A stretch of 23,062 nt of DNA from a phage. Both the position numbers and the translations under genes were made by a program. Under the pieces are notes generated by a model. That model was not told the origin of the DNA, searched no databases, and worked only from the letters and a program-made list of their open reading frames with translations. How positions within the stretch are numbered: the first letter of the stretch is position 1; each line of letters begins with the position of its first letter. Positions 1 through 23,062 of the stretch are shown one piece after another. Location of the stretch: assembly GCA_011967385.1 (NCBI GenBank), contig GCA_011967385.1_4516.2; one strand, given 5' to 3'.

Positions 1-141
1 TTCCATATCAATTAATTCATTTATTGAAGGTTCATCATAACATGGTTCTTCGTCGTTGTAAACTGTTTCGACGTCTGGCTCGACAGTCTCCCATCGAGCC
101 GAATACCATGGTCTAACCGCGGAGCTTATTGAGCTCTTCAT
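1..141 (-). CDS. Partial ORF running off the window start (hypothetical protein, acidic)
   Basis: Minus-strand ATG at 141-139, open to position 1 (MKSSISSAVRPWYSARWETVEPDVETVYNDEEPCYDEPSINELIDME...). Overlaps the 3' end of the next gene by 29 nt in another frame, so the start is uncertain. Confidence 0.25.
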   Translation of the reverse strand, partial: MKSSISSAVRPWYSARWETVEPDVETVYNDEEPCYDEPSINELIDME

Positions 142-283
142 AATCAACCCAAGATTCTAGCCCAGATGGCAAAGCTGATTCAATTTCCCAAAGAAGCTCT
201 TCAATTTTCTGAAGACGATCTAATTCTTCAACAGGAATAGTAACCATTGATGGAGCTCTTGCTGCACTAATATCGTATATCAT
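113..283 (-). CDS. Small hypothetical protein (56 aa from the ATG at 283)
   Basis: The ORF-track start at 322 is GTG and overlaps the upstream gene; the ATG at 283-281 lies 2 nt after the upstream stop (286). Weak SD (GGGG). No recognisable motif. Confidence 0.4.
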   Translation of the reverse strand: MIYDISAARAPSMVTIPVEELDRLQKIEELLWEIESALPSGLESWVDYEELNKLRG

Positions 284-285
284 AT

Positions 286-501
286 TTACCCCAGTTTGAC
301 CATACAATCGCCGTATTTCCACTTAGAAATAGACTTTTCGCCATTAGAATAATAAACTTCTAGTTTAGCACGATTATTTTTAATTTGAATAATCTTTGCT
401 GTCATCAAAGTTCCATACCCATAATAAACTGCAACTTCGTCACCTACATATACTGCGTTTCCACGGTAGTCATGGATATAATCAGTTCCTTCAAGCATCA
501 T
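286..501 (-). CDS. Hypothetical protein, 71 aa
   Basis: ATG at 501-499 overlaps the nrdC stop TGA (500-498) in an ATGA arrangement. No recognisable motif. Confidence 0.55.
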   Translation of the reverse strand: MMLEGTDYIHDYRGNAVYVGDEVAVYYGYGTLMTAKIIQIKNNRAKLEVYYSNGEKSISKWKYGDCMVKLG

Positions 502-761
502 TTAAAATATTCTCGCAGTTGGTCAAATCCACCAATGTGACTTCCGTCAGGAGCAAATACTTGAGGCATAGTCAATCCAACTTGTGATTCACGTCCAAGC
601 TTAACCAAAAGCTCAGTAATTTTCTCATCGTCGAACACACCTTTTTCCGGCATAACATTAATGAATTCGAACGGCTGTTTCTTAACAGTCAACAATCGTT
701 TCGCATTATCACAATAAATGCATTTATGAATAGTAGAGTCATACCCGTACACTTTAAACAT
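498..761 (-). CDS. nrdC: Phage thioredoxin/glutaredoxin NrdC (87 aa)
   Basis: MFKVYGYDSTIHKCIYCDNAKRLLTVKKQPFEFINVMPEKGVFDDEKITELLVKLGRESQVGLTMPQVFAPDGSHIGGFDQLREYFK is near-identical to T4 NrdC as I recall it, with a CxxC active site (CIYC). The track start at 779 is TTG; the real ATG at 761-759 is preceded by AAGGA. Confidence 0.9.
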   Translation of the reverse strand: MFKVYGYDSTIHKCIYCDNAKRLLTVKKQPFEFINVMPEKGVFDDEKITELLVKLGRESQVGLTMPQVFAPDGSHIGGFDQLREYFK

Positions 762-1167
762 TATTTTTCCTTTCGTCAATTAAGCAATTAACACCCAATA
801 CAATACATGTAATAAAACCTGTGATACAGATAGAAACCAACAACACTGTACCAAAGAACCAAATCAGGTTATCTTTACTATTTTGTTGAATATCCATCTC
901 GCGAATTTCTATAGCTATCGTATCACCTTTATTCAGAAGCGTATAAAACGATGGTGATACATGCCTGTCAAAAACTCGTCCTTGCTCATCTTTATAGACT
1001 GCAATAAATTCTAATTTAGAATATTTTCCTGTAGATTGGCCTGAGATTAATTCCACTACCTCCACAGGAATTACTTTAGTTTCCATATAAGTATTCTGGC
1101 TGTTCCAAATGAATGGAATAATGGCAAAAACTAAAGCTGCAATAAAACAACGAAGACTATATCTCAT
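754..1167 (-). CDS. Predicted membrane protein (N- and C-terminal hydrophobic segments), nrdC.1 position
   Basis: ATG at 1167-1165 in a TAATG overlap with the upstream stop. Hydrophobic N-terminus (FIAALVFAIIPFIW) and C-terminal TM (LIWFFGTVLLVSICITGFITCIVLG). Confidence 0.65.
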   Translation of the reverse strand: MRYSLRCFIAALVFAIIPFIWNSQNTYMETKVIPVEVVELISGQSTGKYSKLEFIAVYKDEQGRVFDRHVSPSFYTLLNKGDTIAIEIREMDIQQNSKDNLIWFFGTVLLVSICITGFITCIVLGVNCLIDERKNNV

Positions 1168-1472
1168 TATAATGTTCTCTCAAATTTGTGGAAGCATTTA
1201 CGGCATTTCAATTTCAGGTTATCAGTGGTCCAGTTAACCAATTGAACCTGAATAGTTCCACATTCCGGACACGGATGTTTTGCTGCCGATTTGGCAGCAT
1301 TTTCACGTCGTTCAACCATTTTCATTATTTCGTTCCATGCCGGAGGAACGAACTCTTCTTTACCATGAATTTTATCTCGCTGAACAAATTCAATCTTTGA
1401 ACTATCGTCAATAAACTTAACTAAGCTGTGATTAGTGTTCATATCAATATCCTCTAAAAGACGTAGTTTCAT
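1167..1472 (-). CDS. Zinc-ribbon protein (CPEC...CRKC), function unknown
   Basis: TAATG overlap at both ends. C-terminal four-Cys ribbon: HPCPECGTIQVQLVNWTTDNLKLKCRKCFHKF. Confidence 0.65.
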   Translation of the reverse strand: MKLRLLEDIDMNTNHSLVKFIDDSSKIEFVQRDKIHGKEEFVPPAWNEIMKMVERRENAAKSAAKHPCPECGTIQVQLVNWTTDNLKLKCRKCFHKFERTL

Positions 1473-2422
1473 TATAACACCTCAATGGCATTTCGTAAAC
1501 CATCCGCTTTCGCATTCAGAGCTTTTAACGATTTAGTTTGTTCTTTAATCTGGGCTTCGACTTCTTTCAGACGAGATTTGAGATATTCGCGTTCTTCTCT
1601 TAAGTTATCAACTTTTTCTGCTTTAGGCTCTTTAATAGGCTTAGGTTTATATGTATTAGGGTTCTTCAACTTAATTTGAATGCGAGAACTGAATAACATC
1701 GAACCGTTATCTTCGGTTTCACTGTGCATTTCTACCACGTCCATGATTCTTAACATCATGCGAAGTTTATAAGACAGCGAACGAACGGTTTTATTGTGCT
1801 TCTTAATTTCTTCAGCTTTCATGGTACCGAGATTACGTGAGTAGTAATAAGGAACCTGGATATCAATTGACAATGATGCGTTACCATTACCAGTTGGTTT
1901 GAATACTGCAGTAACCCAATCTTTAACATGAACTTTATTTGTACGATCATCGCCGCCTGTGAATAATTTACATGAATGTTTAAAAAGCATATTCACTTGG
2001 TTATTGAATTCACAAGCAAATTTATCAGCAAATTTAGTTTCAGGAATGGTAGAGAACCAATCAGCCAAATGAGTCTTTTTAACATCGTTAATAATAGTAA
2101 ATTCAACCAAATCAGTTTTAGATGTCACAGATTTAATAAAGCTCGGCTTCATAAAGTTTTTAATGTTATCGCGAGCTACAGTAGAAGATAATAAACGAGA
2201 ACGTTTGAACCATTGAAGCAGTGTCCCTAATGAATGAGAATACGCATTCTGAGTATCTTTACAGATATGGTTTTCTTGGCCTGTGTATGTACCAAAATCG
2301 CGAAGAATACCACTTACTACATCTCGGTGTGGAACATCAAATCCTAGTGCACCAACGGCGCGCTGGGCATGAACGTTAGCGATAAGACCGGCAAAGTATT
2401 CAATGTAATGTGAACGTGTCAT
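1472..2422 (-). CDS. Hypothetical protein, 316 aa, with C-terminal Lys/Glu-rich coiled-coil tail
   Basis: ATG at 2422, SD GAGAGG, own promoter at 2451-2480. The C-terminus (KPKPIKEPKAEKVDNLREEREYLKSRLKEVEAQIKEQTKSLKALNAKADGLRNAIEVL) looks coiled-coil. Confidence 0.7.
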   Translation of the reverse strand: MTRSHYIEYFAGLIANVHAQRAVGALGFDVPHRDVVSGILRDFGTYTGQENHICKDTQNAYSHSLGTLLQWFKRSRLLSSTVARDNIKNFMKPSFIKSVTSKTDLVEFTIINDVKKTHLADWFSTIPETKFADKFACEFNNQVNMLFKHSCKLFTGGDDRTNKVHVKDWVTAVFKPTGNGNASLSIDIQVPYYYSRNLGTMKAEEIKKHNKTVRSLSYKLRMMLRIMDVVEMHSETEDNGSMLFSSRIQIKLKNPNTYKPKPIKEPKAEKVDNLREEREYLKSRLKEVEAQIKEQTKSLKALNAKADGLRNAIEVL

Positions 2423-2450
2423 AATATTTTCCTCTCGTTAAGATAGATTC

Positions 2451-2480
2451 ATTATACTCCAACCATCCTTGGTTGTAAAC
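2451..2480 (-). promoter_or_regulatory. Sigma70-type early promoter (GTTTAC-N18-TATAAT)
   Basis: Minus strand: -35 GTTTAC (2480-2475), -10 TATAAT (2456-2451), upstream of the ATG at 2422. Confidence 0.55.
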
Positions 2481-2484
2481 TGAT

Positions 2485-3441
2485 TTATGATTTTAATGCA
2501 TTCATTGCGTTAAAAAGTTTAGAGTACTGCAACTGGAGATTGGTCACCACCTGTTGAGCATCACGAAGCTTAGCTTGTGCCTTGTCAAGTTCAACGGATA
2601 GTTGGTCTACAGTAGCCTTGATTTGATTGTAATGATAATCTTCAGCCGGAAGAAGGTCATTAGAAACATTTAGTTTTACTGCCGACAGTTTGCACACATT
2701 TGGCAAACCTTTAAACATACCAGATTGTGCTGGAGAATATGCGTCTAGAACCTCTGCATTACCGACTGGTGTTGCTGTAATATTACCTTCAAACAATGCA
2801 TTTTCCTTTTTAAGATTTTGATAGTATTCAGAGTCTTTGTGCCACCATGGTGCAGGAACCTTTTTACCAATAGATACACGAGCCTGGATAGCGATATGGC
2901 CCTTATTCTTGATAGGGTTGATAATATTAAGCTCACGAGAATAAATTGCTTTAATCTGGTGGATATTATCACCTAACACTTCCAACGCTTGGTGGAATAC
3001 ACGAGCAACGTTATCATTCTTAGGTTTATACGTAAGAGTGAACTCATTCTCACTGATAACCATGATTTCTAACTTATCGTGAGTATATTTCAAATGTTTC
3101 ATGTTAATTGCTTGAGGACGAATACGAGAAGCAATGGCCATCAGATTGTTAAGGTTATTCCGGAACTGCTTAGCGAAATATTGTCCTTCACCACCAATAC
3201 AAAAATTACGAAGTTTCTGTTTGGCCAGTAAACGACTGAACTCACCGTTTTTAATGAACTCTTTAACGGGAGTGTTAGTAACACATTCAAATTGAGTAAA
3301 CTTACGAGAAGTAATCCCATAATACGAACAGATTTCCTCAATCTCTTCAGGAGTCTTTACAGGCATACGGATAGGATTAGGTCCTGGAGTATATGCGTTC
3401 GAGGTAAATTCTTTGATAAGTTCTCTACGTGTAATAGCCAT
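2485..3441 (-). CDS. Hypothetical protein, 318 aa, with C-terminal coiled-coil
   Basis: ATG at 3441. The promoter/leader 3467-3497 duplicates the one upstream of the previous gene. C-terminus is Q/L-rich helical (LDKAQAKLRDAQQVVTNLQLQYSKLFNAMNALKS). Confidence 0.7.
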   Translation of the reverse strand: MAITRRELIKEFTSNAYTPGPNPIRMPVKTPEEIEEICSYYGITSRKFTQFECVTNTPVKEFIKNGEFSRLLAKQKLRNFCIGGEGQYFAKQFRNNLNNLMAIASRIRPQAINMKHLKYTHDKLEIMVISENEFTLTYKPKNDNVARVFHQALEVLGDNIHQIKAIYSRELNIINPIKNKGHIAIQARVSIGKKVPAPWWHKDSEYYQNLKKENALFEGNITATPVGNAEVLDAYSPAQSGMFKGLPNVCKLSAVKLNVSNDLLPAEDYHYNQIKATVDQLSVELDKAQAKLRDAQQVVTNLQLQYSKLFNAMNALKS

Positions 3442-3467
3442 TTTATATTCCTCATGTTGAAAAATTT

Positions 3468-3497
3468 ATTATACTCCAACCATCCTTGGTTGTACAT
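3468..3497 (-). promoter_or_regulatory. Early promoter-like element with degenerate -35 (ATGTAC-N18-TATAAT)
   Basis: About 27 nt (TTATACTCCAACCATCCTTGGTTGTA) identical to the 2451-2480 promoter/leader. Confidence 0.4.
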
Positions 3498-4492
3498 CAT
3501 TCCTTAAGAAGTTTTACTACCTGAATAAGATTAGCTCGTTCTGTTTTATTTTTACCGTTCAATCCGGCCAATCGCGAGATTTCATCGTCAGTTTGTTGAA
3601 TAGTTACATTAAGTTCATTAATCAAAGCTTCAAAGTATTTGATTTGCTCAGCATGTTTTGATTCAAATTTCTGAACCGGAATAACGTCTTGGTTCAGTTC
3701 ATCAATAAGGTCTTTAAGAGCATCTTCTTGGTTGATATCATATTCAACTTCTTTTATTTCTTCAACGAGCTCGTCTTTATATCTAACGTCTTTTAGTCCT
3801 GGTGCTGGTCCTGAAATCTCTTCTTTAAGAGTACAAACATATCCAATACGGTATCCAATGCCGTCTCGCTTGATATCAACTTCGTCGATAAATCCGCAAT
3901 GTTTAAGTCCAGAGCCGATTATGTCAAAATATCCTTGACGTCGTCCTTCAAACGTTACACGAACTACTAAGACAGTTTTGCCACCAACCTTTTGAAGCTC
4001 GCATTTATAAAAGTCTGTTGAACCTGAATAACGTGGATGAGTTTTAAAGTTCATCTGACGATCTAGGCCCATTTGTAAACGTGCTGTTACGGCCATAAAA
4101 CGTGTTTGGTTCTCGTTAAGATGAGCAACAATCCATTTCAAAGGCATTTTACACTGTTCACGACCGAACAAGTCAGTACGTCCTAGATTACGCAGGATGT
4201 TGTTAGAGTTAATCATCGACAGAACGTTAAGTTTATTCAGCGCGCTGAAGATTCCATCAGCCATTGATTTTCCATAACCTTTACACGCTTTAATAAGTGC
4301 TCGCGGCAGATTAGTATAGATTTCAGACGGCATATGAAAATCAAATTTACTAGTCAGTAATTGATGAACTTGGATAGCAATTTGCTCATAATTAAGTGCT
4401 CTGCGATCGTTATGGTCTTTAAACCACACTTTAATCTGTGAAGCACATAAACCGTTAATTTCATGTTTTACCGCATCAGATGTAATGCTCAT
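3497..4492 (-). CDS. Hypothetical protein, 331 aa, with C-terminal acidic coiled-coil
   Basis: ATG at 4492, SD GAGGAAA. Third of three consecutive ~320 aa proteins that share a coiled-coil tail. Confidence 0.7.
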   Translation of the reverse strand: MSITSDAVKHEINGLCASQIKVWFKDHNDRRALNYEQIAIQVHQLLTSKFDFHMPSEIYTNLPRALIKACKGYGKSMADGIFSALNKLNVLSMINSNNILRNLGRTDLFGREQCKMPLKWIVAHLNENQTRFMAVTARLQMGLDRQMNFKTHPRYSGSTDFYKCELQKVGGKTVLVVRVTFEGRRQGYFDIIGSGLKHCGFIDEVDIKRDGIGYRIGYVCTLKEEISGPAPGLKDVRYKDELVEEIKEVEYDINQEDALKDLIDELNQDVIPVQKFESKHAEQIKYFEALINELNVTIQQTDDEISRLAGLNGKNKTERANLIQVVKLLKE

Positions 4493-4527
4493 AACTATTT
4501 CCTCAGATTGAATTGGAACTCAAAACC

Positions 4528-4552
4528 ATTATAACCCGTCCTTGGGTAAAGC
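4528..4552 (-). promoter_or_regulatory. Possible MotA-dependent middle promoter (aCGCTTTA box, 13 nt, TATAAT)
   Basis: Minus strand aaaCGCTTTAcccaaggacgggtTATAATgg. No -35 hexamer at sigma70 spacing, but a MotA-box-like GCTTTA sits about 13 nt upstream of -10. Confidence 0.35.
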
Positions 4553-4554
4553 GT

Positions 4555-5082
4555 TTATGCGTGAACCGTCTTTAAACGTTCTTCAAATTTCCGAAGAGTA
4601 CTAATACGTTCTGCTTTCTGTTTTGTGTAGTTTGCAATACGTTCTGAAGTGAGAGCGTATCGTTCGTTTACTGTTTCTTTCATGAAGTCAGGGATTTCAC
4701 GAGAAGCTTTAATTTCATCAAACTTATCGAGTACTGCCTGGTCTTCAGCAATTAAATTTTCGTACATCTCGATATCTTTCTTGATGAAGTCGATATCTTC
4801 CTGGGTTACTTTGGATAAACGAGATGCTTTATCCTTTTTGTACTGCTCGTTAGTTTCACGAGACCAGAATAATGTACGTTTTTTGTTAGTGTTTTTGTAG
4901 ACTTCCACAATTCCAACTGAATCGATGATAACAATCCAATTCCAGCGAGATTTGAAAATCTGACCTCCGTCCACGGTAATCTCGTTACCATAAGCAACGT
5001 CATTAAAGAACTTGCTTTGTGCTTCAGATTTAAATTTACCGTCGTTATAATTTACCAGGTTGAAAATATCTTTAGCGTTCAT
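4555..5082 (-). CDS. Hypothetical protein, 175 aa
   Basis: ATG at 5082 preceded by GGAGG; early promoter at 5110-5138. Confidence 0.65.
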   Translation of the reverse strand: MNAKDIFNLVNYNDGKFKSEAQSKFFNDVAYGNEITVDGGQIFKSRWNWIVIIDSVGIVEVYKNTNKKRTLFWSRETNEQYKKDKASRLSKVTQEDIDFIKKDIEMYENLIAEDQAVLDKFDEIKASREIPDFMKETVNERYALTSERIANYTKQKAERISTLRKFEERLKTVHA

Positions 5083-5109
5083 GTTTTACCTCCAGTAGTT
5101 GATAGGTCT

Positions 5110-5138
5110 ATAATAACATAACCATAGACCTTGTAAAC
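5110..5138 (-). promoter_or_regulatory. Sigma70-type early promoter (GTTTAC-N17-TATTAT)
   Basis: Upstream of the ATG at 5082. The spacer contains an 8-bp perfect inverted repeat AGGTCTAT/ATAGACCT (5104-5131). Confidence 0.5.
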
Positions 5139-5140
5139 AA

Positions 5141-5416
5141 CTAAAAGAAACTTTTTTCGGTATTTTTTCCACTGAACCAAACAGACTTCGGGATTTTTTG
5201 TAATTTTTCAGATTTAAGTTTCTCTTCCTGTTCTTTCTTATACGCATCCTTGTCGTACTGGAGCATCTCTATGGCATTCTTTTGCAAATGATCTAAGGTA
5301 ATTAAGGCTTTAGTTTTTCCTTTCAAGGAAGAGTCCTGGCGAACCTCCTCGCTATATTGTTCTGTTGCACTAATCATACGATGGGCATATAATTCACGAC
5401 TGGCTTGGATATTCAT
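5141..5416 (-). CDS. Hypothetical protein, 91 aa
   Basis: ATG at 5416 with SD GAGGA inside the 3' end of the upstream ATPase gene. Confidence 0.55.
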   Translation of the reverse strand: MNIQASRELYAHRMISATEQYSEEVRQDSSLKGKTKALITLDHLQKNAIEMLQYDKDAYKKEQEEKLKSEKLQKIPKSVWFSGKNTEKSFF

Positions 5417-5423
5417 AATTTCC

Positions 5424-6404
5424 TCATTTCAGTAAAGTTACTTCGGAGATTTCCTCCCAACCATCTTTATCAGTTGAAATAAAATCTGCTACATAAAGAG
5501 CCGTACGTAATGATACATTGCGAAGACGAGATATGTTAGCCTTCATCCAGGACAATGCTTTGTACGTTTCTGCATCCGTCAGGCCACGTTTCTGCATCAT
5601 GTCAGTAGATAATATTACATCTTCAACTCGGACCATAATCTCTTCATTAGAGTGTACTCCAAGGTCCAAATACACTGAACGAGATACTAAAGCTTGAAGG
5701 TGTGGAGCAAGTTTCGAACCGCGTTCTAACTCTTTATCGATATCAACGTTTGTAATGAAAACGATAGTACCTTCAAACTCAAATTCTTTATCGATACCCT
5801 TATCATCAAGATAAGATGATGCAGTGCTCCAGCAAACTTTGCGTTTATCGCCAGTATCTAATGCGGCTTTAAGAAGGTTCAAGATGTCCATATCTGAGAA
5901 TACATCAACGTCATCGATTAAGAGAACGCTGTCTGCATCACGGTTGAGCCAAAGTTGTTCGTAAAGGCCAATACCAGAGATTTTGCCATTAATGCTTTTG
6001 TATTTGATGAAACCATTATCATTAGCATTATTAAGCGCTTTATCCAGAGAATACGTCTTACCAATACCTGCTGCACCTGAAATAATGAGTGAACGAATTT
6101 TGCCATCGATAATGCCATTCGTCATCATGTTCATTACTTTAAAGCGTTTGTTGATACGAGTTTTCATATCTTCAGCGTTTTCAACAACTGCAACTGGTGA
6201 TGTCTCAACTCCTTCCATTACGATGTCTGATTTGAAGACCCATACTCCACGTTCAGAACCATCAATCATAACGAAAATTTTACCGTCACCTAAGTGGGAA
6301 CATTCAGGATTAAGCTTTGCCGGGAACCATGTCTTTGTGGCAACATAAGAACCAGAGATTTCGTTATTACGATAGATACCTTTTTTGATTTGAACGTTGA
6401 ACAT
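5424..6404 (-). CDS. P-loop NTPase, AAA+-like, with a ~110 aa N-terminal extra domain
   Basis: Walker A LIISGAAGIGKTYS, Walker B VLLIDDVD, sensor-1-like IVFITN. The track start at 6416 is TTG; the ATG at 6404 has SD GGAG. Early promoter at 6444-6472. Confidence 0.75.
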   Translation of the reverse strand: MFNVQIKKGIYRNNEISGSYVATKTWFPAKLNPECSHLGDGKIFVMIDGSERGVWVFKSDIVMEGVETSPVAVVENAEDMKTRINKRFKVMNMMTNGIIDGKIRSLIISGAAGIGKTYSLDKALNNANDNGFIKYKSINGKISGIGLYEQLWLNRDADSVLLIDDVDVFSDMDILNLLKAALDTGDKRKVCWSTASSYLDDKGIDKEFEFEGTIVFITNVDIDKELERGSKLAPHLQALVSRSVYLDLGVHSNEEIMVRVEDVILSTDMMQKRGLTDAETYKALSWMKANISRLRNVSLRTALYVADFISTDKDGWEEISEVTLLK

Positions 6405-6443
6405 TTTATTCTCCAAATTTACTCATTTCGTTTCGATAGGTCT

Positions 6444-6472
6444 ATAATAACATGTTTAAAGCAAAAGTAAAC
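6444..6472 (-). promoter_or_regulatory. Sigma70-type early promoter (GTTTAC-N17-TATTAT)
   Basis: Upstream of the ATPase gene start at 6404. Confidence 0.5.
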
Positions 6473-6474
6473 AA

Positions 6475-6693
6475 TTATTTGCGACGAGATTTTTTGGTAA
6501 GAGGTTGAAAGAACATTGCTTTACCAGCAGGAGTCAAAGTGACTCGTAATGCGTTACCGATTCCTAAGGATGCTTTAACTAGACCTTTAGCTTTCAGTTC
6601 ACCGAATGCTTGACGTTGGTCTGCATCACGAGTGTTAACCATAAGACCTTTATCACCAGCTTCACGAATCATTTCTAACATTTTGGTTTTCAT
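6475..6693 (-). CDS. Small basic protein (72 aa), possible winged-helix DNA/RNA binder
   Basis: The track start at 6750 is GTG and lies in the promoter -35; the ATG at 6693 has a strong SD AGAGGAGAA. MKTKMLEMIREAGDKGLMVNTRDADQRQAFGELKAKGLVKASLGIGNALRVTLTPAGKAMFFQPLTKKSRRK. Confidence 0.55.
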   Translation of the reverse strand: MKTKMLEMIREAGDKGLMVNTRDADQRQAFGELKAKGLVKASLGIGNALRVTLTPAGKAMFFQPLTKKSRRK

Positions 6694-6721
6694 TTTGTTC
6701 TCCTCTTGTTTTGATAGGTCT

Positions 6722-6750
6722 ATAATAACATATCCTAAAAGCATGTACAC
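6722..6750 (-). promoter_or_regulatory. Early promoter-like element (GTGTAC-N17-TATTAT)
   Basis: Upstream of the ATG at 6693. Confidence 0.4.
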
Positions 6751-6777
6751 TACTTTTTAAAAATATTTTGACCCCCT

Positions 6778-6797
6778 AAAGGGCCCGAAGGCCCTTA
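6778..6797. terminator. Stable GC hairpin (C(UUCG)G tetraloop in the minus-strand RNA) right after the NTase stop: terminator or RNA-stability element
   Basis: AAGGGCC-cgaa-GGCCCTT on the plus strand. The minus RNA forms a GGGCC stem with a UUCG loop, followed by UUUAGGGGG rather than a clean U-run. Confidence 0.45.
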
Positions 6798-7787
6798 TCA
6801 TTTATAGTATGAATTGTGGTTTTCTAAGTAGACTTGCTCAAGGAAGTCATCCCAGAAACTCATATCTACTTTTTGCTGCATACCATTCTTAGCGGCTTGT
6901 TCTGCGGCATGTTCAACTTGGTCGACGATATCTTCTAGGAATTCCTGTACGGTTTTAAACGTATGTTTACCAAGCTTAACATCGAGAATAAATGGAGCAT
7001 CCTGAAGCGGGTAAACCAGGTCGCCGGTTTTGTAAATTTCTAAGAGCTGAAGTCCACCACGGCATGCGTGACTCAATGCTTTCCAATCAATACCTTCATT
7101 GGCTTCTGCCTTACGAGCACGTTCACCATAGTTCTCTTCCAGTTTAACCAGGATGGCATTGAACTCTTTGTTAGTTAACGTATCTTGGAATTTACGGTCT
7201 AACAGACTATAGAATGTTTGCTTACCTGTTTTCTCGTTTTCAGTTTCAACCCATGAAGCAAATTCACCTACAGGCAGAACATTCTTCATATGTGATAAAC
7301 GAATTACTGCACCGTTATCAAAGTATTGTCCCCATTCATTAGAACGTTTAAGGGCTTGGCGAAGAACAGCCAGACGAGAACCCTTGACGCCATATTTAGA
7401 AGCTTGCTTACGGACATACCCTAAATAAGATTTCATGTTAGTGGTATAGAAACGAGACCTGTTGTCTTGAATATACTTCCATACATCAGGCAAATCAGAT
7501 TTAACTACTAGACCTGGTGGAGTGTGAAGCATATCTAATGCGACAGTTTCACCATCTGCAGCTAGTTTAAAGAAATATTTGAGACTATACAACTCATGGT
7601 CCACGTCGTCTTTTGTGTTCTTAGAAGATGTGTTATTCGTGTTCTTGCTCATGTGTTCTTTAACGTTACCGGTCAAAATATCACGAGCATGAGGGACATA
7701 AATTTCTTTAAAATCGACGTCAGATTCAGGAGTAGACGTTCCATAAAGGTGGCTACCAAAGTAGCCTTTCATAATTGTTTTCATCAT
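6798..7787 (-). CDS. Pol-beta-superfamily nucleotidyltransferase-like protein (GS...DVD motif) with helical C-terminal domain
   Basis: N-terminal GSHLYGTSTPESDVDF fits the NTase signature hG[GS]-x9-13-Dh[DE]h, with a possible third acidic residue in VALDMLH. ATG at 7787 overlaps the upstream stop (ATGA). Followed by a hairpin at 6778-6797. Confidence 0.75.
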   Translation of the reverse strand: MMKTIMKGYFGSHLYGTSTPESDVDFKEIYVPHARDILTGNVKEHMSKNTNNTSSKNTKDDVDHELYSLKYFFKLAADGETVALDMLHTPPGLVVKSDLPDVWKYIQDNRSRFYTTNMKSYLGYVRKQASKYGVKGSRLAVLRQALKRSNEWGQYFDNGAVIRLSHMKNVLPVGEFASWVETENEKTGKQTFYSLLDRKFQDTLTNKEFNAILVKLEENYGERARKAEANEGIDWKALSHACRGGLQLLEIYKTGDLVYPLQDAPFILDVKLGKHTFKTVQEFLEDIVDQVEHAAEQAAKNGMQQKVDMSFWDDFLEQVYLENHNSYYK

Positions 7788-8257
7788 TTAGCCTTATATT
7801 CAAGAGTAGGACAGACTTTTTCTTTACGAGCTTTAAGGTATTCACCTATTAATGATTTCTTACGTTCAATAGGCTCAAGTCCATTTTTAATTCGTTCTTG
7901 GTTTTGTGCAATGAGCTCAATTTCTTTATAATATTTTCTGTCGTTATATTTGTCTAACAACCAAGACGGACCAATTATCAACCCAACAGAAATAAGAGCC
8001 ATGACTGCTACCATTAAAATGCCTACACCAATTGAGGCCGGAACTAATGTCCATAGACTGCTAAAAACAAAGAATTTAGTTAAAATTTCCTGACCAATGA
8101 TTATGACTGCTGCTAAAATCGCAAATCCAATAATCGAAACAGCCAATACCGGGAGAAATGTTTTCCAAAAATAAGCACACAACGTTTTCGGGCGATTCCA
8201 TGTACTATTGAATGCGGCATAAATTTTATAGTGCCAAGAGTTTTCATTGATAATCAT
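7784..8257 (-). CDS. Integral membrane protein (2-3 TM) with basic C-terminal tail
   Basis: TM segments LPVLAVSIIGFAILAAVIIIG and VGILMVAVMALISVGLIIG. ATG at 8257, SD AAGGA. Translationally coupled to the NTase gene. Confidence 0.65.
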   Translation of the reverse strand: MIINENSWHYKIYAAFNSTWNRPKTLCAYFWKTFLPVLAVSIIGFAILAAVIIIGQEILTKFFVFSSLWTLVPASIGVGILMVAVMALISVGLIIGPSWLLDKYNDRKYYKEIELIAQNQERIKNGLEPIERKKSLIGEYLKARKEKVCPTLEYKAK

Positions 8258-8266
8258 AATAATTCC

Positions 8267-8797
8267 TTATTTCAAAGTCGGGATAATAGAATCAAGATAA
8301 GCTTTAAGAGCAACTGCTTCATCTTTGTCTAATGTAACGATATGTTGACGAAGGTCATCAATTTGGCGAATAACTACGACATCGCCGTCTTCATAAGAAG
8401 GATTAACGCTCAGGACCGTTGTAGAGTCAGGGTTGACCAGATTTGTAATAAAAGCATTACGGCATTTAGACCATTGAAGCTTGGCCTTTTTGACTGGTTC
8501 AGATTCCATGAATTCTTTCACCTTAGTGACGAATGTTTTCCAATTATTAATAGAAAAACATTCGTCTTCAGTTTCGATATTAACCCCACTATAAAGTCCG
8601 TGATAAAAACGAACTTGAAGGTCTTCGTCAATGTTAATTACAGATGCATGGCCCGGTGGATTGAGTTTCAAAATCTTGTCCAGTTCCATAGGAAGAATAG
8701 TAACAGCATCATCTTCTTGTGTCAGAACGTAAGCATAACCACGTTTTTCGATACATAAATCGCCAAACAACTCGGTTGTTTCAATTACAGTTTTCAT
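8267..8797 (-). CDS. Hypothetical protein, 176 aa
   Basis: The track start at 8809 is TTG; the ATG at 8797 has SD GGTGA. First large gene of the operon ending with the NTase. Confidence 0.6.
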   Translation of the reverse strand: MKTVIETTELFGDLCIEKRGYAYVLTQEDDAVTILPMELDKILKLNPPGHASVINIDEDLQVRFYHGLYSGVNIETEDECFSINNWKTFVTKVKEFMESEPVKKAKLQWSKCRNAFITNLVNPDSTTVLSVNPSYEDGDVVVIRQIDDLRQHIVTLDKDEAVALKAYLDSIIPTLK

Positions 8798-8914
8798 ATT
8801 ATTCACCAATTAAAGTTTCAACAAAATTCACAAAATCATTCTGACAAGCATCAACCTGATTTCTATAAAATTAAATAAGGTCCATCAATTTATTAGCTTG
8901 TTCACGGGTCATTT

Positions 8915-9019
8915 TACCATACTCGCTTCAATAAGATTCATTACACCATTTACCATGTTATACGTAAACATCGGATAATTGTATTGTACTACAACATAAG
9001 CGATAAGCAAAAGTTTCAT
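8915..9019 (-). CDS. Possible small hydrophobic peptide (34 aa)
   Basis: Not in the ORF track (too short). ATG at 9019 preceded by GGAGAA, just downstream of promoter 9048-9077. MKLLLIAYVVVQYNYPMFTYNMVNGVMNLIEASMVK. Confidence 0.3.
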
Positions 9020-9047
9020 TTTGTTCTCCGTTTGTTTTGGTAGGACT

Positions 9048-9077
9048 ACTATAACATAGTCCTACCAAGGTGTAAAC
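9048..9077 (-). promoter_or_regulatory. Sigma70-type early promoter (GTTTAC-N18-TATAGT) with palindrome
   Basis: A 10-bp perfect inverted repeat GGTAGGACTA/TAGTCCTACC (9039-9066) is centred on the -10 hexamer. Confidence 0.5.
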
Positions 9078-9286
9078 TACCGATTGTGTTTTAAATGTTG
9101 ATAAAGTTCTTCAACTTGTTTAGGGTCCAAAACAATTAGGTCATTTTCTTGACGAAGATAAATCCATCCCTTATCCCCAGGGCCATTTTTACAAAACATC
9201 ACCGTCGTCATATCATCATCTTCAGCGCTTTCAGGTAAAAGTTCAAGTACGCCGTCTTCAGATTTTCCAGTATAATCGTAAAGCAT
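9077..9286 (-). CDS. Small acidic hypothetical protein (69 aa from the ATG at 9286)
   Basis: The ATG at 9313 has no SD and overlaps the upstream gene; the ATG at 9286 has SD GAGGA and sits 7 nt after the upstream stop. Confidence 0.5.
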   Translation of the reverse strand: MLYDYTGKSEDGVLELLPESAEDDDMTTVMFCKNGPGDKGWIYLRQENDLIVLDPKQVEELYQHLKHNR

Positions 9287-9293
9287 AATGTCC

Positions 9294-9473
9294 TCACATA
9301 ATCTCGTTAACATACATTTGCAATTCAGTGTGCGTATCAGCCATCTTTTTCATTGCCTTATTGATATCGATATCACCGTCTTCACACCCATGGGCATTTT
9401 CCCAATCAGATATAGCATTAGCATACTCTTCAATCAAAAACATTAACTTAGAAATTTTTTCTTTACGTGACAT
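9294..9473 (-). CDS. Small hypothetical protein (59 aa)
   Basis: The track start at 9512 is TTG; the ATG at 9473 has SD AGAGGAGAA; promoter at 9501-9529. Confidence 0.5.
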   Translation of the reverse strand: MSRKEKISKLMFLIEEYANAISDWENAHGCEDGDIDINKAMKKMADTHTELQMYVNEIM

Positions 9474-9500
9474 AACGTTCTCCTCTAGTAAGTAAGGTCT

Positions 9501-9529
9501 ACTATAACACAACCTGAGGAGAAGTAAAC
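9501..9529 (-). promoter_or_regulatory. Sigma70-type early promoter (GTTTAC-N17-TATAGT)
   Basis: Upstream of the ATG at 9473. The -35 is followed by TTCTCCTC, as at 13777-13805 and 17613-17641. Confidence 0.5.
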
Positions 9530-9540
9530 TGATAGATACA

Positions 9541-9570
9541 AAAAAGCCCCAACCTTTCGGAAGGGGCTTT
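9541..9570 (-). terminator. Intrinsic terminator (minus strand), hairpin plus U-tract
   Basis: Minus RNA AAAGCCCC-UUCCGAAAGGUU-GGGGCUUUUUUGU, immediately 3' of the gene ending at 9573. The inner loop can form CC-GAAA-GG. Confidence 0.7.
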
Positions 9571-9572
9571 GA

Positions 9573-10130
9573 TTAGTTTTTGTAATATCGTAAAGGGTTG
9601 ATATGGAATGAAAGCATTGCGCGTGGAATAGGACGACTCAAAAGACTCTTAAGTTTCCAACCACAGTAAACGCGCAGATAAAATGTAATACCGCCTACCT
9701 TAAGATAAGGTATAGCAGCGAATAATCCCCACGCAGACTCATTCCAAACTAAAAGGTATCCATGATGTGCTGGGTCAGGAGAACCAGATTTAGTTTCGGT
9801 GTTGCCTTTATAATGCCATTCTGATGAAGCTTCACGCCCTAAAACATGATACGAAAAATTATATGCTTTGTTTCGCCATAGCCAAGCTACGCGTTGAGCA
9901 TATTTACCTACAACAGGAATTTTACGTATTTTAGACCAACGTTCAACATGACCACGGTCTCCATCGATAGGATTATCGTAAGTCATCATCCAGTCAAAGC
10001 CATAAGGTAGTTTACCGGTTTTTTCGCTATGGAATGGAACTACAAATGGTGCTAGAATAATTGCCAAAATCGCTGCGATCCAATCTATAGGAACAAGAAC
10101 AACCCAACTTACATATTTTAAAAATTTCAT
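9573..10130 (-). CDS. Membrane-anchored hypothetical protein, 185 aa (rI.-1 position)
   Basis: N-terminal TM (VSWVVLVPIDWIAAILAIILAPFVV). ATG at 10130, SD AGAGAGGA, preceded by an exact late motif TATAAATA. Confidence 0.65.
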   Translation of the reverse strand: MKFLKYVSWVVLVPIDWIAAILAIILAPFVVPFHSEKTGKLPYGFDWMMTYDNPIDGDRGHVERWSKIRKIPVVGKYAQRVAWLWRNKAYNFSYHVLGREASSEWHYKGNTETKSGSPDPAHHGYLLVWNESAWGLFAAIPYLKVGGITFYLRVYCGWKLKSLLSRPIPRAMLSFHINPLRYYKN

Positions 10131-10154
10131 ATATCCTCTCTTAGTTTACAAGGA

Positions 10155-10162
10155 TATTTATA
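10155..10162 (-). promoter_or_regulatory. T4-type late promoter motif TATAAATA
   Basis: Exact TATAAATA on the minus strand, about 25 nt upstream of the ATG at 10130. Confidence 0.55.
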
Positions 10163-10164
10163 CA

Positions 10165-10192
10165 AAAAGCCCCAACCTTTCGGAAGGGGCTA
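10165..10192 (-). terminator. Intrinsic terminator (minus strand), second copy of the same hairpin
   Basis: Minus RNA GCCCC-UUCCGAAAGGUU-GGGGCUUUUUGUA, immediately 3' of the rI stop (10198). The hairpin core is identical to the one at 9545-9568. Confidence 0.7.
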
Positions 10193-10197
10193 GTAAA

Positions 10198-10500
10198 TTA
10201 GATAGATGTAGGCTCTAATTTTATTTTCATGAACTCGGCAAATTGTCTGGCAGTTTTTATGCCTTGTTCCTGGCATTCAAATGCATCATCACAGGGGCTA
10301 TTTTTGTAATGCTTTGCCATATACTTATAAAATTTTTCAGAATTCTCAACATTTTGAATTTCGAACAAAGTATATACGTTTTTAATCCCTGATTCCATAA
10401 AGTTATCAAAGTACGGGTCAACATATGCAGTACCAACAATAGGAGTCGTTGCTGCAAAAAACCCCAGCATCGCCACAATGGCTATCGCTCTTAAGGCCAT
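10198..10500 (-). CDS. rI: Lysis-inhibition regulator RI (membrane-anchored periplasmic antiholin)
   Basis: MALRAIAIVAMLGFFA...DPYFDNFMESGIKNVYTLFE...YKNSPCDDAFEC matches T4 RI as I recall it (signal-anchor plus a conserved Cys pair). SD AGGAGG. Confidence 0.85.
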   Translation of the reverse strand: MALRAIAIVAMLGFFAATTPIVGTAYVDPYFDNFMESGIKNVYTLFEIQNVENSEKFYKYMAKHYKNSPCDDAFECQEQGIKTARQFAEFMKIKLEPTSI

Positions 10501-10512
10501 ATAGGCCTCCTG

Positions 10513-10725
10513 TTAATTTTGGCCAGTATTTATTTTTCGCCTTTGAACGGCCTTAACATCTGCGAGGTATTTTTCCAGCTTGCGCTTGCGTGTATAATCA
10601 GCTTTAGAACCAGTTTGACGGATATCCTCGTTTAAATGAGAAATAGAATGTCCTAATTCTCTTCGGATTTCATCCAATTGGGTTACAGTAAGATTACGAA
10701 GTTGTCTTTCGTTTAATTGCTGCAT
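10513..10725 (-). CDS. Small basic protein, 70 aa (rI.1 position)
   Basis: ATG at 10725, SD AGAGG, exact late motif TATAAATA 25 nt upstream. Confidence 0.55.
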
Positions 10726-10749
10726 ATATACCTCTTGGTTAGATATTAG

Positions 10750-10757
10750 TATTTATA
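10750..10757 (-). promoter_or_regulatory. T4-type late promoter motif TATAAATA
   Basis: Exact TATAAATA on the minus strand, overlapping the tk stop, about 25 nt upstream of the rI.1-position gene. Confidence 0.5.
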
Positions 10758-11334
10758 ACAACCCTGTCAAATCATTCCAATGCTTCCGGCATAATGACAC
10801 ATATCTATCGGTATCACCAATTTCAATTTGTCCACCGTCTGTAATTGGAAGTCCATCTTCCGTGACTCTAGCTACCATAGTGGCCTTTTTACCACAATGA
10901 CAGACACCTTTAAGTTCAACAAGCTTATCGGCAATAGCCATTAATGCTTGAGAACCTTCAAATAGATTACCTTTAAAATCTGTTCGTAGTCCGTATGCCA
11001 TTACCGGCACATTGTATACGTCAACAATACGACTAAGCTGATACACCTTTTCAGTAGTTAAGAACTGAGCTTCATCAACAAATACACAGTGAATATCCTT
11101 TTGTGCTGCAGCCCATTTATAGAATTCAAAGATATCCATGTCTTTTGTAATTATATTGGCATCCTGACGAATACCAATACGAGAGACTATTTCACCTTTT
11201 GAATCACGAGTATCAATATCCGGTTTAAGAACTAATACACCCATGCCACGTTCTTTATAGTTATGTGCGGCAGTAAGTAATGAAGCAGACTTACCAGCGT
11301 TCATTGCTGCATAAGTAAAAATTAAACTCGCCAT
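10753..11334 (-). CDS. tk: Thymidine kinase
   Basis: 193 aa with P-loop AAMNAGKSASLL, a CxxC...C zinc site near the C-terminus (CHCGKK...LCRKH) and strong resemblance to T4 Tk. Confidence 0.93.
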   Translation of the reverse strand: MASLIFTYAAMNAGKSASLLTAAHNYKERGMGVLVLKPDIDTRDSKGEIVSRIGIRQDANIITKDMDIFEFYKWAAAQKDIHCVFVDEAQFLTTEKVYQLSRIVDVYNVPVMAYGLRTDFKGNLFEGSQALMAIADKLVELKGVCHCGKKATMVARVTEDGLPITDGGQIEIGDTDRYVSLCRKHWNDLTGLL

Positions 11335-11343
11335 AAGAGTCCC

Positions 11344-11526
11344 TTATAATGAATTCACATAGTCAATGAGTTCTTGTTCTTTCCTGTCAAATGATTCCAA
11401 CAACGCTTGATATTCTTCATCTGTTAAAGGAGCATATTCATCGTACGCATTGGTGGCTGCTTGCTCATCCAATAGGTCATGGATAAGTTCGAACAGTTTA
11501 GCTTTCTCTTCTTTAGTCAATTTCAT
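11344..11526 (-). CDS. Small acidic helical protein, 60 aa (tk.1 position)
   Basis: ATG at 11526 in an ATGA overlap with the upstream stop. Confidence 0.5.
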   Translation of the reverse strand: MKLTKEEKAKLFELIHDLLDEQAATNAYDEYAPLTDEEYQALLESFDRKEQELIDYVNSL

Positions 11527-11729
11527 TTAGGTTCACCTTCTTTAACGAAATCTGGGTAAGGATAAAATCCTGAGTAAAACCCTTCACCTTTGTGATTGCT
11601 ACAACCTTTGTTCGAACAGTAGCACCAATAATCAAAATCACAAGCCATTTCATCATTGCATAAAGCAAAAACTACAGGCCATTCACATCTTTCGCATTTA
11701 GCACCTGTAAGAATTTTTGTTTGACTCAT
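11523..11729 (-). CDS. Cys-rich small protein (68 aa, 8 Cys), probable metal-binding (tk.2 position)
   Basis: The track start at 11750 is TTG; the ATG at 11729 is in an ATGA overlap. CERCEW...C...C...CYC...C pattern. Confidence 0.5.
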   Translation of the reverse strand: MSQTKILTGAKCERCEWPVVFALCNDEMACDFDYWCYCSNKGCSNHKGEGFYSGFYPYPDFVKEGEPK

Positions 11730-11938
11730 AACCATTTGACCTGCATGCAATATTCTTCGACATGCTTTTTACGACCTTTCTTATCAATAAAGGTGTATTC
11801 CATAAAGCGTCCATGATAACGACGTTCAACATCGTGAGGGGTGTTAATAGGACACTTAGTCTGACGAATTTCTTCCCATTCACGAATAATAACTGCTTTA
11901 TTCTTTGGGTCATACGGGTGAGGATAATGCACATTCAT
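11726..11938 (-). CDS. Small hypothetical protein, 70 aa (tk.3 position)
   Basis: The track start at 11953 is TTG; the ATG at 11938 is in an ATGA overlap with the macro gene stop. Confidence 0.5.
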   Translation of the reverse strand: MNVHYPHPYDPKNKAVIIREWEEIRQTKCPINTPHDVERRYHGRFMEYTFIDKKGRKKHVEEYCMQVKWL

Positions 11939-12432
11939 AATAATGGTTCCCAATCAACAATCACAATTTCTAGTTTAGTGGAATATGTATCAAGAATTTC
12001 TTCGATAACGCCCCAGTTTCCACCACCGATACCTGCACCAATTCTTGGCATATAAATTACAGGCTTTGTTATCTTATTCTTTCCGAATTCATTTAATTCT
12101 ATTATACAATTCATTAAAGCAGAGTACTCAAAATTAGGTCCCGGCTCAAACTGTGTATAAAGATTAAAGCAATAAGCTTTATGGGTCTTAAAATATTTTT
12201 CATAAACTGAATAAGATCCGAGTTTAGACTCATCTCCATATACAGTTTGAAGTTTATCAGCTTCCAGAATTTTTGGATACGCCTTTGCTAATTGTCCTGC
12301 TACACCTGCGCCCATTGTATGAAAACAATTACACCCATGAGCAATATTGTTACCTTTAGAAAACAGGGCGACAATATCGCCCTTGATATAGTTTTTAATC
12401 ACTTGCTGCAAGTCCTCTAGTATAAGAGTCAA
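11935..12432 (-). CDS. Macro-domain (ADP-ribose binding/processing) protein (tk.4 position)
   Basis: KGDIVALFSKGNNIAHGCNCFHTMGAGVAGQLAKAYP and a later IGAGIGGG resemble macro-domain glycine-rich motifs. There is no ATG before residue 40, so the start is non-ATG: either TTG at 12432 (SD GGTGGA 8 nt upstream) or GTG at 12402. Confidence 0.65.
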   Translation of the reverse strand: MTLILEDLQQVIKNYIKGDIVALFSKGNNIAHGCNCFHTMGAGVAGQLAKAYPKILEADKLQTVYGDESKLGSYSVYEKYFKTHKAYCFNLYTQFEPGPNFEYSALMNCIIELNEFGKNKITKPVIYMPRIGAGIGGGNWGVIEEILDTYSTKLEIVIVDWEPLL

Positions 12433-12742
12433 CTAGACGGTCCACCATAGAATTGCATGCTGCCTTATCTTTAGGTTCCGCCACCGAGCATTCTAATATT
12501 TGCCATTTTTTATGATATCGTTTAATTAAGGTAGACGCCTTGAACCTACTAGACGCCCCATCTTTTTCTCCGTCTTTATATGCGTATAACAATTTTTGTG
12601 AAAAATCTACTTTACACTCTTGACTTTTACCACAATAATCAGACGCCGTTCTGTTTGTATACTCCGTTACATCAGTATATGTAGTATTAGCAAGAGCATT
12701 AAATGAAACCAAGCCAACTATTAAAGCCAACATTTTGGTCAT
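12395..12742 (-). CDS. Small exported Cys-containing protein, 115 aa, at the syntenic position of T4 vs
   Basis: ATG at 12742 in an ATGA overlap. N-terminal signal peptide (MTKMLALIVGLVSFNALA). The length equals T4 Vs as I recall, but I cannot confirm identity, and a signal peptide is unexpected for Vs. Confidence 0.5.
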   Translation of the reverse strand: MTKMLALIVGLVSFNALANTTYTDVTEYTNRTASDYCGKSQECKVDFSQKLLYAYKDGEKDGASSRFKASTLIKRYHKKWQILECSVAEPKDKAACNSMVDRLVDSYTRGLAASD

Positions 12743-13281
12743 TCTTTTACTTCCAGTAGTTTATTTGATTTAAGGTAATTAGCCTTTTCTAGGACTTCAG
12801 AAGCATATTTACTTCCAGCACTTGTCTTCCATCCCGCATTATATGAGGATATGGCTTTCCTTATATCCCCGTTATGTATATTTAACCAATAAGAAAATTC
12901 GATATAAGCCCATCTTGCTGAATTAGACCGCTTAGATAGCATTTTCTTAATTTGGGCATCAGTCATATTATAACCAAGCTGGTTAATTCTTGCCCTCATT
13001 GTTGGTAGATAGTTTTGGAACATTCCATACGCATGGTGACCTTTCTTATCTTTAAGATTAATACCGGCAGATGATTCTTGCCATAGTATTGCGGCCATTA
13101 TGTATCCAAGTCCTTTCTTATGCATATTTTCATGCGTTTTAAATTTTCCGTCCTTAGAAAACTGTTCCCCAAACTGATAAGCATAATTCAAGTTATCGAG
13201 TTGGACATTACTAAAAGTATGCTCGGAGCTATGTGCTGATAATGAAAGAGCAAATAGACCAGCGAGTAGTGCTTTTCTCAT
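12739..13281 (-). CDS. Lytic transglycosylase-like exported protein (vs.1 position)
   Basis: Signal peptide (MRKALLAGLFALSLSAHS), SLT-like catalytic region ILWQESSAG and AYGMFQ. SD AGAGG. Confidence 0.7.
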   Translation of the reverse strand: MRKALLAGLFALSLSAHSSEHTFSNVQLDNLNYAYQFGEQFSKDGKFKTHENMHKKGLGYIMAAILWQESSAGINLKDKKGHHAYGMFQNYLPTMRARINQLGYNMTDAQIKKMLSKRSNSARWAYIEFSYWLNIHNGDIRKAISSYNAGWKTSAGSKYASEVLEKANYLKSNKLLEVKE

Positions 13282-13289
13282 GTTTACCT

Positions 13290-13748
13290 CTAGATTTTAA
13301 TCACTGCTTTAGAAGCTTTTCCTGGTAGTCGTTTACTGTTAATAATAGCCATTCTACATTGAAGAGTCTTCATTTTGAATGCCGGATTTTCGCGACAAAC
13401 TGTAAGGCCTAGCCAAAGATTTCCATCAGTTATTTCTAAACGGCCTGGGCGGTATTCGACACCTTCGACAAAATCTTCATCAACATCTGGACGTGCCGGC
13501 ATTGATAAAAATTCTGCAACTTCTTTAACGTGATTTTTTACTTTACGAAATAATTCAAAAACGTAATTCTCATCTATTTCTCTCTGGATGGCACGATCTA
13601 AGAGATGTTGAGAATACTTGATATGAAAGCCTGGTAGTCCAAGAGACTTTGCAGCATCTTTTATACCGGCATTTATTTTGCGGAACTCCGTTTCAAAGAT
13701 TCGACGGAGTTTATTACGGCGGATAAAAACTTCCGAATTGATAGTCAT
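13290..13748 (-). CDS. regB: RegB sequence-specific endoribonuclease (cleaves GGAG in early mRNA)
   Basis: MTINSEVFIRRNKLRR...HIKYSQHLLDRAIQREIDE...RPGRLEITDGNLWLG...LQCRMAIINSKRLPGKASKAVIK closely matches T4 RegB as I recall it. Its own SD is AGAGGAGAA (contains GGAG). Confidence 0.9.
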   Translation of the reverse strand: MTINSEVFIRRNKLRRIFETEFRKINAGIKDAAKSLGLPGFHIKYSQHLLDRAIQREIDENYVFELFRKVKNHVKEVAEFLSMPARPDVDEDFVEGVEYRPGRLEITDGNLWLGLTVCRENPAFKMKTLQCRMAIINSKRLPGKASKAVIKI

Positions 13749-13776
13749 TTTGATTTCTCCTCTAGTTGACAGGTCT

Positions 13777-13805
13777 ATAGTAACACAACTAGAGGAGAAG
13801 TAAAC
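13777..13805 (-). promoter_or_regulatory. Sigma70-type early promoter (GTTTAC-N17-TACTAT)
   Basis: Upstream of regB. Confidence 0.5.
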
Positions 13806-13809
13806 TACT

Positions 13810-14025
13810 TTATTGATAAAATGGAGTTAAAGCCCAAGATTCTTTAGATACCATATCGGCGAAATGCCTCATCTCTTCGATTTGGCGACGACGCTGGTCA
13901 GCATAGTCTTCTTCGCCTTCTTCTTTACAATCTTCAAGGTCTTCTTCAAGATACTTTAAGTATTCACTACAAATTTTGTTGACCTTTTCCTGGAAGTCCA
14001 ATAACCCAGTAATAGTAGAAGCCAT
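13810..14025 (-). CDS. Small acidic hypothetical protein, 71 aa (vs.3 position)
   Basis: ATG at 14025 in a TAATG overlap with the upstream stop. Confidence 0.5.
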   Translation of the reverse strand: MASTITGLLDFQEKVNKICSEYLKYLEEDLEDCKEEGEEDYADQRRRQIEEMRHFADMVSKESWALTPFYQ

Positions 14026-14291
14026 TAGTATTTTTCCTCAGGTCGAAATACTGCACGACAGGCCCACATGCTGGCTTCTTTTAGATGTTGTTTAGCATAC
14101 TTAAGAGCCTGTACTGCATCCATATCTTCTTTGGTTTGTTGTTCTGTTTCATTTTCTTTCAAGATATATGCTTCTTCAATCAGAGCATCAAACATCAATC
14201 CAAGACGGACTTCTGCATCTTTAATAGCGTTCACTTTACCGATTTTATCGTCGGTATGCGGCTTGTAGCCTTTGATGTCTTCAATCGACAT
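14025..14291 (-). CDS. Small protein, 88 aa, at the vs.4 position (candidate Acb2-like anti-CBASS sponge; unverified)
   Basis: The track start at 14459 is TTG and would fully overlap the next gene. The ATG at 14291 has SD GAGGA and lies 7 nt after the upstream stop. The Acb2 call is by synteny only (fourth ORF past vs, as in T4). Confidence 0.45.
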   Translation of the reverse strand: MSIEDIKGYKPHTDDKIGKVNAIKDAEVRLGLMFDALIEEAYILKENETEQQTKEDMDAVQALKYAKQHLKEASMWACRAVFRPEEKY

Positions 14292-14505
14292 AAGGAATTT
14301 CCTCATCGGTGGCAAGGTCATATTCGACCAATTGGATAGGCTCATTAATACCATATCCGCGTACAGTGATATCAGTTGTCGGATAGTTTCCAGTAATATC
14401 ACCCATTCTAAATGCTTCAGTGAATGATTGCTCGCCTGAGCAACTAAACCAGGCGGCAAAACATTTTAAAACATCTTCAGACCCTTCTATAATCAATTTA
14501 GCCAT
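14281..14505 (-). CDS. Small acidic hypothetical protein, 74 aa (vs.5 position)
   Basis: ATG at 14505 in a TAATG overlap with the GrcA-like gene stop. Confidence 0.5.
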   Translation of the reverse strand: MAKLIIEGSEDVLKCFAAWFSCSGEQSFTEAFRMGDITGNYPTTDITVRGYGINEPIQLVEYDLATDEEIPYVD

Positions 14506-14867
14506 TATAGACTCTCAGTAAAGGTACGAGCGATAACGTCGCGCTGCTGTTCTGGAGTCAGAGAGTTAAAGCGAACTGCATAACCGGATACACGGATGGT
14601 CAGCTGCGGATATTTTTCCGGATGCTTAACTGCATCTTCCAGAGTTTCACGACGCAGAACGTTAACGTTCAGGTGTTGACCACCTTCAATTTTAACTTTA
14701 GGTTGATGTTCAATTTCAATTTCACGGGCATTCAAACCGTAGAAAATTTCTGGGTCTACAATAGCGTCTTCTTTAAAAGTCTTAGAGACAATAATCCGGG
14801 CTTGAGTACCGTCTTCAAAATAAATAGTGCCTTTATGTGCACCTTCAAGAATTTGATATGCTTTCAT
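14505..14867 (-). CDS. grcA-like: Autonomous glycyl-radical cofactor (GrcA/YfiD-like) spare-part protein
   Basis: The C-terminal ~60 aa ([60 protein letters not shown]) carry the glycyl-radical motif RVSGYAV and look essentially identical to E. coli GrcA as I recall it. The N-terminal half is divergent. This segment is visibly more GC-rich than its neighbours. Confidence 0.85.
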
Positions 14868-14873
14868 ATAACC

Positions 14874-15182
14874 TCAATTAGAAAATAAATTTATCCAAGT
14901 TTTTTCTTTAATCAAAAATGGGTCGGAATTAAACGCCATTAAACTTTGAGTGATTAATCCCTTAAATGGTCCATCAATAAATTCCATTTTGAAATGTGGA
15001 ATACTAGTCATCAGTCGTGCATTAGGAGCAGTACAAAGAACCTGCTGCCCTGCGAACGGACCTTTAGTCAAACGATATCGTTTAGGTTTAAAATGGTAAA
15101 TCTCGTAATTTTCTACAAGGGCCCTTTTATTGCATACTGGGCTGTTATAACAATATTCAAAAACTTCAATAGTGGTCATCAT
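14874..15182 (-). CDS. Hypothetical protein, 102 aa (vs.7 position)
   Basis: ATG at 15182 in an ATGA overlap with the upstream stop. Confidence 0.55.
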   Translation of the reverse strand: MMTTIEVFEYCYNSPVCNKRALVENYEIYHFKPKRYRLTKGPFAGQQVLCTAPNARLMTSIPHFKMEFIDGPFKGLITQSLMAFNSDPFLIKEKTWINLFSN

Positions 15183-15718
15183 TGCATTCCAATCACAAAA
15201 AATTGAGGACGAGCATTACCGCCGATGCAATATTTGCTTTTGCAACAGTGTTGGACTGTTTTAATATGGATGTCGTAAATCTTATCCATATCAGGAGCTT
15301 TAATAGGCTCGTCAATTATATACAGAATACGAGAAAGCGTTAATCCACGGAATTTATGTCCTTCATTGCCAATAAAACTACGGACAGAATCAGTAAATAA
15401 ACGGAATCGAATATCATCGCTAGAATAACGAGAAAATTCTTTTTTAATGTTGCCAACAGAAATTTTAGCATAAGCTGAAGTATTAGAAAGAACAATAACT
15501 GTTCCACCATCATACAGCCAATTAGCAGCAAAGTTAGTCACAGCAATTGATTTACCTGATTGTCGGCCGCCGTCTAAACGAAGTGTGCAGTATTCTTTGA
15601 GCAAGACTTCAAATGGTGGGGTATAACCGTTCTTACAAATTTCTTCTACTCTAGCATCAGAATGGTGTGTAAAAGCATTCATCAGGGATAGATAAGGTCC
15701 AGTTAAAAATGTTCTCAT
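15179..15718 (-). CDS. Small P-loop protein, 179 aa (vs.8 position)
   Basis: Walker-A-like GGRQSGKS and a Walker-B-like hydrophobic stretch ending IIDE. Weak SD. Lies below a GC-rich spacer. Confidence 0.6.
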   Translation of the reverse strand: MRTFLTGPYLSLMNAFTHHSDARVEEICKNGYTPPFEVLLKEYCTLRLDGGRQSGKSIAVTNFAANWLYDGGTVIVLSNTSAYAKISVGNIKKEFSRYSSDDIRFRLFTDSVRSFIGNEGHKFRGLTLSRILYIIDEPIKAPDMDKIYDIHIKTVQHCCKSKYCIGGNARPQFFVIGMQ

Positions 15719-15891
15719 TTAGTTTCTCTTAAGGTTGGGGCCATTCCGTGGCACATGTTAGGTCCTTCGACTCGCTATGTAAACCCATTACCGCGCTTGG
15801 GCTCGACCTTATTACAGGTTGGAAAAGGTACATCACTCAGAGGACTCGACGTTCATGAGGAGAGGTTGCGCTTCCCTTTATTAGGCAAGAA

Positions 15892-16221
15892 TTATACTCT
15901 AGGCTTTTGAGCTTGTTTGGTATTGGATTCCCACGCTGCTTTGGTAATTTTGTTAGCGGCATAGCCAAAGGCATTAGATAGAACACCTTTAGAGTTGAAT
16001 ACATCCAATCCAATAAGTACACCTGCTGCGTTAAATTTAGGAGCAAAGTACGCATTAGTTTTAGAAAGAGCTTTTTTCAATTCAGGGTCTTGAACCAAGC
16101 CATCAAAAACGCCTTTACCATTTACTTTATATGTTACTTTGGGATTTTTGCCTTCTTCGATAGCAGCTTTCTGTTCCGCAGATAATGTAACTTCAGTGAT
16201 AAACTCTTGATATGTTTTCAT
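15892..16221 (-). CDS. Internal-protein-like head protein with capsid targeting sequence (109 aa)
   Basis: N-terminus MKTYQEFITEV matches the T4 IP capsid-targeting consensus (MKTYQEFIAEA). SD AAGGA. Basic, Lys-rich body. Confidence 0.7.
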   Translation of the reverse strand: MKTYQEFITEVTLSAEQKAAIEEGKNPKVTYKVNGKGVFDGLVQDPELKKALSKTNAYFAPKFNAAGVLIGLDVFNSKGVLSNAFGYAANKITKAAWESNTKQAQKPRV

Positions 16222-16262
16222 ATGTTTCCTTTAAATGTAAATAGGCCTAAGTATAGGCCTTA

Positions 16263-16841
16263 TTAATTACCACGGGCTGCATTAGCAACGGCGTAAGCGT
16301 ACTGAACATTAGCGTCTTTAAACGTACCTTTAGAGGTATCTATTTCTGCCTTAAAGCCGCCTTTAGCCATAACATCGGCAAATTCTTTACGGAAAGCCAT
16401 TGCGTCAAGACCTTTCCATGATGATTTATGCTTGGCAAATTCAAGACCAGCGTAGTTGACAGCTTTAGCCAATTTATTATCAATGACCCATTTACCTGCT
16501 TTAGGCACAAACTTCGGGCCTTTTTGTTTAGAGAACAGTTTTAAATTCCAGCGACGAAGGTCACTGTCGGCTTTAACAAAAGCTGCGTCTAAGTTACTAG
16601 CAACAACATCTTCAATATGAGCAAATTTAAGACCATCAACTTCAATATTTAGATCGTTACGCCAGCGAAGTCCTTCCCAAGCGAAGGCTTTAAAGTCGGA
16701 AGCCTTTGTAGCTAAGTACCGTTCAATAGGAGCAGTTTTAGGGTCAAAGCCGTTTCCGCCACGATAATTCCACTCGTCCTTATTAATGCCTTGGACTTTT
16801 CCTGCAAAGGCCTCGGCGATAAATTCTTTATATGTTTTCAT
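16263..16841 (-). CDS. Internal-protein-like head protein with capsid targeting sequence (192 aa; IPIII-sized)
   Basis: N-terminus MKTYKEFIAEA. Length is close to T4 IPIII (~194 aa) but homology is unconfirmed. Own promoter at 16872-16901. Confidence 0.7.
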   Translation of the reverse strand: MKTYKEFIAEAFAGKVQGINKDEWNYRGGNGFDPKTAPIERYLATKASDFKAFAWEGLRWRNDLNIEVDGLKFAHIEDVVASNLDAAFVKADSDLRRWNLKLFSKQKGPKFVPKAGKWVIDNKLAKAVNYAGLEFAKHKSSWKGLDAMAFRKEFADVMAKGGFKAEIDTSKGTFKDANVQYAYAVANAARGN

Positions 16842-16871
16842 TTTTGTTTCCTTGTTTGTTTTGATAGAGTA

Positions 16872-16901
16872 ATTATACCATATTAATACTTAAGCGTAAA
16901 C
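16872..16901 (-). promoter_or_regulatory. Sigma70-type early promoter (GTTTAC-N18-TATAAT)
   Basis: Upstream of the 192-aa IP-like gene. Confidence 0.5.
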
Positions 16902-16904
16902 AAT

Positions 16905-17165
16905 TTAAGCTTTACCGCCAGAAATAATTCCGAAGTTGTTAAAATCGTATCCAATATCATCAGCATCTACTTTAGGACTTGCTACAACATGAACAATTTC
17001 ACGACGTTTTGCATAGGTGTTGATTTCTTTACCATCGCCACCTAAGAAAGAATACCCATTACGTTTTAATGAGCCAAAGTCTTCGGCATCACCAACGAAA
17101 GCTTTAACTTTAAATTTGGGGTCTTTGGCATCTGCTTCAGTGATAAATTCTTGATACATTTTCAT
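16905..17165 (-). CDS. Internal-protein-like head protein with capsid targeting sequence (86 aa)
   Basis: N-terminus MKMYQEFITEA. Lies 6 nt downstream of the denV stop. Confidence 0.65.
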   Translation of the reverse strand: MKMYQEFITEADAKDPKFKVKAFVGDAEDFGSLKRNGYSFLGGDGKEINTYAKRREIVHVVASPKVDADDIGYDFNNFGIISGGKA

Positions 17166-17171
17166 TTTTCC

Positions 17172-17585
17172 TTAGTAAATTGATTTACCATAGTATTTGT
17201 ACCAAGTCGGACGTTGAGCAATTTTTTCATCTAAACGTGCTTGACTTATCGCAATGGACGCTTCGGACGGGACATAATTATTACGAAATTCTACAGGAAT
17301 GTCGGAAATATCCTGGACTGTCGTGTCCTTGATTTTGAAACCACGTTTCAAGCATTCAGTGATTAGCTCGATTTGACGTAAACGTAAAAATTCGAGTTTG
17401 TCGTAAAAGAATGTTACGTGACCCGTGCCTAAGATAAATGTTGGAGAGATTTTAAAATCCTTTACACGTTTACCATTTTGAACATGTTTACGGACTGCAC
17501 CAAATACGCGTGGTAATTCACGATACTCAGCCATAAGATGTTGGTCGGTCAGTTCAGAAACAAGTGTTAAATTGATACGAGTCAT
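17172..17585 (-). CDS. denV: Endonuclease V (pyrimidine-dimer DNA glycosylase/AP lyase)
   Basis: [35 protein letters not shown]...[19 protein letters not shown]...[11 protein letters not shown] is near-identical to T4 DenV as I recall it. The track start at 17597 is TTG; the ATG at 17585 has SD GGAGGA. Confidence 0.93.
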
Positions 17586-17612
17586 AATTTCCTCCAAGTA
17601 GTTGATAGATGT

Positions 17613-17641
17613 ATAGTATCAAAACCCTTGGAGGAAGTAAA
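17613..17641 (-). promoter_or_regulatory. Sigma70-type early promoter (GTTTAC-N17-TACTAT)
   Basis: Upstream of denV. The spacer contains the inverted repeat TTGATA...TATCAA (17606-17626). Confidence 0.5.
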
Positions 17642-17643
17642 CA

Positions 17644-17925
17644 CTATTTTTCTGAAGCGCCTGAAATATATTTTTCAAGACGTTGTTTCATCAGCGAGCC
17701 GTTCTTAGCGATTTCTTCCGGTTTATCGCACATACGCAACAGTGCTTCAAGCTTAACGATATCGCTGGTACGTTCAAATTTGCGAGTATCTATCTTACTG
17801 GCAAGTTCAGAAATACGTGCTAATAGACTTTCAGCTTCGACCAAAGCTGCACCTAGCTTAGTTGCAAATGTGTCAGTGGCTTCGTTAAGAATAGATTCTG
17901 ATAAAAATTCACTATATGTTTTCAT
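17644..17925 (-). CDS. Internal-protein-like head protein with capsid targeting sequence (93 aa)
   Basis: N-terminus [10 protein letters not shown]. The track start at 17940 is TTG; the ATG at 17925 is in an ATGA overlap with the lysozyme stop. Confidence 0.7.
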
Positions 17926-18410
17926 ATATACGCTTTCCAAGTTCCTGTTTTAAATGTTGAGATTACGCGTTTCGCGCGATTAGGTGTCTGACGATACCAT
18001 TTAGATTGGGCTAGATTTACTGCCGCTTCGTCCCAACGTTTCTGTTGAAGCATACGAAGAGAATTAGTAAAACCGGCGACGCCTGCTACACCCATTTGGA
18101 AGACCATATTGACTAATGCACATCGACGAACTGCATCTAAAGAATCATACACTGGTTTAAGTTTAGCATTACCCAAGATTCCGCGAACGGCTTTATCAAC
18201 ATCTTCATTAAATAGCTTTTCAGCCTCATCAAGGGTAATTGTACCGTTGCATTTACGACCGATCATTCTATCAAGTTCAGCTTTAGCTACAGCTAAAGAC
18301 GGGTTCTTTGTTACTAAATGGCCTATGCCAATCGTCCAAAAGCCTTCAGTGTCTTTGTATAAAGACAGTCTAAGACCTTCGTCATTACGAAGCATTTCAA
18401 ATATATTCAT
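17922..18410 (-). CDS. e: Endolysin, T4-type lysozyme (muramidase)
   Basis: [32 protein letters not shown]...[16 protein letters not shown]...[40 protein letters not shown] matches T4 lysozyme with catalytic E11/D20/T26 equivalents. The track start at 18422 is GTG; the ATG at 18410 has SD GGGAGG. Confidence 0.95.
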
Positions 18411-18438
18411 AATACCTCCCACGTTTATAGGAGGTATT
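18411..18438 (-). promoter_or_regulatory. RNA hairpin sequestering the lysozyme (e) Shine-Dalgarno
   Basis: 9-bp perfect inverted repeat AATACCTCC/GGAGGTATT with a 10-nt loop. In the minus RNA the 3' arm GGAGGUAUU is the SD, 4 nt before the AUG. The loop carries TATAAAC, a near late-promoter motif. Confidence 0.6.
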
Positions 18439-18444
18439 TATTAC

Positions 18445-18903
18445 TTATAGGATGGTAGTGAGCACCTTATATAATGATTTGCCCATCACATATTCCCATT
18501 GAGAAGGTTTAATTAAAGCGAATGCATCAAATTCAGGAATCTGTCGTCCGTCCGGGAATGTATGATAGGAATTACAAACACTGTTTCTGAATTGCTCGTG
18601 CTCTACAGGGATTGTATATTGGAATAGATGAATATTCTTATTGTCTGAGTAATGATGTTCGCCTAGGTCTTTCAGGAAGGCAGGGTCATATTGTGTAAAC
18701 CCAGTTTCTTCTTCGCATTCGCGAATAGCGGCTTCAATAGGAGATTCGCCAGGTTCGACACGGCCTTTAGGAATATCCCACCGATGAGCTAAAGAACCTT
18801 TAGGACGAGAACCAGTTACACGGCCCATGAATAATTCTTTATCTTCGGTAAGGAAAATAATACCGGCTGATAGTTCTTTCACTTTATTTTTCTTACTCAT
18901 CAT
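18445..18903 (-). CDS. nudE: Nudix hydrolase (T4 NudE/e.1-like)
   Basis: Nudix box GRVEPGESPIEAAIRECEEETG (Gx5Ex7REUxEExGU). Position immediately upstream of e, as in T4. Confidence 0.85.
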   Translation of the reverse strand: MMSKKNKVKELSAGIIFLTEDKELFMGRVTGSRPKGSLAHRWDIPKGRVEPGESPIEAAIRECEEETGFTQYDPAFLKDLGEHHYSDNKNIHLFQYTIPVEHEQFRNSVCNSYHTFPDGRQIPEFDAFALIKPSQWEYVMGKSLYKVLTTIL

Positions 18904-19129
18904 CTCGGTCCCATGATTTGGCCATTAATTCGGACATAAATTCTTCAATGCGTGTTTCTTTAGATGGACTTTCACTATTAGAGACCGCAAGTTTGTAATC
19001 TGCAATAGGACGGAACAAATCAAGGTCCATATTAAGATCGTCTTTGATTTTTTCTTCTGACACATCTTTATCATATGTGTACAGATAACTATCACACGAT
19101 TCTGATTTAATGTAAATTGCTATACTCAT
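18893..19129 (-). CDS. Small acidic hypothetical protein (78 aa from the ATG at 19129)
   Basis: The ATG at 19129 is in an ATGA overlap with the upstream stop. An alternative ATG at 19144 would overlap by 19 nt. Confidence 0.5.
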   Translation of the reverse strand: MSIAIYIKSESCDSYLYTYDKDVSEEKIKDDLNMDLDLFRPIADYKLAVSNSESPSKETRIEEFMSELMAKSWDRDDE

Positions 19130-19617
19130 CTCAAATTCCTGCATTCGGTAATAAAACGTTCAACTTCATTATTCTTGGCTTTTATCTTGTCTTTACGTTC
19201 CTGTAAACTACTTTTAACAAGATTAATAATGATGCCTATAGTACCTCCACCAATAATACCACCAATAATACTTACGATAGTAGATGCTAATAATATAGCG
19301 ATAATATCTGGTATGGCAAAGGCACTTACTTTAGTACTAAAAAACCATACCGACGGTGCAAATATAATCCATCCTGTTATCCATTGGCACTTATTGAAAA
19401 ACTTTTCAAGCTCAGCTTGAGTTGTTCGTATTACTTCATCGATAGGTTGATATCCATTAATGTATCTGTTCACGATAATACCTGCTGGTTGGTCGATTTT
19501 AAATTCTTGGCAAATACGTTTCACTAAGTAGGATGGACATCCTGTCCAATCTACTGAATAGTACGAAATACCTTCATTACCGTCGTCTATATTAGACCAA
19601 TATGTTTTGTTAATCAT
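19126..19617 (-). CDS. Membrane protein with glycine-zipper TM (163 aa)
   Basis: TM segments WIIFAPSVWFF and AIPDIIAILLASTIVSIIGGIIGGGTIGIIINL. TAATG overlap at the start. Confidence 0.6.
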   Translation of the reverse strand: MINKTYWSNIDDGNEGISYYSVDWTGCPSYLVKRICQEFKIDQPAGIIVNRYINGYQPIDEVIRTTQAELEKFFNKCQWITGWIIFAPSVWFFSTKVSAFAIPDIIAILLASTIVSIIGGIIGGGTIGIIINLVKSSLQERKDKIKAKNNEVERFITECRNLR

Positions 19618-20303
19618 TACCAGCCTTCCATAGGGAATTCCAGATAAACTTGGGCATTGACACGAATTTCATTGGTAATCTTTTTAACTCGGTCTGTATT
19701 ACGAGATACACGTCCGAACCAACGCCATCCATTACTAATTGCACGAGAACCAGTGTGCCATGTTTGCCAATCAAACTGAAGAAGAGTACGGTCTGGAGCT
19801 TCCCATTTCTCTAGTTCACCTTTTTCAATTTTTTCGAGGACTTCTTTGTGCCATTGTCGATAGATAAGTTCGCCATCAGGAATCTGACTGAACTCTGCAG
19901 TTCCTGTTGCAAAATGAGTAGGACACACGTCAGCGTTAACAAGACCAAGAATATGTTCAGAATGGTAACGAGGGTTGTCATAATCAGGTTGTCCTGCAGT
20001 AATAAAGTGACGGCCGACTGGAATATCAGGGCGAGGAACATCATCATGGTGGTATCCAGGAATAGCAGGATACCAACCAGGCATAAGCATGTGGACTCGT
20101 GAATCAAATACAACATGTTGATTAGTCCAATCAATTGGGAGATTGGCAATAAAGCTACGAGTAATTGGACCGCCGTTATCCCAAGCAAAACTCAAATCAC
20201 AGTTAAAGAACATTGGTTCATTTTTGATTTGGTCATTTTGTACGTTATGAGCAAAACCACCTACTGCACGAGCTTGACTATTAAACACTTTAGAACTATT
20301 CAT
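19617..20303 (-). CDS. Hypothetical protein, 228 aa (His/Trp-rich, no recognised motif)
   Basis: ATG at 20303 with SD GAGGAA. Confidence 0.65.
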   Translation of the reverse strand: MNSSKVFNSQARAVGGFAHNVQNDQIKNEPMFFNCDLSFAWDNGGPITRSFIANLPIDWTNQHVVFDSRVHMLMPGWYPAIPGYHHDDVPRPDIPVGRHFITAGQPDYDNPRYHSEHILGLVNADVCPTHFATGTAEFSQIPDGELIYRQWHKEVLEKIEKGELEKWEAPDRTLLQFDWQTWHTGSRAISNGWRWFGRVSRNTDRVKKITNEIRVNAQVYLEFPMEGW

Positions 20304-20304
20304 A

Positions 20305-20610
20305 TTATTTTCCTCGACATTCTTTAATGAAATTTTCTAGATTGGTAGATTCAATAGCTTTTTTACGAGCTTCTGCATGTTCTTCTTCAGACAATTTACA
20401 TTTATAATTAACCCAGACGTTATGGTCAAAACTAGTCGTGGCATATAATAACAAAGCCCCGACGAATAATAAAAATGGTGATAAGAATACAAAACCAGGA
20501 ACACCATCCATATCGTAAGCCTTTTGTAATACTGCAACAGAAAGAGTTGCGTAAAAAAGTGATGCAAATATTGTTAAAAGACCAATTCGGTTGGTTTCGC
20601 CTAATTTCAT
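20305..20610 (-). CDS. Small membrane protein (2 TM), 101 aa
   Basis: TM segments IGLLTIFASLFYATLSVAVL and FVFLSPFLLFVGALLLYA. SD GAGGAGA. Promoter at 20639-20668. Confidence 0.6.
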   Translation of the reverse strand: MKLGETNRIGLLTIFASLFYATLSVAVLQKAYDMDGVPGFVFLSPFLLFVGALLLYATTSFDHNVWVNYKCKLSEEEHAEARKKAIESTNLENFIKECRGK

Positions 20611-20638
20611 AATATTCTCCTCATGTTTTAATAGGACT

Positions 20639-20668
20639 ACTATAACATAGTCCTATAATTGTGTAAAC
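20639..20668 (-). promoter_or_regulatory. Sigma70-type early promoter (GTTTAC-N18-TATAGT) with palindrome
   Basis: 9-bp perfect inverted repeat ATAGGACTA/TAGTCCTAT (20631-20656) centred on the -10. Confidence 0.5.
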
Positions 20669-20680
20669 AGTTTTGTGAAA

Positions 20681-21637
20681 TTATTTGAAAGGTTTTACCA
20701 TATGGAAATTTTGTTTGAAACGTTTGACGTAATCGTCATGTCCTAAGCTTTGGTACATACTTACTACTTTGCTGTAGTTTTCCCAAGCATACTCACGGAA
20801 CCAACCAGAGGTGATGCTTGTACAGACTTTTTCCAATGCCATCATAAAACTGGCTTCAGGGTTAATTTTAAAGTCATTAGGAATCTGAGAACGTTCTAAT
20901 GCTAGTACACATGATTCTTCGTATACACCGGCCAATTTGACCATTTCCGGTAATGATTCGAACTTCTCGCGTGAGGTCATGACTTCAGAACCATCTTTCA
21001 TGTAAAACGTATAAGCAGGGCGGTCTGTTAGTGCAATGGCTTCGTGAATAGTATCATGGTCATACGTATAGATGTCATCTTTAAAGAATGCGCTTTTAGA
21101 AGTGTCAAGAACTGGGTGAGCATAGTTCAAGGTTTCTTTCTGGCGTTTCAGCATAATTTCAGTAAGTTCATCGTTCAGTGTAACACCTTTACCACGAAGA
21201 TACTGAATATGGTTCATAGTCTTTAAAAAGAATGGATTATTTTTCTTGAAACGATGAGACATCTTAATTGCAAGACACATCTCAGGAGTTGCCCAGTAAA
21301 ACCCGTTCAAACGGTCTTTAGTCAAATTTTTCTTGGCGTATTTTAAAAGGTCATAAGAAGACGTGAAATCTTCAGGAGTGAGTTCACCGACTAATTCACG
21401 GACATTAGTGATTGCCGGAACAATATATGCTTCAAAATGAGTTTCGCGTCCATTATGGAAGCATTTGAAAACTTGGACATCAGGATTATCTTGGTGAACA
21501 TATACACCCATCATTTGATTTTTGAATGCATTCCAAGAACCTTGGTCCGCAATAAAGTCCCAGTCACTATTTTTGATAGCGCTAGAATCAATAAGGCCGT
21601 GATAGTGAAGTGCACGAGAACCAATAACCAACATCAT
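20681..21637 (-). CDS. Hypothetical protein, 318 aa
   Basis: ATG at 21637 with SD GAGGAA. N-terminal GSRALHYHG...SDWDF is only loosely NTase-like; not called. Confidence 0.7.
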   Translation of the reverse strand: MMLVIGSRALHYHGLIDSSAIKNSDWDFIADQGSWNAFKNQMMGVYVHQDNPDVQVFKCFHNGRETHFEAYIVPAITNVRELVGELTPEDFTSSYDLLKYAKKNLTKDRLNGFYWATPEMCLAIKMSHRFKKNNPFFLKTMNHIQYLRGKGVTLNDELTEIMLKRQKETLNYAHPVLDTSKSAFFKDDIYTYDHDTIHEAIALTDRPAYTFYMKDGSEVMTSREKFESLPEMVKLAGVYEESCVLALERSQIPNDFKINPEASFMMALEKVCTSITSGWFREYAWENYSKVVSMYQSLGHDDYVKRFKQNFHMVKPFK

Positions 21638-21665
21638 AATATTTTCCTCGGATTAATTCATTAAC

Positions 21666-21905
21666 TTAAATTTCATGACATGCGATATCATATTCATCCC
21701 AGAGGTCATCGTGTGAAGCCTCTACCAATGGAACGATTGTACCGTTTATGTCTTCATTATAAGGACAAATTGTACAGTGCGCATCTTCGAATCGTATGCC
21801 TTTGTGTTCAGATTTTTTATAACGCATGTCGAATATCTTTGCAAACTTTTCACGAGTAATAGTTTTAGCAACTACTTCAGTTCCGATACTTTCGTAATAA
21901 ATCAT
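21666..21905 (-). CDS. Small hypothetical protein (79 aa from the ATG at 21905)
   Basis: The ATG at 21905 has SD GGAG; the track ATG at 21917 has no SD. Contains a CTICP...C...H pattern. Confidence 0.5.
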   Translation of the reverse strand: MIYYESIGTEVVAKTITREKFAKIFDMRYKKSEHKGIRFEDAHCTICPYNEDINGTIVPLVEASHDDLWDEYDIACHEI

Positions 21906-21933
21906 TGTGGACTCCATTTAATTTGATAGGACT

Positions 21934-21962
21934 ACTATAACATAGCCCTATCTTGTTGTAAA
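21934..21962 (-). promoter_or_regulatory. Sigma70-type early promoter (GTTTAC-N17-TATAGT) with imperfect palindrome
   Basis: ATAGGACTA...TAGCCCTAT (21926-21950), one mismatch. Confidence 0.45.
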
Positions 21963-21967
21963 CTGTT

Positions 21968-22165
21968 TTAGCAAGAATAACTAGATGATACCCAGCCTTG
22001 AACAGTGATACTATTGTTGGATAATGAGATCGCATTCTGGAGATTCAGACCTGCGTTATCTTCAATCCACAATGTAACTTCTTCACGCTCTTCGGTTGCA
22101 ATCTGGAACAGATTTTCCAGGGCAGCTACTGCCGTACGTACAGCACAATCTAATTCACGAGACAT
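21968..22165 (-). CDS. Small protein, 65 aa, member of a tandem paralog family with C-terminal GWVSSSxxC motif
   Basis: Ends ...TVQGWVSSSYSC. SD AAGGAA. Confidence 0.55.
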   Translation of the reverse strand: MSRELDCAVRTAVAALENLFQIATEEREEVTLWIEDNAGLNLQNAISLSNNSITVQGWVSSSYSC

Positions 22166-22174
22166 ATGATTTCC

Positions 22175-22447
22175 TTAACAAGTGTGAGAAGATGCAACCC
22201 AACCGCCATCTTCAAGGCTCAGGTTGTAGTCGTATTGGTAAACATCAGCCCATTCAGCATAGCCGTTTTTTGTACAACGTTCAAGATCGGCTTTAAGATG
22301 TCCGGGTGAATGATAGGTTCCACCCATGCCATAAGCTGGATACAAGTCGAATGTTGTGTTTTGTTTATTAGCAATTTCTTTGGCAGCCTCAATAGCTGCA
22401 TAGATTTTTGCTACGGCTTCAGCCAGTTCGGTTTGTTCTTTAGACAT
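22175..22447 (-). CDS. Small protein, 90 aa, tandem paralog (C-terminal GWVASSHTC)
   Basis: Ends ...EDGGWVASSHTC. SD AAGGAA. The 3' end plus the downstream SD are ~80% identical at nucleotide level to the corresponding segment of the next paralog. Confidence 0.55.
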   Translation of the reverse strand: MSKEQTELAEAVAKIYAAIEAAKEIANKQNTTFDLYPAYGMGGTYHSPGHLKADLERCTKNGYAEWADVYQYDYNLSLEDGGWVASSHTC

Positions 22448-22456
22448 AATGATTCC

Positions 22457-22762
22457 TTAGCACAATGCAGAAGACGAAACCCAAGCACCTTCAGTAATAA
22501 CGTAACCATTACCTTCACGCTTAACATCGCCACCATTATTTTCAATTTCATCTTTCATCCACTGGGATACAATTTCACCCTTAGGATAATAAGTACGACC
22601 GCTACCATAATCACCTACAGAAAACGATACGGCGTATTGGTCTGCGATCTTTGTTGCTTCTTCTTCGATACGTTCAGCTTGATTCAGAAGTTTATAAATT
22701 GCATCTGAAGCGGATTTGGCATCATTAAACTCTGGTACTTTAATTTCGATAATCTTACTCAT
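22457..22762 (-). CDS. Small protein, 101 aa, tandem paralog (C-terminal AWVSSSALC)
   Basis: Ends ...TEGAWVSSSALC. SD AAGGAA. Promoter at 22822-22851. Confidence 0.55.
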   Translation of the reverse strand: MSKIIEIKVPEFNDAKSASDAIYKLLNQAERIEEEATKIADQYAVSFSVGDYGSGRTYYPKGEIVSQWMKDEIENNGGDVKREGNGYVITEGAWVSSSALC

Positions 22763-22821
22763 TTTCTACATTCCTTAATAAAGTTTTCGATTGTTTCATT
22801 TTCACGTCTAGCTAGGAGTTC

Positions 22822-22851
22822 ATTATAACTAATCATTTGAGAAGCGTAAAC
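22822..22851 (-). promoter_or_regulatory. Sigma70-type early promoter (GTTTAC-N18-TATAAT)
   Basis: Upstream of the first gene of the tandem small-protein array. Confidence 0.5.
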
Positions 22852-22860
22852 AGCATAAAT

Positions 22861-23062
22861 TCAGTTCAGGCTTTTGCATCTTATTTCCTTAACGAATTCC
22901 ATAGCTTCTTCATATTCATACTTTTTAACAGCTTCATCATACTGAGCTTGGGCTTTTGCGCACTGAACTTTCCATTCTCTTAATCGGGCTCTGTGATGAC
23001 GGCCTTGGTGCCAATATCCTACCCAATTAATAGGCATTAATAAAAACGGTACAATAAGTGGT
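22861..23062 (-). CDS. Partial ORF running off the window end (C-terminal part of a hypothetical protein)
   Basis: Open minus-strand frame from the window end to the TGA at 22863-22861 (...MPINWVGYWHQGRHHRARLREWKVQCAKAQAQYDEAVKKYEYEEAMEFVKEIRCKSLN). Not in the track because the start lies outside the window. Confidence 0.4.
   Translation of the reverse strand, partial: PLIVPFLLMPINWVGYWHQGRHHRARLREWKVQCAKAQAQYDEAVKKYEYEEAMEFVKEIRCKSLN

Follow-up and report, generated by a model that had tools for sequence, protein, structure and literature searches.

What are the three consecutive genes that lie in the nrdC-tk variable region of this phage, and why do two of them share the same leader sequence? 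The window, by which we mean the whole 23,062-nucleotide stretch of DNA that was analysed, comes from a Mosigvirus (an RB69-like T-even phage) and is 95-97% identical to Mosigvirus genomes; its nrdC-tk region also holds the metabolic genes nrdC, nrdD and tk. A preliminary description, made from the letters of the DNA, had proposed here a diversifying paralogous cassette of three possibly host-targeting proteins. The three open reading frames are borne out, each with a GAGG-type Shine-Dalgarno (SD) sequence 7-9 nt 5' of its ATG:

1472..2422, minus strand: gene A, nrdC.3 orthologue, 316 aa, with a head of about 250 aa, a linker and a coiled-coil tail; phrog_1435
2485..3441, minus strand: gene B, nrdC.5 orthologue, 318 aa; Pfam DUF7235 (PF23882)
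3497..4492, minus strand: gene C, nrdC.6 orthologue, 331 aa, named nrdC.6 in RB69; phrog_2257, precomputed PF26899

Gene B matches DUF7235 with an E-value of 3e-119 (398 bits, the cut-off being 30; residues 14-317 align to model positions 1-307), and T4 NrdC.5 matches the same model at 5e-126 (420 bits). B is 94% identical to RB69 NrdC.5 and 23-24% identical to T4 NrdC.5, and an exhaustive profile search with the clade of B matched only that clade, the T4 clade not being reached at E <= 1e-3. Over its full length, gene A is 97.5% identical to RB69 NrdC.3 and 55-56% identical to T4 NrdC.3, with PF26897 precomputed on all relatives, and gene C shares 31-33% identity with T4-type NrdC.6 proteins over 92-100% of its length. 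Judged from full-length similarity and conserved position, A and C are orthologous to nrdC.3 and nrdC.6 of T4 and RB69. In RB69 the three genes go by the names nrdC.3, nrdC.5 and nrdC.6, and the gene order is conserved with T4, where four such genes stand side by side; nrdC.4 is absent from the window. T4 counterparts therefore exist, as had been anticipated, the correct set being nrdC.3, nrdC.5 and nrdC.6 rather than nrdC.3 to nrdC.5. The stop codon of A overlaps the start of nrdC.2 (TAATG). The NrdC.3/.4/.5/.6 array is restricted to T-even-type enterobacterial phages and varies from one to four genes among related phages, with deletions and a fusion, a pattern typical of dispensable accessory genes. 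We reject the product name thioredoxin, which many GenBank records carry, since A, B and C contain no CxxC; a search for thioredoxin or glutaredoxin Pfam and NCBIfam matches returned none for the three proteins at E <= 1, and the label seems to have been inherited from the gene names nrdC.x.

The duplicated leader is real. There are just two exact copies of the 26-mer TTATACTCCAACCATCCTTGGTTGTA, 5' of A and B at 2452-2477 and 3469-3494, and 100 shuffles gave no match at up to 3 mismatches; the repeat around it extends to 36 nt at 92% identity (repeat family D11). The variant CCAAGGACGG precedes C, and CCAAGGANGG is found at 2463-2472, 3480-3489 and 4536-4545, three times in the window against 0.1 expected and always 5' of one of the three genes. 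That each gene has its own promoter also holds at the level of prediction, with a sigma-70-type site 5' of A and of B and a middle-type site 5' of C, so that A, B and C are early or middle cassettes, each with its own predicted promoter:

1471..1499, minus strand: early-promoter-like site inside the last codons of A, directed toward nrdC.2; TTTACG-17-TATAAT with a TG extension
2423..2484, minus strand: promoter-early stem-loop cassette (PeSL) 5' of A; -35 TTTACA at 2474-2479, -10 TATAAT at 2451-2456, then leader and SD
2460-2475, minus strand: hairpin in the PeSL of A, CAACCA-AGGA-TGGTTG
3442..3496, minus strand: PeSL 5' of B; -35 TGTACA at 3491-3496, adjoining the stop codon of gene C on its 3' side, and -10 TATAAT at 3468-3473
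3477-3492, minus strand: hairpin in the PeSL of B, identical to that 5' of A
4493..4554, minus strand: middle-promoter cassette (PmSL) 5' of C; MotA-box-like GCTTTA at 4547-4552, -10 TATAAT at 4528-4533
4534-4547, minus strand: hairpin in the PmSL of C, ACCC-AAGGAC-GGGT

The predicted promoter of A (TTTACA-17-TATAAT, minus strand) has 11 of 12 matches, and no other promoter-like site in the first 8 kb is as good; that of B (TGTACA-17-TATAAT, minus strand) has 10 of 12. The form found 5' of C (GCTTTA-13-TATAAT, minus strand) is a T4 middle (MotA-type) promoter in the annotation of phage SA79RD, where the position of the site in the last codons of A is likewise annotated, as T4-early-like. The Mot-box-like site of C reads cGCTTTA, its first base being C instead of the T of the Mot box (TGCTT). 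One subclass of PeSLs has its stem-loop between the -35 and -10 elements (PMC2839356), and the cassettes 5' of A and B fit the class in their predicted promoter, SD, ATG, spacer stem-loop and location in a hyperplastic region. PmSLs have also been described (PMC4122927), and the cassette 5' of C fits that class, with a predicted Mot box, a -10 element and a stem-loop between them. The shared promoter and leader, which had been singled out as a special element, is thus of a known type with generic -35 and -10 sequences; what is specific to the cluster is the spacer hairpin, whose core motif is found neither in T4 positions 1-44000 nor elsewhere in the window, occurring only at the nrdC.3-nrdC.7 genes (79 kb examined).

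In each of the six copies that were folded, the hairpin came out as the minimum-free-energy structure. Among eight distinct variants, 85% of cells are paired against 64% in shuffles, there are double changes at four of the six pairs, and the covariation score of 0.494 (against 0.118) was reached by none of 500 shuffles, a test that is inflated since the variants are related by descent. The structure is weak (-5 to -9 kcal/mol), its stability is not above that of shuffled sequence in context, and it has no U tract; the missing U tract and modest free energy make terminator activity doubtful, and a terminator role like that of the RB49 PeSLs cannot be assumed. We note that the conserved CCAAGGATGG core might instead act as duplex DNA, either as the operator of a regulator or as a preferred recombination site. 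Such a site would sit well with a nearly invariant 10-nt core placed between -35 and -10, a position from which a bound protein would govern initiation, with the exclusion of the core from transcripts made at its own promoter, and with a thermodynamically unremarkable hairpin; Arbiol et al. speculated that PeSL stem-loops are targets of a DNA-binding recombination protein (PMC2839356). The flanks beyond the core, however, vary between copies yet remain complementary, and pairs 2-4 from the base of the stem alternate between A-U, C-G, G-C and U-A, as expected of a folded single strand and not of a duplex site. We therefore regard a DNA site as unlikely and favour a hairpin, which would act at the RNA level.

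The cassettes may also explain how the array changes in size. Gene B is bracketed by a direct repeat, made up of 2442-2477 and the PeSL copy in 3442..3496. Phage ESCO47 lacks B and has one chimeric PeSL, which shows that the cassette was gained or lost by recombination inside the repeat; ESCO47 also carries a perfect version, ACCCA-AGGA-TGGGT, of the C-type hairpin.

At the other end of each protein, the coiled-coil-like tails noted at the outset are confirmed as unbroken heptads with hydrophobic a/d positions, at residues 267-316 (A), 266-318 (B) and 278-311 (C); we called a coiled coil where hydrophobic a/d heptads ran over at least 4-5 heptads without proline. The registers beat 98-100% of shuffles in the three proteins (p <= 0.02):

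1475..1624, minus strand: coiled-coil tail of gene A (residues 267-316), made up of seven heptads without a break; equalled by 0 of 100 shuffles
2488..2646, minus strand: coiled-coil tail of gene B (residues 266-318), made up of 7.5 heptads without a break; equalled by 0 of 100 shuffles
3500..3661, minus strand: tail of gene C (residues 278-331), with heptads at 278-311 followed by another short helical stretch; equalled by 2 of 100 shuffles

AlphaFold predicts single long helices at residues 275-315 of A (pLDDT 74-83) and 266-317 of B, and these are the only parts of the two models with a pLDDT of around 60-83; the variable linker between head and tail has no regular structure in the models, at low confidence. 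Within each orthologue group the predicted 45-55-aa coiled coil is the best-conserved part: the tail of A has 29 invariant residues across 13 orthologues, and tail and head identities between Mosigvirus and T4 orthologues are 63 and 55% for A, 37 and 20% for B, and 58 and 25% for C. The idea of a shared tail module did not survive, in that tail-only HMMs gave no cross-hits between families, and the tails could accordingly have separate origins; what they have in common is the character of a coiled coil, together with a C-terminal ending that loosely follows L-x-N/Q-A/V-h-x-h-L-K. Compared at the protein level, A, B and C evolve much faster than the neighbouring genes, with identities to T4 of 56%, 23% and 31% against 75-91% for NrdC, NrdC.8 and NrdC.10.

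Are these three fast-evolving proteins related to one another? Pairwise BLASTP among A, B and C found no similarity (best E 0.25), and at that level the N-terminal domains are indeed divergent. We compared profiles of NrdC.3 to NrdC.6 (F3 to F6), from which a chimeric sequence had been removed and to which proteins from SG1, Dhakavirus and ESCO47 had been added, using hhalign. F3 and F4 align at 97% (E 4.8e-11 over 204 columns; heads only, 4e-11), and F4 and F5 at 89.5% (E 2e-6 over 252 colinear columns), with the heads alone giving E 1e-4 and a score of 38 against a shuffle maximum of 19. With F3-F4 at 5e-11 and F4-F5 at 2e-6, A and B are homologous by transitivity. Single-sequence phmmer also links NrdC.3 and NrdC.4 (E down to 2e-9), the N-terminal motif M-x-TR-x-x-[YL]-I-x-x-F is common to A, T4 NrdC.3, NrdC.4 and B, and the predicted order of secondary-structure elements in A and B agrees in the core. 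NrdC.6 is reached by a merged F3+F4+F5 profile in a colinear alignment (score 33.9, E 7e-4, hhalign probability 26%) that spans two motifs recognisable on inspection, FKxSRLLS..L.NF and F......L...AS[RK]L..GD. Column shuffles averaged 13-14 and 189 of 190 scored lower than 33.9, the one aberrant shuffle scoring 138; the reversed profile scored 18 and unrelated neighbour families 13-15. On its own, F4 against F6 gives E 0.03, and F5 against F6 is not significant.

This chain of links, firm for NrdC.3-.4 and.4-.5 and weaker for NrdC.6, suggests that A, B and C are probably old, strongly diverged paralogues in a tandem array with one architecture. The paralogous cassette of the preliminary description is supported to that extent, and its divergent domains probably descend from one ancestral domain rather than being unrelated effector heads. 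A common fold is putative, since the AlphaFold models of A and B are unreliable (pLDDT 54 and 40) and fold searches with these low-confidence models returned only the self-family. One could also suppose that A, B and C are a mere collection of unrelated genes, each with a C-terminal coiled coil, juxtaposed by PeSL shuffling. That would account for the failure of BLASTP and of the tail HMMs to connect the three, for their assignment to three separate Pfam and PHROG families, and for direct A-B and B-C profile comparisons that are weak or not significant, and unrelated ORFs are known to be brought together by PeSLs (PMC2839356). We nevertheless consider it very unlikely, given that the F3-F4 and F4-F5 alignments tie A to B, that the merged profile reaches F6 far above the shuffled, reversed and unrelated-family controls, and that length, domain order, N-terminal motif and type of promoter hairpin are all shared.

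What might such paralogues do? Supplied in trans, T4 nrdC.5 overcomes Dsr1, a sirtuin defence of E. coli ECOR17, and restores infection of cells that carry it (Srikant, Guegler and Laub 2022; PMC9391042), and the suggestion that A, B and C target the host is consistent with this activity in the Pfam family of B. Immediately upstream of the array lies a further gene of this kind:

4555..5082, minus strand: nrdC.8 orthologue, 175 aa, 83% identical to bas37_0203 of phage KarlGJung/Bas37

The gene bas37_0203 (= nrdC.8) inhibits Druantia type III and nrdC.1 inhibits Septu (preprint 10.1101/2025.11.20.689424), and gp49.2 inhibits OLD (PMC13096335). With nrdC.5 countering Dsr1 and nrdC.8 inhibiting Druantia III, the likeliest function of the array is counter-defence, a role that by analogy would extend to all three genes; for B, family membership with T4 NrdC.5 points to Dsr1-type sirtuin defence as the candidate target. 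Alternatively, A, B and C could be early host-takeover or housekeeping accessories, acting for example on host transcription, the nucleoid, the envelope or nucleotide metabolism, with the anti-defence neighbourhood incidental at least for A and C. A literature search found no functional data on nrdC.3, nrdC.4 or nrdC.6, nrdC, nrdD and tk lie in the same region, and coiled-coil tails are widespread in many kinds of protein. Against this stand the anti-Dsr1 phenotype demonstrated for the family of B, the validated anti-defence factors encoded on both sides, the dispensability and variable number of the genes between close relatives, and heads that diverge far faster than their neighbours, the pattern expected of arms-race genes. 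We judge the accessory role to be rather unlikely.

For the counter-defence reading, we envisage factors made early in infection, in which a variable alpha/beta head, some 250 aa long, would act on one given host immune protein by binding or neutralising it, and the coiled-coil tail would mediate oligomerisation, a division of labour that we infer. The cassette would serve as promoter for the downstream gene, either sigma-70-type with an AGGA-loop stem-loop in the spacer or as the MotA-type variant, and also as a short homology patch at which whole genes are deleted or inserted. Taken as a whole, the explanation that these are T4 nrdC.3/.5/.6 orthologues and old paralogues of one plan, carried on PeSL or PmSL cassettes and acting in counter-defence, seems to us reasonably probable. 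It is possible, though we hold this only tentatively, that NrdC.3-.6 form one modular counter-defence platform, with a conserved docking or oligomerising tail, each head directed against its own host immune protein (in the case of NrdC.5, Dsr1), and genes exchanged as ready-to-express cassettes through an AGGA-loop hairpin unique to the cluster.

The finding is real and mostly of a known kind: RB69-type versions of T4 early genes in a region full of proven anti-defence genes. The single NrdC.3/.4/.5/.6 superfamily is a proposal of the present analysis. B resembles T4 NrdC.5 in matching DUF7235 end to end, in its position between nrdC.6 and nrdC.3/.4, in its head-linker-coiled-coil plan and in a C-terminal SKL-x-NA-x-NAL; it differs in that identity is 23-24% and anti-Dsr1 activity is known from the T4 protein alone. 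The cassettes resemble published PeSLs and PmSLs (Arbiol et al. 2010, PMC2839356; Comeau et al. 2014, PMC4122927) in lying between genes of a hyperplastic region, in having sigma-70-like -35 and -10 elements spaced 17 nt apart, or a Mot box and -10, with a stem-loop between and SD and ATG following, and in that a gene is bracketed by direct repeats where a relative without it has a single chimeric copy. Here, by contrast, the stem is 4-8 bp with a constant AGGA loop, whereas RB49 has G-run/C-run stems and PST the AGNA/TCNT type. The array also recalls the T4 internal-protein (ip) locus, where tandem, fast-diversifying accessory genes share one short module on otherwise unrelated-looking bodies, the set is shuffled among related phages, and IPI, at least, counters a host defence. 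The ip module, however, is an N-terminal capsid-targeting peptide with clear identity and ip proteins are packaged in the head, whereas the nrdC array shares a C-terminal coiled coil without detectable cross-family identity and has early or middle promoters. The window contains an ip locus as well, with four copies of the MKTYQEFI targeting sequence at 16192-17936. Finally, DSAD1, an SPbeta-type phage inhibitor of DSR2, reportedly neutralises a SIR2-domain, NAD-depleting defence, as Garb and colleagues are said to have found in 2022, and the NrdC.5 family may by analogy play the same part in countering SIR2-domain defence.

Along its entire length the window shows 95-97% identity to RB69-like T-even phages of the genus Mosigvirus, and its content is the variable nrdC-tk region, with the genes on the minus strand. 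Three consecutive genes, here called A, B and C, are named after their RB69 counterparts:

1472-2422, minus strand: gene A, ORF of 316 aa, nrdC.3 in RB69
2485-3441, minus strand: gene B, ORF of 318 aa, nrdC.5 in RB69
3497-4492, minus strand: gene C, ORF of 331 aa, nrdC.6 in RB69

The preliminary description had the coordinates and lengths of these ORFs exactly right, but was wrong to name nrdC.3 to nrdC.5 as their T4 counterparts. T4 has four consecutive genes of this kind (nrdC.3,.4,.5 and.6), and nrdC.4 is missing from the window. Both B and T4 NrdC.5 match Pfam DUF7235 end to end (398 and 420 bits; cut-off 30). Identity is 55-56% between A and T4 NrdC.3, 23-24% between B and T4 NrdC.5 and 31-33% between C and T4-type NrdC.6. 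Set against T4 together with their neighbours, A, B and C reach 56, 23 and 31%, compared with 91% for NrdC, 83% for NrdC.8 and 75% for NrdC.10; by these identities the heads of A, B and C (the N-terminal ~250 aa) diverge far faster than the neighbouring genes. Pfam, PHROGs, NCBIfam and the PDB supply no function for the three proteins: the NCBIfam search gave zero matches, and the PDB, searched by sequence profile, yielded nothing but coiled-coil noise for C and no match to either A or B. A scan of IMG/VR with the A profile found only 7 loci, every one a close relative, and an exhaustive profile search with the B clade against 1.8 billion representatives returned two matches, both from that clade, and no bridge between families. 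We note that many phage records (e.g. ON528725, OM386662, MN850590) label five to ten different nrdC.x genes, A, B and C among them (window 754-5082), as thioredoxin, yet no thioredoxin domain or CxxC motif is present in any of them; the name seems to have been copied from the gene symbol, and is wrong for these genes in hundreds of GenBank entries. We also note that the reference T4 NrdC.6 (8067-8894 of L002, the T4 locus compared) has 275 aa and an unrelated ending (NNMMMKFSDYLD), and that NrdC.6 of other T4-type phages has 295 aa and an intact coiled-coil tail; nrdC.6 of the T4 laboratory strain seems to be a frameshifted or truncated copy.

A, B and C had been taken for paralogues with divergent N-terminal domains. 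The divergence is plain, as BLASTP finds no similarity among them, and first-pass profile comparisons linked only NrdC.3 and NrdC.4. With the final profiles, from which a protein designated P0033 was removed and to which proteins of Salmonella phage SG1, a Dhakavirus and ESCO47 were added, hhalign joins NrdC.3 to NrdC.4 (97%, E 4.8e-11, 204 columns) and NrdC.4 to NrdC.5 (89.5%, E 2e-6, 252 colinear columns), the heads alone of the latter pair giving E 1e-4 and a score of 38 against a shuffle maximum of 19. A merged NrdC.3,.4 and.5 profile matches NrdC.6 colinearly (26%, E 7e-4, score 33.9) across two motifs that the eye can pick out in every family: FKxSRLLS…L.NF, then F……L…AS(R/K)L..GD. Predicted helix and strand order agrees between A and B around both motifs, in poor AlphaFold models, and an N-terminal motif, M-x-TR-x-x-(Y/L)-I-x-x-F, is common to A, T4 NrdC.3, NrdC.4 and B. 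As controls for the score of 33.9, the reversed profile scored 18, unrelated neighbour families 13-15 and column shuffles 13-14 on average, with 189 of 190 shuffles below 33.9. The one aberrant shuffle scored 138, and a second outlier, 133, occurred among the pairwise profile controls for NrdC.3,.4,.5 and.6; we regard both as artefacts that arise when a shuffled alignment is degenerate, but because of such shuffles the empirical p-value for the merged-profile match is no better than ~0.005. We therefore read A and B as distant paralogues with NrdC.4 as their bridge, while C, which joins them through the merged profile alone, is probably of the same family. A single diverged family, NrdC.3 to NrdC.6, with a common plan of head, linker and coiled coil seems to be new relative to the literature searched, and if it is one family, a single solved structure or mechanism (e.g. 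that of NrdC.5 with Dsr1) would inform the other members.

The NrdC.3 profile had also matched NrdC.5 strongly but off-register (48 bits, hhalign P 3e-4), which suggested a domain permutation; we rejected this as an artefact of P0033 in the NrdC.3 alignment. In P0033, a naturally occurring protein, NrdC.5 residues 146-272 are joined in frame to NrdC.3 (about residue 141 to the end), with a 6-residue microhomology at the junction (KFNKVN/EFNNQVN); it is found on three contigs, the longest of 167 kb. The nrdC.10 orthologue, with the Walker A motif GAAGIGKT, and nrdC.11, a nucleotidyltransferase in the annotation of relatives, lie at 5424-6416 and 6798-7787 on the minus strand; by profile comparison neither of these ~330-aa genes is related to the array.

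The coiled-coil tails reported earlier are borne out by a simple heptad scan, in which an unbroken register with hydrophobic a and d positions covers residues 267-316 of A, 266-318 of B and 278-311 of C and beats 98-100% of shuffles; the T4 orthologues have the same pattern. Between Mosigvirus and T4 orthologues, tail and head identities are 63 versus 55% for A, 37 versus 20% for B and 58 versus 25% for C. The tail is shared as an architecture, in its coiled-coil character and loosely similar C-terminal endings (GLRNAIEVL, KLFNAMNALKS, NLIQVVKLLKE), but not as one sequence module, because tail-only HMM searches gave no cross-family matches. Structure prediction and Foldseek comparison, proposed earlier as a check and run on A and B, assigned no fold: the AlphaFold2 models reach pLDDT 54 for A (29 sequences) and 40 for B (19 sequences), and in BFVD they match only their own family (TM 0.2-0.27) and noise. 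The tail, one long helix, is the sole moderately confident part of these otherwise poor models. A merged three-family MAFFT alignment was rejected as AlphaFold input, its middle being unreliable. An early-promoter match on the minus strand at 1471-1499 (TTTACG-17-TATAAT, with TG) falls within the last nine codons of A and overlaps the stop/start junction of A with nrdC.2; the strongly conserved GLRNAIEVL ending may therefore be under double constraint, as protein and as promoter.

Cells with Dsr1, the sirtuin defence of E. coli ECOR17, can again be infected when T4 nrdC.5 is expressed in trans (PMC9391042); B is a member of this validated family. From the same genome stretch, gp49.2 inhibits OLD (PMC13096335) and nrdC.1 inhibits Septu. 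Druantia type III is inhibited by bas37_0203 of phage KarlGJung (Bas37), according to a 2025 preprint in which the gene is not called nrdC.8 (10.1101/2025.11.20.689424); the 175-aa product of the ORF directly upstream of C (4555-5082, minus strand), the nrdC.8 orthologue of the window, is 83% identical to bas37_0203, which we identify by sequence as an nrdC.8 orthologue too. Validated counter-defence genes thus lie on both sides of A, B and C, which are themselves dispensable and variable in number. Given these flanking genes, the validated family, the dispensability and the fast-evolving heads, the best-supported reading is that the array encodes counter-defence proteins, something we infer for A, C and this version of B; in each, a fast-evolving head would bind a target and the tail would oligomerise. 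The preliminary interpretation of possibly host-targeting paralogues was largely on the right track, with corrections to the T4 counterparts, the tails and the type of cassette. If the counter-defence reading holds, A, C and T4 nrdC.3, nrdC.4 and nrdC.6 are ready candidates for new anti-defence proteins, all of them neighbours of genes with proven activity against OLD, Septu, Dsr1 and Druantia III. Most of our findings are already known or follow from known families.

The promoter and leader were also said to be duplicated. A 26-mer occurs exactly at 2452-2477 and 3469-3494, before A and B, with no third copy in the window at up to 3 mismatches; at 92% identity the repeat is 36 nt long. Along the coding strand it comprises a -35 box (TTTACA or TGTACA), a 17-nt spacer with the hairpin CAACCA-AGGA-TGGTTG, and a -10 box (TATAAT), and these promoters are the two best promoter-like sites within the first 8 kb. 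Before C, the same core lies between a Mot-box-like GCTTTA and TATAAT. T4 carries this same kind of element before three genes, nrdC.4 (CCACA-AGGA-TGTGG), nrdC.3 (AGCCA-AGGA-TGGCT) and nrdC.7 (TTATACCA-AGGA-TGGTATAA). In a comparison of eight distinct variants, 85% of positions are paired (64% in shuffles), 4 of the 6 pairs show two-sided changes, and none of 500 shuffles attains the covariation score of 0.494 (against 0.118), which collapses in slid registers; this is supportive rather than conclusive, because the variants are related by descent. The shared sequence might have been simply the generic early-promoter consensus, and its hexamers are indeed generic, but T4 positions 1-44000, which are rich in early promoters, do not contain the core motif, and neither does the rest of the window, where other promoter repeats carry different hairpins. 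Within that scope, therefore, this spacer hairpin is a feature of this gene cluster alone. At -5 to -9 kcal/mol the hairpin is weak; its stability in context does not exceed that of shuffled sequence, and it lacks a U tract. RegB cleaves GGAG and occasionally GGAU; GGAU lies within the hairpin loop, and the stems before A and B are followed by GGAG. A cluster-specific AGGA-loop hairpin with covariation seems to be new relative to the literature searched, and the covariation makes the function of this subtype testable.

At least two further families of promoter-plus-hairpin repeats, of the AGGTCTAT...ATAGACCT and TAGGACTA...TAGTCCTA types, overlap the -10 box and precede other small genes:

5099-5157, 6433-6491, 6711-6769 and 13766-13824: promoter-hairpin repeats
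9014-9077, 20605-20668 and 21900-21963: promoter-hairpin repeats

These are ordinary PeSLs (promoter and stem-loop cassettes) of a different subtype. An exact 28-nt direct repeat, AAAAAGCCCCAACCTTTCGGAAGGGGCT, at 9541-9568 and 10164-10191 (623 nt apart), is a GC-rich hairpin with the look of a terminator. A four-copy 41-nt repeat (16192-16232, 16812-16852, 17136-17176, 17896-17936) forms the start of four genes, and the shared start of their products is the capsid-targeting sequence of T4-type internal proteins; these genes, adjoining denV and the lysozyme gene, are a second diversifying cassette array with a common N-terminal module.

By their layout, the elements upstream of A and B are likewise PeSLs and that upstream of C is a PmSL, the Mot-box (middle-promoter) variant of Comeau et al. 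2014 (PMC4122927), so that the duplication is real but of a known kind. Another Mosigvirus, ESCO47, has C-like and A-like genes without B, and its single element is chimeric: the left part, together with the 3' end of C, corresponds to the copy before B, and the right part to the leader of the copy before A. This is the product that would be expected of a crossover inside the repeat, and as a natural product of cassette loss it seems to be new relative to the literature searched, offering a clean natural case of PeSL-mediated loss. Gene content varies elsewhere as well: a Dhakavirus has relatives of NrdC.4,.5 and.6 and no NrdC.3 in the stretch examined, ACG-C40 has only nrdC.6 and remnants after a deletion from nrdC.5 to nrdC.3, Pinarejo has lost nrdC.6 except for a tail-coding remnant, and one IMG/VR contig has a split nrdC.4. 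'Tail-only' tblastn matches in ACG-C40 and Pinarejo had suggested shuffling of tails onto other heads, which we rejected, the matches being deletion remnants. The rearrangement sites listed for the array are:

P0033: the NrdC.5-NrdC.3 fusion
L003 3805-4213: locus of a relative
L004 4001-4135: locus of a relative

PeSLs were described by Arbiol et al. 2010 as a promoter, stem-loop and SD in hyperplastic regions of T4-type genomes, with a subclass whose stem-loop lies between -35 and -10, and were proposed to drive gene shuffling through recombination between copies (PMC2839356). The hairpins before A and B lie between -35 and -10 in the same way, and the window has the configuration proposed for such shuffling, two direct copies bracketing B.

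Follow-up and report, generated by a model that had tools for sequence, protein, structure and literature searches.

An early cassette of an RB69-like T-even phage encodes an NrdC.11/RlaP-family nucleotidyltransferase translationally coupled to a small membrane protein

The stretch of phage DNA analysed here (the window, 23,062 nt) is 97.2% identical to phage RB69 across the region, and the RB69 annotation holds the same genes as the cassette described below. The phage is an RB69-like T-even phage, and the cassette consists of early genes in the plastic nrdC-tk region. The order on the minus strand, to which all features below belong, is a promoter-like site, a 36-aa ORF, a MobD.1 homolog, a 157-aa membrane protein and a 329-aa nucleotidyltransferase (NTase). 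This block had been interpreted in the first-pass annotation as one transcription unit that includes a 176-aa protein and a 157-aa membrane protein and ends in a GC hairpin with a UUCG loop. The genes do read that way, and each of these elements was recovered. No RNA families were returned by an Rfam search of positions 6300-9700, and PADLOC and NCBIfam gave no usable match for any gene of the block.

The upstream boundary is a predicted composite early-promoter/stem-loop element of the PeSL type at 9037-9076, located by promoter scan, RNA folding and conservation in RB69. A -35 box (TTTACA, 9076-9071) and a -10 box (TATAGT, 9053-9048) with a TG extension are separated by a 17-nt spacer, and the match TTTACA-17-TATAGT scored 10/12 in the promoter scan. 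An early promoter had been claimed here, and a site was indeed found at 9076-9048 that is intergenic and conserved in RB69. A total of 11 promoter-like sites were observed in the region versus 10.6 expected from shuffles, so that the consensus match alone proves nothing. The spacer and -10 box are overlaid by a 13-bp perfect stem-loop (9037-9068), overlooked previously, for which a folding energy of -21.8 kcal/mol was calculated (z = -4.06), a value matched by 0 of 200 shuffles.

The 36-aa hydrophobic small ORF (8909-9019), taken from the ORF list, is preceded by a GGAG Shine-Dalgarno sequence and matches phrog_3515 with an E value of 1.3e-19, covering 34 of 35 profile positions. A hydrophobic peptide had been correctly recognised at this place, though its length is 36 aa and not 34 aa. 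Its stop codon is overlapped by the ATG of a tk.1 remnant (8871-8912), which was detected by alignment with RB69 and had been missed earlier. The remnant lies between the 36-aa ORF and MobD.1 and comprises 13 codons followed by TAA; relative to the RB69 tk.1 (59 aa), it corresponds to a 66-bp in-frame deletion plus the TAA. The MobD.1 homolog (8267-8797, 176 aa from its ATG) was assigned from Pfam and the RB69 annotation. Its matches to T4_y05I_N (2.9e-41) and T4_y05I_C (1.7e-18) mark it as a putative y05I-like transcription factor. Among the 134 proteins scanned from the three gene positions preceding membrane-family genes, T4_y05I_C was the commonest family, with 12.

The next gene (7784-8257) encodes the 157-aa small membrane protein (RB69ORF104c, phrog_944), characterised through phrog_944, an AF2 model and conservation. 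It is a full-length member of phrog_944 (9e-54), which is labelled "membrane protein" (RB69ORF104c / RB32ORF096c) with no function in the PHROG label, and no Pfam, NCBIfam or PADLOC match was obtained for it. The family recovered by profile search comprises 5,088 representatives at 50% identity. Near-invariant motifs were observed across 143 representatives at the N terminus (SWHY and LCxYFW) and the C terminus (KAxKxKxCP), with two long hydrophobic helices between them. The AF2 model (pLDDT 81.6) places helices at residues 26-69 and 74-124 and its sole strands at 2-4 and 153-155, and the protein is probably a hairpin of two helices in the inner membrane whose conserved ends both face the cytoplasm. 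A Foldseek search of this model against the PDB gave nothing below an E value of 5 and did not return HalA. When bacterial genome contigs were searched, the family was found in only two prophage regions of Cellvibrionaceae MAGs, both without RNA-repair genes; it therefore looks phage-borne rather than part of a bacterial Rtc operon. No earlier account of the motifs or of the RNA-repair neighbourhood discussed below was found in the literature searched, which did not extend to the key 2016 comparative paper or the original Hailong paper.

The stop codon of the membrane gene (TGA, 7786-7784) overlaps the start codon of the NTase gene (ATG, 7787-7785) as ATGA, as had been noted together with the translational coupling that it implies. 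In many databases the NTase begins at the next codon (328 aa), in which case stop and start still share one base. T6 and 11 related loci preserve the overlap, at -4 or -1 nt, and with translational coupling in this lineage both proteins would be made together.

The NTase (6798-7787, 329 aa) was assigned from Pfam, phrog_388, identity to its T4 and T6 counterparts and an AF2 model. The comparison with T4 nrdC.11 that the first-pass annotation had proposed gave 78% identity over the full length to both T4 and T6 NrdC.11, and as judged from its sequence the gene is the ortholog of T4 nrdC.11 (tk.-11; NP_049709). Pfam PF10127 (RlaP) was matched at 48.2 bits (E = 1.4e-12; gathering cut-off, 23 bits) over residues 7-152, and phrog_388 ("nucleotidyltransferase") at 3.1e-126; PF10127 was likewise assigned to almost all of the NTase homologs listed. 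The Pfam alignment reaches across the NTase part at the N terminus only (positions 23-148 of a 249-position profile), so that the substrate-binding domain at the C terminus may be unlike its counterpart in bacterial RlaP. The catalytic motif GSHLYGTSTPESDVDF spans residues 11-26, and in an alignment of 123 sequences G11, S12, D23 and D25 were invariant, residue 85 was D or E in 123 of 123, and D61 and D63 were conserved in more than 95%. All parts of the Pol-beta signature, namely hG[GS], [DE]x[DE] and an additional acidic position, are thus present. The position of the GS motif only 11 residues from the N terminus is the norm throughout the NrdC.11 clade.

[quoted passage not shown] A conserved basic cluster (K135, R138, R223, K236, H240, R243 and K271) was identified in the helical domain. 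The best matches in a comparison of structures were NTase folds, including HalB, 3c18 and KNTase, and the closest solved fold among the matches listed was HalB. Together with the RlaP match and the invariant catalytic residues, these data bear out the initial reading of the protein as a Pol-beta-type NTase with a helical C-terminal domain. PDB sequence searches with the NTase, its N-terminal half or the 123-sequence profile returned noise only. HalB reportedly has a conserved C-terminal priming tyrosine; an equivalent in the present NTase was looked for and not supported, as Y327 and Y328 show no conservation (more than 60% of sequences have gaps there). A further tyrosine, Y320, is 65% conserved and lies inside a helix.

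Immediately 3' of the NTase stop codon is a C(UUCG)G tetraloop hairpin (6779-6796; AAGGGCC-UUCG-GGCCCUU), recognised from the sequence, a terminator scan and folding. Its U tail is only 3 nt long, and in its 41-nt context it folds with -13.4 kcal/mol; with a z score of -1.37 relative to shuffles, the hairpin was judged real though unexceptional. Its predicted function is likely that of a 3'-end stabiliser or attenuator. Directly after it follows a second, paralogous promoter/SD/ATGAAA module of about 70 nt (6688-6760), absent from the first-pass annotation, which was revealed by a repeat search, an alignment of the two copies and blastn. This module carries a promoter-like TGTACA-16-TATTAT (6749-6722, promoter scan), heads the homolog of RB69ORF102c and delimits the cassette downstream. 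A 26-nt core, CAAAACAANNGGAGAACAAAATGAAA, is present in exactly two copies in the window (0 expected), and the same cross-match between the two copies was obtained by blastn in RB69. Two copies of a composite, PeSL-type promoter/stem-loop module thus bound the cassette. The PeSL class has been described for T4-type phages, with an early-promoter consensus for T4/PST of TTTACW-N17-TAYWAT and stem-loops between or over the boxes (PMC2839356, PMC4122927). By its consensus, its stable stem-loop, its intergenic position, its repetition and the accessory ORFs that it flanks, the element at 9037-9076 appears to belong to this class.

What the NTase may do is suggested by its family. Bacterial RlaP extends an RNA 3'-OH by 1-2 NMPs and is inactive on DNA and protein, an activity shown for the Pseudomonas enzymes PfRlaP and PaRlaP; it favours damaged-tRNA mimics, uses dATP efficiently and restores aminoacylation to a tRNA lacking one anticodon-loop nucleotide (PMC12776372). 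T4 NrdC.11 has already been placed in the RlaP family, in network cluster 5, by Carruthers et al. in a 2025 preprint (PMC12776372). By homology with the Pseudomonas enzymes, the phage NTase would most likely extend broken RNA at its 3'-OH by one or two NMPs. The substrate would be tRNA halves after the removal of a nucleotide by a host anticodon nuclease of the RloC type, and the phage polynucleotide kinase-phosphatase and RNA ligase would then reseal a functional tRNA, with an outcome of counter-defence rather than signalling. The data themselves show gene structure, family membership, catalytic residues, fold, distribution and synteny; the RNA substrate, the part played in tRNA repair and a connection with the membrane protein, whether physical or functional, are inferred. 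Taken as a whole, an RNA-repair cassette built on the NTase, with the coupled membrane protein as an accessory, is considered the best explanation of the locus, and we hold it to be probable.

The genomic context of the NTase was assessed in 27 NTase clusters. On a single strand of one IMG/VR contig (L151), an Rnl1-type RNA ligase, a membrane-family gene, ThyX, a metallophosphoesterase, an AAA_33 kinase and RlaP are found together; this RlaP is 46% identical to the present NTase, and its gene overlaps that of the AAA_33 kinase. It was the only one of the 27 clusters in which an RNA ligase or a kinase lay less than 5 kb away, the other 26 including the window itself. In T-even phages the NTase does not adjoin rnlA or pseT, and the "ligase-associated" context that defines such genes is therefore mostly absent. 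Both pseT and rnlA are encoded elsewhere in T-even genomes. T4 mutants lacking nrdC.11-mobD.3 are viable (PMC9825161). The scarcity of ligase neighbours, this viability, the Pfam match confined to the NTase half and a closest solved fold, HalB, that makes oligo-dA all weigh against the RNA-repair reading; contig L151 speaks for it.

The pairing of membrane gene and NTase is not obligate. A membrane gene was present upstream of the NTase within 5 kb in 8 of the 27 clusters and absent from 19, and T4 possesses nrdC.11 without it. Where the pair co-occurs, the two are often separated by a variable set of small genes, from one to several (gaps of 310-2574 nt), and the NTases that lack a membrane-family gene mostly have no other TM protein upstream either. 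The membrane family also has other partners. An RNA-repair-type gene was present at the locus in 24 of 46 diverse membrane-family clusters, and the adjoining gene varied with the lineage: RlaP (overlapping), a PF09414 ligase (-3, +90 and +377 nt), an Rnl1-type ligase (+12 nt), a PNK-HAD phosphatase (+10 nt) or a phosphoesterase (0 nt). Immediate adjacency on the same strand (0-90 nt or overlapping) was counted about 9 times in the 46 clusters, versus a rough expectation of 1-2, and spans five RNA-repair enzyme types in separate lineages, including the non-T4-like Pakpunavirus. Much of the adjacency to RlaP may be inherited synteny within Straboviridae. Two candidate neighbours were rejected: gp170-172 of ICP1, which resemble nucleotide-metabolism rather than RNA-repair proteins, and a 343-aa neighbour at another locus, L043 (PHROG label "DNA polymerase"), proposed as a divergent RlaP and given an hhalign probability of 0.1. 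From this neighbourhood, the membrane protein could serve phage modules for RNA repair or nucleotide metabolism as an accessory that the NTase itself does not require. The stronger proposal, that it is a dedicated component of phage RNA repair which anchors, organises or regulates the adjacent RlaP, Rnl1/Rnl2-type ligase or Pnk, is regarded as rather unlikely.

An alternative account of the pair is that the two proteins are functionally unrelated, the membrane protein being an independent early accessory that shares a hyperplastic region and a transcript with the NTase and acts, for example, in superinfection exclusion, lysis timing or envelope modification, as do its neighbours rI and Spackle. 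We give this nearly an even chance. It accords with T4, with the 19 clusters that have no membrane gene nearby and with the wide gaps seen elsewhere. It is also consistent with the other settings of the family, which include nin-like regions of lambdoid prophages, positions beside TerC, TelA and TerD, and in ICP1 a place beside dNMP kinase and pyrophosphohydrolase genes. The surrounding region moreover abounds in genes for membrane or periplasmic proteins of the antiholin and Spackle types, and PeSL-mediated shuffling brings unconnected ORFs together (PMC2839356). The excess of immediate adjacencies to five types of RNA-repair enzyme argues against it, however, as does contig L151, in which genes for a ligase, a phosphoesterase, a kinase and RlaP are packed together with the membrane gene.

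A different substrate for the NTase was also considered. The enzyme might follow the pattern of the KNTase/ANT enzymes, which have a HEPN-like helical domain, and modify a small molecule, a protein or the 3' end of phage or host RNA (tailing). This would fit a C-terminal domain that lies outside the RlaP profile and the lack of a ligase near the NTase in most phages. The family-level sequence match is nevertheless to RlaP and not to the ANT families, RlaP labelled neither protein nor DNA (PMC12776372), and contig L151 sets the clade in an RNA-repair gene group, so that this reading was deemed improbable.

Still less probable, and in our view very much so, is a Hailong-like or anti-Hailong system, in which the NTase would make an oligonucleotide (e.g., oligo-dA) that gates the membrane protein, as a phage-borne exclusion system, or keeps the host HalA channel closed, as a counter-defence decoy. 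A membrane gene followed by an NTase is the order of halA-halB (PMC13434031), and the efficient use of dATP by bacterial RlaP (PMC12776372) would suit such a product. The NTase, however, has only 15% identity to HalB, which neither phmmer nor a profile search recovered, and the model of the membrane protein matches neither HalA nor any other PDB chain. The C-terminal tyrosines and the pairing of the two genes are likewise not conserved, and PADLOC was silent, although PADLOC-DB 2.0.0 (2023) may omit Hailong. Finally, the initial analogy to a CD-NTase with a TM effector, an MNT toxin-antitoxin or an OAS-like module, in which the NTase would produce a second messenger or AMPylate a partner and the membrane protein would serve as effector or toxin, draws its sole support from an NTase fold translationally coupled to a small membrane protein and can be dismissed almost entirely, since the Pfam assignment is RlaP, no PADLOC model matches either protein, the MntA model scores 12.9 bits (cut-off, 60), CD-NTase, cGAS and OAS structures are absent among the matches listed for the NTase model, and the early GS motif typifies the whole clade.

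The NTase side of the cassette is largely ordinary and already known, the gene being a near-identical copy of a catalogued T-even gene. What is new is the membrane family with its motifs, its varied RNA-repair neighbours and the PeSL-type boundaries of the cassette. If the proposed RNA-repair role is correct, NrdC.11 supplies T-even phages with the missing nucleotide-restoring step of classic Pnkp/Rnl1 tRNA repair, which bears on the old question, now directly testable, of how phages survive nucleotide-excising nucleases such as RloC. A dedicated membrane component, if such it is, might gather tRNA repair at the inner membrane or detect ribotoxins delivered through the envelope. In either case a very large phage family that has no Pfam model but a sharply conserved cytoplasmic motif gains a testable functional neighbourhood, and the cassette illustrates the packaging of accessory genes by repeated promoter/stem-loop modules.

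Among known systems, kanamycin nucleotidyltransferase/ANT(4') and other enzymes that join an NTase to a HEPN-like domain give no sequence family match and act on small molecules. HalB (PDB 9dbh) is about 217 aa long, shares no sequence-level similarity with the NTase and makes oligo-dA rather than repairing RNA. The HalA channel has a cytoplasmic crown domain, whereas the present membrane protein is 157 aa with two helices, and Hailong is a host defence system while the gene described here belongs to a phage. The boundaries resemble PeSL cassettes in their predicted sigma70-like early promoter near the T4/PST consensus, the stable stem-loop over spacer and -10, the SD and start codon after the promoter, the repetition of the module and its position flanking accessory ORFs in a hyperplastic region. 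They differ in that the -10 box TATAGT carries one mismatch to the consensus, the stem of the downstream copy is degenerate, and a separate UUCG hairpin precedes that copy.

With bacterial RlaP the NTase shares the Pfam family, the catalytic GS and DxD motifs and the third acidic residue, and the secondary structure of its AF2 model is compatible with the PfRlaP crystal structure as reported, in which an NTase domain is followed by a helical domain whose terminal helix packs back. It is distinguished by its place in network cluster 5 rather than cluster 1a, by the beta insert of the phage clade at 177-201, by a profile alignment confined to the N-terminal half and by a gene outside any RtcB/RtcA operon. 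As in T4, the NTase gene lies between nrdC.10 and the mobD.1 block. In T4, however, the HNH homing endonuclease gene mobD stands upstream of nrdC.11 in the place of the membrane gene, whereas RB69, T2, T6 and the present phage have retained the membrane gene with the stop/start overlap. RB69, T2 and T6, with the membrane gene, and T4, without it, thus offer a natural comparison.

The window, a contig, belongs to an RB69-like T-even phage (Mosigvirus); positions 6600-9300 share 97.2% identity with RB69 55132-57895 and 98.5% with Shigella phage ESh27. Every gene of the cassette lies on the minus strand. These are a hydrophobic ORF (8909-9019, phrog_3515) of 36 aa rather than the 34 aa given in the first-pass annotation, MobD.1 (8267-8797, 176 aa, Pfam T4_y05I_N and T4_y05I_C), the membrane protein (7784-8257, 157 aa, RB69ORF104c, phrog_944) and the NTase (6798-7787, 329 aa, annotated in RB69 as nrdC.11, nucleotidyltransferase). 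The ATGA overlap between the membrane-gene stop and the NTase start is real, and the hairpin with a UUCG loop (AAGGGCC-UUCG-GGCCCUU, 6779-6796, minus strand) is present directly 3' of the NTase stop. The gene layout described previously was thus confirmed, with three additions: a stem-loop over the promoter, a repeated module and a remnant of tk.1. The remnant (8871-8912, minus strand, 13 codons), located between the 36-aa ORF and MobD.1, differs from the 59-aa tk.1 of RB69, annotated as "helicase loader," by a 66-bp in-frame deletion with TAA at the junction. The deletion is probably shared by phages AV109 and AV114, each of which matched the whole query in one aligned piece.

Two neighboring features were also recorded. 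Relative to RB69, 594 bp are inserted between mobD.2a and rI (9569-10162). The insertion contains a 185-aa ORF of unknown function with a hydrophobic N terminus (9573-10130, phrog_2143), and about 29 bp of RB69 sequence matches both flanks of the insertion, as expected of cassette insertion via recombination between repeats. The gene following the cassette and the RB69ORF102c homolog encodes a 330-aa NrdC.10 homolog (5424-6416, minus strand, phrog_1250), which gave weak P-loop matches to AAA_22, AAA_16 and nSTAND3, all below cut-off, and which accompanies NrdC.11 in several T4-like genera.

The comparison with T4 nrdC.11 suggested in the first-pass annotation identified the NTase as its ortholog, with 78% full-length identity to NrdC.11 of T4 and T6 and a genomic position identical to that of the T4 gene. 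The NTase matched phrog_388 (3.1e-126) and cleared the 23-bit cut-off of Pfam PF10127 (RlaP, "RNA repair pathway DNA polymerase beta family") with a score of 48.2 bits; the Pfam match was confined to the NTase half. Residues 11-26 read GSHLYGTSTPESDVDF. In an alignment of 123 sequences (25-99% identity), G11, S12, D23 and D25 were invariant, position 85 was D or E without exception, D61 and D63 were conserved in >95%, and the helical half contained a conserved basic cluster. The AlphaFold model (pLDDT 90.7) shows an NTase domain at the N terminus and a helical domain at the C terminus, along with a long helix and a small three-stranded insert at 177-201. The top PDB fold matches were all NTases, while HEPN domains matched the helical half. 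The earlier assignment to the Pol-beta type was therefore right, as supported by the Pfam match, the invariant catalytic residues and the fold. The GS motif does lie close to the N terminus, as had been observed; what had seemed atypical is the norm across the whole NrdC.11 clade. Many GenBank records label NrdC.11 orthologs "thioredoxin," a widespread misannotation presumably arising from name transfer from nrdC.

The NTase gene had already been catalogued in T-even phages, and it belongs to a known family for which an RNA-repair hypothesis has been published. Two Pseudomonas RlaP enzymes were characterized in a December 2025 preprint (PMC12776372). They extended RNA 3'-OH ends by one or two NMPs (or dAMP) in a Mn2+-dependent manner, preferred a cleaved-tRNA mimic and were inactive on DNA and protein; a repaired tRNA that had lost one anticodon-loop nucleotide regained aminoacylation. 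The authors proposed RlaP as an antidote to nucleotide-excising nucleases such as RloC and explicitly assigned T4 NrdC.11 to the family as an uncharacterized member of cluster 5 (PMC12776372). The same prediction for phage RlaPs was made in a comparative study of jumbo phages (PMC7824862). From the family biochemistry and the RloC proposal, the most likely role of the NTase would be counter-defense, in which it would restore the nucleotide(s) at broken RNA 3' ends before a phage ligase seals them. There are three caveats: the Pfam match is confined to the NTase half, no ligase or kinase was found within 5 kb in 26 of 27 NTase clusters, and T4 mutants without nrdC.11-mobD.3 are viable under laboratory conditions (PMC9825161). 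A repair context for the clade is indicated by metagenomic locus IMGVR_UViG_3300022221_000194 (640-5960), where a compact same-strand block contains an Rnl1-type RNA ligase, a membrane-family gene, ThyX, a metallophosphoesterase, an AAA_33 (PNK-like) kinase and an RlaP NTase (46% identity) that overlaps the kinase gene; a dNMP kinase comes after the block. The block resembles a complete RNA-repair cassette of phage origin.

The NTase and the membrane gene are not an obligate two-component module. A same-strand membrane gene lies upstream in 44 of 79 NTase loci, but at 70% identity these loci fall into only 8 of the 27 clusters, and the two genes overlap directly (-4 or -1 nt) in the enterobacterial T-even group alone; elsewhere, one to several small genes intervene. 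Furthermore, T4 47.0-61.5 kb contains no membrane-protein homolog. Whereas the window phage, RB69 and T6 retain the pair, T4 has the free-standing HNH homing endonuclease gene mobD (NC_000866 56429-57208) in the exact membrane-gene slot, overlapping the nrdC.11 start by 17 nt. Three Acinetobacter-type T4-like contigs carry two membrane-family copies within 2-3 kb of one another, near the NTase.

Searches of the membrane protein against Pfam, NCBIfam and PADLOC gave no match. Homologs were found by tblastn in 1,207 phage records, and an exhaustive profile search gave 5,088 representatives (50% identity) at E up to 0.001. Over 143 representatives the middle was variable and the ends near-invariant, with N-terminal motifs S7-W8-H9-Y10 and L26-C27-x-Y29-F30-W31 and C-terminal motif A143-x-K145-x-K147-x-C149-P150. 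The AlphaFold model (pLDDT 81.6) has long helices at 26-69 and 74-124 and beta strands only at the termini (2-4 and 153-155), which suggests a helical hairpin whose conserved terminal segments may form one small cytoplasmic unit; a simple hydropathy count allows three segments instead.

Among 46 membrane-gene clusters (60% identity), an RNA-repair-type gene was present in 24 loci and a downstream same-strand RlaP in 17. The directly abutting gene varies by lineage: a PF09414 RNA ligase (-3, +90 and +377 nt) in Aeromonas Tulanevirus-like phages and an unrelated metagenomic phage, an Rnl1-type ligase and then a kinase (+12 nt) in Pseudomonas Pakpunavirus, a PNK-type HAD phosphatase (+10 nt), or a phosphoesterase (0 nt) in Vibrio phage D69. 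About 9 such immediate adjacencies were seen against 1-2 by chance, a rough estimate that assumes ~5 RNA-repair-type genes among ~250 per genome and is uncorrected for shared ancestry and early-gene clustering. Upstream, the MobD.1 C-terminal domain (T4_y05I_C) was the commonest family within three genes (12 of 134 proteins scanned), and one locus encoded a protein with a cREC_REC "cyclic-phosphate processing receiver" domain, a domain linked to RNA-repair systems. A functional partnership with RNA repair is a real lead, though unproven and rather doubtful, because the family also occurs in other contexts. The leading alternative, that the membrane protein functions independently of RNA repair, draws on the same occurrences: beside dNMP-kinase-like and pyrophosphohydrolase genes in ICP1, beside TerC, TelA and TerD, and in lambdoid prophage nin-like regions (DnaB, NinB, NinG) of two Cellvibrionaceae MAGs, the only bacterial-genome matches, where no RNA-repair genes were found nearby. 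The family is therefore also present in temperate phages.

Far less probable is a pair resembling Hailong, a host defense whose membrane channel, HalA, is held shut by oligo-dA made by the NTase HalB (PMC13434031). HalB is the best structural neighbor of the NTase and the gene order matches, which keeps this very unlikely reading alive; however, identity is 15% with no signal in PDB sequence searches, the C-terminal tyrosines of the NTase and the gene pairing are not conserved, and a PDB structure search with the membrane-protein model found nothing similar, HalA included. The minimal signalling or abortive module of the first-pass annotation, for which the DncV/CdnE, MNT and OAS folds had been named, is unsupported, as PADLOC gave no match to the NTase, the MntA model scored far under cut-off, and no CD-NTase, cGAS or OAS was among the PDB fold matches listed.

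The residual interest lies in the uncharacterized membrane family with its recurrent RNA-repair neighborhood and in the cassette architecture, which is clearly bounded by promoter-early stem-loop (PeSL) modules. A promoter-like site (TTTACA-17-TATAGT, 9076-9048, minus strand) was found where a promoter had been placed at 9048-9077, and over it lies a perfect 13-bp stem-loop (9037-9068, minus strand; -21.8 kcal/mol, z -4.06, equalled by 0 of 200 shuffles). Promoter-like matches in the region showed no excess (11 versus 10.6 in shuffled sequence). A paralogous module of ~70 nt, comprising promoter, Shine-Dalgarno and ATGAAA (6688-6760, minus strand), lies immediately downstream of the NTase hairpin and bounds the other end; its 26-nt core has exactly two occurrences in the window, against zero expected. 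A third, weaker copy was indicated by a blastn match of 9478-9530 to the RB69 locus (12181-12232). PeSLs are composite promoter/terminator cassettes found on either side of accessory ORFs where T4-type genomes are hyperplastic; they have the T4/PST consensus TTTACW-N17-TAYWAT and stem-loops that cover the promoter boxes or lie between them (PMC2839356, PMC4122927). The elements at 9037-9068 and 6688-6760 match this published type, and from that match the block reads as one putative early transcription unit between repeated regulatory modules.

Follow-up and report, generated by a model that had tools for sequence, protein, structure and literature searches.

The closest described relative of the gene analyzed here is tk.4 of phage T4. 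With a T4 transposon library on a DarTG2 host, tk.4 was the single significant hit, and a clean deletion of tk.4 sensitizes T4 to DarTG2 (bioRxiv 10.1101/2025.11.20.689424). Because of the deletion phenotype, the gene was renamed adfM (anti-DarT factor, macrodomain). From structural similarity only, the authors inferred that Tk.4 removes ADP-ribose from DNA (bioRxiv 10.1101/2025.11.20.689424). DarTG2 resistance persists in T2 and T4 without adfN, and in T4 without adfA and adfN together, and a further factor was predicted (PMC11825919).

Among cellular macrodomains, SCO6735 of Streptomyces coelicolor cleaves DarT-made thymidine-ADP-ribose on DNA faster than does DarG or TARG1 (PMC9411070, PMC9967889). 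In SCO6735 the position of the lysine is taken by Gln85, and the Q85A and Q85E mutants are inactive (PMC9411070). A water-mediated mechanism has been proposed, in which Gln85 is thought to position both the substrate and an activated water (PMC9411070, PMC9967889). A "mobile loop" about 5 residues longer than that of DarG and TARG1 has been linked to the high activity on DNA that SCO6735 and BT1257 from Bacteroides show (PMC9411070).

The name AdfM is also used for PhiKZ gp104 of the chimalliviruses. This protein removes ADP-ribose from TNTC DNA in vitro, counters DarTG2, and is imported into the phage nucleus (PMC13309987).

RESULTS

The gene and its neighbors

The DNA analyzed (the window, meaning the whole stretch of 23,062 nucleotides [nts]) is a segment of a T4-like phage of the RB69/Mosigvirus type. 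All on the (-) strand, the genes run in the order regB-vs.1-vs-tk.4 ortholog-tk.3-tk.2-tk.1-tk-rI.1-rI, and synteny with T4 is kept from regB through vs.1, vs, tk.4, tk.3, tk.2, and tk.1 to tk. The product of the gene aligns with T4 Tk.4 without gaps over its full length (155 of 155 residues), at 84% identity. Judged by sequence and position, the gene is the Mosigvirus (RB69-like) ortholog of T4 tk.4 (adfM). The open reading frame (ORF) that an earlier note on this DNA had singled out (11935-12432 on the (-) strand, 165 amino acids [aa] from a TTG, with no ATG before residue 40) is present as described. The features of the gene are collected in Table 1. With its overlaps, the run of vs, tk.4, and tk.3 shows the tight coupling usual for T4 early genes.

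Table 1. Features of the tk.4 ortholog and its surroundings, with the evidence for each
Feature	Coordinates	Strand	Evidence
Coding sequence (CDS) of the Tk.4/AdfM ortholog, a stand-alone macrodomain of 155 aa	11935..12402	(-)	Identity to T4 Tk.4; public 468-nt CDS; Pfam Macro; AlphaFold
GTG start codon of the tk.4 ortholog	12400..12402	(-)	ATG at the homologous T4 codon, with a stop directly upstream
Shine-Dalgarno (SD)-like AGAGGA, 10 nt 5' of the GTG	12413..12418	(-)	Sequence reading; CGAGGA at the same site in T4
Overlap GTGATTAA of the tk.4 GTG with the TAA stop of vs (12395-12397)	12395..12402	(-)	vs ORF is 12395..12742
In-frame TTG, rejected as start	12430..12432	(-)	Sits within the vs coding sequence
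ATGA overlap of the tk.4 TGA (11935-11937) with the tk.3 ATG (11936-11938)	11935..11938	(-)	Sequence; 213-nt tk.3 CDS in relatives
8-bp GC-rich hairpin AGGGCGAU-AUU-GUCGCCCU, codons 7-13	12365..12383	(-)	Folding; conservation
H22-G-C-N25-C motif, end of strand 2, facing the distal ribose	12325..12339	(-)	Conservation, alignment
M30-G-A-G-V-A-G36, first glycine-rich (phosphate-binding) loop	12295..12315	(-)	Conservation, alignment
N80-L-Y-T-Q84, position of the catalytic Lys	12151..12165	(-)	hhalign and MAFFT alignments
P119-R-I-G-A-G-I-G-G-G-N-W130, second glycine-rich loop (PRIGAGIGGGNW)	12013..12048	(-)	Conservation, alignment

Several features of the neighboring genes and of related records were noted along the way. 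The ORF of the tk.3 ortholog (11726-11953, (-) strand) opens with a TTG at 11953; the start that is annotated, and that is supported by a PHROG alignment beginning at residue 6 of this ORF, is the ATG at 11938. The vs.1 ortholog (12739-13281, (-) strand, 180 aa; 2640-3182 in the related locus L002) matches PHROG 600, which is of unknown function. In KP869101 the vs.1 ortholog is annotated "endoribonuclease RegB" beside the true regB, which is probably an annotation carry-over error. Two records of about 121 kb each, NC_025830 (Av-05; L001 in our set) and NC_055709 (phiE142), have a T4-like tk-vs-regB block 96.6% identical to the window. Av-05 is labeled Vequintavirinae/Avunavirus. For a T4-like phage, with its genome of about 169 kb, the labeling or the assemblies do not seem consistent. 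Elsewhere in the window, a run of ORFs of 316 to 331 aa (1472-7787 and 20681-21637, (-) strand) match a different PHROG each, mostly of unknown function and in one case a nucleotidyltransferase; BLASTP found no paralogy among these ORFs.

The start codon

The earlier note had proposed that translation begins at a non-ATG codon, either the TTG at 12432 or the GTG at 12402. The non-ATG start and the GTG stood up to comparison with relatives, and the TTG did not. Within the 165-aa ORF, no in-frame ATG comes before the one at residue 40, in the HTMGAG loop; with a start at this Met40, strand 1 and the HGCNC motif would be lost. T4 tk.4 begins ATGATTGTAAAATATATCAAG, with TAG as the codon directly upstream and CGAGGA 11 nt before the ATG, and the corresponding sequence in the window is GTGATTAAAAACTATATCAAG.

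Start codons were compared at 48 related loci from viral contigs. T4-type loci have ATG with a stop ahead of it, and GTG is found at the same codon in all three RB69-like loci as well as in a more distant lineage (L013). Two of the three RB69-like loci (L004 and L005), among the nearest relatives and with proteins 96% identical to that of the window, carry a TAG in frame, 6 nt ahead of the GTG. Because this TAG lies between the TTG and the GTG, a start corresponding to TTG 12432 is unusable there and GTG is the sole possible start. Homologs begin M-I-x-x throughout the family, and in close relatives the CDS annotated in public records is 468 nt long, equivalent to 11935..12402 with the GTG start. 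On these comparative grounds, we place the start of the tk.4 ortholog at GTG 12402, which makes the true CDS 30 nt shorter than 11935..12432.

Translation from TTG 12432 would add a 10-residue N-terminal extension, giving a protein of 165 aa. This TTG (12432-12430) is in frame, is preceded by an in-frame TAG, and has GGTGGA 8 nt upstream, but in T4-type phages and in L004 and L005, in-frame stops interrupt the 10 codons from TTG to GTG. The M-I-x-x beginning of the homologs also argues against it, and every public annotation checked places the start at the GTG/ATG position. A start at the TTG thus seems extremely improbable, and it was rejected on account of the in-frame stops. The concern, raised in the same note, that a sequencing error hides an upstream ATG does not apply: the RB69-like lineage keeps the GTG, and public records annotate it as the start. 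The overlap of vs and tk.4 suits translational coupling, and translation of the tk.4 ortholog is probably coupled to termination of vs.

A hairpin near the 5' end of the gene

Codons 7 to 13 can form a GC-rich hairpin (Table 1), which is followed by GUUUUCU (U tract at 12357-12364, (-) strand). The hairpin is kept in T4. It is found with different sequences in two distant loci: as AGGGCGAU/AUCGCCCU in L029, and as GAGGGAGAU/AUCUCCCUU in L030, where GGC/GCC is replaced by the compensatory GGA/UCC. In both, it has been kept through compensatory changes of codons and of amino acids. Folding of equal stability is reached by only 0.1 to 0.3% (<0.4%) of the synonymous encodings of the same peptides. 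Lineages with the peptide GDIVK or GNIVE do not have the hairpin. Where present, it might serve in attenuation, in processing, or in the control of translation.

The minimum free energy (MFE) fold of the GTG-start lineage also pairs the SD region UAGAGGAC (12412-12419) with the U tract at 12357-12364 ((-) strand; z = -2.5). T4 has a different structure, one that covers its AUG. Because the pairing of the SD region with the U tract is not conserved in register, it may be due to chance. It is seen in the GTG lineage and is missing in T4 and in other lineages, and we did not adopt it as a mechanism.

Family and fold

Pfam Macro (PF01661) matched residues 32-143 of the 165-aa ORF with a score of 26.3 bits (gathering cutoff, 22; E value, 7.5e-6), and PHROG 335 ("phosphatase") matched at 1e-65. 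By tblastn, homologs were found in 2613 phage records belonging to many genera. Together, the Pfam, PHROG, and tblastn matches go well beyond what chance would give. An AlphaFold2 model built from 52 homologs had a mean pLDDT of 95.7 and a pTM of 0.90. The predicted fold has three layers, alpha/beta/alpha, with a mixed central sheet, and matches solved macrodomains; in a Foldseek search of the PDB, the top-ranked structures were TARG1, Poa1p, BT1257, and DarG. Because of the profile, model, and Foldseek results, we assign the Tk.4 ortholog to the ALC1-like class (TARG1, DarG, Poa1p, SCO6735). The earlier note's identification of a macrodomain is therefore upheld by a Pfam score above the cutoff and by the predicted fold. 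The glycine-rich motifs on which that identification was based, MGAGVAG and PRIGAGIGGGNW, are both in place (Table 1).

Public annotations of the protein read "macro domain protein," "Poa1p-like family protein," or "phosphatase," and the T4 and RefSeq annotation of tk.4 is "phosphatase / A1pp motif." The RefSeq label "phosphatase" accords with the H-x-C-N-C motif that the family has in common with Poa1p.

The active site

Conservation was counted in 118 homologs. Within the H22-G-C-N25-C motif, which aligns with N22 of DarG, with H23 and N26 of Poa1p, and with THICN of BT1257, H22 is kept in 116 of the 118 homologs and N25 in 117. In the first glycine-rich loop, the aligned counterparts of which are MGAGIA in TARG1 and MGKGIA in DarG, G33 and A35 are invariant. 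In the second loop, P119, I121, G122, and G124 are invariant; this loop matches PRIGCGLAGGKW of BT1257 and PRIGCGLAGGTW of SCO6735. Both glycine loops and the Asn are conserved, and the Tk.4 ortholog may bind ADP-ribose.

The position of the catalytic lysine, K80 in DarG and K84 in TARG1, is occupied by Q84, which like N80 and Y82 is invariant (118/118 homologs). In profile-profile alignments, N80-L-Y-T-Q84 stands opposite N76-F-P-T-K80 of DarG, Y-L-I-T-K84 of TARG1, and N-M-I-G-Q of BT1257. D125 of TARG1 aligns with G126, and S30 of Poa1p aligns with T29, a residue that is variable in the Tk.4 family. For BT1257 the alignment of the Gln is that of hhalign, since MAFFT misaligned BT1257 near the Gln. 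The sequence used for Mycobacterium tuberculosis DarG is identical to PDB 5M3I at 149 of 149 positions. The sequence aligned as TARG1 we take to be the human protein, on the sole ground that K84 and D125 fall at their published residue numbers. The equivalence of Q84 to Q85 of SCO6735 is drawn from BT1257 together with the published description of SCO6735 (PMC9411070), and our direct alignment with SCO6735 covered the last loop alone.

Predicted function and its alternatives

We think it likely that the Tk.4 ortholog is an orphan-antitoxin macrodomain that uses a Gln-type active site to erase DarT2-made ADP-ribosyl-thymidine from phage DNA. What the analysis of the window shows directly is the orthology and synteny of the gene, its start codon, and the motifs and predicted fold of its product. 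We infer that this product has the activity described for SCO6735, on thymidine-linked ADP-ribose; the DarTG2 phenotype is known from T4, not from an RB69-type phage. The earlier note's proposal that a phage macrodomain might reverse a host defense modification agrees with the published genetics of the 84% identical T4 ortholog, with the amendment that the target would be thymidine in DNA rather than protein.

Several points weigh against this reading: neither the catalytic Lys of DarG nor the longer "mobile loop" of SCO6735 and BT1257 is present in Tk.4, which also has the H-x-C-N-C motif in common with the phosphatase Poa1p. The last of these bears on a different function, that of a Poa1p-like phosphatase or esterase acting on small-molecule ADP-ribose derivatives such as ADP-ribose-1''-phosphate or O-acetyl-ADP-ribose, whether for metabolic clean-up or for the destruction of ADP-ribose-derived defense signals or toxins. 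H23A and S30A mutants of Poa1p have been crystallized, the T4 and RefSeq labels point the same way, and the main targets of phage macrodomains have been argued to be ADP-ribose derivatives of low molecular weight (PMC9503650). NAD-salvage genes also adjoin the homolog in some unrelated phages, but such a neighborhood is absent in the window. The sole recorded phenotype is, moreover, specific to DarTG2, a DNA-modifying system, and Gln84 is invariant, as in a proven DNA-ADP-ribose hydrolase, whereas the Poa1p fragment has LFTSS there (a regional match only). A Poa1p-like function of the Tk.4 ortholog is, in our view, unlikely.

The phages with such neighbors include Vibrio phage Kronos (H53) and Acinetobacter phage TAC1 (H54), in which the Tk.4-like gene adjoins genes for ribose-phosphate pyrophosphokinase and nicotinamide phosphoribosyltransferase. 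This arrangement is a hint that, in the H53 and H54 lineages, the gene is tied to NAD/ADP-ribose metabolism.

T-even phages carry Alt, ModA, and ModB, which counts in favor of a second alternative, a hydrolase for ADP-ribosylated proteins or RNA that either tunes the Alt/ModA/ModB marks or counters host ADP-ribosyltransferases that target RNA or protein. Against it, Alt, ModA, and ModB modify arginine, and cleavage of that linkage is not known for ALC1-like macrodomains. Nothing in the window connects the gene with alt or mod genes, by genetics or by context, and CmdTAC, an mRNA ADP-ribosyltransferase, still restricts T4 even though this phage bears tk.4. TARG1 and SCO6735 do strip Asp/Glu-linked ADP-ribose from proteins as well (PMC9411070, PMC9967889), and, according to reference lists, RNA substrates have been tried with enzymes of the SCO6735 type. 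We nevertheless hold a role on protein or RNA to be quite improbable; the tuning of Alt/ModA/ModB ADP-ribosylation, which the earlier note had offered as one possibility, found no support here.

A third alternative is a noncatalytic inhibitor, in which the macrodomain neutralizes DarT2 chiefly through binding, either of the toxin or of what the toxin makes, and not through hydrolysis. The catalytically dead mutants SCO6735 Q85A, DarG K80A, and TARG1 K84A inhibit DarT in vitro (PMC9411070), and DarG K80 mutants still dampen DarT (PMC9967889). However, the ligand and catalytic residues of the Tk.4 family (Q84, N25, and H22) are invariant or nearly so in the 118 homologs, a pattern typical of an enzyme, and Tk.4 lacks the C-terminal domain that DarG dedicates to binding DarT. 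We regard a purely inhibitory role as very unlikely. Ranked by weight, the alternatives are the Poa1p-like phosphatase, then the protein/RNA de-ADP-ribosylase, then the noncatalytic DarT binder.

DISCUSSION

If the Tk.4 ortholog erases ADP-ribosyl-thymidine, as we favor, it would act as follows. Translation starts at GTG 12402, probably in coupling with vs, and yields a stand-alone macrodomain of 155 aa. Early in infection the enzyme would bind the ADP-ribose that DarT2 has put on the N3 of thymidine in single-stranded phage DNA, with H22, N25, and the two glycine loops holding the distal ribose and the diphosphate. Hydrolysis of the ribose-base bond would restore replicable DNA, and by doing so the protein would act as an orphan antitoxin. 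The chemistry would probably not be of the DarG/TARG1 lysine type but would use the invariant Q84 instead. The invariant Gln of T4-type AdfM favors a water-based mechanism like the one put forward for SCO6735.

The macrodomain assignment, the GTG start (in relatives), and the function of the T4 ortholog are all already known. What our analysis adds to the published papers is the replacement of Lys by Gln, the distinction from PhiKZ AdfM, and the hairpin; the overall picture is unchanged. The gene is a textbook case of an orphan antitoxin, and it helps to predict which T-even-like phages can infect DarTG2 hosts.

A bolder idea, which we hold to be possible but doubtful, is that the Tk.4-type macrodomains (about 2600 phage records) are a third variant of DNA-ADP-ribose hydrolase, with the Gln center of SCO6735 but without the mobile loop, and that the hairpin together with the weak, vs-coupled GTG is a genuine expression control. 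Were this true, the third variant could have substrates different from, or broader than, those of DarG, such as uracil-linked ADP-ribose on RNA or the products of other DarT-like toxins.

Comparison with known macrodomains

DarG (Thermus aquaticus, PDB 5M31 and 5M3E; M. tuberculosis, 5M3I) resembles Tk.4 in the Asn of strand 2 and the GG-x-x-W loop, and T4 genetics indicates that the two have the same biological target, DarT2-made ADP-ribosyl-thymidine. The two differ in that K80 of DarG is replaced by Q84 and Tk.4 has no C-terminal DarT-binding domain. The NCBIfam DarG equivalog model NF048014 scored 30.5 bits against a cutoff of 250, over profile positions 4-146 of 338, and the PADLOC DarG model matched in its macrodomain part (2.4e-8). 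No darT gene was found beside the tk.4 ortholog, the neighbors of which are vs and tk.3. We rejected DarG itself as the identity of the protein, the catalytic Lys, the C-terminal domain, and a darT neighbor all being missing.

Human TARG1 (OARD1) is of the same ALC1-like fold class and has the MGAG loop in common with Tk.4, but an identity with TARG1 was rejected because its K84/D125 dyad corresponds to Q84/G126. Yeast Poa1p, an ADP-ribose-1''-phosphate phosphatase, is also of this fold class and has the H-x-C-N-C motif; the LFTSS of its fragment lies in the Q84 region, a correspondence that is regional and not residue by residue.

PhiKZ gp104 and Tk.4 are both phage-encoded stand-alone macrodomains. 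The PhiKZ-type homolog of Pseudomonas phage U5 (PhiKZ-like; L052, 392-880) has kept the FPTK lysine of the DarG type, and its BLASTP match to Tk.4 is 23.9 bits over 23 residues. With the DarG macrodomain as the query, tblastn found 291 records, from jumbo phages and some other phages, with no T4-like phage among the 30 matches listed. Because Tk.4 and the PhiKZ-type proteins can barely be aligned, the name AdfM covers two unrelated lineages of phage macrodomains, and the invariant Gln separates the T4-type AdfM from the lysine-keeping PhiKZ-type "AdfM."

SCO6735 and BT1257 (PDB 5E3B, 2FG1, and 2AFC), which are 54% identical to each other, form a Gln-type subclass of the ALC1-like macrodomains. 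Tk.4 has in common with them the Gln at the position of the catalytic Lys, a PRIG[AC]G[IL][AG]GG.W loop, and the stand-alone architecture. Unlike these cellular proteins, Tk.4 is a phage protein; it has Ala in the loop (GAG) where they have Lys (GKG), and it lacks their extended "mobile loop," which in BT1257 is an insertion of 5+1 residues directly after the Gln. Full membership in the SCO6735/BT1257 subclass was rejected because this loop insertion is missing.

The nearest relative remains T4 Tk.4 (AdfM; NP_049723), which matches the window protein in its length of 155 aa, its position between vs and tk.3, its motifs, including Q84, and the 5' hairpin. The differences are few: T4 has ATG where the window copy has GTG, the overlap with the vs stop is 4 nt (ATGA) in T4 and 8 nt (GTGATTAA) in the window, and G127 of the window protein is K in T4 Tk.4.

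Follow-up and report, generated by a model that had tools for sequence, protein, structure and literature searches.

The closest described relative of the protein considered here is Vs.4 of phage T4, the anti-CBASS protein Acb2. The crystal structure and mutants of T4 Vs.4 show that Y8 and F82 stack on cGAMP, with polar contacts from Y8, H11, K23, and R79 (Jenson et al. 2023, PMC10097602). The hexamer interface is formed by L29, A66, A73, and A77, plus F33, mutation of which abolishes oligomerisation as well as binding, and cGAMP is bound with a Kd of about 30 nM (PMC10097602). In the Acb2 of the Pseudomonas phage PaMx33, the dinucleotide is contacted in the equivalent way by Y11 and K26, and two cyclic trinucleotides are bound via R67 and T74, with A70 and I71 (PMC10312549). 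The trinucleotide pocket of PaMx33 Acb2 is opened by a helix kink at E64 (E64-P65-G66). T4 Acb2, which carries D61 and T68 and lacks the kink, binds neither cA3 nor cAAG, and the residues proposed to clash with cA3 are Y37, A57, L60, D61, and T64. The D61R mutation alone did not rescue cA3 binding in T4 Acb2, since the limit is set by the geometry of the pocket rather than by any one residue. The Y8A and F82C mutations of T4 Acb2 abolish Panoptes activation, and F82C is a Panoptes-escape, loss-of-binding allele; in the acb2 allele of T2, the dinucleotide site is thought to be lost. Some Acb2 homologues bind 3'cADPR rather than CBASS signals, and membership in the Acb2 family alone therefore leaves the ligand unfixed.

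The window analysed in this study is a 23,062-nucleotide stretch of phage DNA with approximately 97% DNA identity to RB69-type T-even phages of the genus Mosigvirus. Of the full-window matches, the best is phiC120, which covers 96% of the window at 96.7% identity. On the minus strand, an ORF that runs from an ATG at position 14291 to a TAA at positions 14027-14025 encodes a product of 88 aa (Table 1), and the 88-aa sequence quoted in the original prediction is exactly the translation of this ORF. The ORF is very probably the Mosigvirus (RB69-type) orthologue of T4 vs.4, encoding the anti-CBASS protein Acb2, and it is referred to below as acb2.

In the mechanical ORF list, the acb2 frame was lengthened to a TTG at position 14459, giving 144 aa. 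This longer reading was ruled out, as it overlaps vs.5 and the upstream extension is absent in the homologues; moreover, all of the homologues and the RB69 annotation begin with MSIEDIKGY, which supports the start of the 88-aa product. The acb2 start and the TGA stop of the upstream vs.5 homologue overlap by 11 nt, whereas the two genes are separated by a gap of 36 nt in T4. At the other end, the TAA of acb2 and the start of the downstream vs.3 homologue have one base in common (TAATG), and the vs.4/vs.3 junction of T4 is alike. This joining of the vs.3 start to the acb2 stop suggests that the vs.3 homologue is translationally coupled with acb2. In the region from 13200 to 16300, a scan for generic sigma-70 promoters returned 8 sites against 8.6 expected, and 7 terminator-like sites were found against a shuffled expectation of 2.1.

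Table 1. Positions of acb2, its segments, and the neighbouring genes in the window
Feature	Position	Strand	Description
regB	13290-13748		
vs.3 homologue	13810-14025	-	71 aa, acidic; 40% identity to T4 Vs.3 over 65 aa, E 3.6e-12
acb2 / vs.4 CDS	14025..14291	-	88 codons + TAA stop; homology, Pfam, PHROG, PDB, AF2 hairpin
Conserved C-terminal block, codons 66-88	14028..14096	-	A66, A73, S74, A77, R79, F82; Q68 at the position of PaMx33 T74
Hypervariable middle, codons 33-65	14097..14195	-	End of helix 1, hairpin tip, first half of helix 2
Conserved N-terminal block, codons 3-32	14196..14285	-	Carries Y9, H12, T13, K24, L30 (T4 Y8, H11, T12, K23, L29)
Putative Shine-Dalgarno GAGG	14301..14304	-	9 nt upstream of the acb2 ATG, within the 3' end of the vs.5 homologue; proposed from sequence
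vs.5 homologue	14281-14505	-	74 aa (T4: 58 aa); 78% to T4 over the first 18 aa only
vs.6 homologue			93% identity to T4
vs.7 homologue			63% identity to T4
vs.8 homologue			179 aa; 88% identity to T4
Internal-protein-like ORFs between vs.8 and denV	15892-16221, 16263-16841, 16905-17165	-	MKTYQEFI-type N-terminus
denV	17172-17597		
Internal-protein-like ORF between denV and e	17644-17925	-	MK(T/M)Y(Q/K/S)EF(I/L) N-terminus

The acb2 product is 100% identical in amino acid sequence to RB69 Vs.4 (AAP76020.1; UniProt Q7Y526) and 65.5% identical to T4 Vs.4/Acb2 over 87 aa (E 2.7e-37). In a phmmer search of all PDB sequences, a single entry was matched, namely 7UQ2, "Vs.4" (E 1.4e-30). The product matches the Pfam family PF24729 (Acb2_Tad1_hairpin; Acb2/Tad1 hairpin domain) with 65.1 bits (E 6.5e-18), the cut-off of this family being 27 bits. 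It also matches PHROG 717 (E 7e-28), the group by which Vs.4 homologues were defined by Jenson et al. (PMC10097602). A database search gave 142 homologues; all 120 among the matches listed carry PF24729, and the homologues among these 120 are Vs.4-like proteins of 81 to 98 aa.

The family profile and the conservation counts given below are based on 61 homologues. Searched against the PDB, this profile matched 7UQ2 with an E value of 8.9e-41 and, over the full length, PaMx33 Acb2 (8H2J, 8IXZ, and related entries) with an E value of 4e-5; in the latter alignment, Y11 and K26 of PaMx33 correspond to Y9 and K24 of the RB69-type protein. No Tad1 chain was among the PDB matches of the profile (E <= 10), and membership in Tad1, the anti-Thoeris gcADPR sponge, was rejected, no homology past the common hairpin having been found. 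NCBIfam models gave no match to the acb2 product or its neighbours. The original prediction had read this ORF as an Acb2-type sponge and had considered the possibilities that Acb2 similarity might be absent or might fall on a neighbouring ORF instead. The similarity is strong and lies on acb2 itself; the ORFs at 13810-14025 and 14281-14505 have no Acb2 homology and no Pfam match, and belong to PHROGs 2037 and 1986, respectively. The identity to T4 Vs.4, the matches to 7UQ2 and PF24729, and the retention of the contact and interface residues described below all bear out the reading as an Acb2-type sponge.

The AF2 monomer predicted with the homologue alignment (pLDDT 86.4, pTM 0.70) takes the shape of a hairpin of two long antiparallel helices (residues 14 to 42 and 50 to 81), in line with the earlier description of the product as a helical protein. 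In a Foldseek search against the PDB, an E value of 0.001 or lower was reached only by the three chains of 7UQ2 (TM 0.70). PaMx33 Acb2 appeared lower in the list, with a probability of 0.93 to 0.96, amid generic helical hairpins. The AF2 model and the Foldseek matches thus agree with the two-helix protomer of approximately 90 aa that is expected of Acb2.

The similarity to T4 Vs.4 is unevenly distributed along the chain. Residues 2 to 32 and 66 to 88 have 90% and 87% amino acid identity to T4, respectively, whereas residues 33 to 65 have 27% amino acid and 43% nucleotide identity. Among the 61 homologues, the column entropy of the middle segment is mostly 2 to 3.7 bits, and its length ranges from 26 to 43 residues. 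The near-frozen ends are the parts of the protein from which the dinucleotide pocket and the interface are formed, and relaxed constraint on the hairpin tip is the simplest reading of the variability of the middle. The pattern of divergence lends no support to a role of the middle in specificity. Y9, H12, T13, K24, L30, F34, A66, A73, S74, A77, R79, and F82 of the RB69-type protein are identical to their T4 equivalents. Y9, H12, K24, A66, S74, R79, and F82 are invariant in all 61 homologues, and A73 and A77 are nearly so. The complete set of residues of a cyclic-dinucleotide pocket (Y9, H12, K24, S74, R79, and F82) is therefore present, as is that of the hexamer interface (L30, F34, A66, A73, and A77). 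The interface positions are conserved in 59 to 61 of the 61 homologues, with the exception of position 34, where F, L, or I occurs. At the DNA level, acb2 differs from RB69 vs.4 at five nucleotides, and all five differences are synonymous, which indicates purifying selection on acb2 within the RB69 lineage.

The second pocket is a different case. The residues of the RB69-type protein at the positions of R67, A70, I71, and T74 of PaMx33 Acb2 are Q61, K64, Y65, and Q68, as derived from the profile alignment to 8H2J and codon-level mapping. Helix 2 contains no proline or glycine and is predicted by AF2 to be unbroken from residue 50 to 81. The arginine and threonine and the kinked helix 2 of a trinucleotide pocket of the PaMx33/JBD67 type are thus all missing from the RB69-type protein. 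Residues 33 to 65 contain nine acidic and three basic side chains, with a net charge of about -6. On the basis of Q61 and Q68, the kink-free helix 2, and the acidic middle, the protein is predicted to have a dinucleotide-only spectrum; cyclic trinucleotides are probably not among its ligands, as is the case for T4 Acb2. This prediction is weaker than that for dinucleotides, since all five of the T4 residues proposed to clash with cA3 are changed in the RB69-type protein (to I38, M57, V60, Q61, and K64). Furthermore, as residues 33 to 65 are only 27% identical to those of T4, affinity and ligand spectrum could differ from those of the T4 protein.

This divergence is the starting point of one alternative, in which the ligand spectrum of this Acb2 has been broadened or shifted and the middle segment (Q61, K64, Y65, and Q68, contributed by three protomers and facing the three-fold axis) forms a functional second pocket or a specificity tuner, for example for cyclic trinucleotides, for another signal, or for tuning away from the decoy nucleotides of Panoptes. 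The positions lining the pocket are hypervariable in the T-even homologues, and the residues found here are rare or unique among the 61 homologues (Q61 in 2, K64 in 2, and Y65 in 1). Lysine, tyrosine, and glutamine are typical nucleotide-contacting side chains, which also counts in favour of this alternative, as do the replacement of every T4 clash residue and the known variation of ligand spectra among Acb2 homologues. However, the equivalents of R67 and T74 are both absent, D61R alone failed to restore cA3 binding in T4, no helix kink is predicted, and the segment carries the net negative charge given above; the variability also fits simple relaxed constraint on a solvent-exposed hairpin tip. 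Evasion of Panoptes via the dinucleotide pocket is not expected, because that pocket is identical to that of T4. We therefore regard a functional second pocket or specificity tuner as improbable, and there is only a small chance that the middle of the RB69 lineage reshapes the second pocket or the hexamer geometry so as to give a ligand spectrum unlike that of T4 Acb2. If this were true, the protein might capture a cyclic trinucleotide or another signal, or have an altered affinity for the Panoptes decoy 2',3'-c-di-AMP, and the hypervariable middle of T-even Acb2 would be an arms-race specificity module.

A protein of this family could also have been turned against Thoeris as a 3'cADPR sponge like Acb2_43, without anti-CBASS activity. 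Type I Thoeris is inhibited by ten Acb2 homologues, one of which does not inhibit CBASS, but Acb2_43 binds its ligand via extra terminal beta strands together with a different set of residues (T4, H5, L6, V7, K19, and K55), whereas the RB69-type protein keeps the full cGAMP contact set of T4 and is 65.5% identical to a protein that binds cGAMP with a Kd of about 30 nM; an exclusively anti-Thoeris role is thus very unlikely. Still less credible is an ORF that arose by chance or a remnant that has lost its activity, as has been proposed for the T2 allele, in which the match to the acb2 product begins only at residue 10. Although Panoptes selects loss-of-function acb2 alleles, the present ORF is of full length with its start and Shine-Dalgarno sequence intact, all of the functional residues are present, the differences from RB69 are solely synonymous, and the identical protein is found on 63 contigs. 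A chance ORF is excluded by the E value of the match to a solved structure, together with the synonymous nature of the five RB69 differences.

With the product taken as an RB69-type Acb2, the following mechanism is proposed. By homology with T4 Vs.4 and PaMx33 Acb2, six copies of the 88-aa two-helix hairpin would assemble into a hexamer in which paired protomers enclose three pockets between their N- and C-terminal ends. One cyclic dinucleotide (3',3'-cGAMP and related) would be trapped in each, the product of the CBASS CD-NTase, with Y9 and F82 stacking on the ligand and H12, K24, S74, and R79 giving polar or salt-bridge contacts. Sequestration of the signal would keep CBASS effectors such as CapV inactive, and the phage would escape abortive infection. 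Because the dinucleotide pocket is unchanged from T4, 2',3'-c-di-AMP should also be bound, and exposure to Panoptes-type guard systems is expected. For RB69-type Acb2, the analysis itself shows the homology, the fold, the retained residues, the synteny, and the purifying selection, from which we infer that the protein forms a hexamer, binds the ligand, and counteracts CBASS. The phage probably withstands CBASS of the cGAMP type and is probably sensitive to guard systems of the Panoptes type. A literature search for tests of RB69-type Acb2, or for a link between RB69 or Mosigvirus and Acb2, found none.

Each ORF between regB and denV was compared with the T4 and RB69 proteins. The regB gene is followed by vs.3-like, vs.4, vs.5, vs.6, vs.7, and vs.8 genes, which is the order of T4, gene for gene. 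The original prediction had counted exactly six small ORFs between regB and denV, matching vs.3 to vs.8; the order holds, but the window has nine ORFs in this interval, three of them being additional internal-protein-like ORFs, and the count of six is true of T4 itself. The vs.3 homologue is N-terminally shorter than T4 Vs.3 and is listed as the orphan ORF117c in the RB69 annotation, in which the homology is unrecognised. Comparison of the sequences indicates that the C-terminal part of the vs.5 homologue is replaced or frame-shifted relative to T4.

Upstream of vs.8 lies a slightly GC-richer apparent intergenic gap of approximately 170 nt on the minus strand (15719-15891). A structured RNA at this position was considered and rejected, as there was no Rfam match and no tRNA, and the fold z-score was +1.87. 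The gap is 84.6% identical in nucleotide sequence to the 5' part of T4 vs.8 over 182 nt, and residues 6-20, 23-40, and 38-63 of T4 Vs.8 are matched in three different frames. Because the Vs.8 similarity is split over three frames, vs.8 of this lineage has lost approximately its first 40 codons to frameshifts and restarts at the equivalent of M41 of T4. The same stretch is present in RB69 at 95.6% identity, and the annotated RB69 vs.8 begins 12 codons further in.

Four ORFs of the window have the N-terminus MK(T/M)Y(Q/K/S)EF(I/L), which is common to the T4 internal proteins IPII and IPIII and is the capsid-targeting sequence. In T4, ipII and ipIII are located between denV and e, whereas in the window one such ORF lies in that interval and the other three lie between vs.8 and denV. 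The ORF at 16263-16841 is 92% identical to T4 IPIII, and at this place RB69 has an unrelated 90-aa ORF, ORF124c. The internal-protein locus looks like a region of shuffled cassettes. The stretch that separates the ipIII-like gene from the internal-protein-like ORF next to it contains, at 16243-16260 on both strands, a perfect GC-containing hairpin of 7 bp (AGGCCTA-TACT-TAGGCCT); with its T-rich tail on the minus strand, this hairpin is a candidate terminator. Approximately 1.6 kb from acb2, the tk.4 homologue (11935-12432, minus strand) has a Macro (ADP-ribose-binding/hydrolase) domain (PF01661, 26.3 bits against a cut-off of 22) and falls into PHROG 335, "phosphatase".

RB69-type Acb2 is already known, both in kind and in sequence. 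The exact protein has been deposited as RB69 Vs.4 and is encoded on 63 contigs, and near-identical cluster-mates in Mosigvirus bear the name "Acb2/Tad1 hairpin domain-containing protein". In the GenBank and RefSeq phage records listed, including the RefSeq record of the closest relative phiC120, the gene bears no functional name and is called only "hypothetical protein", "Phage protein", or "Vs.4/Vs.5 hypothetical protein". The value of the present assignment is accordingly one of annotation, in that naming the gene acb2 informs users of RB69-type (Mosigvirus) phages, including candidates for therapy and biocontrol, of the probable CBASS resistance and Panoptes sensitivity of the phage. It brings no new sponge biology unless the divergent middle proves to alter ligand specificity.

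Compared with known systems, the RB69-type protein is most like T4 Vs.4/Acb2 (7UQ2; Jenson et al. 2023, PMC10097602), with which it has in common the slot between vs.3 and vs.5, the length of 88 aa, and the two-helix hairpin. The cGAMP-contact and hexamer-interface residues of the two proteins are all identical, and the end blocks are 87 to 90% identical. They differ in that the RB69-type protein is longer by one residue at the N-terminus and shorter by one in the middle, and in that D61, T64, I65, and T68 of T4 are replaced by Q61, K64, Y65, and Q68, respectively. RB69 Vs.4 is identical in protein sequence and was deposited under the name "Vs.4 conserved hypothetical protein", with no function. 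The Acb2 of Pseudomonas phage PaMx33 (8H2J, 8H2X, and 8IXZ-8IY2; PMC10312549) resembles the RB69-type protein in family, fold, and the tyrosine and lysine contacts to the dinucleotide; however, it is distant (profile E value of 4e-5 and about 15% identity in structural alignment) and has R67 and T74 with a kink, in place of Q61 and Q68 without one. Tad1 has in common the hairpin domain that gives PF24729 its name, whereas the RB69-type protein has nothing beyond the hairpin, and all of its closest relatives are of the Vs.4 type.

Follow-up and report, generated by a model that had tools for sequence, protein, structure and literature searches.

The open reading frame described here is the T-even phage gene vs.6, and its best overall explanation, which we regard as very probable, is that it encodes a 13-kDa GrcA/YfiD-type autonomous glycyl-radical cofactor that serves as a spare part for pyruvate formate-lyase (PFL) and has a mosaic origin. 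At the sequence level, an old phage-type 5' half is joined to a 3' portion of 180 nt that is nearly pure Escherichia grcA DNA. The simplest reading of the host-like portion is recent host-to-phage homologous recombination (gene conversion). The identity of the gene is already known: the T4 vs.6 product was reported as characterised in 2001, the gene is routinely annotated, and its identification adds nothing. The only fresh point is the mosaic itself, an indication that phage and host gene recombined recently. No description of it was found in the literature searched; an earlier mention in key older literature is possible.

The window, by which is meant the whole 23,062-nt stretch of DNA that was analysed, comes from an RB69-like T-even phage. 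Across the vs.6 region, Escherichia phage RB69 (Mosigvirus, Straboviridae) is 97.5% identical to it. Table 1 presents the features discussed below. The gene lies in a tightly packed leftward operon comprising regB, an RB69 ORF117-like gene, vs.4, vs.5, vs.6, vs.7 and vs.8, and its position between vs.5 and vs.7 is conserved, in synteny with both RB69 and T4. At its 3' end, the stop codon of vs.6 overlaps the start of vs.5 within the sequence TAATG (14503-14507). Taken together, the tight packing and this overlap suggest that vs.6 is co-transcribed and translationally coupled with its neighbours. A promoter and terminator scan was uninformative, as the counts of promoter-like sites around vs.6 were at the level of shuffled sequence.

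Homologs of vs.6 are found in more than 1,500 phage records, two of which encode an identical protein. RefSeq names the RB69 and T4 orthologs GrcA. The GenBank labels of the gene vary, with entries reading pyruvate formate-lyase, acetyltransferase, hypothetical protein and even ribonucleotide reductase subunit. In PHROGs v4, the full-length Vs.6 family (phrog_1209) is labelled as being of unknown function despite the reported biochemistry of its T4 member.

Table 1. Coordinates of vs.6, its parts and other elements of the window
Feature	Position	Strand	Description
vs.6 CDS	14505..14867	-	120 aa; ATG at 14867, stop 14505-14507; predicted GrcA/YfiD-type autonomous glycyl-radical cofactor, ortholog of T4 Y06I
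Shine-Dalgarno GAGG of vs.6	14872..14875	-	4 nt 5' of the ATG; overlaps the vs.7 stop TGA (14874-14876); read from sequence
Phage-type N-terminal half	14688..14867	-	codons 1-60; homologous to the GrcA N-half, highly diverged
Host-identical tract	14505..14687	-	codons 61-120 plus stop; structured glycyl-radical domain (GrcA 68-127)
RVSGYAV glycyl-radical motif	14574..14594	-	residues 92-98; Gly95 codon 14583-14585; read from sequence
vs.4	14025-14291	-	Pfam PF24729 Acb2/Tad1 hairpin domain; 63.5 bits (cut-off 27), 2e-17
Element 5' of vs.8	15719-15891	-	core ~15783-15823; candidate structured RNA

An initial annotation, made from the letters of the sequence, had proposed a GrcA-like spare part for a glycyl-radical enzyme that carries the motif RVSGYAV, and profile and structure-linked searches bear this out. 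The Pfam Gly_radical model matches at 2e-18 (67.3 bits against a cut-off of 22.2) over residues 60-101 and is the sole Pfam domain of what is a small stand-alone protein without a catalytic barrel. Its Gly95 corresponds to G102 of GrcA and G734 of PflB (numbering from PMC12338860, combined with the present alignment). By phmmer, the protein matches the E. coli GrcA structure 6owr at 2e-42, and its T4 ortholog, Y06I, is identical at 112 of 120 residues. The full length of Vs.6 is covered by the PHROG 1209 profile (9e-63; residues 1-120 on profile positions 1-121). A further likeness is to the C-terminal domain of PflB (and TdcE): residues 57-120 of Vs.6 align with PflB 696-759 at 3e-26, with approximately 80% identity across the last 60 residues. 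Unlike PflB, however, Vs.6 contains no part of the catalytic barrel and no Cys418/Cys419 site; it is thus no enzyme but a detachable cofactor domain. A structure predicted from the single Vs.6 sequence was unusable (pLDDT 41, pTM 0.34); the fold is settled by the identity of the protein to solved GrcA and PFL structures.

Membership in the GrcA family proper is a finer question, since Vs.6 scores 159.1 bits against the NCBIfam GrcA equivalog (TIGR04365; E = 5.8e-47, residues 18-120), just below the 170-bit cut-off. This narrow miss arises because the N-terminal half has diverged. The initial annotation had called that half divergent, and the alignment agrees: residues 1-60 are collinear with E. 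coli GrcA and seven residues shorter, with only 16 of 60 identical (27%), whereas the N-halves of bacterial GrcA proteins remain 73-91% identical out to the Pasteurellaceae. The phage-type N-half is common to several genera of Straboviridae, to T5-like Demerecviridae and to a jumbo Erwinia phage, and it defines an old phage-specific lineage. By analogy with its T4 ortholog, from which its biochemical membership is drawn, Vs.6 can be expected to work like GrcA; strictly, it is best assigned to a phage Vs.6/Y06I branch of the GrcA family (InterPro IPR011140).

The C-terminal half presents the opposite picture. It had been suggested to be nearly identical to E. coli GrcA, and the agreement is complete, since residues 61-120 match residues 68-127 of the K-12 protein at 60 of 60 positions; this is an extended match and not one confined to a short motif. 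The likeness carries over to the DNA, where the last 180 nt of the coding sequence are identical to K-12 grcA at 175 positions (97.2%) and all five differences are synonymous. The closest E. coli grcA alleles, which occur in many strains, match the 183-nt phage tract at 179 positions, and every one of 5,426 complete E. coli genomes matches it at 95-99%. A match of this kind is far beyond chance. The donor would have been grcA rather than pflB or tdcE, since the DNA identity of tdcE to the tract is only about 76%.

Composition follows the same division. As had been noted from the sequence, the conserved half is richer in GC, with a value of 0.481 compared to 0.344 for the 5' half and 0.377 for the whole window; in a sliding-window analysis across the 23 kb, 0.18% of 183-nt windows reach 0.481. 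Codon usage likewise differs between the halves, with a GC3 of 0.40 in the 3' half versus 0.22 in the 5' half, and leucine is encoded by CTG at five of six positions in the 3' half versus six of 64 in the neighbouring genes. The breakpoint is sharp and lies at codon 60/61: the 51 nt of codons 44-60 already contain 23 differences from grcA. Downstream of the vs.6 stop codon, no DNA similarity to grcA was found. The host-like tract coincides with the stretch over which the phage and host genes can be aligned as DNA at all.

A local jump in GC combined with near-identity to the host has the look of an assembly chimera or of contaminating host DNA. Such an artefact is effectively excluded. The junction is in frame inside a single open reading frame, and the same architecture is present at the same locus in more than 600 independent phage genomes, including T4, T2 and RB69, at 95-99% identity to grcA. 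Moreover, the stop codon marks the precise limit of the similarity, and changes specific to the phage are present in the final three codons.

These last codons (14505-14513), which read GAG AGT CTA in the phage and GAA AGC CTG in E. coli, account for three of the five positions at which the tract departs from E. coli grcA. They lie directly 5' of the overlapping vs.5 start, and T4 and other T-even phages have different combinations of changes there. The changes may have been selected for translation initiation of vs.5; alternatively, a conversion tract may have its 3' boundary here.

To explain the host-like half, the initial annotation had offered either host-derived sequence or strong constraint. 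The data favour the first of these; constraint by itself does not account for the synonymous sites. In a comparison of grcA from 80 bacterial species, the sequence closest to the E. coli 3' tract is that of another Escherichia (98.3%), followed by the phage (97.2%) and then by Citrobacter amalonaticus (92.2%). The synonymous divergence (dS) from E. coli grcA within the tract is 0.12 for the window phage and 0.07 for T4, compared to 0.40 between E. coli and Citrobacter, even though the proteins of those two bacteria are identical at 60 of 60 residues in this domain. Against E. coli, grcA reaches a dS of 1.1 in Salmonella and 0.8-1.1 in Klebsiella, whose domains differ from that of E. coli at two residues. 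Within vs.6 itself, the residues conserved between phage and E. coli share their codon in 55 of 60 cases in the C-half versus six of 16 in the N-half (Fisher p = 1.6e-5).

Could the 3' half instead be the product of extremely strong purifying selection on a domain acquired long ago, together with codon optimisation and with no recent exchange of host DNA? The C-terminal domain is conserved at 48-60 of 60 residues across all of the phages and bacteria, grcA is codon-biased, and the 3' halves of the bacterial genes diverge more slowly than the 5' halves. Synonymous sites, however, are not fixed by protein constraint, as the Escherichia and Citrobacter pair illustrates. Two phage controls lead to the same point. 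The C-half of Klebsiella phage Matisse is identical to Klebsiella GrcA at all 60 residues, yet only 28 of 60 codons are shared and dS is saturated. Mosigvirus EP32a, in turn, carries 11 synonymous differences in the tract and thereby shows that synonymous drift is tolerated. These controls imply that codon identity does not follow from protein constraint and that phages can accumulate drift at these sites. The drop in codon identity across the breakpoint, which is evident even at conserved residues, also runs counter to selection as the sole cause, and an account without recent exchange is unlikely.

The direction of exchange can be read from the bacterial genes and from codon usage. Both halves of grcA diverge normally between E. 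coli and Citrobacter (92% and 89%), and codon choice in the tract follows E. coli preferences, which the phage does not share; together these observations argue for transfer from host to phage. The history would then begin with an ancient grcA homolog in phages; homologous recombination would recently have replaced its 3' half with Escherichia grcA sequence, as judged from three to five substitutions in 180 nt. Part of the similarity could also come from selection on a highly expressed gene to use host-optimal codons.

The exchange appears to have a phage-to-phage side as well. Between the window phage and T4, the two halves of vs.6 have dS values of 0.35 (5') and 0.095 (3'), compared to 0.68-2.3 in the flanking genes. 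These low values suggest that vs.6 as a whole is also transferred between T-even genera. Further afield, Krischvirus Phi1, which infects E. coli, has only 74% identity to E. coli grcA, and no recent DNA match to host grcA was found for the Klebsiella phages JD18 and Matisse in a comparison with grcA of Raoultella and of Klebsiella species other than K. pneumoniae (3' halves 79-87%, dS from 0.68 to saturated). Tracking of the host by conversion is thus not general, and the alignments indicate recent conversion solely for the clade of E. coli T-even phages.

At the protein level, Matisse (L085, 221-583) and JD18 (L084, 221-583) bear the Klebsiella/Salmonella-type signature RRETLLDAVEH, with LDAVE where E. 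coli has EDAVK. This could represent matching of the protein to the host variant without a recent DNA transfer, or else a retained ancestral state. The pattern is not uniform, since the signature in Pseudotevenvirus phages of Enterobacter and Cronobacter is of the E. coli type.

Within the E. coli T-even clade, a tentative extension, possible but somewhat doubtful, is that vs.6 evolves in concert with its host. During infection, fragments of host DNA would repeatedly overwrite the phage copy by way of the 180-bp grcA stretch, which would act as a landing pad and may also let alleles move between co-infecting Tequatrovirus and Mosigvirus phages.

What is known of function comes from the two founding members of the family. 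According to later accounts (PMC8683613, PMC13450708, PMC12338860), Wagner et al. 2001 (BBRC 285:456) identified E. coli YfiD and T4 Y06I as autonomous glycyl-radical cofactors; both are described as being activated by PFL-activating enzyme and as restoring PFL that has been cleaved by O2. As of 2021, these two proteins alone were validated spare parts (PMC8683613, PMC13450708, PMC12338860). YfiD consists of a disordered stretch (residues 1-60) and a structured domain (residues 61-127) that substitutes for the piece PFL has lost. Its N-half favours association with cleaved PFL and makes radical installation efficient, but catalysis does not require it (PMC8683613).

By analogy, the function of Vs.6 would follow from its 93% identity to T4 Y06I. 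The two genes occupy the same vs.5-vs.6-vs.7 locus, and their products are both 120 amino acids in length and combine a phage-type N-half with a host-identical C-half. Seven of the eight substitutions between them fall in the N-half. At position 73, the window phage has Arg, as does E. coli GrcA, and T4 has His. Nothing in this comparison points to a different function for the window protein. With E. coli GrcA, Vs.6 shares the same glycine-radical loop, and the activase (PflA) and client (O2-cleaved PflB) are presumed to be the same. Apart from its diverged N-half, Vs.6 differs in being expressed from a phage operon and not from the host grcA promoter. That promoter is FNR-regulated.

In the proposed mechanism, the host activase PflA, a radical-SAM enzyme, would install the radical at Gly95, within the RVSGYAV loop. 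The C-terminal structured domain would then dock into PflB that has been cut by oxygen at G734, taking the place of the lost glycyl-radical domain, and the conversion of pyruvate to acetyl-CoA and formate would resume. The N-half probably aids binding to damaged PFL and also activation, as in YfiD. For the phage, the benefit may be continued fermentative carbon and energy flow in an infected cell that has lost the ability to express grcA, at times when oxygen reaches an anaerobic host. In the literature searched, no infection phenotype for vs.6 was found.

In YfiD, the N-half is important for both binding and activation. With its diverged N-half, Vs.6 could thus differ from YfiD in kinetics or even in its client. 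In a stronger form of this idea, the N-half retargets the host-identical radical domain so that Vs.6 is a decoy or modulator, either sequestering PflA or altering PFL flux instead of restoring it. The low identity to GrcA of precisely the half that governs binding to cleaved PFL and efficient activation in YfiD would fit such a role, as would the score below the equivalog cut-off. Nevertheless, T4 Y06I has the same phage-type N-half (53 of 60 residues) and is reported, in the summaries given by PMC8683613 and PMC13450708, to reconstitute cleaved PFL in vitro. The perfect conservation of the PFL-docking domain also argues for productive docking, which leaves a decoy role very unlikely.

A second alternative concerns the client. 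The initial annotation had linked the protein to the anaerobic ribonucleotide reductase of the phage, so that Vs.6 might be a spare part for, or a protector of, phage NrdD instead of host PFL. T4-family phages encode NrdD together with NrdG, and NrdD is also cleaved by O2 at its glycyl radical. Reviews call spare parts for other glycyl-radical enzymes conceivable (PMC8683613, PMC13450708). The domain, however, is of the PFL type: it matches host GrcA completely and shares about 80% of its residues with PflB 700-759. A BLASTP comparison with the last 199 amino acids of T4 NrdD gave E = 3.1 and left the glycine loop unaligned; the NrdD motif is RTCGYLG, in another context. Not one NrdD chain was present among 33 PDB hits. 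The gene nrdD is absent from the window, whose largest ORF is 331 aa, and is therefore unlinked to vs.6 there. In addition, the account in PMC8683613 has T4 Y06I working with PFL-activating enzyme and cleaved PFL. The proposed link to the reductase is thus scarcely plausible, and the likely client of Vs.6 is host PflB and possibly also TdcE.

Two further elements of the window deserve mention. The product of vs.4 matches PF24729, a family of anti-CBASS cyclic-nucleotide sponges, and PHROGs lists the matching vs.4 family as being of unknown function. The other element lies 5' of vs.8 and includes the GC-richest stretch of the window (0.49; ~15735-15880). It is conserved and non-coding, and is organised around a 41-nt near-invariant core, GCCAACCTGTAATAAGGTCGAGCCnAAGyGCGGTAATGGG. 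Copies are found in more than 1,000 records of T4-like phages and in unrelated rV5-like phages of the Vequintavirus genus (T4, L003, 5785-5960; the rV5-like phages L096, 1440-1640, and L108; and L104-L107). In the Vequintavirus genomes, the element occupies an unannotated gap approximately 430 nt upstream of a tRNA cluster.

Several identities were considered for this element and set aside. A host origin found no match in E. coli genomes, no tRNA was found in it, and a supposed resemblance to twister ribozymes was rejected, as no Rfam family matched even at E <= 10. Compensatory changes are present in the helix that closes the core, where CC..GG is replaced by GG..CC and a third pair appears as UA, GU, AU or GC, and in a small hairpin where A-U is replaced by G-C. 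The flanking hairpins keep their positions and differ in sequence. Fold support is weak, with a single-sequence z-score of +2.0 and an RNAalifold consensus of -12 kcal/mol for the nine sequences compared. The element suggests itself as a candidate for an unclassified structured RNA.

The same stretch bears on the start of vs.8, which is annotated in T4 as a gene of 219 aa. Its first 42 codons (L003, 5785-5913) match window positions 15719-15840. In the window phage, this stretch has frame-shifting indels and stops in all three frames, with blocks of 39 nt and 20 nt that are identical to T4. Given such frame-breaking indels in RB69-like phages, the N-terminal extension annotated in T4 is probably not coding. 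The conserved start of vs.8 is the methionine of MRTFLTGPY (window position 15718).

For annotation, the unknown-function label of the Vs.6 family in PHROGs is easily corrected. For the biochemistry of glycyl-radical repair, the N-half of Vs.6, diverged but conserved among phages, is a natural variant of the region thought to mediate activation and the recognition of damaged PFL, and would be a useful probe of mechanism. For the evolution of T-even phages, the sharp mosaic offers unusually clean evidence that a virulent phage recently recombined with the host chromosome inside a functional gene. If vs.6 does evolve in concert with its host, the process would hold the phage spare part in exact agreement with the current host's PFL system, and it would document that gene conversion from host to phage continues in a strictly lytic phage, one that degrades the DNA of its host.

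Follow-up and report, generated by a model that had tools for sequence, protein, structure and literature searches.

The stretch of phage DNA analysed here (23,062 nucleotides, hereafter the window) raises a double question: How does a phage come to carry four small proteins with the same capsid-targeting leader on both sides of denV, and what would such proteins do? The top matches of the window belong to Mosigvirus; the phage is an RB69-like T-even phage of this genus, and on sequence grounds the region in question is its internal-protein (IP) locus, e-denV-vs.8 (table 1). In agreement with the original prediction, one leader-bearing ORF lies on the e side of denV and three on the other, an arrangement unlike that of T4, whose order is e-ipIII-ipII-denV-vs.8. 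The answer that we consider highly probable as a whole is that of a shuffled IP locus, encoding proteins that would be packaged by means of their leader and delivered to the cell along with the DNA, where some would act against host defences.

Table 1. Features of the e-denV-vs.8 interval and their positions in the window
Feature	Position	Strand	Basis
vs.8 homolog, 179 aa, conserved right-hand flank	15179..15718	(-)	88% identical to T4 Vs.8 residues 41-219; phrog_1488
"GC-rich spacer", conserved single-copy candidate structured RNA	15720..15888	(-)	comparative alignment, covarying helices
ipA, leader-bearing protein, 109 aa (RB69ORF123c family)	15892..16221	(-)	phrog_3966 "unknown function", E=2.5e-33
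Leader repeat copies (ribosome-binding site and first 10 codons)	ipA 16192..16232; sisters 16812-16852, 17136-17176, 17896-17936	(-)	repeat family D1
Stem-loop AGGCCT-ATACTT-AGGCCT followed by ATTTACATTT, between ipB and ipA	16243..16260	(-)	sequence
ipB, IPIII ortholog, 192 aa	16263..16841	(-)	91.7% identical to T4 IPIII over 192 aa, E=3e-132; phrog_5341, E=1e-117
T4 early-type promoter (G)TTTACG-N17-TATAAT, TG upstream of -10, just upstream of ipB	16872..16900	(-)	sequence motif
ipC, internal protein, 86 aa (RB69ORF125c / VR7ORF127c family, no Ip number)	16905..17165	(-)	phrog_2667 "internal head protein", E=1.7e-20
denV (endonuclease V, pyrimidine-dimer glycosylase), conserved mid-cassette anchor	17172..17585	(-)	Pfam PF03013 Pyr_excise, E=5e-14; phrog_1183, E=3e-62
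Region upstream of denV: promoter-like GTTTAC...TACTAT (GTTTAC at 17642) and inverted repeat	17598..17645	(-)	motif scan
ipD, internal protein, Ip5-like (RB69ORF127c family), 93 aa	17644..17925	(-)	phrog_3499 "internal head protein", E=1.2e-46
e (endolysin), conserved left-hand flank	17922..18410	(-)	ORF listing and comparison with relatives

That four minus-strand ORFs each start with the T4 capsid-targeting leader (at 17925, 17165, 16841 and 16221) was borne out. A six-frame scan of all 23,062 bases found the pattern MK.[YF].EF in exactly these four ORFs, and the consensus of the leader DNA recovered three sites at three or fewer mismatches, against none in 100 shuffles; the presence of the leader in the four ORFs is not due to chance. 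The first 10 residues are enough for packaging (reviewed in PMC9026906), with targeting set by residues 4 and 7 and processing by residues 8 and 10 (Mullaney & Black, reviewed in PMC9026906). All four leaders, including MKTYQEFITE in ipA, MKTYKEFIAE in ipB and MKMYQEFITE in ipC, retain Y4, F7, I/L8 and E10. Their residues 8-10 read ITE, IAE, ITE and LSE, with the I/L-x-E motif of the gp21 prohead protease ending at residue 10 in every case, and Asp10, which blocks processing, is found in none; the experimentally defined determinants of both targeting and cleavage are present in all four. Additional protease-type sites are present in ipA (IEE23) and ipD (LNE15, LVE30 and ISE40). The leader ATG of ipD, at 17925, overlaps the stop codon of e as ATGA, the program-listed ORF beginning at an upstream TTG. 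At the DNA level, the four starts constitute a 41-nt direct-repeat family (D1) of four copies with 71-73% identity. The known polymorphic loci by which T4-type internal proteins are recognised are e-denV-vs.8 and 57B-tRNA.4, and all four ORFs lie between e and vs.8. Three of the four carry the RefSeq label "internal head/virion protein", and matches to PHROG families of "internal head protein" are likewise reported for three. In the RB69 reference copies of ipD and ipA the leader is degenerate (MKTYMNFYQN and E10A, respectively).

The bodies that follow the leaders had been thought to match nothing recognisable. Those of ipA and ipC are uncharacterised, but ipB is IPIII and ipD is Ip5-like. 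In BLASTP comparisons with IPI, IPII and IPIII of T4, ipB aligned over its full length with IPIII, the two being alike in leader and size, so that one of the four is a close ortholog of a protein already characterised in T4; the other three match IPIII in the leader only, and the alignments of ipA, ipC and ipD with IPI or IPII span just the first 10-25 residues. The similarity of ipD to Ip5 of T2/RB32 amounts to 47.6% identity over residues 1-84 (90% of its length, E about 1e-15), and RB69ORF127c is listed as similar to Ip5 in the RB32 record itself. Homologs of ipD occur in 497 phage records (best match 100%) and those of ipC in 217 (best identity 96.5%), while ipA is found in 91 records (best match 100%) and is "hypothetical" in all of them. 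Deep homolog searches retrieved close relatives only (two for ipA, 10 for ipC and five for ipD). A relative of ipA with 37% identity occupies the same slot in the Dhakavirus WG01, immediately after denV, and has the leader MKTYQQFITES; ipA forms only two 50%-identity clusters among 1.84e9 representatives. Besides its own and the WG01-like clusters, the exhaustive search with the ipA body matched long repetitive proteins, which were judged spurious. None of the four bodies had a match in Pfam, and a sequence search of the PDB gave chance matches only (E at least 0.014). Structure prediction by AF2 yielded no usable fold, the models being of low confidence for both ipA (single sequence, pLDDT 59.7) and ipC (11-sequence alignment, pLDDT 61.8); Foldseek with the latter model, to be read in the light of its pLDDT, returned nothing from the PDB at E of 0.001 or below.

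What would these proteins do? Following T4 biology, the leader would dock each of them into the scaffolding core of the prohead, the gp21 protease would cut after Glu10, and the mature proteins, of about 8-20 kDa, would remain in the head and then enter the cell with the DNA. In the cytoplasm, some would serve as stoichiometric inhibitors of the first line of DNA-targeting defences, above all of modification-dependent (type IV) nucleases. Both the gp21 protease and the scaffold core of gp22, to which the leader docks, are presumably present in Mosigvirus, the head-gene region lying outside the 23-kb window, and the packaging and cleavage of the four proteins are proposed by analogy with T4; the searchable literature yielded no virion proteomics of Mosigvirus internal proteins. 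Since internal proteins arrive with the phage DNA, before any phage gene expression, they represent the first counter of the phage to restriction. In T4, IPI inhibits GmrS/GmrD; the DNA of Mosigvirus bears arabinosyl-hmC, not glucosyl-hmC. Fused GmrSD is inhibited by IpII (bioRxiv 10.1101/2023.04.06.535777) and McrBC by Bas37_0260 (bioRxiv 10.1101/2025.11.20.689424), while T4 IPIII is packaged and E. coli ECOR17 does not support growth of the phage without it (PMC9391042). Injection to counter defences is at present the working model for proteins of this class, and the examples of IPI, IpII, IPIII and Bas37_0260 make such a role plausible, by analogy, for the four proteins of the window. No body resembles IPI, IPII or a known inhibitor by sequence, nor did the fold search, carried out with the ipC model, reveal such a likeness.

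The classical view of the basic T4 proteins IPII and IPIII is different: packaged proteins would be mainly structural or physical in function, contributing to charge neutralisation, DNA condensation or ejection, rather than specific anti-defence effectors. This older structural or DNA-associated role fits mature ipA and ipB, which are basic (pI 9.7 and 9.6) as are IPII and IPIII of T4. It also fits the strong conservation of ipA, ipB and ipD within the genus, their dN/dS of about 0 being unlike the signature of an arms race. The ratio is 0.00 at dS 0.12 for ipA, 0.03-0.04 for ipB and 0.00 at dS 0.16-0.18 for ipD (compared with Av-05/phiC120), hence 0.00-0.04 at dS 0.12-0.18 for the three, which are under strong purifying selection and therefore functional proteins. 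However, the pI of mature ipC and ipD is close to neutral (6.8 and 6.3), and the free gain and loss of IP families between close relatives does not fit a required structural role. To our knowledge, only four internal proteins have an assigned target or phenotype, three of them since 2022, and every one with an assigned function has so far turned out to be an inhibitor of a restriction system. Moreover, leaderless IPIII produced by the host from a plasmid is functional and rescues infection of ECOR17 (PMC9391042). We consequently regard a mainly structural role as unlikely.

The alternative reading, that of injected proteins with some anti-defence effectors among them, has its most problematic member in ipC, which is not under strong purifying selection as the other three genes are. 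Its dN/dS of 0.19-0.51 compares with values of at most 0.08 for its neighbours, several of its database homologs are truncated or frameshifted (P0007, P0009, P0011), and its best identity in phage databases remains below the 100% of ipA and ipD. The elevated ratio and the truncated copies may therefore reflect decay rather than an arms race, in which case ipC above all, or another of the ORFs, would be a non-functional remnant with a leader kept only as a recombination repeat. Yet the window and 216 of the 217 matching phage records (coverage of at least 80%) have an intact ipC ORF, its dN/dS is still below 1, and it has kept the residues for targeting and cleavage; a raised dN/dS would be equally expected from diversifying selection on the surface of an inhibitor. 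On this evidence, decay is quite improbable.

As to how the locus came about, a novel rearrangement particular to this phage genome, as the original prediction had proposed from the difference in order from T4, can practically be dismissed, because phiC120 and Av-05 have exactly this order, matches over at least 80% of the 2.85-kb region exist in 65 phage records, and IP genes lie downstream of denV in many genera. The arrangement itself is ordinary: RB69 and Bas46 show near-variants of the gene order, and T4-like phages commonly have IP genes to either side of denV. What did stand is the hypervariability of ip loci, for the e-denV-vs.8 interval of 34 T4-like loci contains one to four leader ORFs on either side of denV, drawn from at least 15 body families that differ between close relatives. 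RB69 has an Ip10-like ORF124c in place of the IPIII of the window, and ipB lies downstream of denV, whereas T4 IPIII lies between e and ipII. Ip5 of T2/T6/RB32, which is polymorphic and replaces ipI, has a leader of the same type as ipD; it resides at the 57B-tRNA.4 (ipI) locus in Tequatrovirus, including RB32, whereas ipD is placed between e and denV and translationally coupled to e. The RB32 record also notes 43-bp direct repeats flanking Ip7/Ip9. Breakpoints relative to other phages fall at 15822, 16230 and 16813/16844, the last two being where homology to RB69, phiE142-like phages and Bas46 is interrupted. The 41-nt leader repeats and the conserved element that precedes vs.8 delimit the differences from relatives, and the locus is one allele of a two-slot site whose cassettes are shuffled combinatorially. 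Homologous recombination at leader and promoter/stem-loop motifs would exchange such cassettes among phages and also from one ip locus to the other; shuffling mediated by PeSL elements has been described along with the IP differences between T4 and PST (PMC4122927).

Possible parts of such elements lie in the window. The promoter of ipB approximates the PeSL consensus of T4/PST, TTTACW-N17-TAYWAT (PMC4122927), with G for W in the -35 box, and has no obvious stem-loop adjoining it. The stem-loop between ipB and ipA resembles a terminator or the stem-loop part of a PeSL, and is followed by a TTTACA lacking a good -10. Upstream of denV, the 3' arm (17580-17598) of the inverted repeat I3 includes the denV Shine-Dalgarno GGAGG and is 79% complementary to the other arm (17627-17645); in long transcripts, I3 might mask the ribosome-binding site of denV. 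No canonical late promoter (TATAAATA) is present within 15000-19200, so that ipC, ipB and ipA, if expressed late, would depend on read-through or on promoters of a variant type.

The remaining landmark is the spacer between ipA and the next gene (15719-15891), originally described as unusually GC-rich; it is indeed richer than its flanks, but only modestly (0.45-0.49 versus about 0.35-0.40). Essentially all T4-like (Tevenvirinae) genomes examined have a single copy of the element, located upstream of vs.8. The structure model of the element comprises a 5' hairpin domain (H1-H3), a core junction, in which H6 closes the ACCU-GUAAUA-AGGU hairpin together with a small CC/GG hairpin, and a variable arm (H7); a GCCA-AGGAA-UGGC hairpin lies just 5' of the vs.8 ribosome-binding site. 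These helices appeared only after manual and covariance-model-guided alignment, for RNAalifold on a plain MAFFT alignment gave almost nothing and the single-sequence fold was no better than shuffles (z=+1.85). Rfam 15 gave no match at gathering score and chance-level matches only at E up to 10, ARAGORN detected neither tRNA nor tmRNA, and nothing on an RNA at this site was found in the literature. An invariant two-hairpin core of 38 nt is also present in rV5-like phages (Vequintavirinae), including Vequintavirus FV3, where it lies between genes, close to the tRNA cluster, in a region that bears promoters. A common downstream gene does not explain its presence in both phage groups, the genes being different (phrog_1488 versus phrog_3330), and a host origin was rejected after searches of 5,426 E. 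coli genomes and of the genomes of 185,579 bacterial and archaeal species gave no match to the core. The T4 annotation reads through the element as the N-terminus of Vs.8. A coding N-terminus was considered for the spacer and discarded, since from phage to phage these nucleotides occur in each of the three reading frames, and with stops.

A more far-reaching proposal, for which we see about equal grounds to believe and to doubt, is that the spacer is an undescribed, phage-specific structured RNA and the fixed recombination anchor of the IP cassette, and that ipA (ORF123c family) and ipC (ORF125c family) are injected inhibitors, so far unrecognised as such, that are adapted to defences directed at arabinosyl-hmC DNA. 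The spacer element is perhaps worth more than the IP genes, being sharply conserved, with covarying helices and a core that two unrelated coliphage groups have in common and that is missing from bacterial genomes and Rfam. Among the proteins, ipA, ipC and ipD are conserved, intact and uncharacterised members from an arabinosyl-hmC lineage, which makes them reasonable choices for screening against DNA-targeting defences, those of type IV and others.

Among known systems, the PeSL mobile regulatory cassettes of T4-type phages (Arbiol 2010, PMC2839356; Comeau 2014, PMC4122927) resemble the locus in that an early-promoter motif and a stem-loop lie between cassette genes and gene content varies between close relatives at recurrent junctions. 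The sharpest junctions here, however, are a coding leader repeat and a conserved RNA-like element, unlike the canonical PeSL unit of stem-loop plus promoter. In their delivery, the four proteins would recall the Dar head proteins of phage P1, which are also packaged in the capsid, co-injected and directed against restriction, even though neither the proteins nor their packaging signals nor the phage families are related. IPI* (acting on GmrS/GmrD), IpII (fused GmrSD/BrxU) and Bas37_0260 (McrBC), while having no sequence similarity to the proteins of the window beyond the leader, belong with them to a common class with the same logic of delivery: a cleavable N-terminal leader precedes a small body that is otherwise unrelated, and the gene belongs to a hypervariable ip locus.

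Four ORFs of the window open with the capsid-targeting leader of T4 internal proteins (IPs), a 10-residue N-terminal sequence cut by the gp21 prohead protease, and they surround denV as the original prediction had stated. In a six-frame scan of the 23 kb, the leader motif appears at these four ORF starts and nowhere else; the DNA of the starts constitutes a 41-nt direct-repeat family, the consensus of which matches three of the four within 3 mismatches, against 0 matches in 100 shuffles. Since the motif is unique in the 23 kb and its consensus absent from the shuffles, the ORFs are real rather than chance occurrences. One N-terminus reads MKTYQEFITE, and Y4, F7, I/L8 and E10 are carried by all four. 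In the experimentally defined leader of IPIII, packaging needs no more than the first 10 residues, with positions 4 and 7 serving targeting and 8 and 10 cleavage, which Asp10 prevents (PMC9026906). What the analysis establishes directly is the leader with its cleavage motif, the locus, the homologies and the selection on the genes.

Features of the cassette and its surroundings in the window, with the genes in transcription order
Feature	Position	Strand	Remark
hairpin over e ribosome-binding site	18410-18450		upstream of e
nudE	18903-18445	minus	first in transcription order here
e	18410-17922	minus	after nudE
ipD, 93-aa ORF	17925-17644	minus	after e
inverted repeat	17580-17645		includes denV Shine-Dalgarno
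denV	17585-17172	minus	after ipD
ipC, 86-aa ORF	17165-16905	minus	after denV
early-type promoter TTTACG-N17-TATAAT	16900-16872		between cassette genes
ipB, 192-aa ORF	16841-16263	minus	after ipC
stem-loop	16260-16243		between cassette genes
ipA, 109-aa ORF	16221-15892	minus	after ipB; followed by 173-nt gap
spacer element	15720-15888	minus	between ipA and vs.8
vs.8 homolog	15718-15179	minus	after gap; vs.7, vs.6/grcA next

The cassette is genuine yet unremarkable: both the type of locus and its configuration are known. Its 2.85-kb region has matches in 884 phage records, the best being Mosigvirus (RB69-like); the closest are ESh15 (97.6%), phiC120 and Av-05 (both 96.9%), and the last two have exactly the gene order of the window. 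T4 does differ (e-ipIII-ipII-denV-vs.8), as had been noted, but the idea of an unusual rearrangement is not borne out, T4 being just one allele among many. Of 80 loci retrieved around denV homologs, the 34 with vs.8 as well were mapped for leader ORFs: each interval has 1-4 of them, with bodies of at least 15 unrelated families, placed on one side of denV, on the other or on both, and the arrangements include ipII-denV-ipIII combinations. RB69 has the 90-aa leader-bearing ORF124c, which the VR7 annotation assigns to the Ip10 family, in place of the window's IPIII; Bas46 presents ipC, a 104-aa ORF and then IPIII, without ipA, which is absent also from a phiE142-like genome; and five leader ORFs surround denV in Dhakavirus WG01. 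A fifth leader-like ORF (652-915, 87 aa, MKTFNEFISES...) lies in the Av-05 locus, some 2 kb on the upstream side of nudE; it has no counterpart in the window.

What, then, are the bodies following these leaders? The claim that they match nothing recognisable fails for ipB, an ortholog of the characterised IPIII (91.7% identity with the T4 protein, which BLASTP against T4 IPs retrieves), and for ipD, which belongs to phrog_3499 ('internal head protein') and is 47.6% identical to T2/RB32 Ip5, a kinship already present in the RB32 record. ipC and ipA are members of unnamed families: ipC falls in phrog_2667 ('internal head protein') as the counterpart of RB69ORF125c and VR7ORF127c, while ipA falls in phrog_3966 ('unknown function') and is 'hypothetical' in all 91 matching records, RB69ORF123c included; apparently no annotation has yet called it an internal protein. 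The only distant relative of ipA is a 119-aa Dhakavirus protein, with leader, directly after denV. Sequence comparison found no similarity among the four bodies, nor to T4 IPI or IPII. In the RB69 locus, Ala replaces Glu10 in ORF123c (1950-2279), a degenerate leader that may account for its not being called an internal protein; the leader of ORF127c (3423-3704) is degenerate too, reading MKTYMNFYQNLSLNE, and has the look of two frameshifts close together.

In comparison with Av-05 and phiC120 (synonymous divergence 0.12-0.18), ipA and ipD have a dN/dS of 0.00 and ipB one of 0.04, values like those of denV (0.03) and e (0.02), which argues that these three are real genes under strong constraint. 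ipC stands apart, with 0.19-0.51 in five comparisons, reflecting either diversifying or relaxed selection. Its non-synonymous change is much faster than that of its neighbours (≤0.08, except vs.8 at 0.18-0.35), and several of its database homologs are truncated.

By extension from T4, the leader proteins would dock into the scaffolding core, be cleaved by gp21 after Glu10, and then be kept in the head and co-injected. The ATG of ipD overlaps the stop codon of e (ATGA), and therefore e transcripts are the probable templates for ipD translation. Upstream of e lies the hairpin ACCUCC-UAUAAACGU-GGGAGGU, which spans the e ribosome-binding site and holds a late-promoter-like TATAAAC in its loop, an arrangement similar to the classical one of T4 e. 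Early promoters of the GTTTAC type belong to both denV and ipB; no exact copy of the canonical TATAAATA occurs within 15000-19200. In the inverted repeat before denV, CUUCCUCCAAG pairs with CUUGGAGGAA, the Shine-Dalgarno sequence of denV, and the GTTTAC promoter overlaps the 5' arm of the repeat, so that the ribosome-binding site would be free only on transcripts from this promoter, the same design as known for T4 e and soc.

IPI is an inhibitor of GmrS/GmrD. IpII inhibits fused GmrSD/BrxU (10.1101/2023.04.06.535777), infection of ECOR17 requires IPIII, which is also active when made in leaderless form from a plasmid (PMC9391042), and McrBC is inhibited by a Bas37 protein that carries the leader (10.1101/2025.11.20.689424). 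The anti-defence role originally proposed for the cassette is thus a reasonable, well-grounded analogy. RB69-type DNA contains arabinosyl-hmC according to PMC6024577, as cited in PMC9026906, and therefore the targets may be another set of modification-dependent nucleases. Pfam, PDB sequence search, Foldseek and AF2 models (pLDDT ~60) returned nothing on the function of the bodies.

The most interesting part of the analysis is the adjacent spacer, a candidate for a new phage RNA motif that merits separate study. T4 Vs.8 is annotated with 219 aa, including 40 extra N-terminal residues (MRDSRQPVIRSSPSAVMG...), the nucleotides of which are out of frame in the window; here, as in most relatives, that frame is interrupted further upstream and the ORF begins only at MRTFLTG, giving 179 aa. 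In a set of 30 loci, the conserved core ACCTGTAATAAGGTCGAGCCCAAGYGCGGTAA lies in all three frames, with stops, which rules out a coding sequence: it is the nucleotides that are conserved. The 40 N-terminal codons of T4 vs.8 (2290-2413 of its locus) run across this non-coding element, and the annotated start is probably too far upstream, reading through it.

Eight helices were proposed by hand analysis and a covariance model was built from them, which matches once in each genome, at 77-199 bits, for 39 T4-like loci from Tequatro-, Mosig-, Dhaka-, Gaprivervirus and others, and has no match in jumbo-phage denV loci. In the model-guided alignment of 41 distinct sequences, which is itself fitted to the model, 92.6% of cells form a standard pair (85.2% in shuffles), 13 pairs are changed on both sides (7.4±1.2, with 0 of 500 shuffles reaching 13) and the covariation score is 0.201 (0.077), falling to ≤0.079 when 3' partners are slid by 1-3 columns. 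Run anew on the same alignment, RNAalifold regains helix 1 (5/5 pairs compensatory), the junction-closing helix with an extra pair (UA:14, AU:13, UG:8, CG:5), the invariant ACCU-GUAAUA-AGGU hairpin and the 3' GCCA/UGGC hairpin. The frequency of G-U pairs supports the gene-sense strand. Single-sequence folding of the spacer is no better than shuffles, and it has no Rfam 15 match and no tRNA. It might act as a processed stable RNA, as a protein-binding leader or as a decoy.

The element is single-copy (~64,800-64,950 in T4, NC_000866) and its distribution is phage-only. A 38-nt core recurs at 95-97% identity in Vequintavirus (rV5-like) FV3 (NC_019517, 62,586-62,625), HeinrichReichert and related metagenomic contigs, in an unannotated ~345-nt gap with its own sigma-70-like promoter, upstream of a tRNA cluster and of a small gene unrelated to vs.8; it is found in none of 5,426 E. 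coli genomes or 185,579 species-representative bacterial and archaeal genomes. The rV5-type core is present also in MG065676.1 ('UNVERIFIED Campylobacter phage A116', 59.5 kb, classified Vequintavirinae), probably a coliphage-like sequence rather than a Campylobacter phage. In three loci (L028-L030, ~5030-5610) an Ip7-family gene is inserted between the full element and vs.8; one of them, L029, has a weak partial second model match (16.8 bits) adjoining vs.8, perhaps a duplication of the element's 3' part. Vs.8 itself is weakly similar to AAA domains and to the N-terminal ATPase of large terminases (Pfam Terminase_6N, E=0.016; phrog_2, E=1e-5), which suggests a P-loop NTPase.

How is such a cassette shuffled? 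By pairwise BLASTN, homology with RB69 ends at 16230 and restarts at 16813; breaks lie at 15822 and 16230 for the phiE142-like genome, and at 15822, 16230 and 16813/16844 for Bas46. Because these positions fall just upstream of the ipA ATG (16230), in the leader codons of ipB (16813-16844) and within the conserved spacer element (15822), the unit exchanged, as read from the alignments, is a body plus its 3' intergenic stretch, with leader repeats at the borders. Modular shuffling via promoter/stem-loop motifs has been published for T4-type phages (PMC2839356; PMC4122927) and is consistent with the present case; T4 and PST show five IP differences (PMC4122927). Leader-bounded exchange is consistent, too, with the RB32 record, in which 43-bp direct repeats flank Ip7/Ip9 and Ip5 is described as 'replacing ipI' at the other ip locus.
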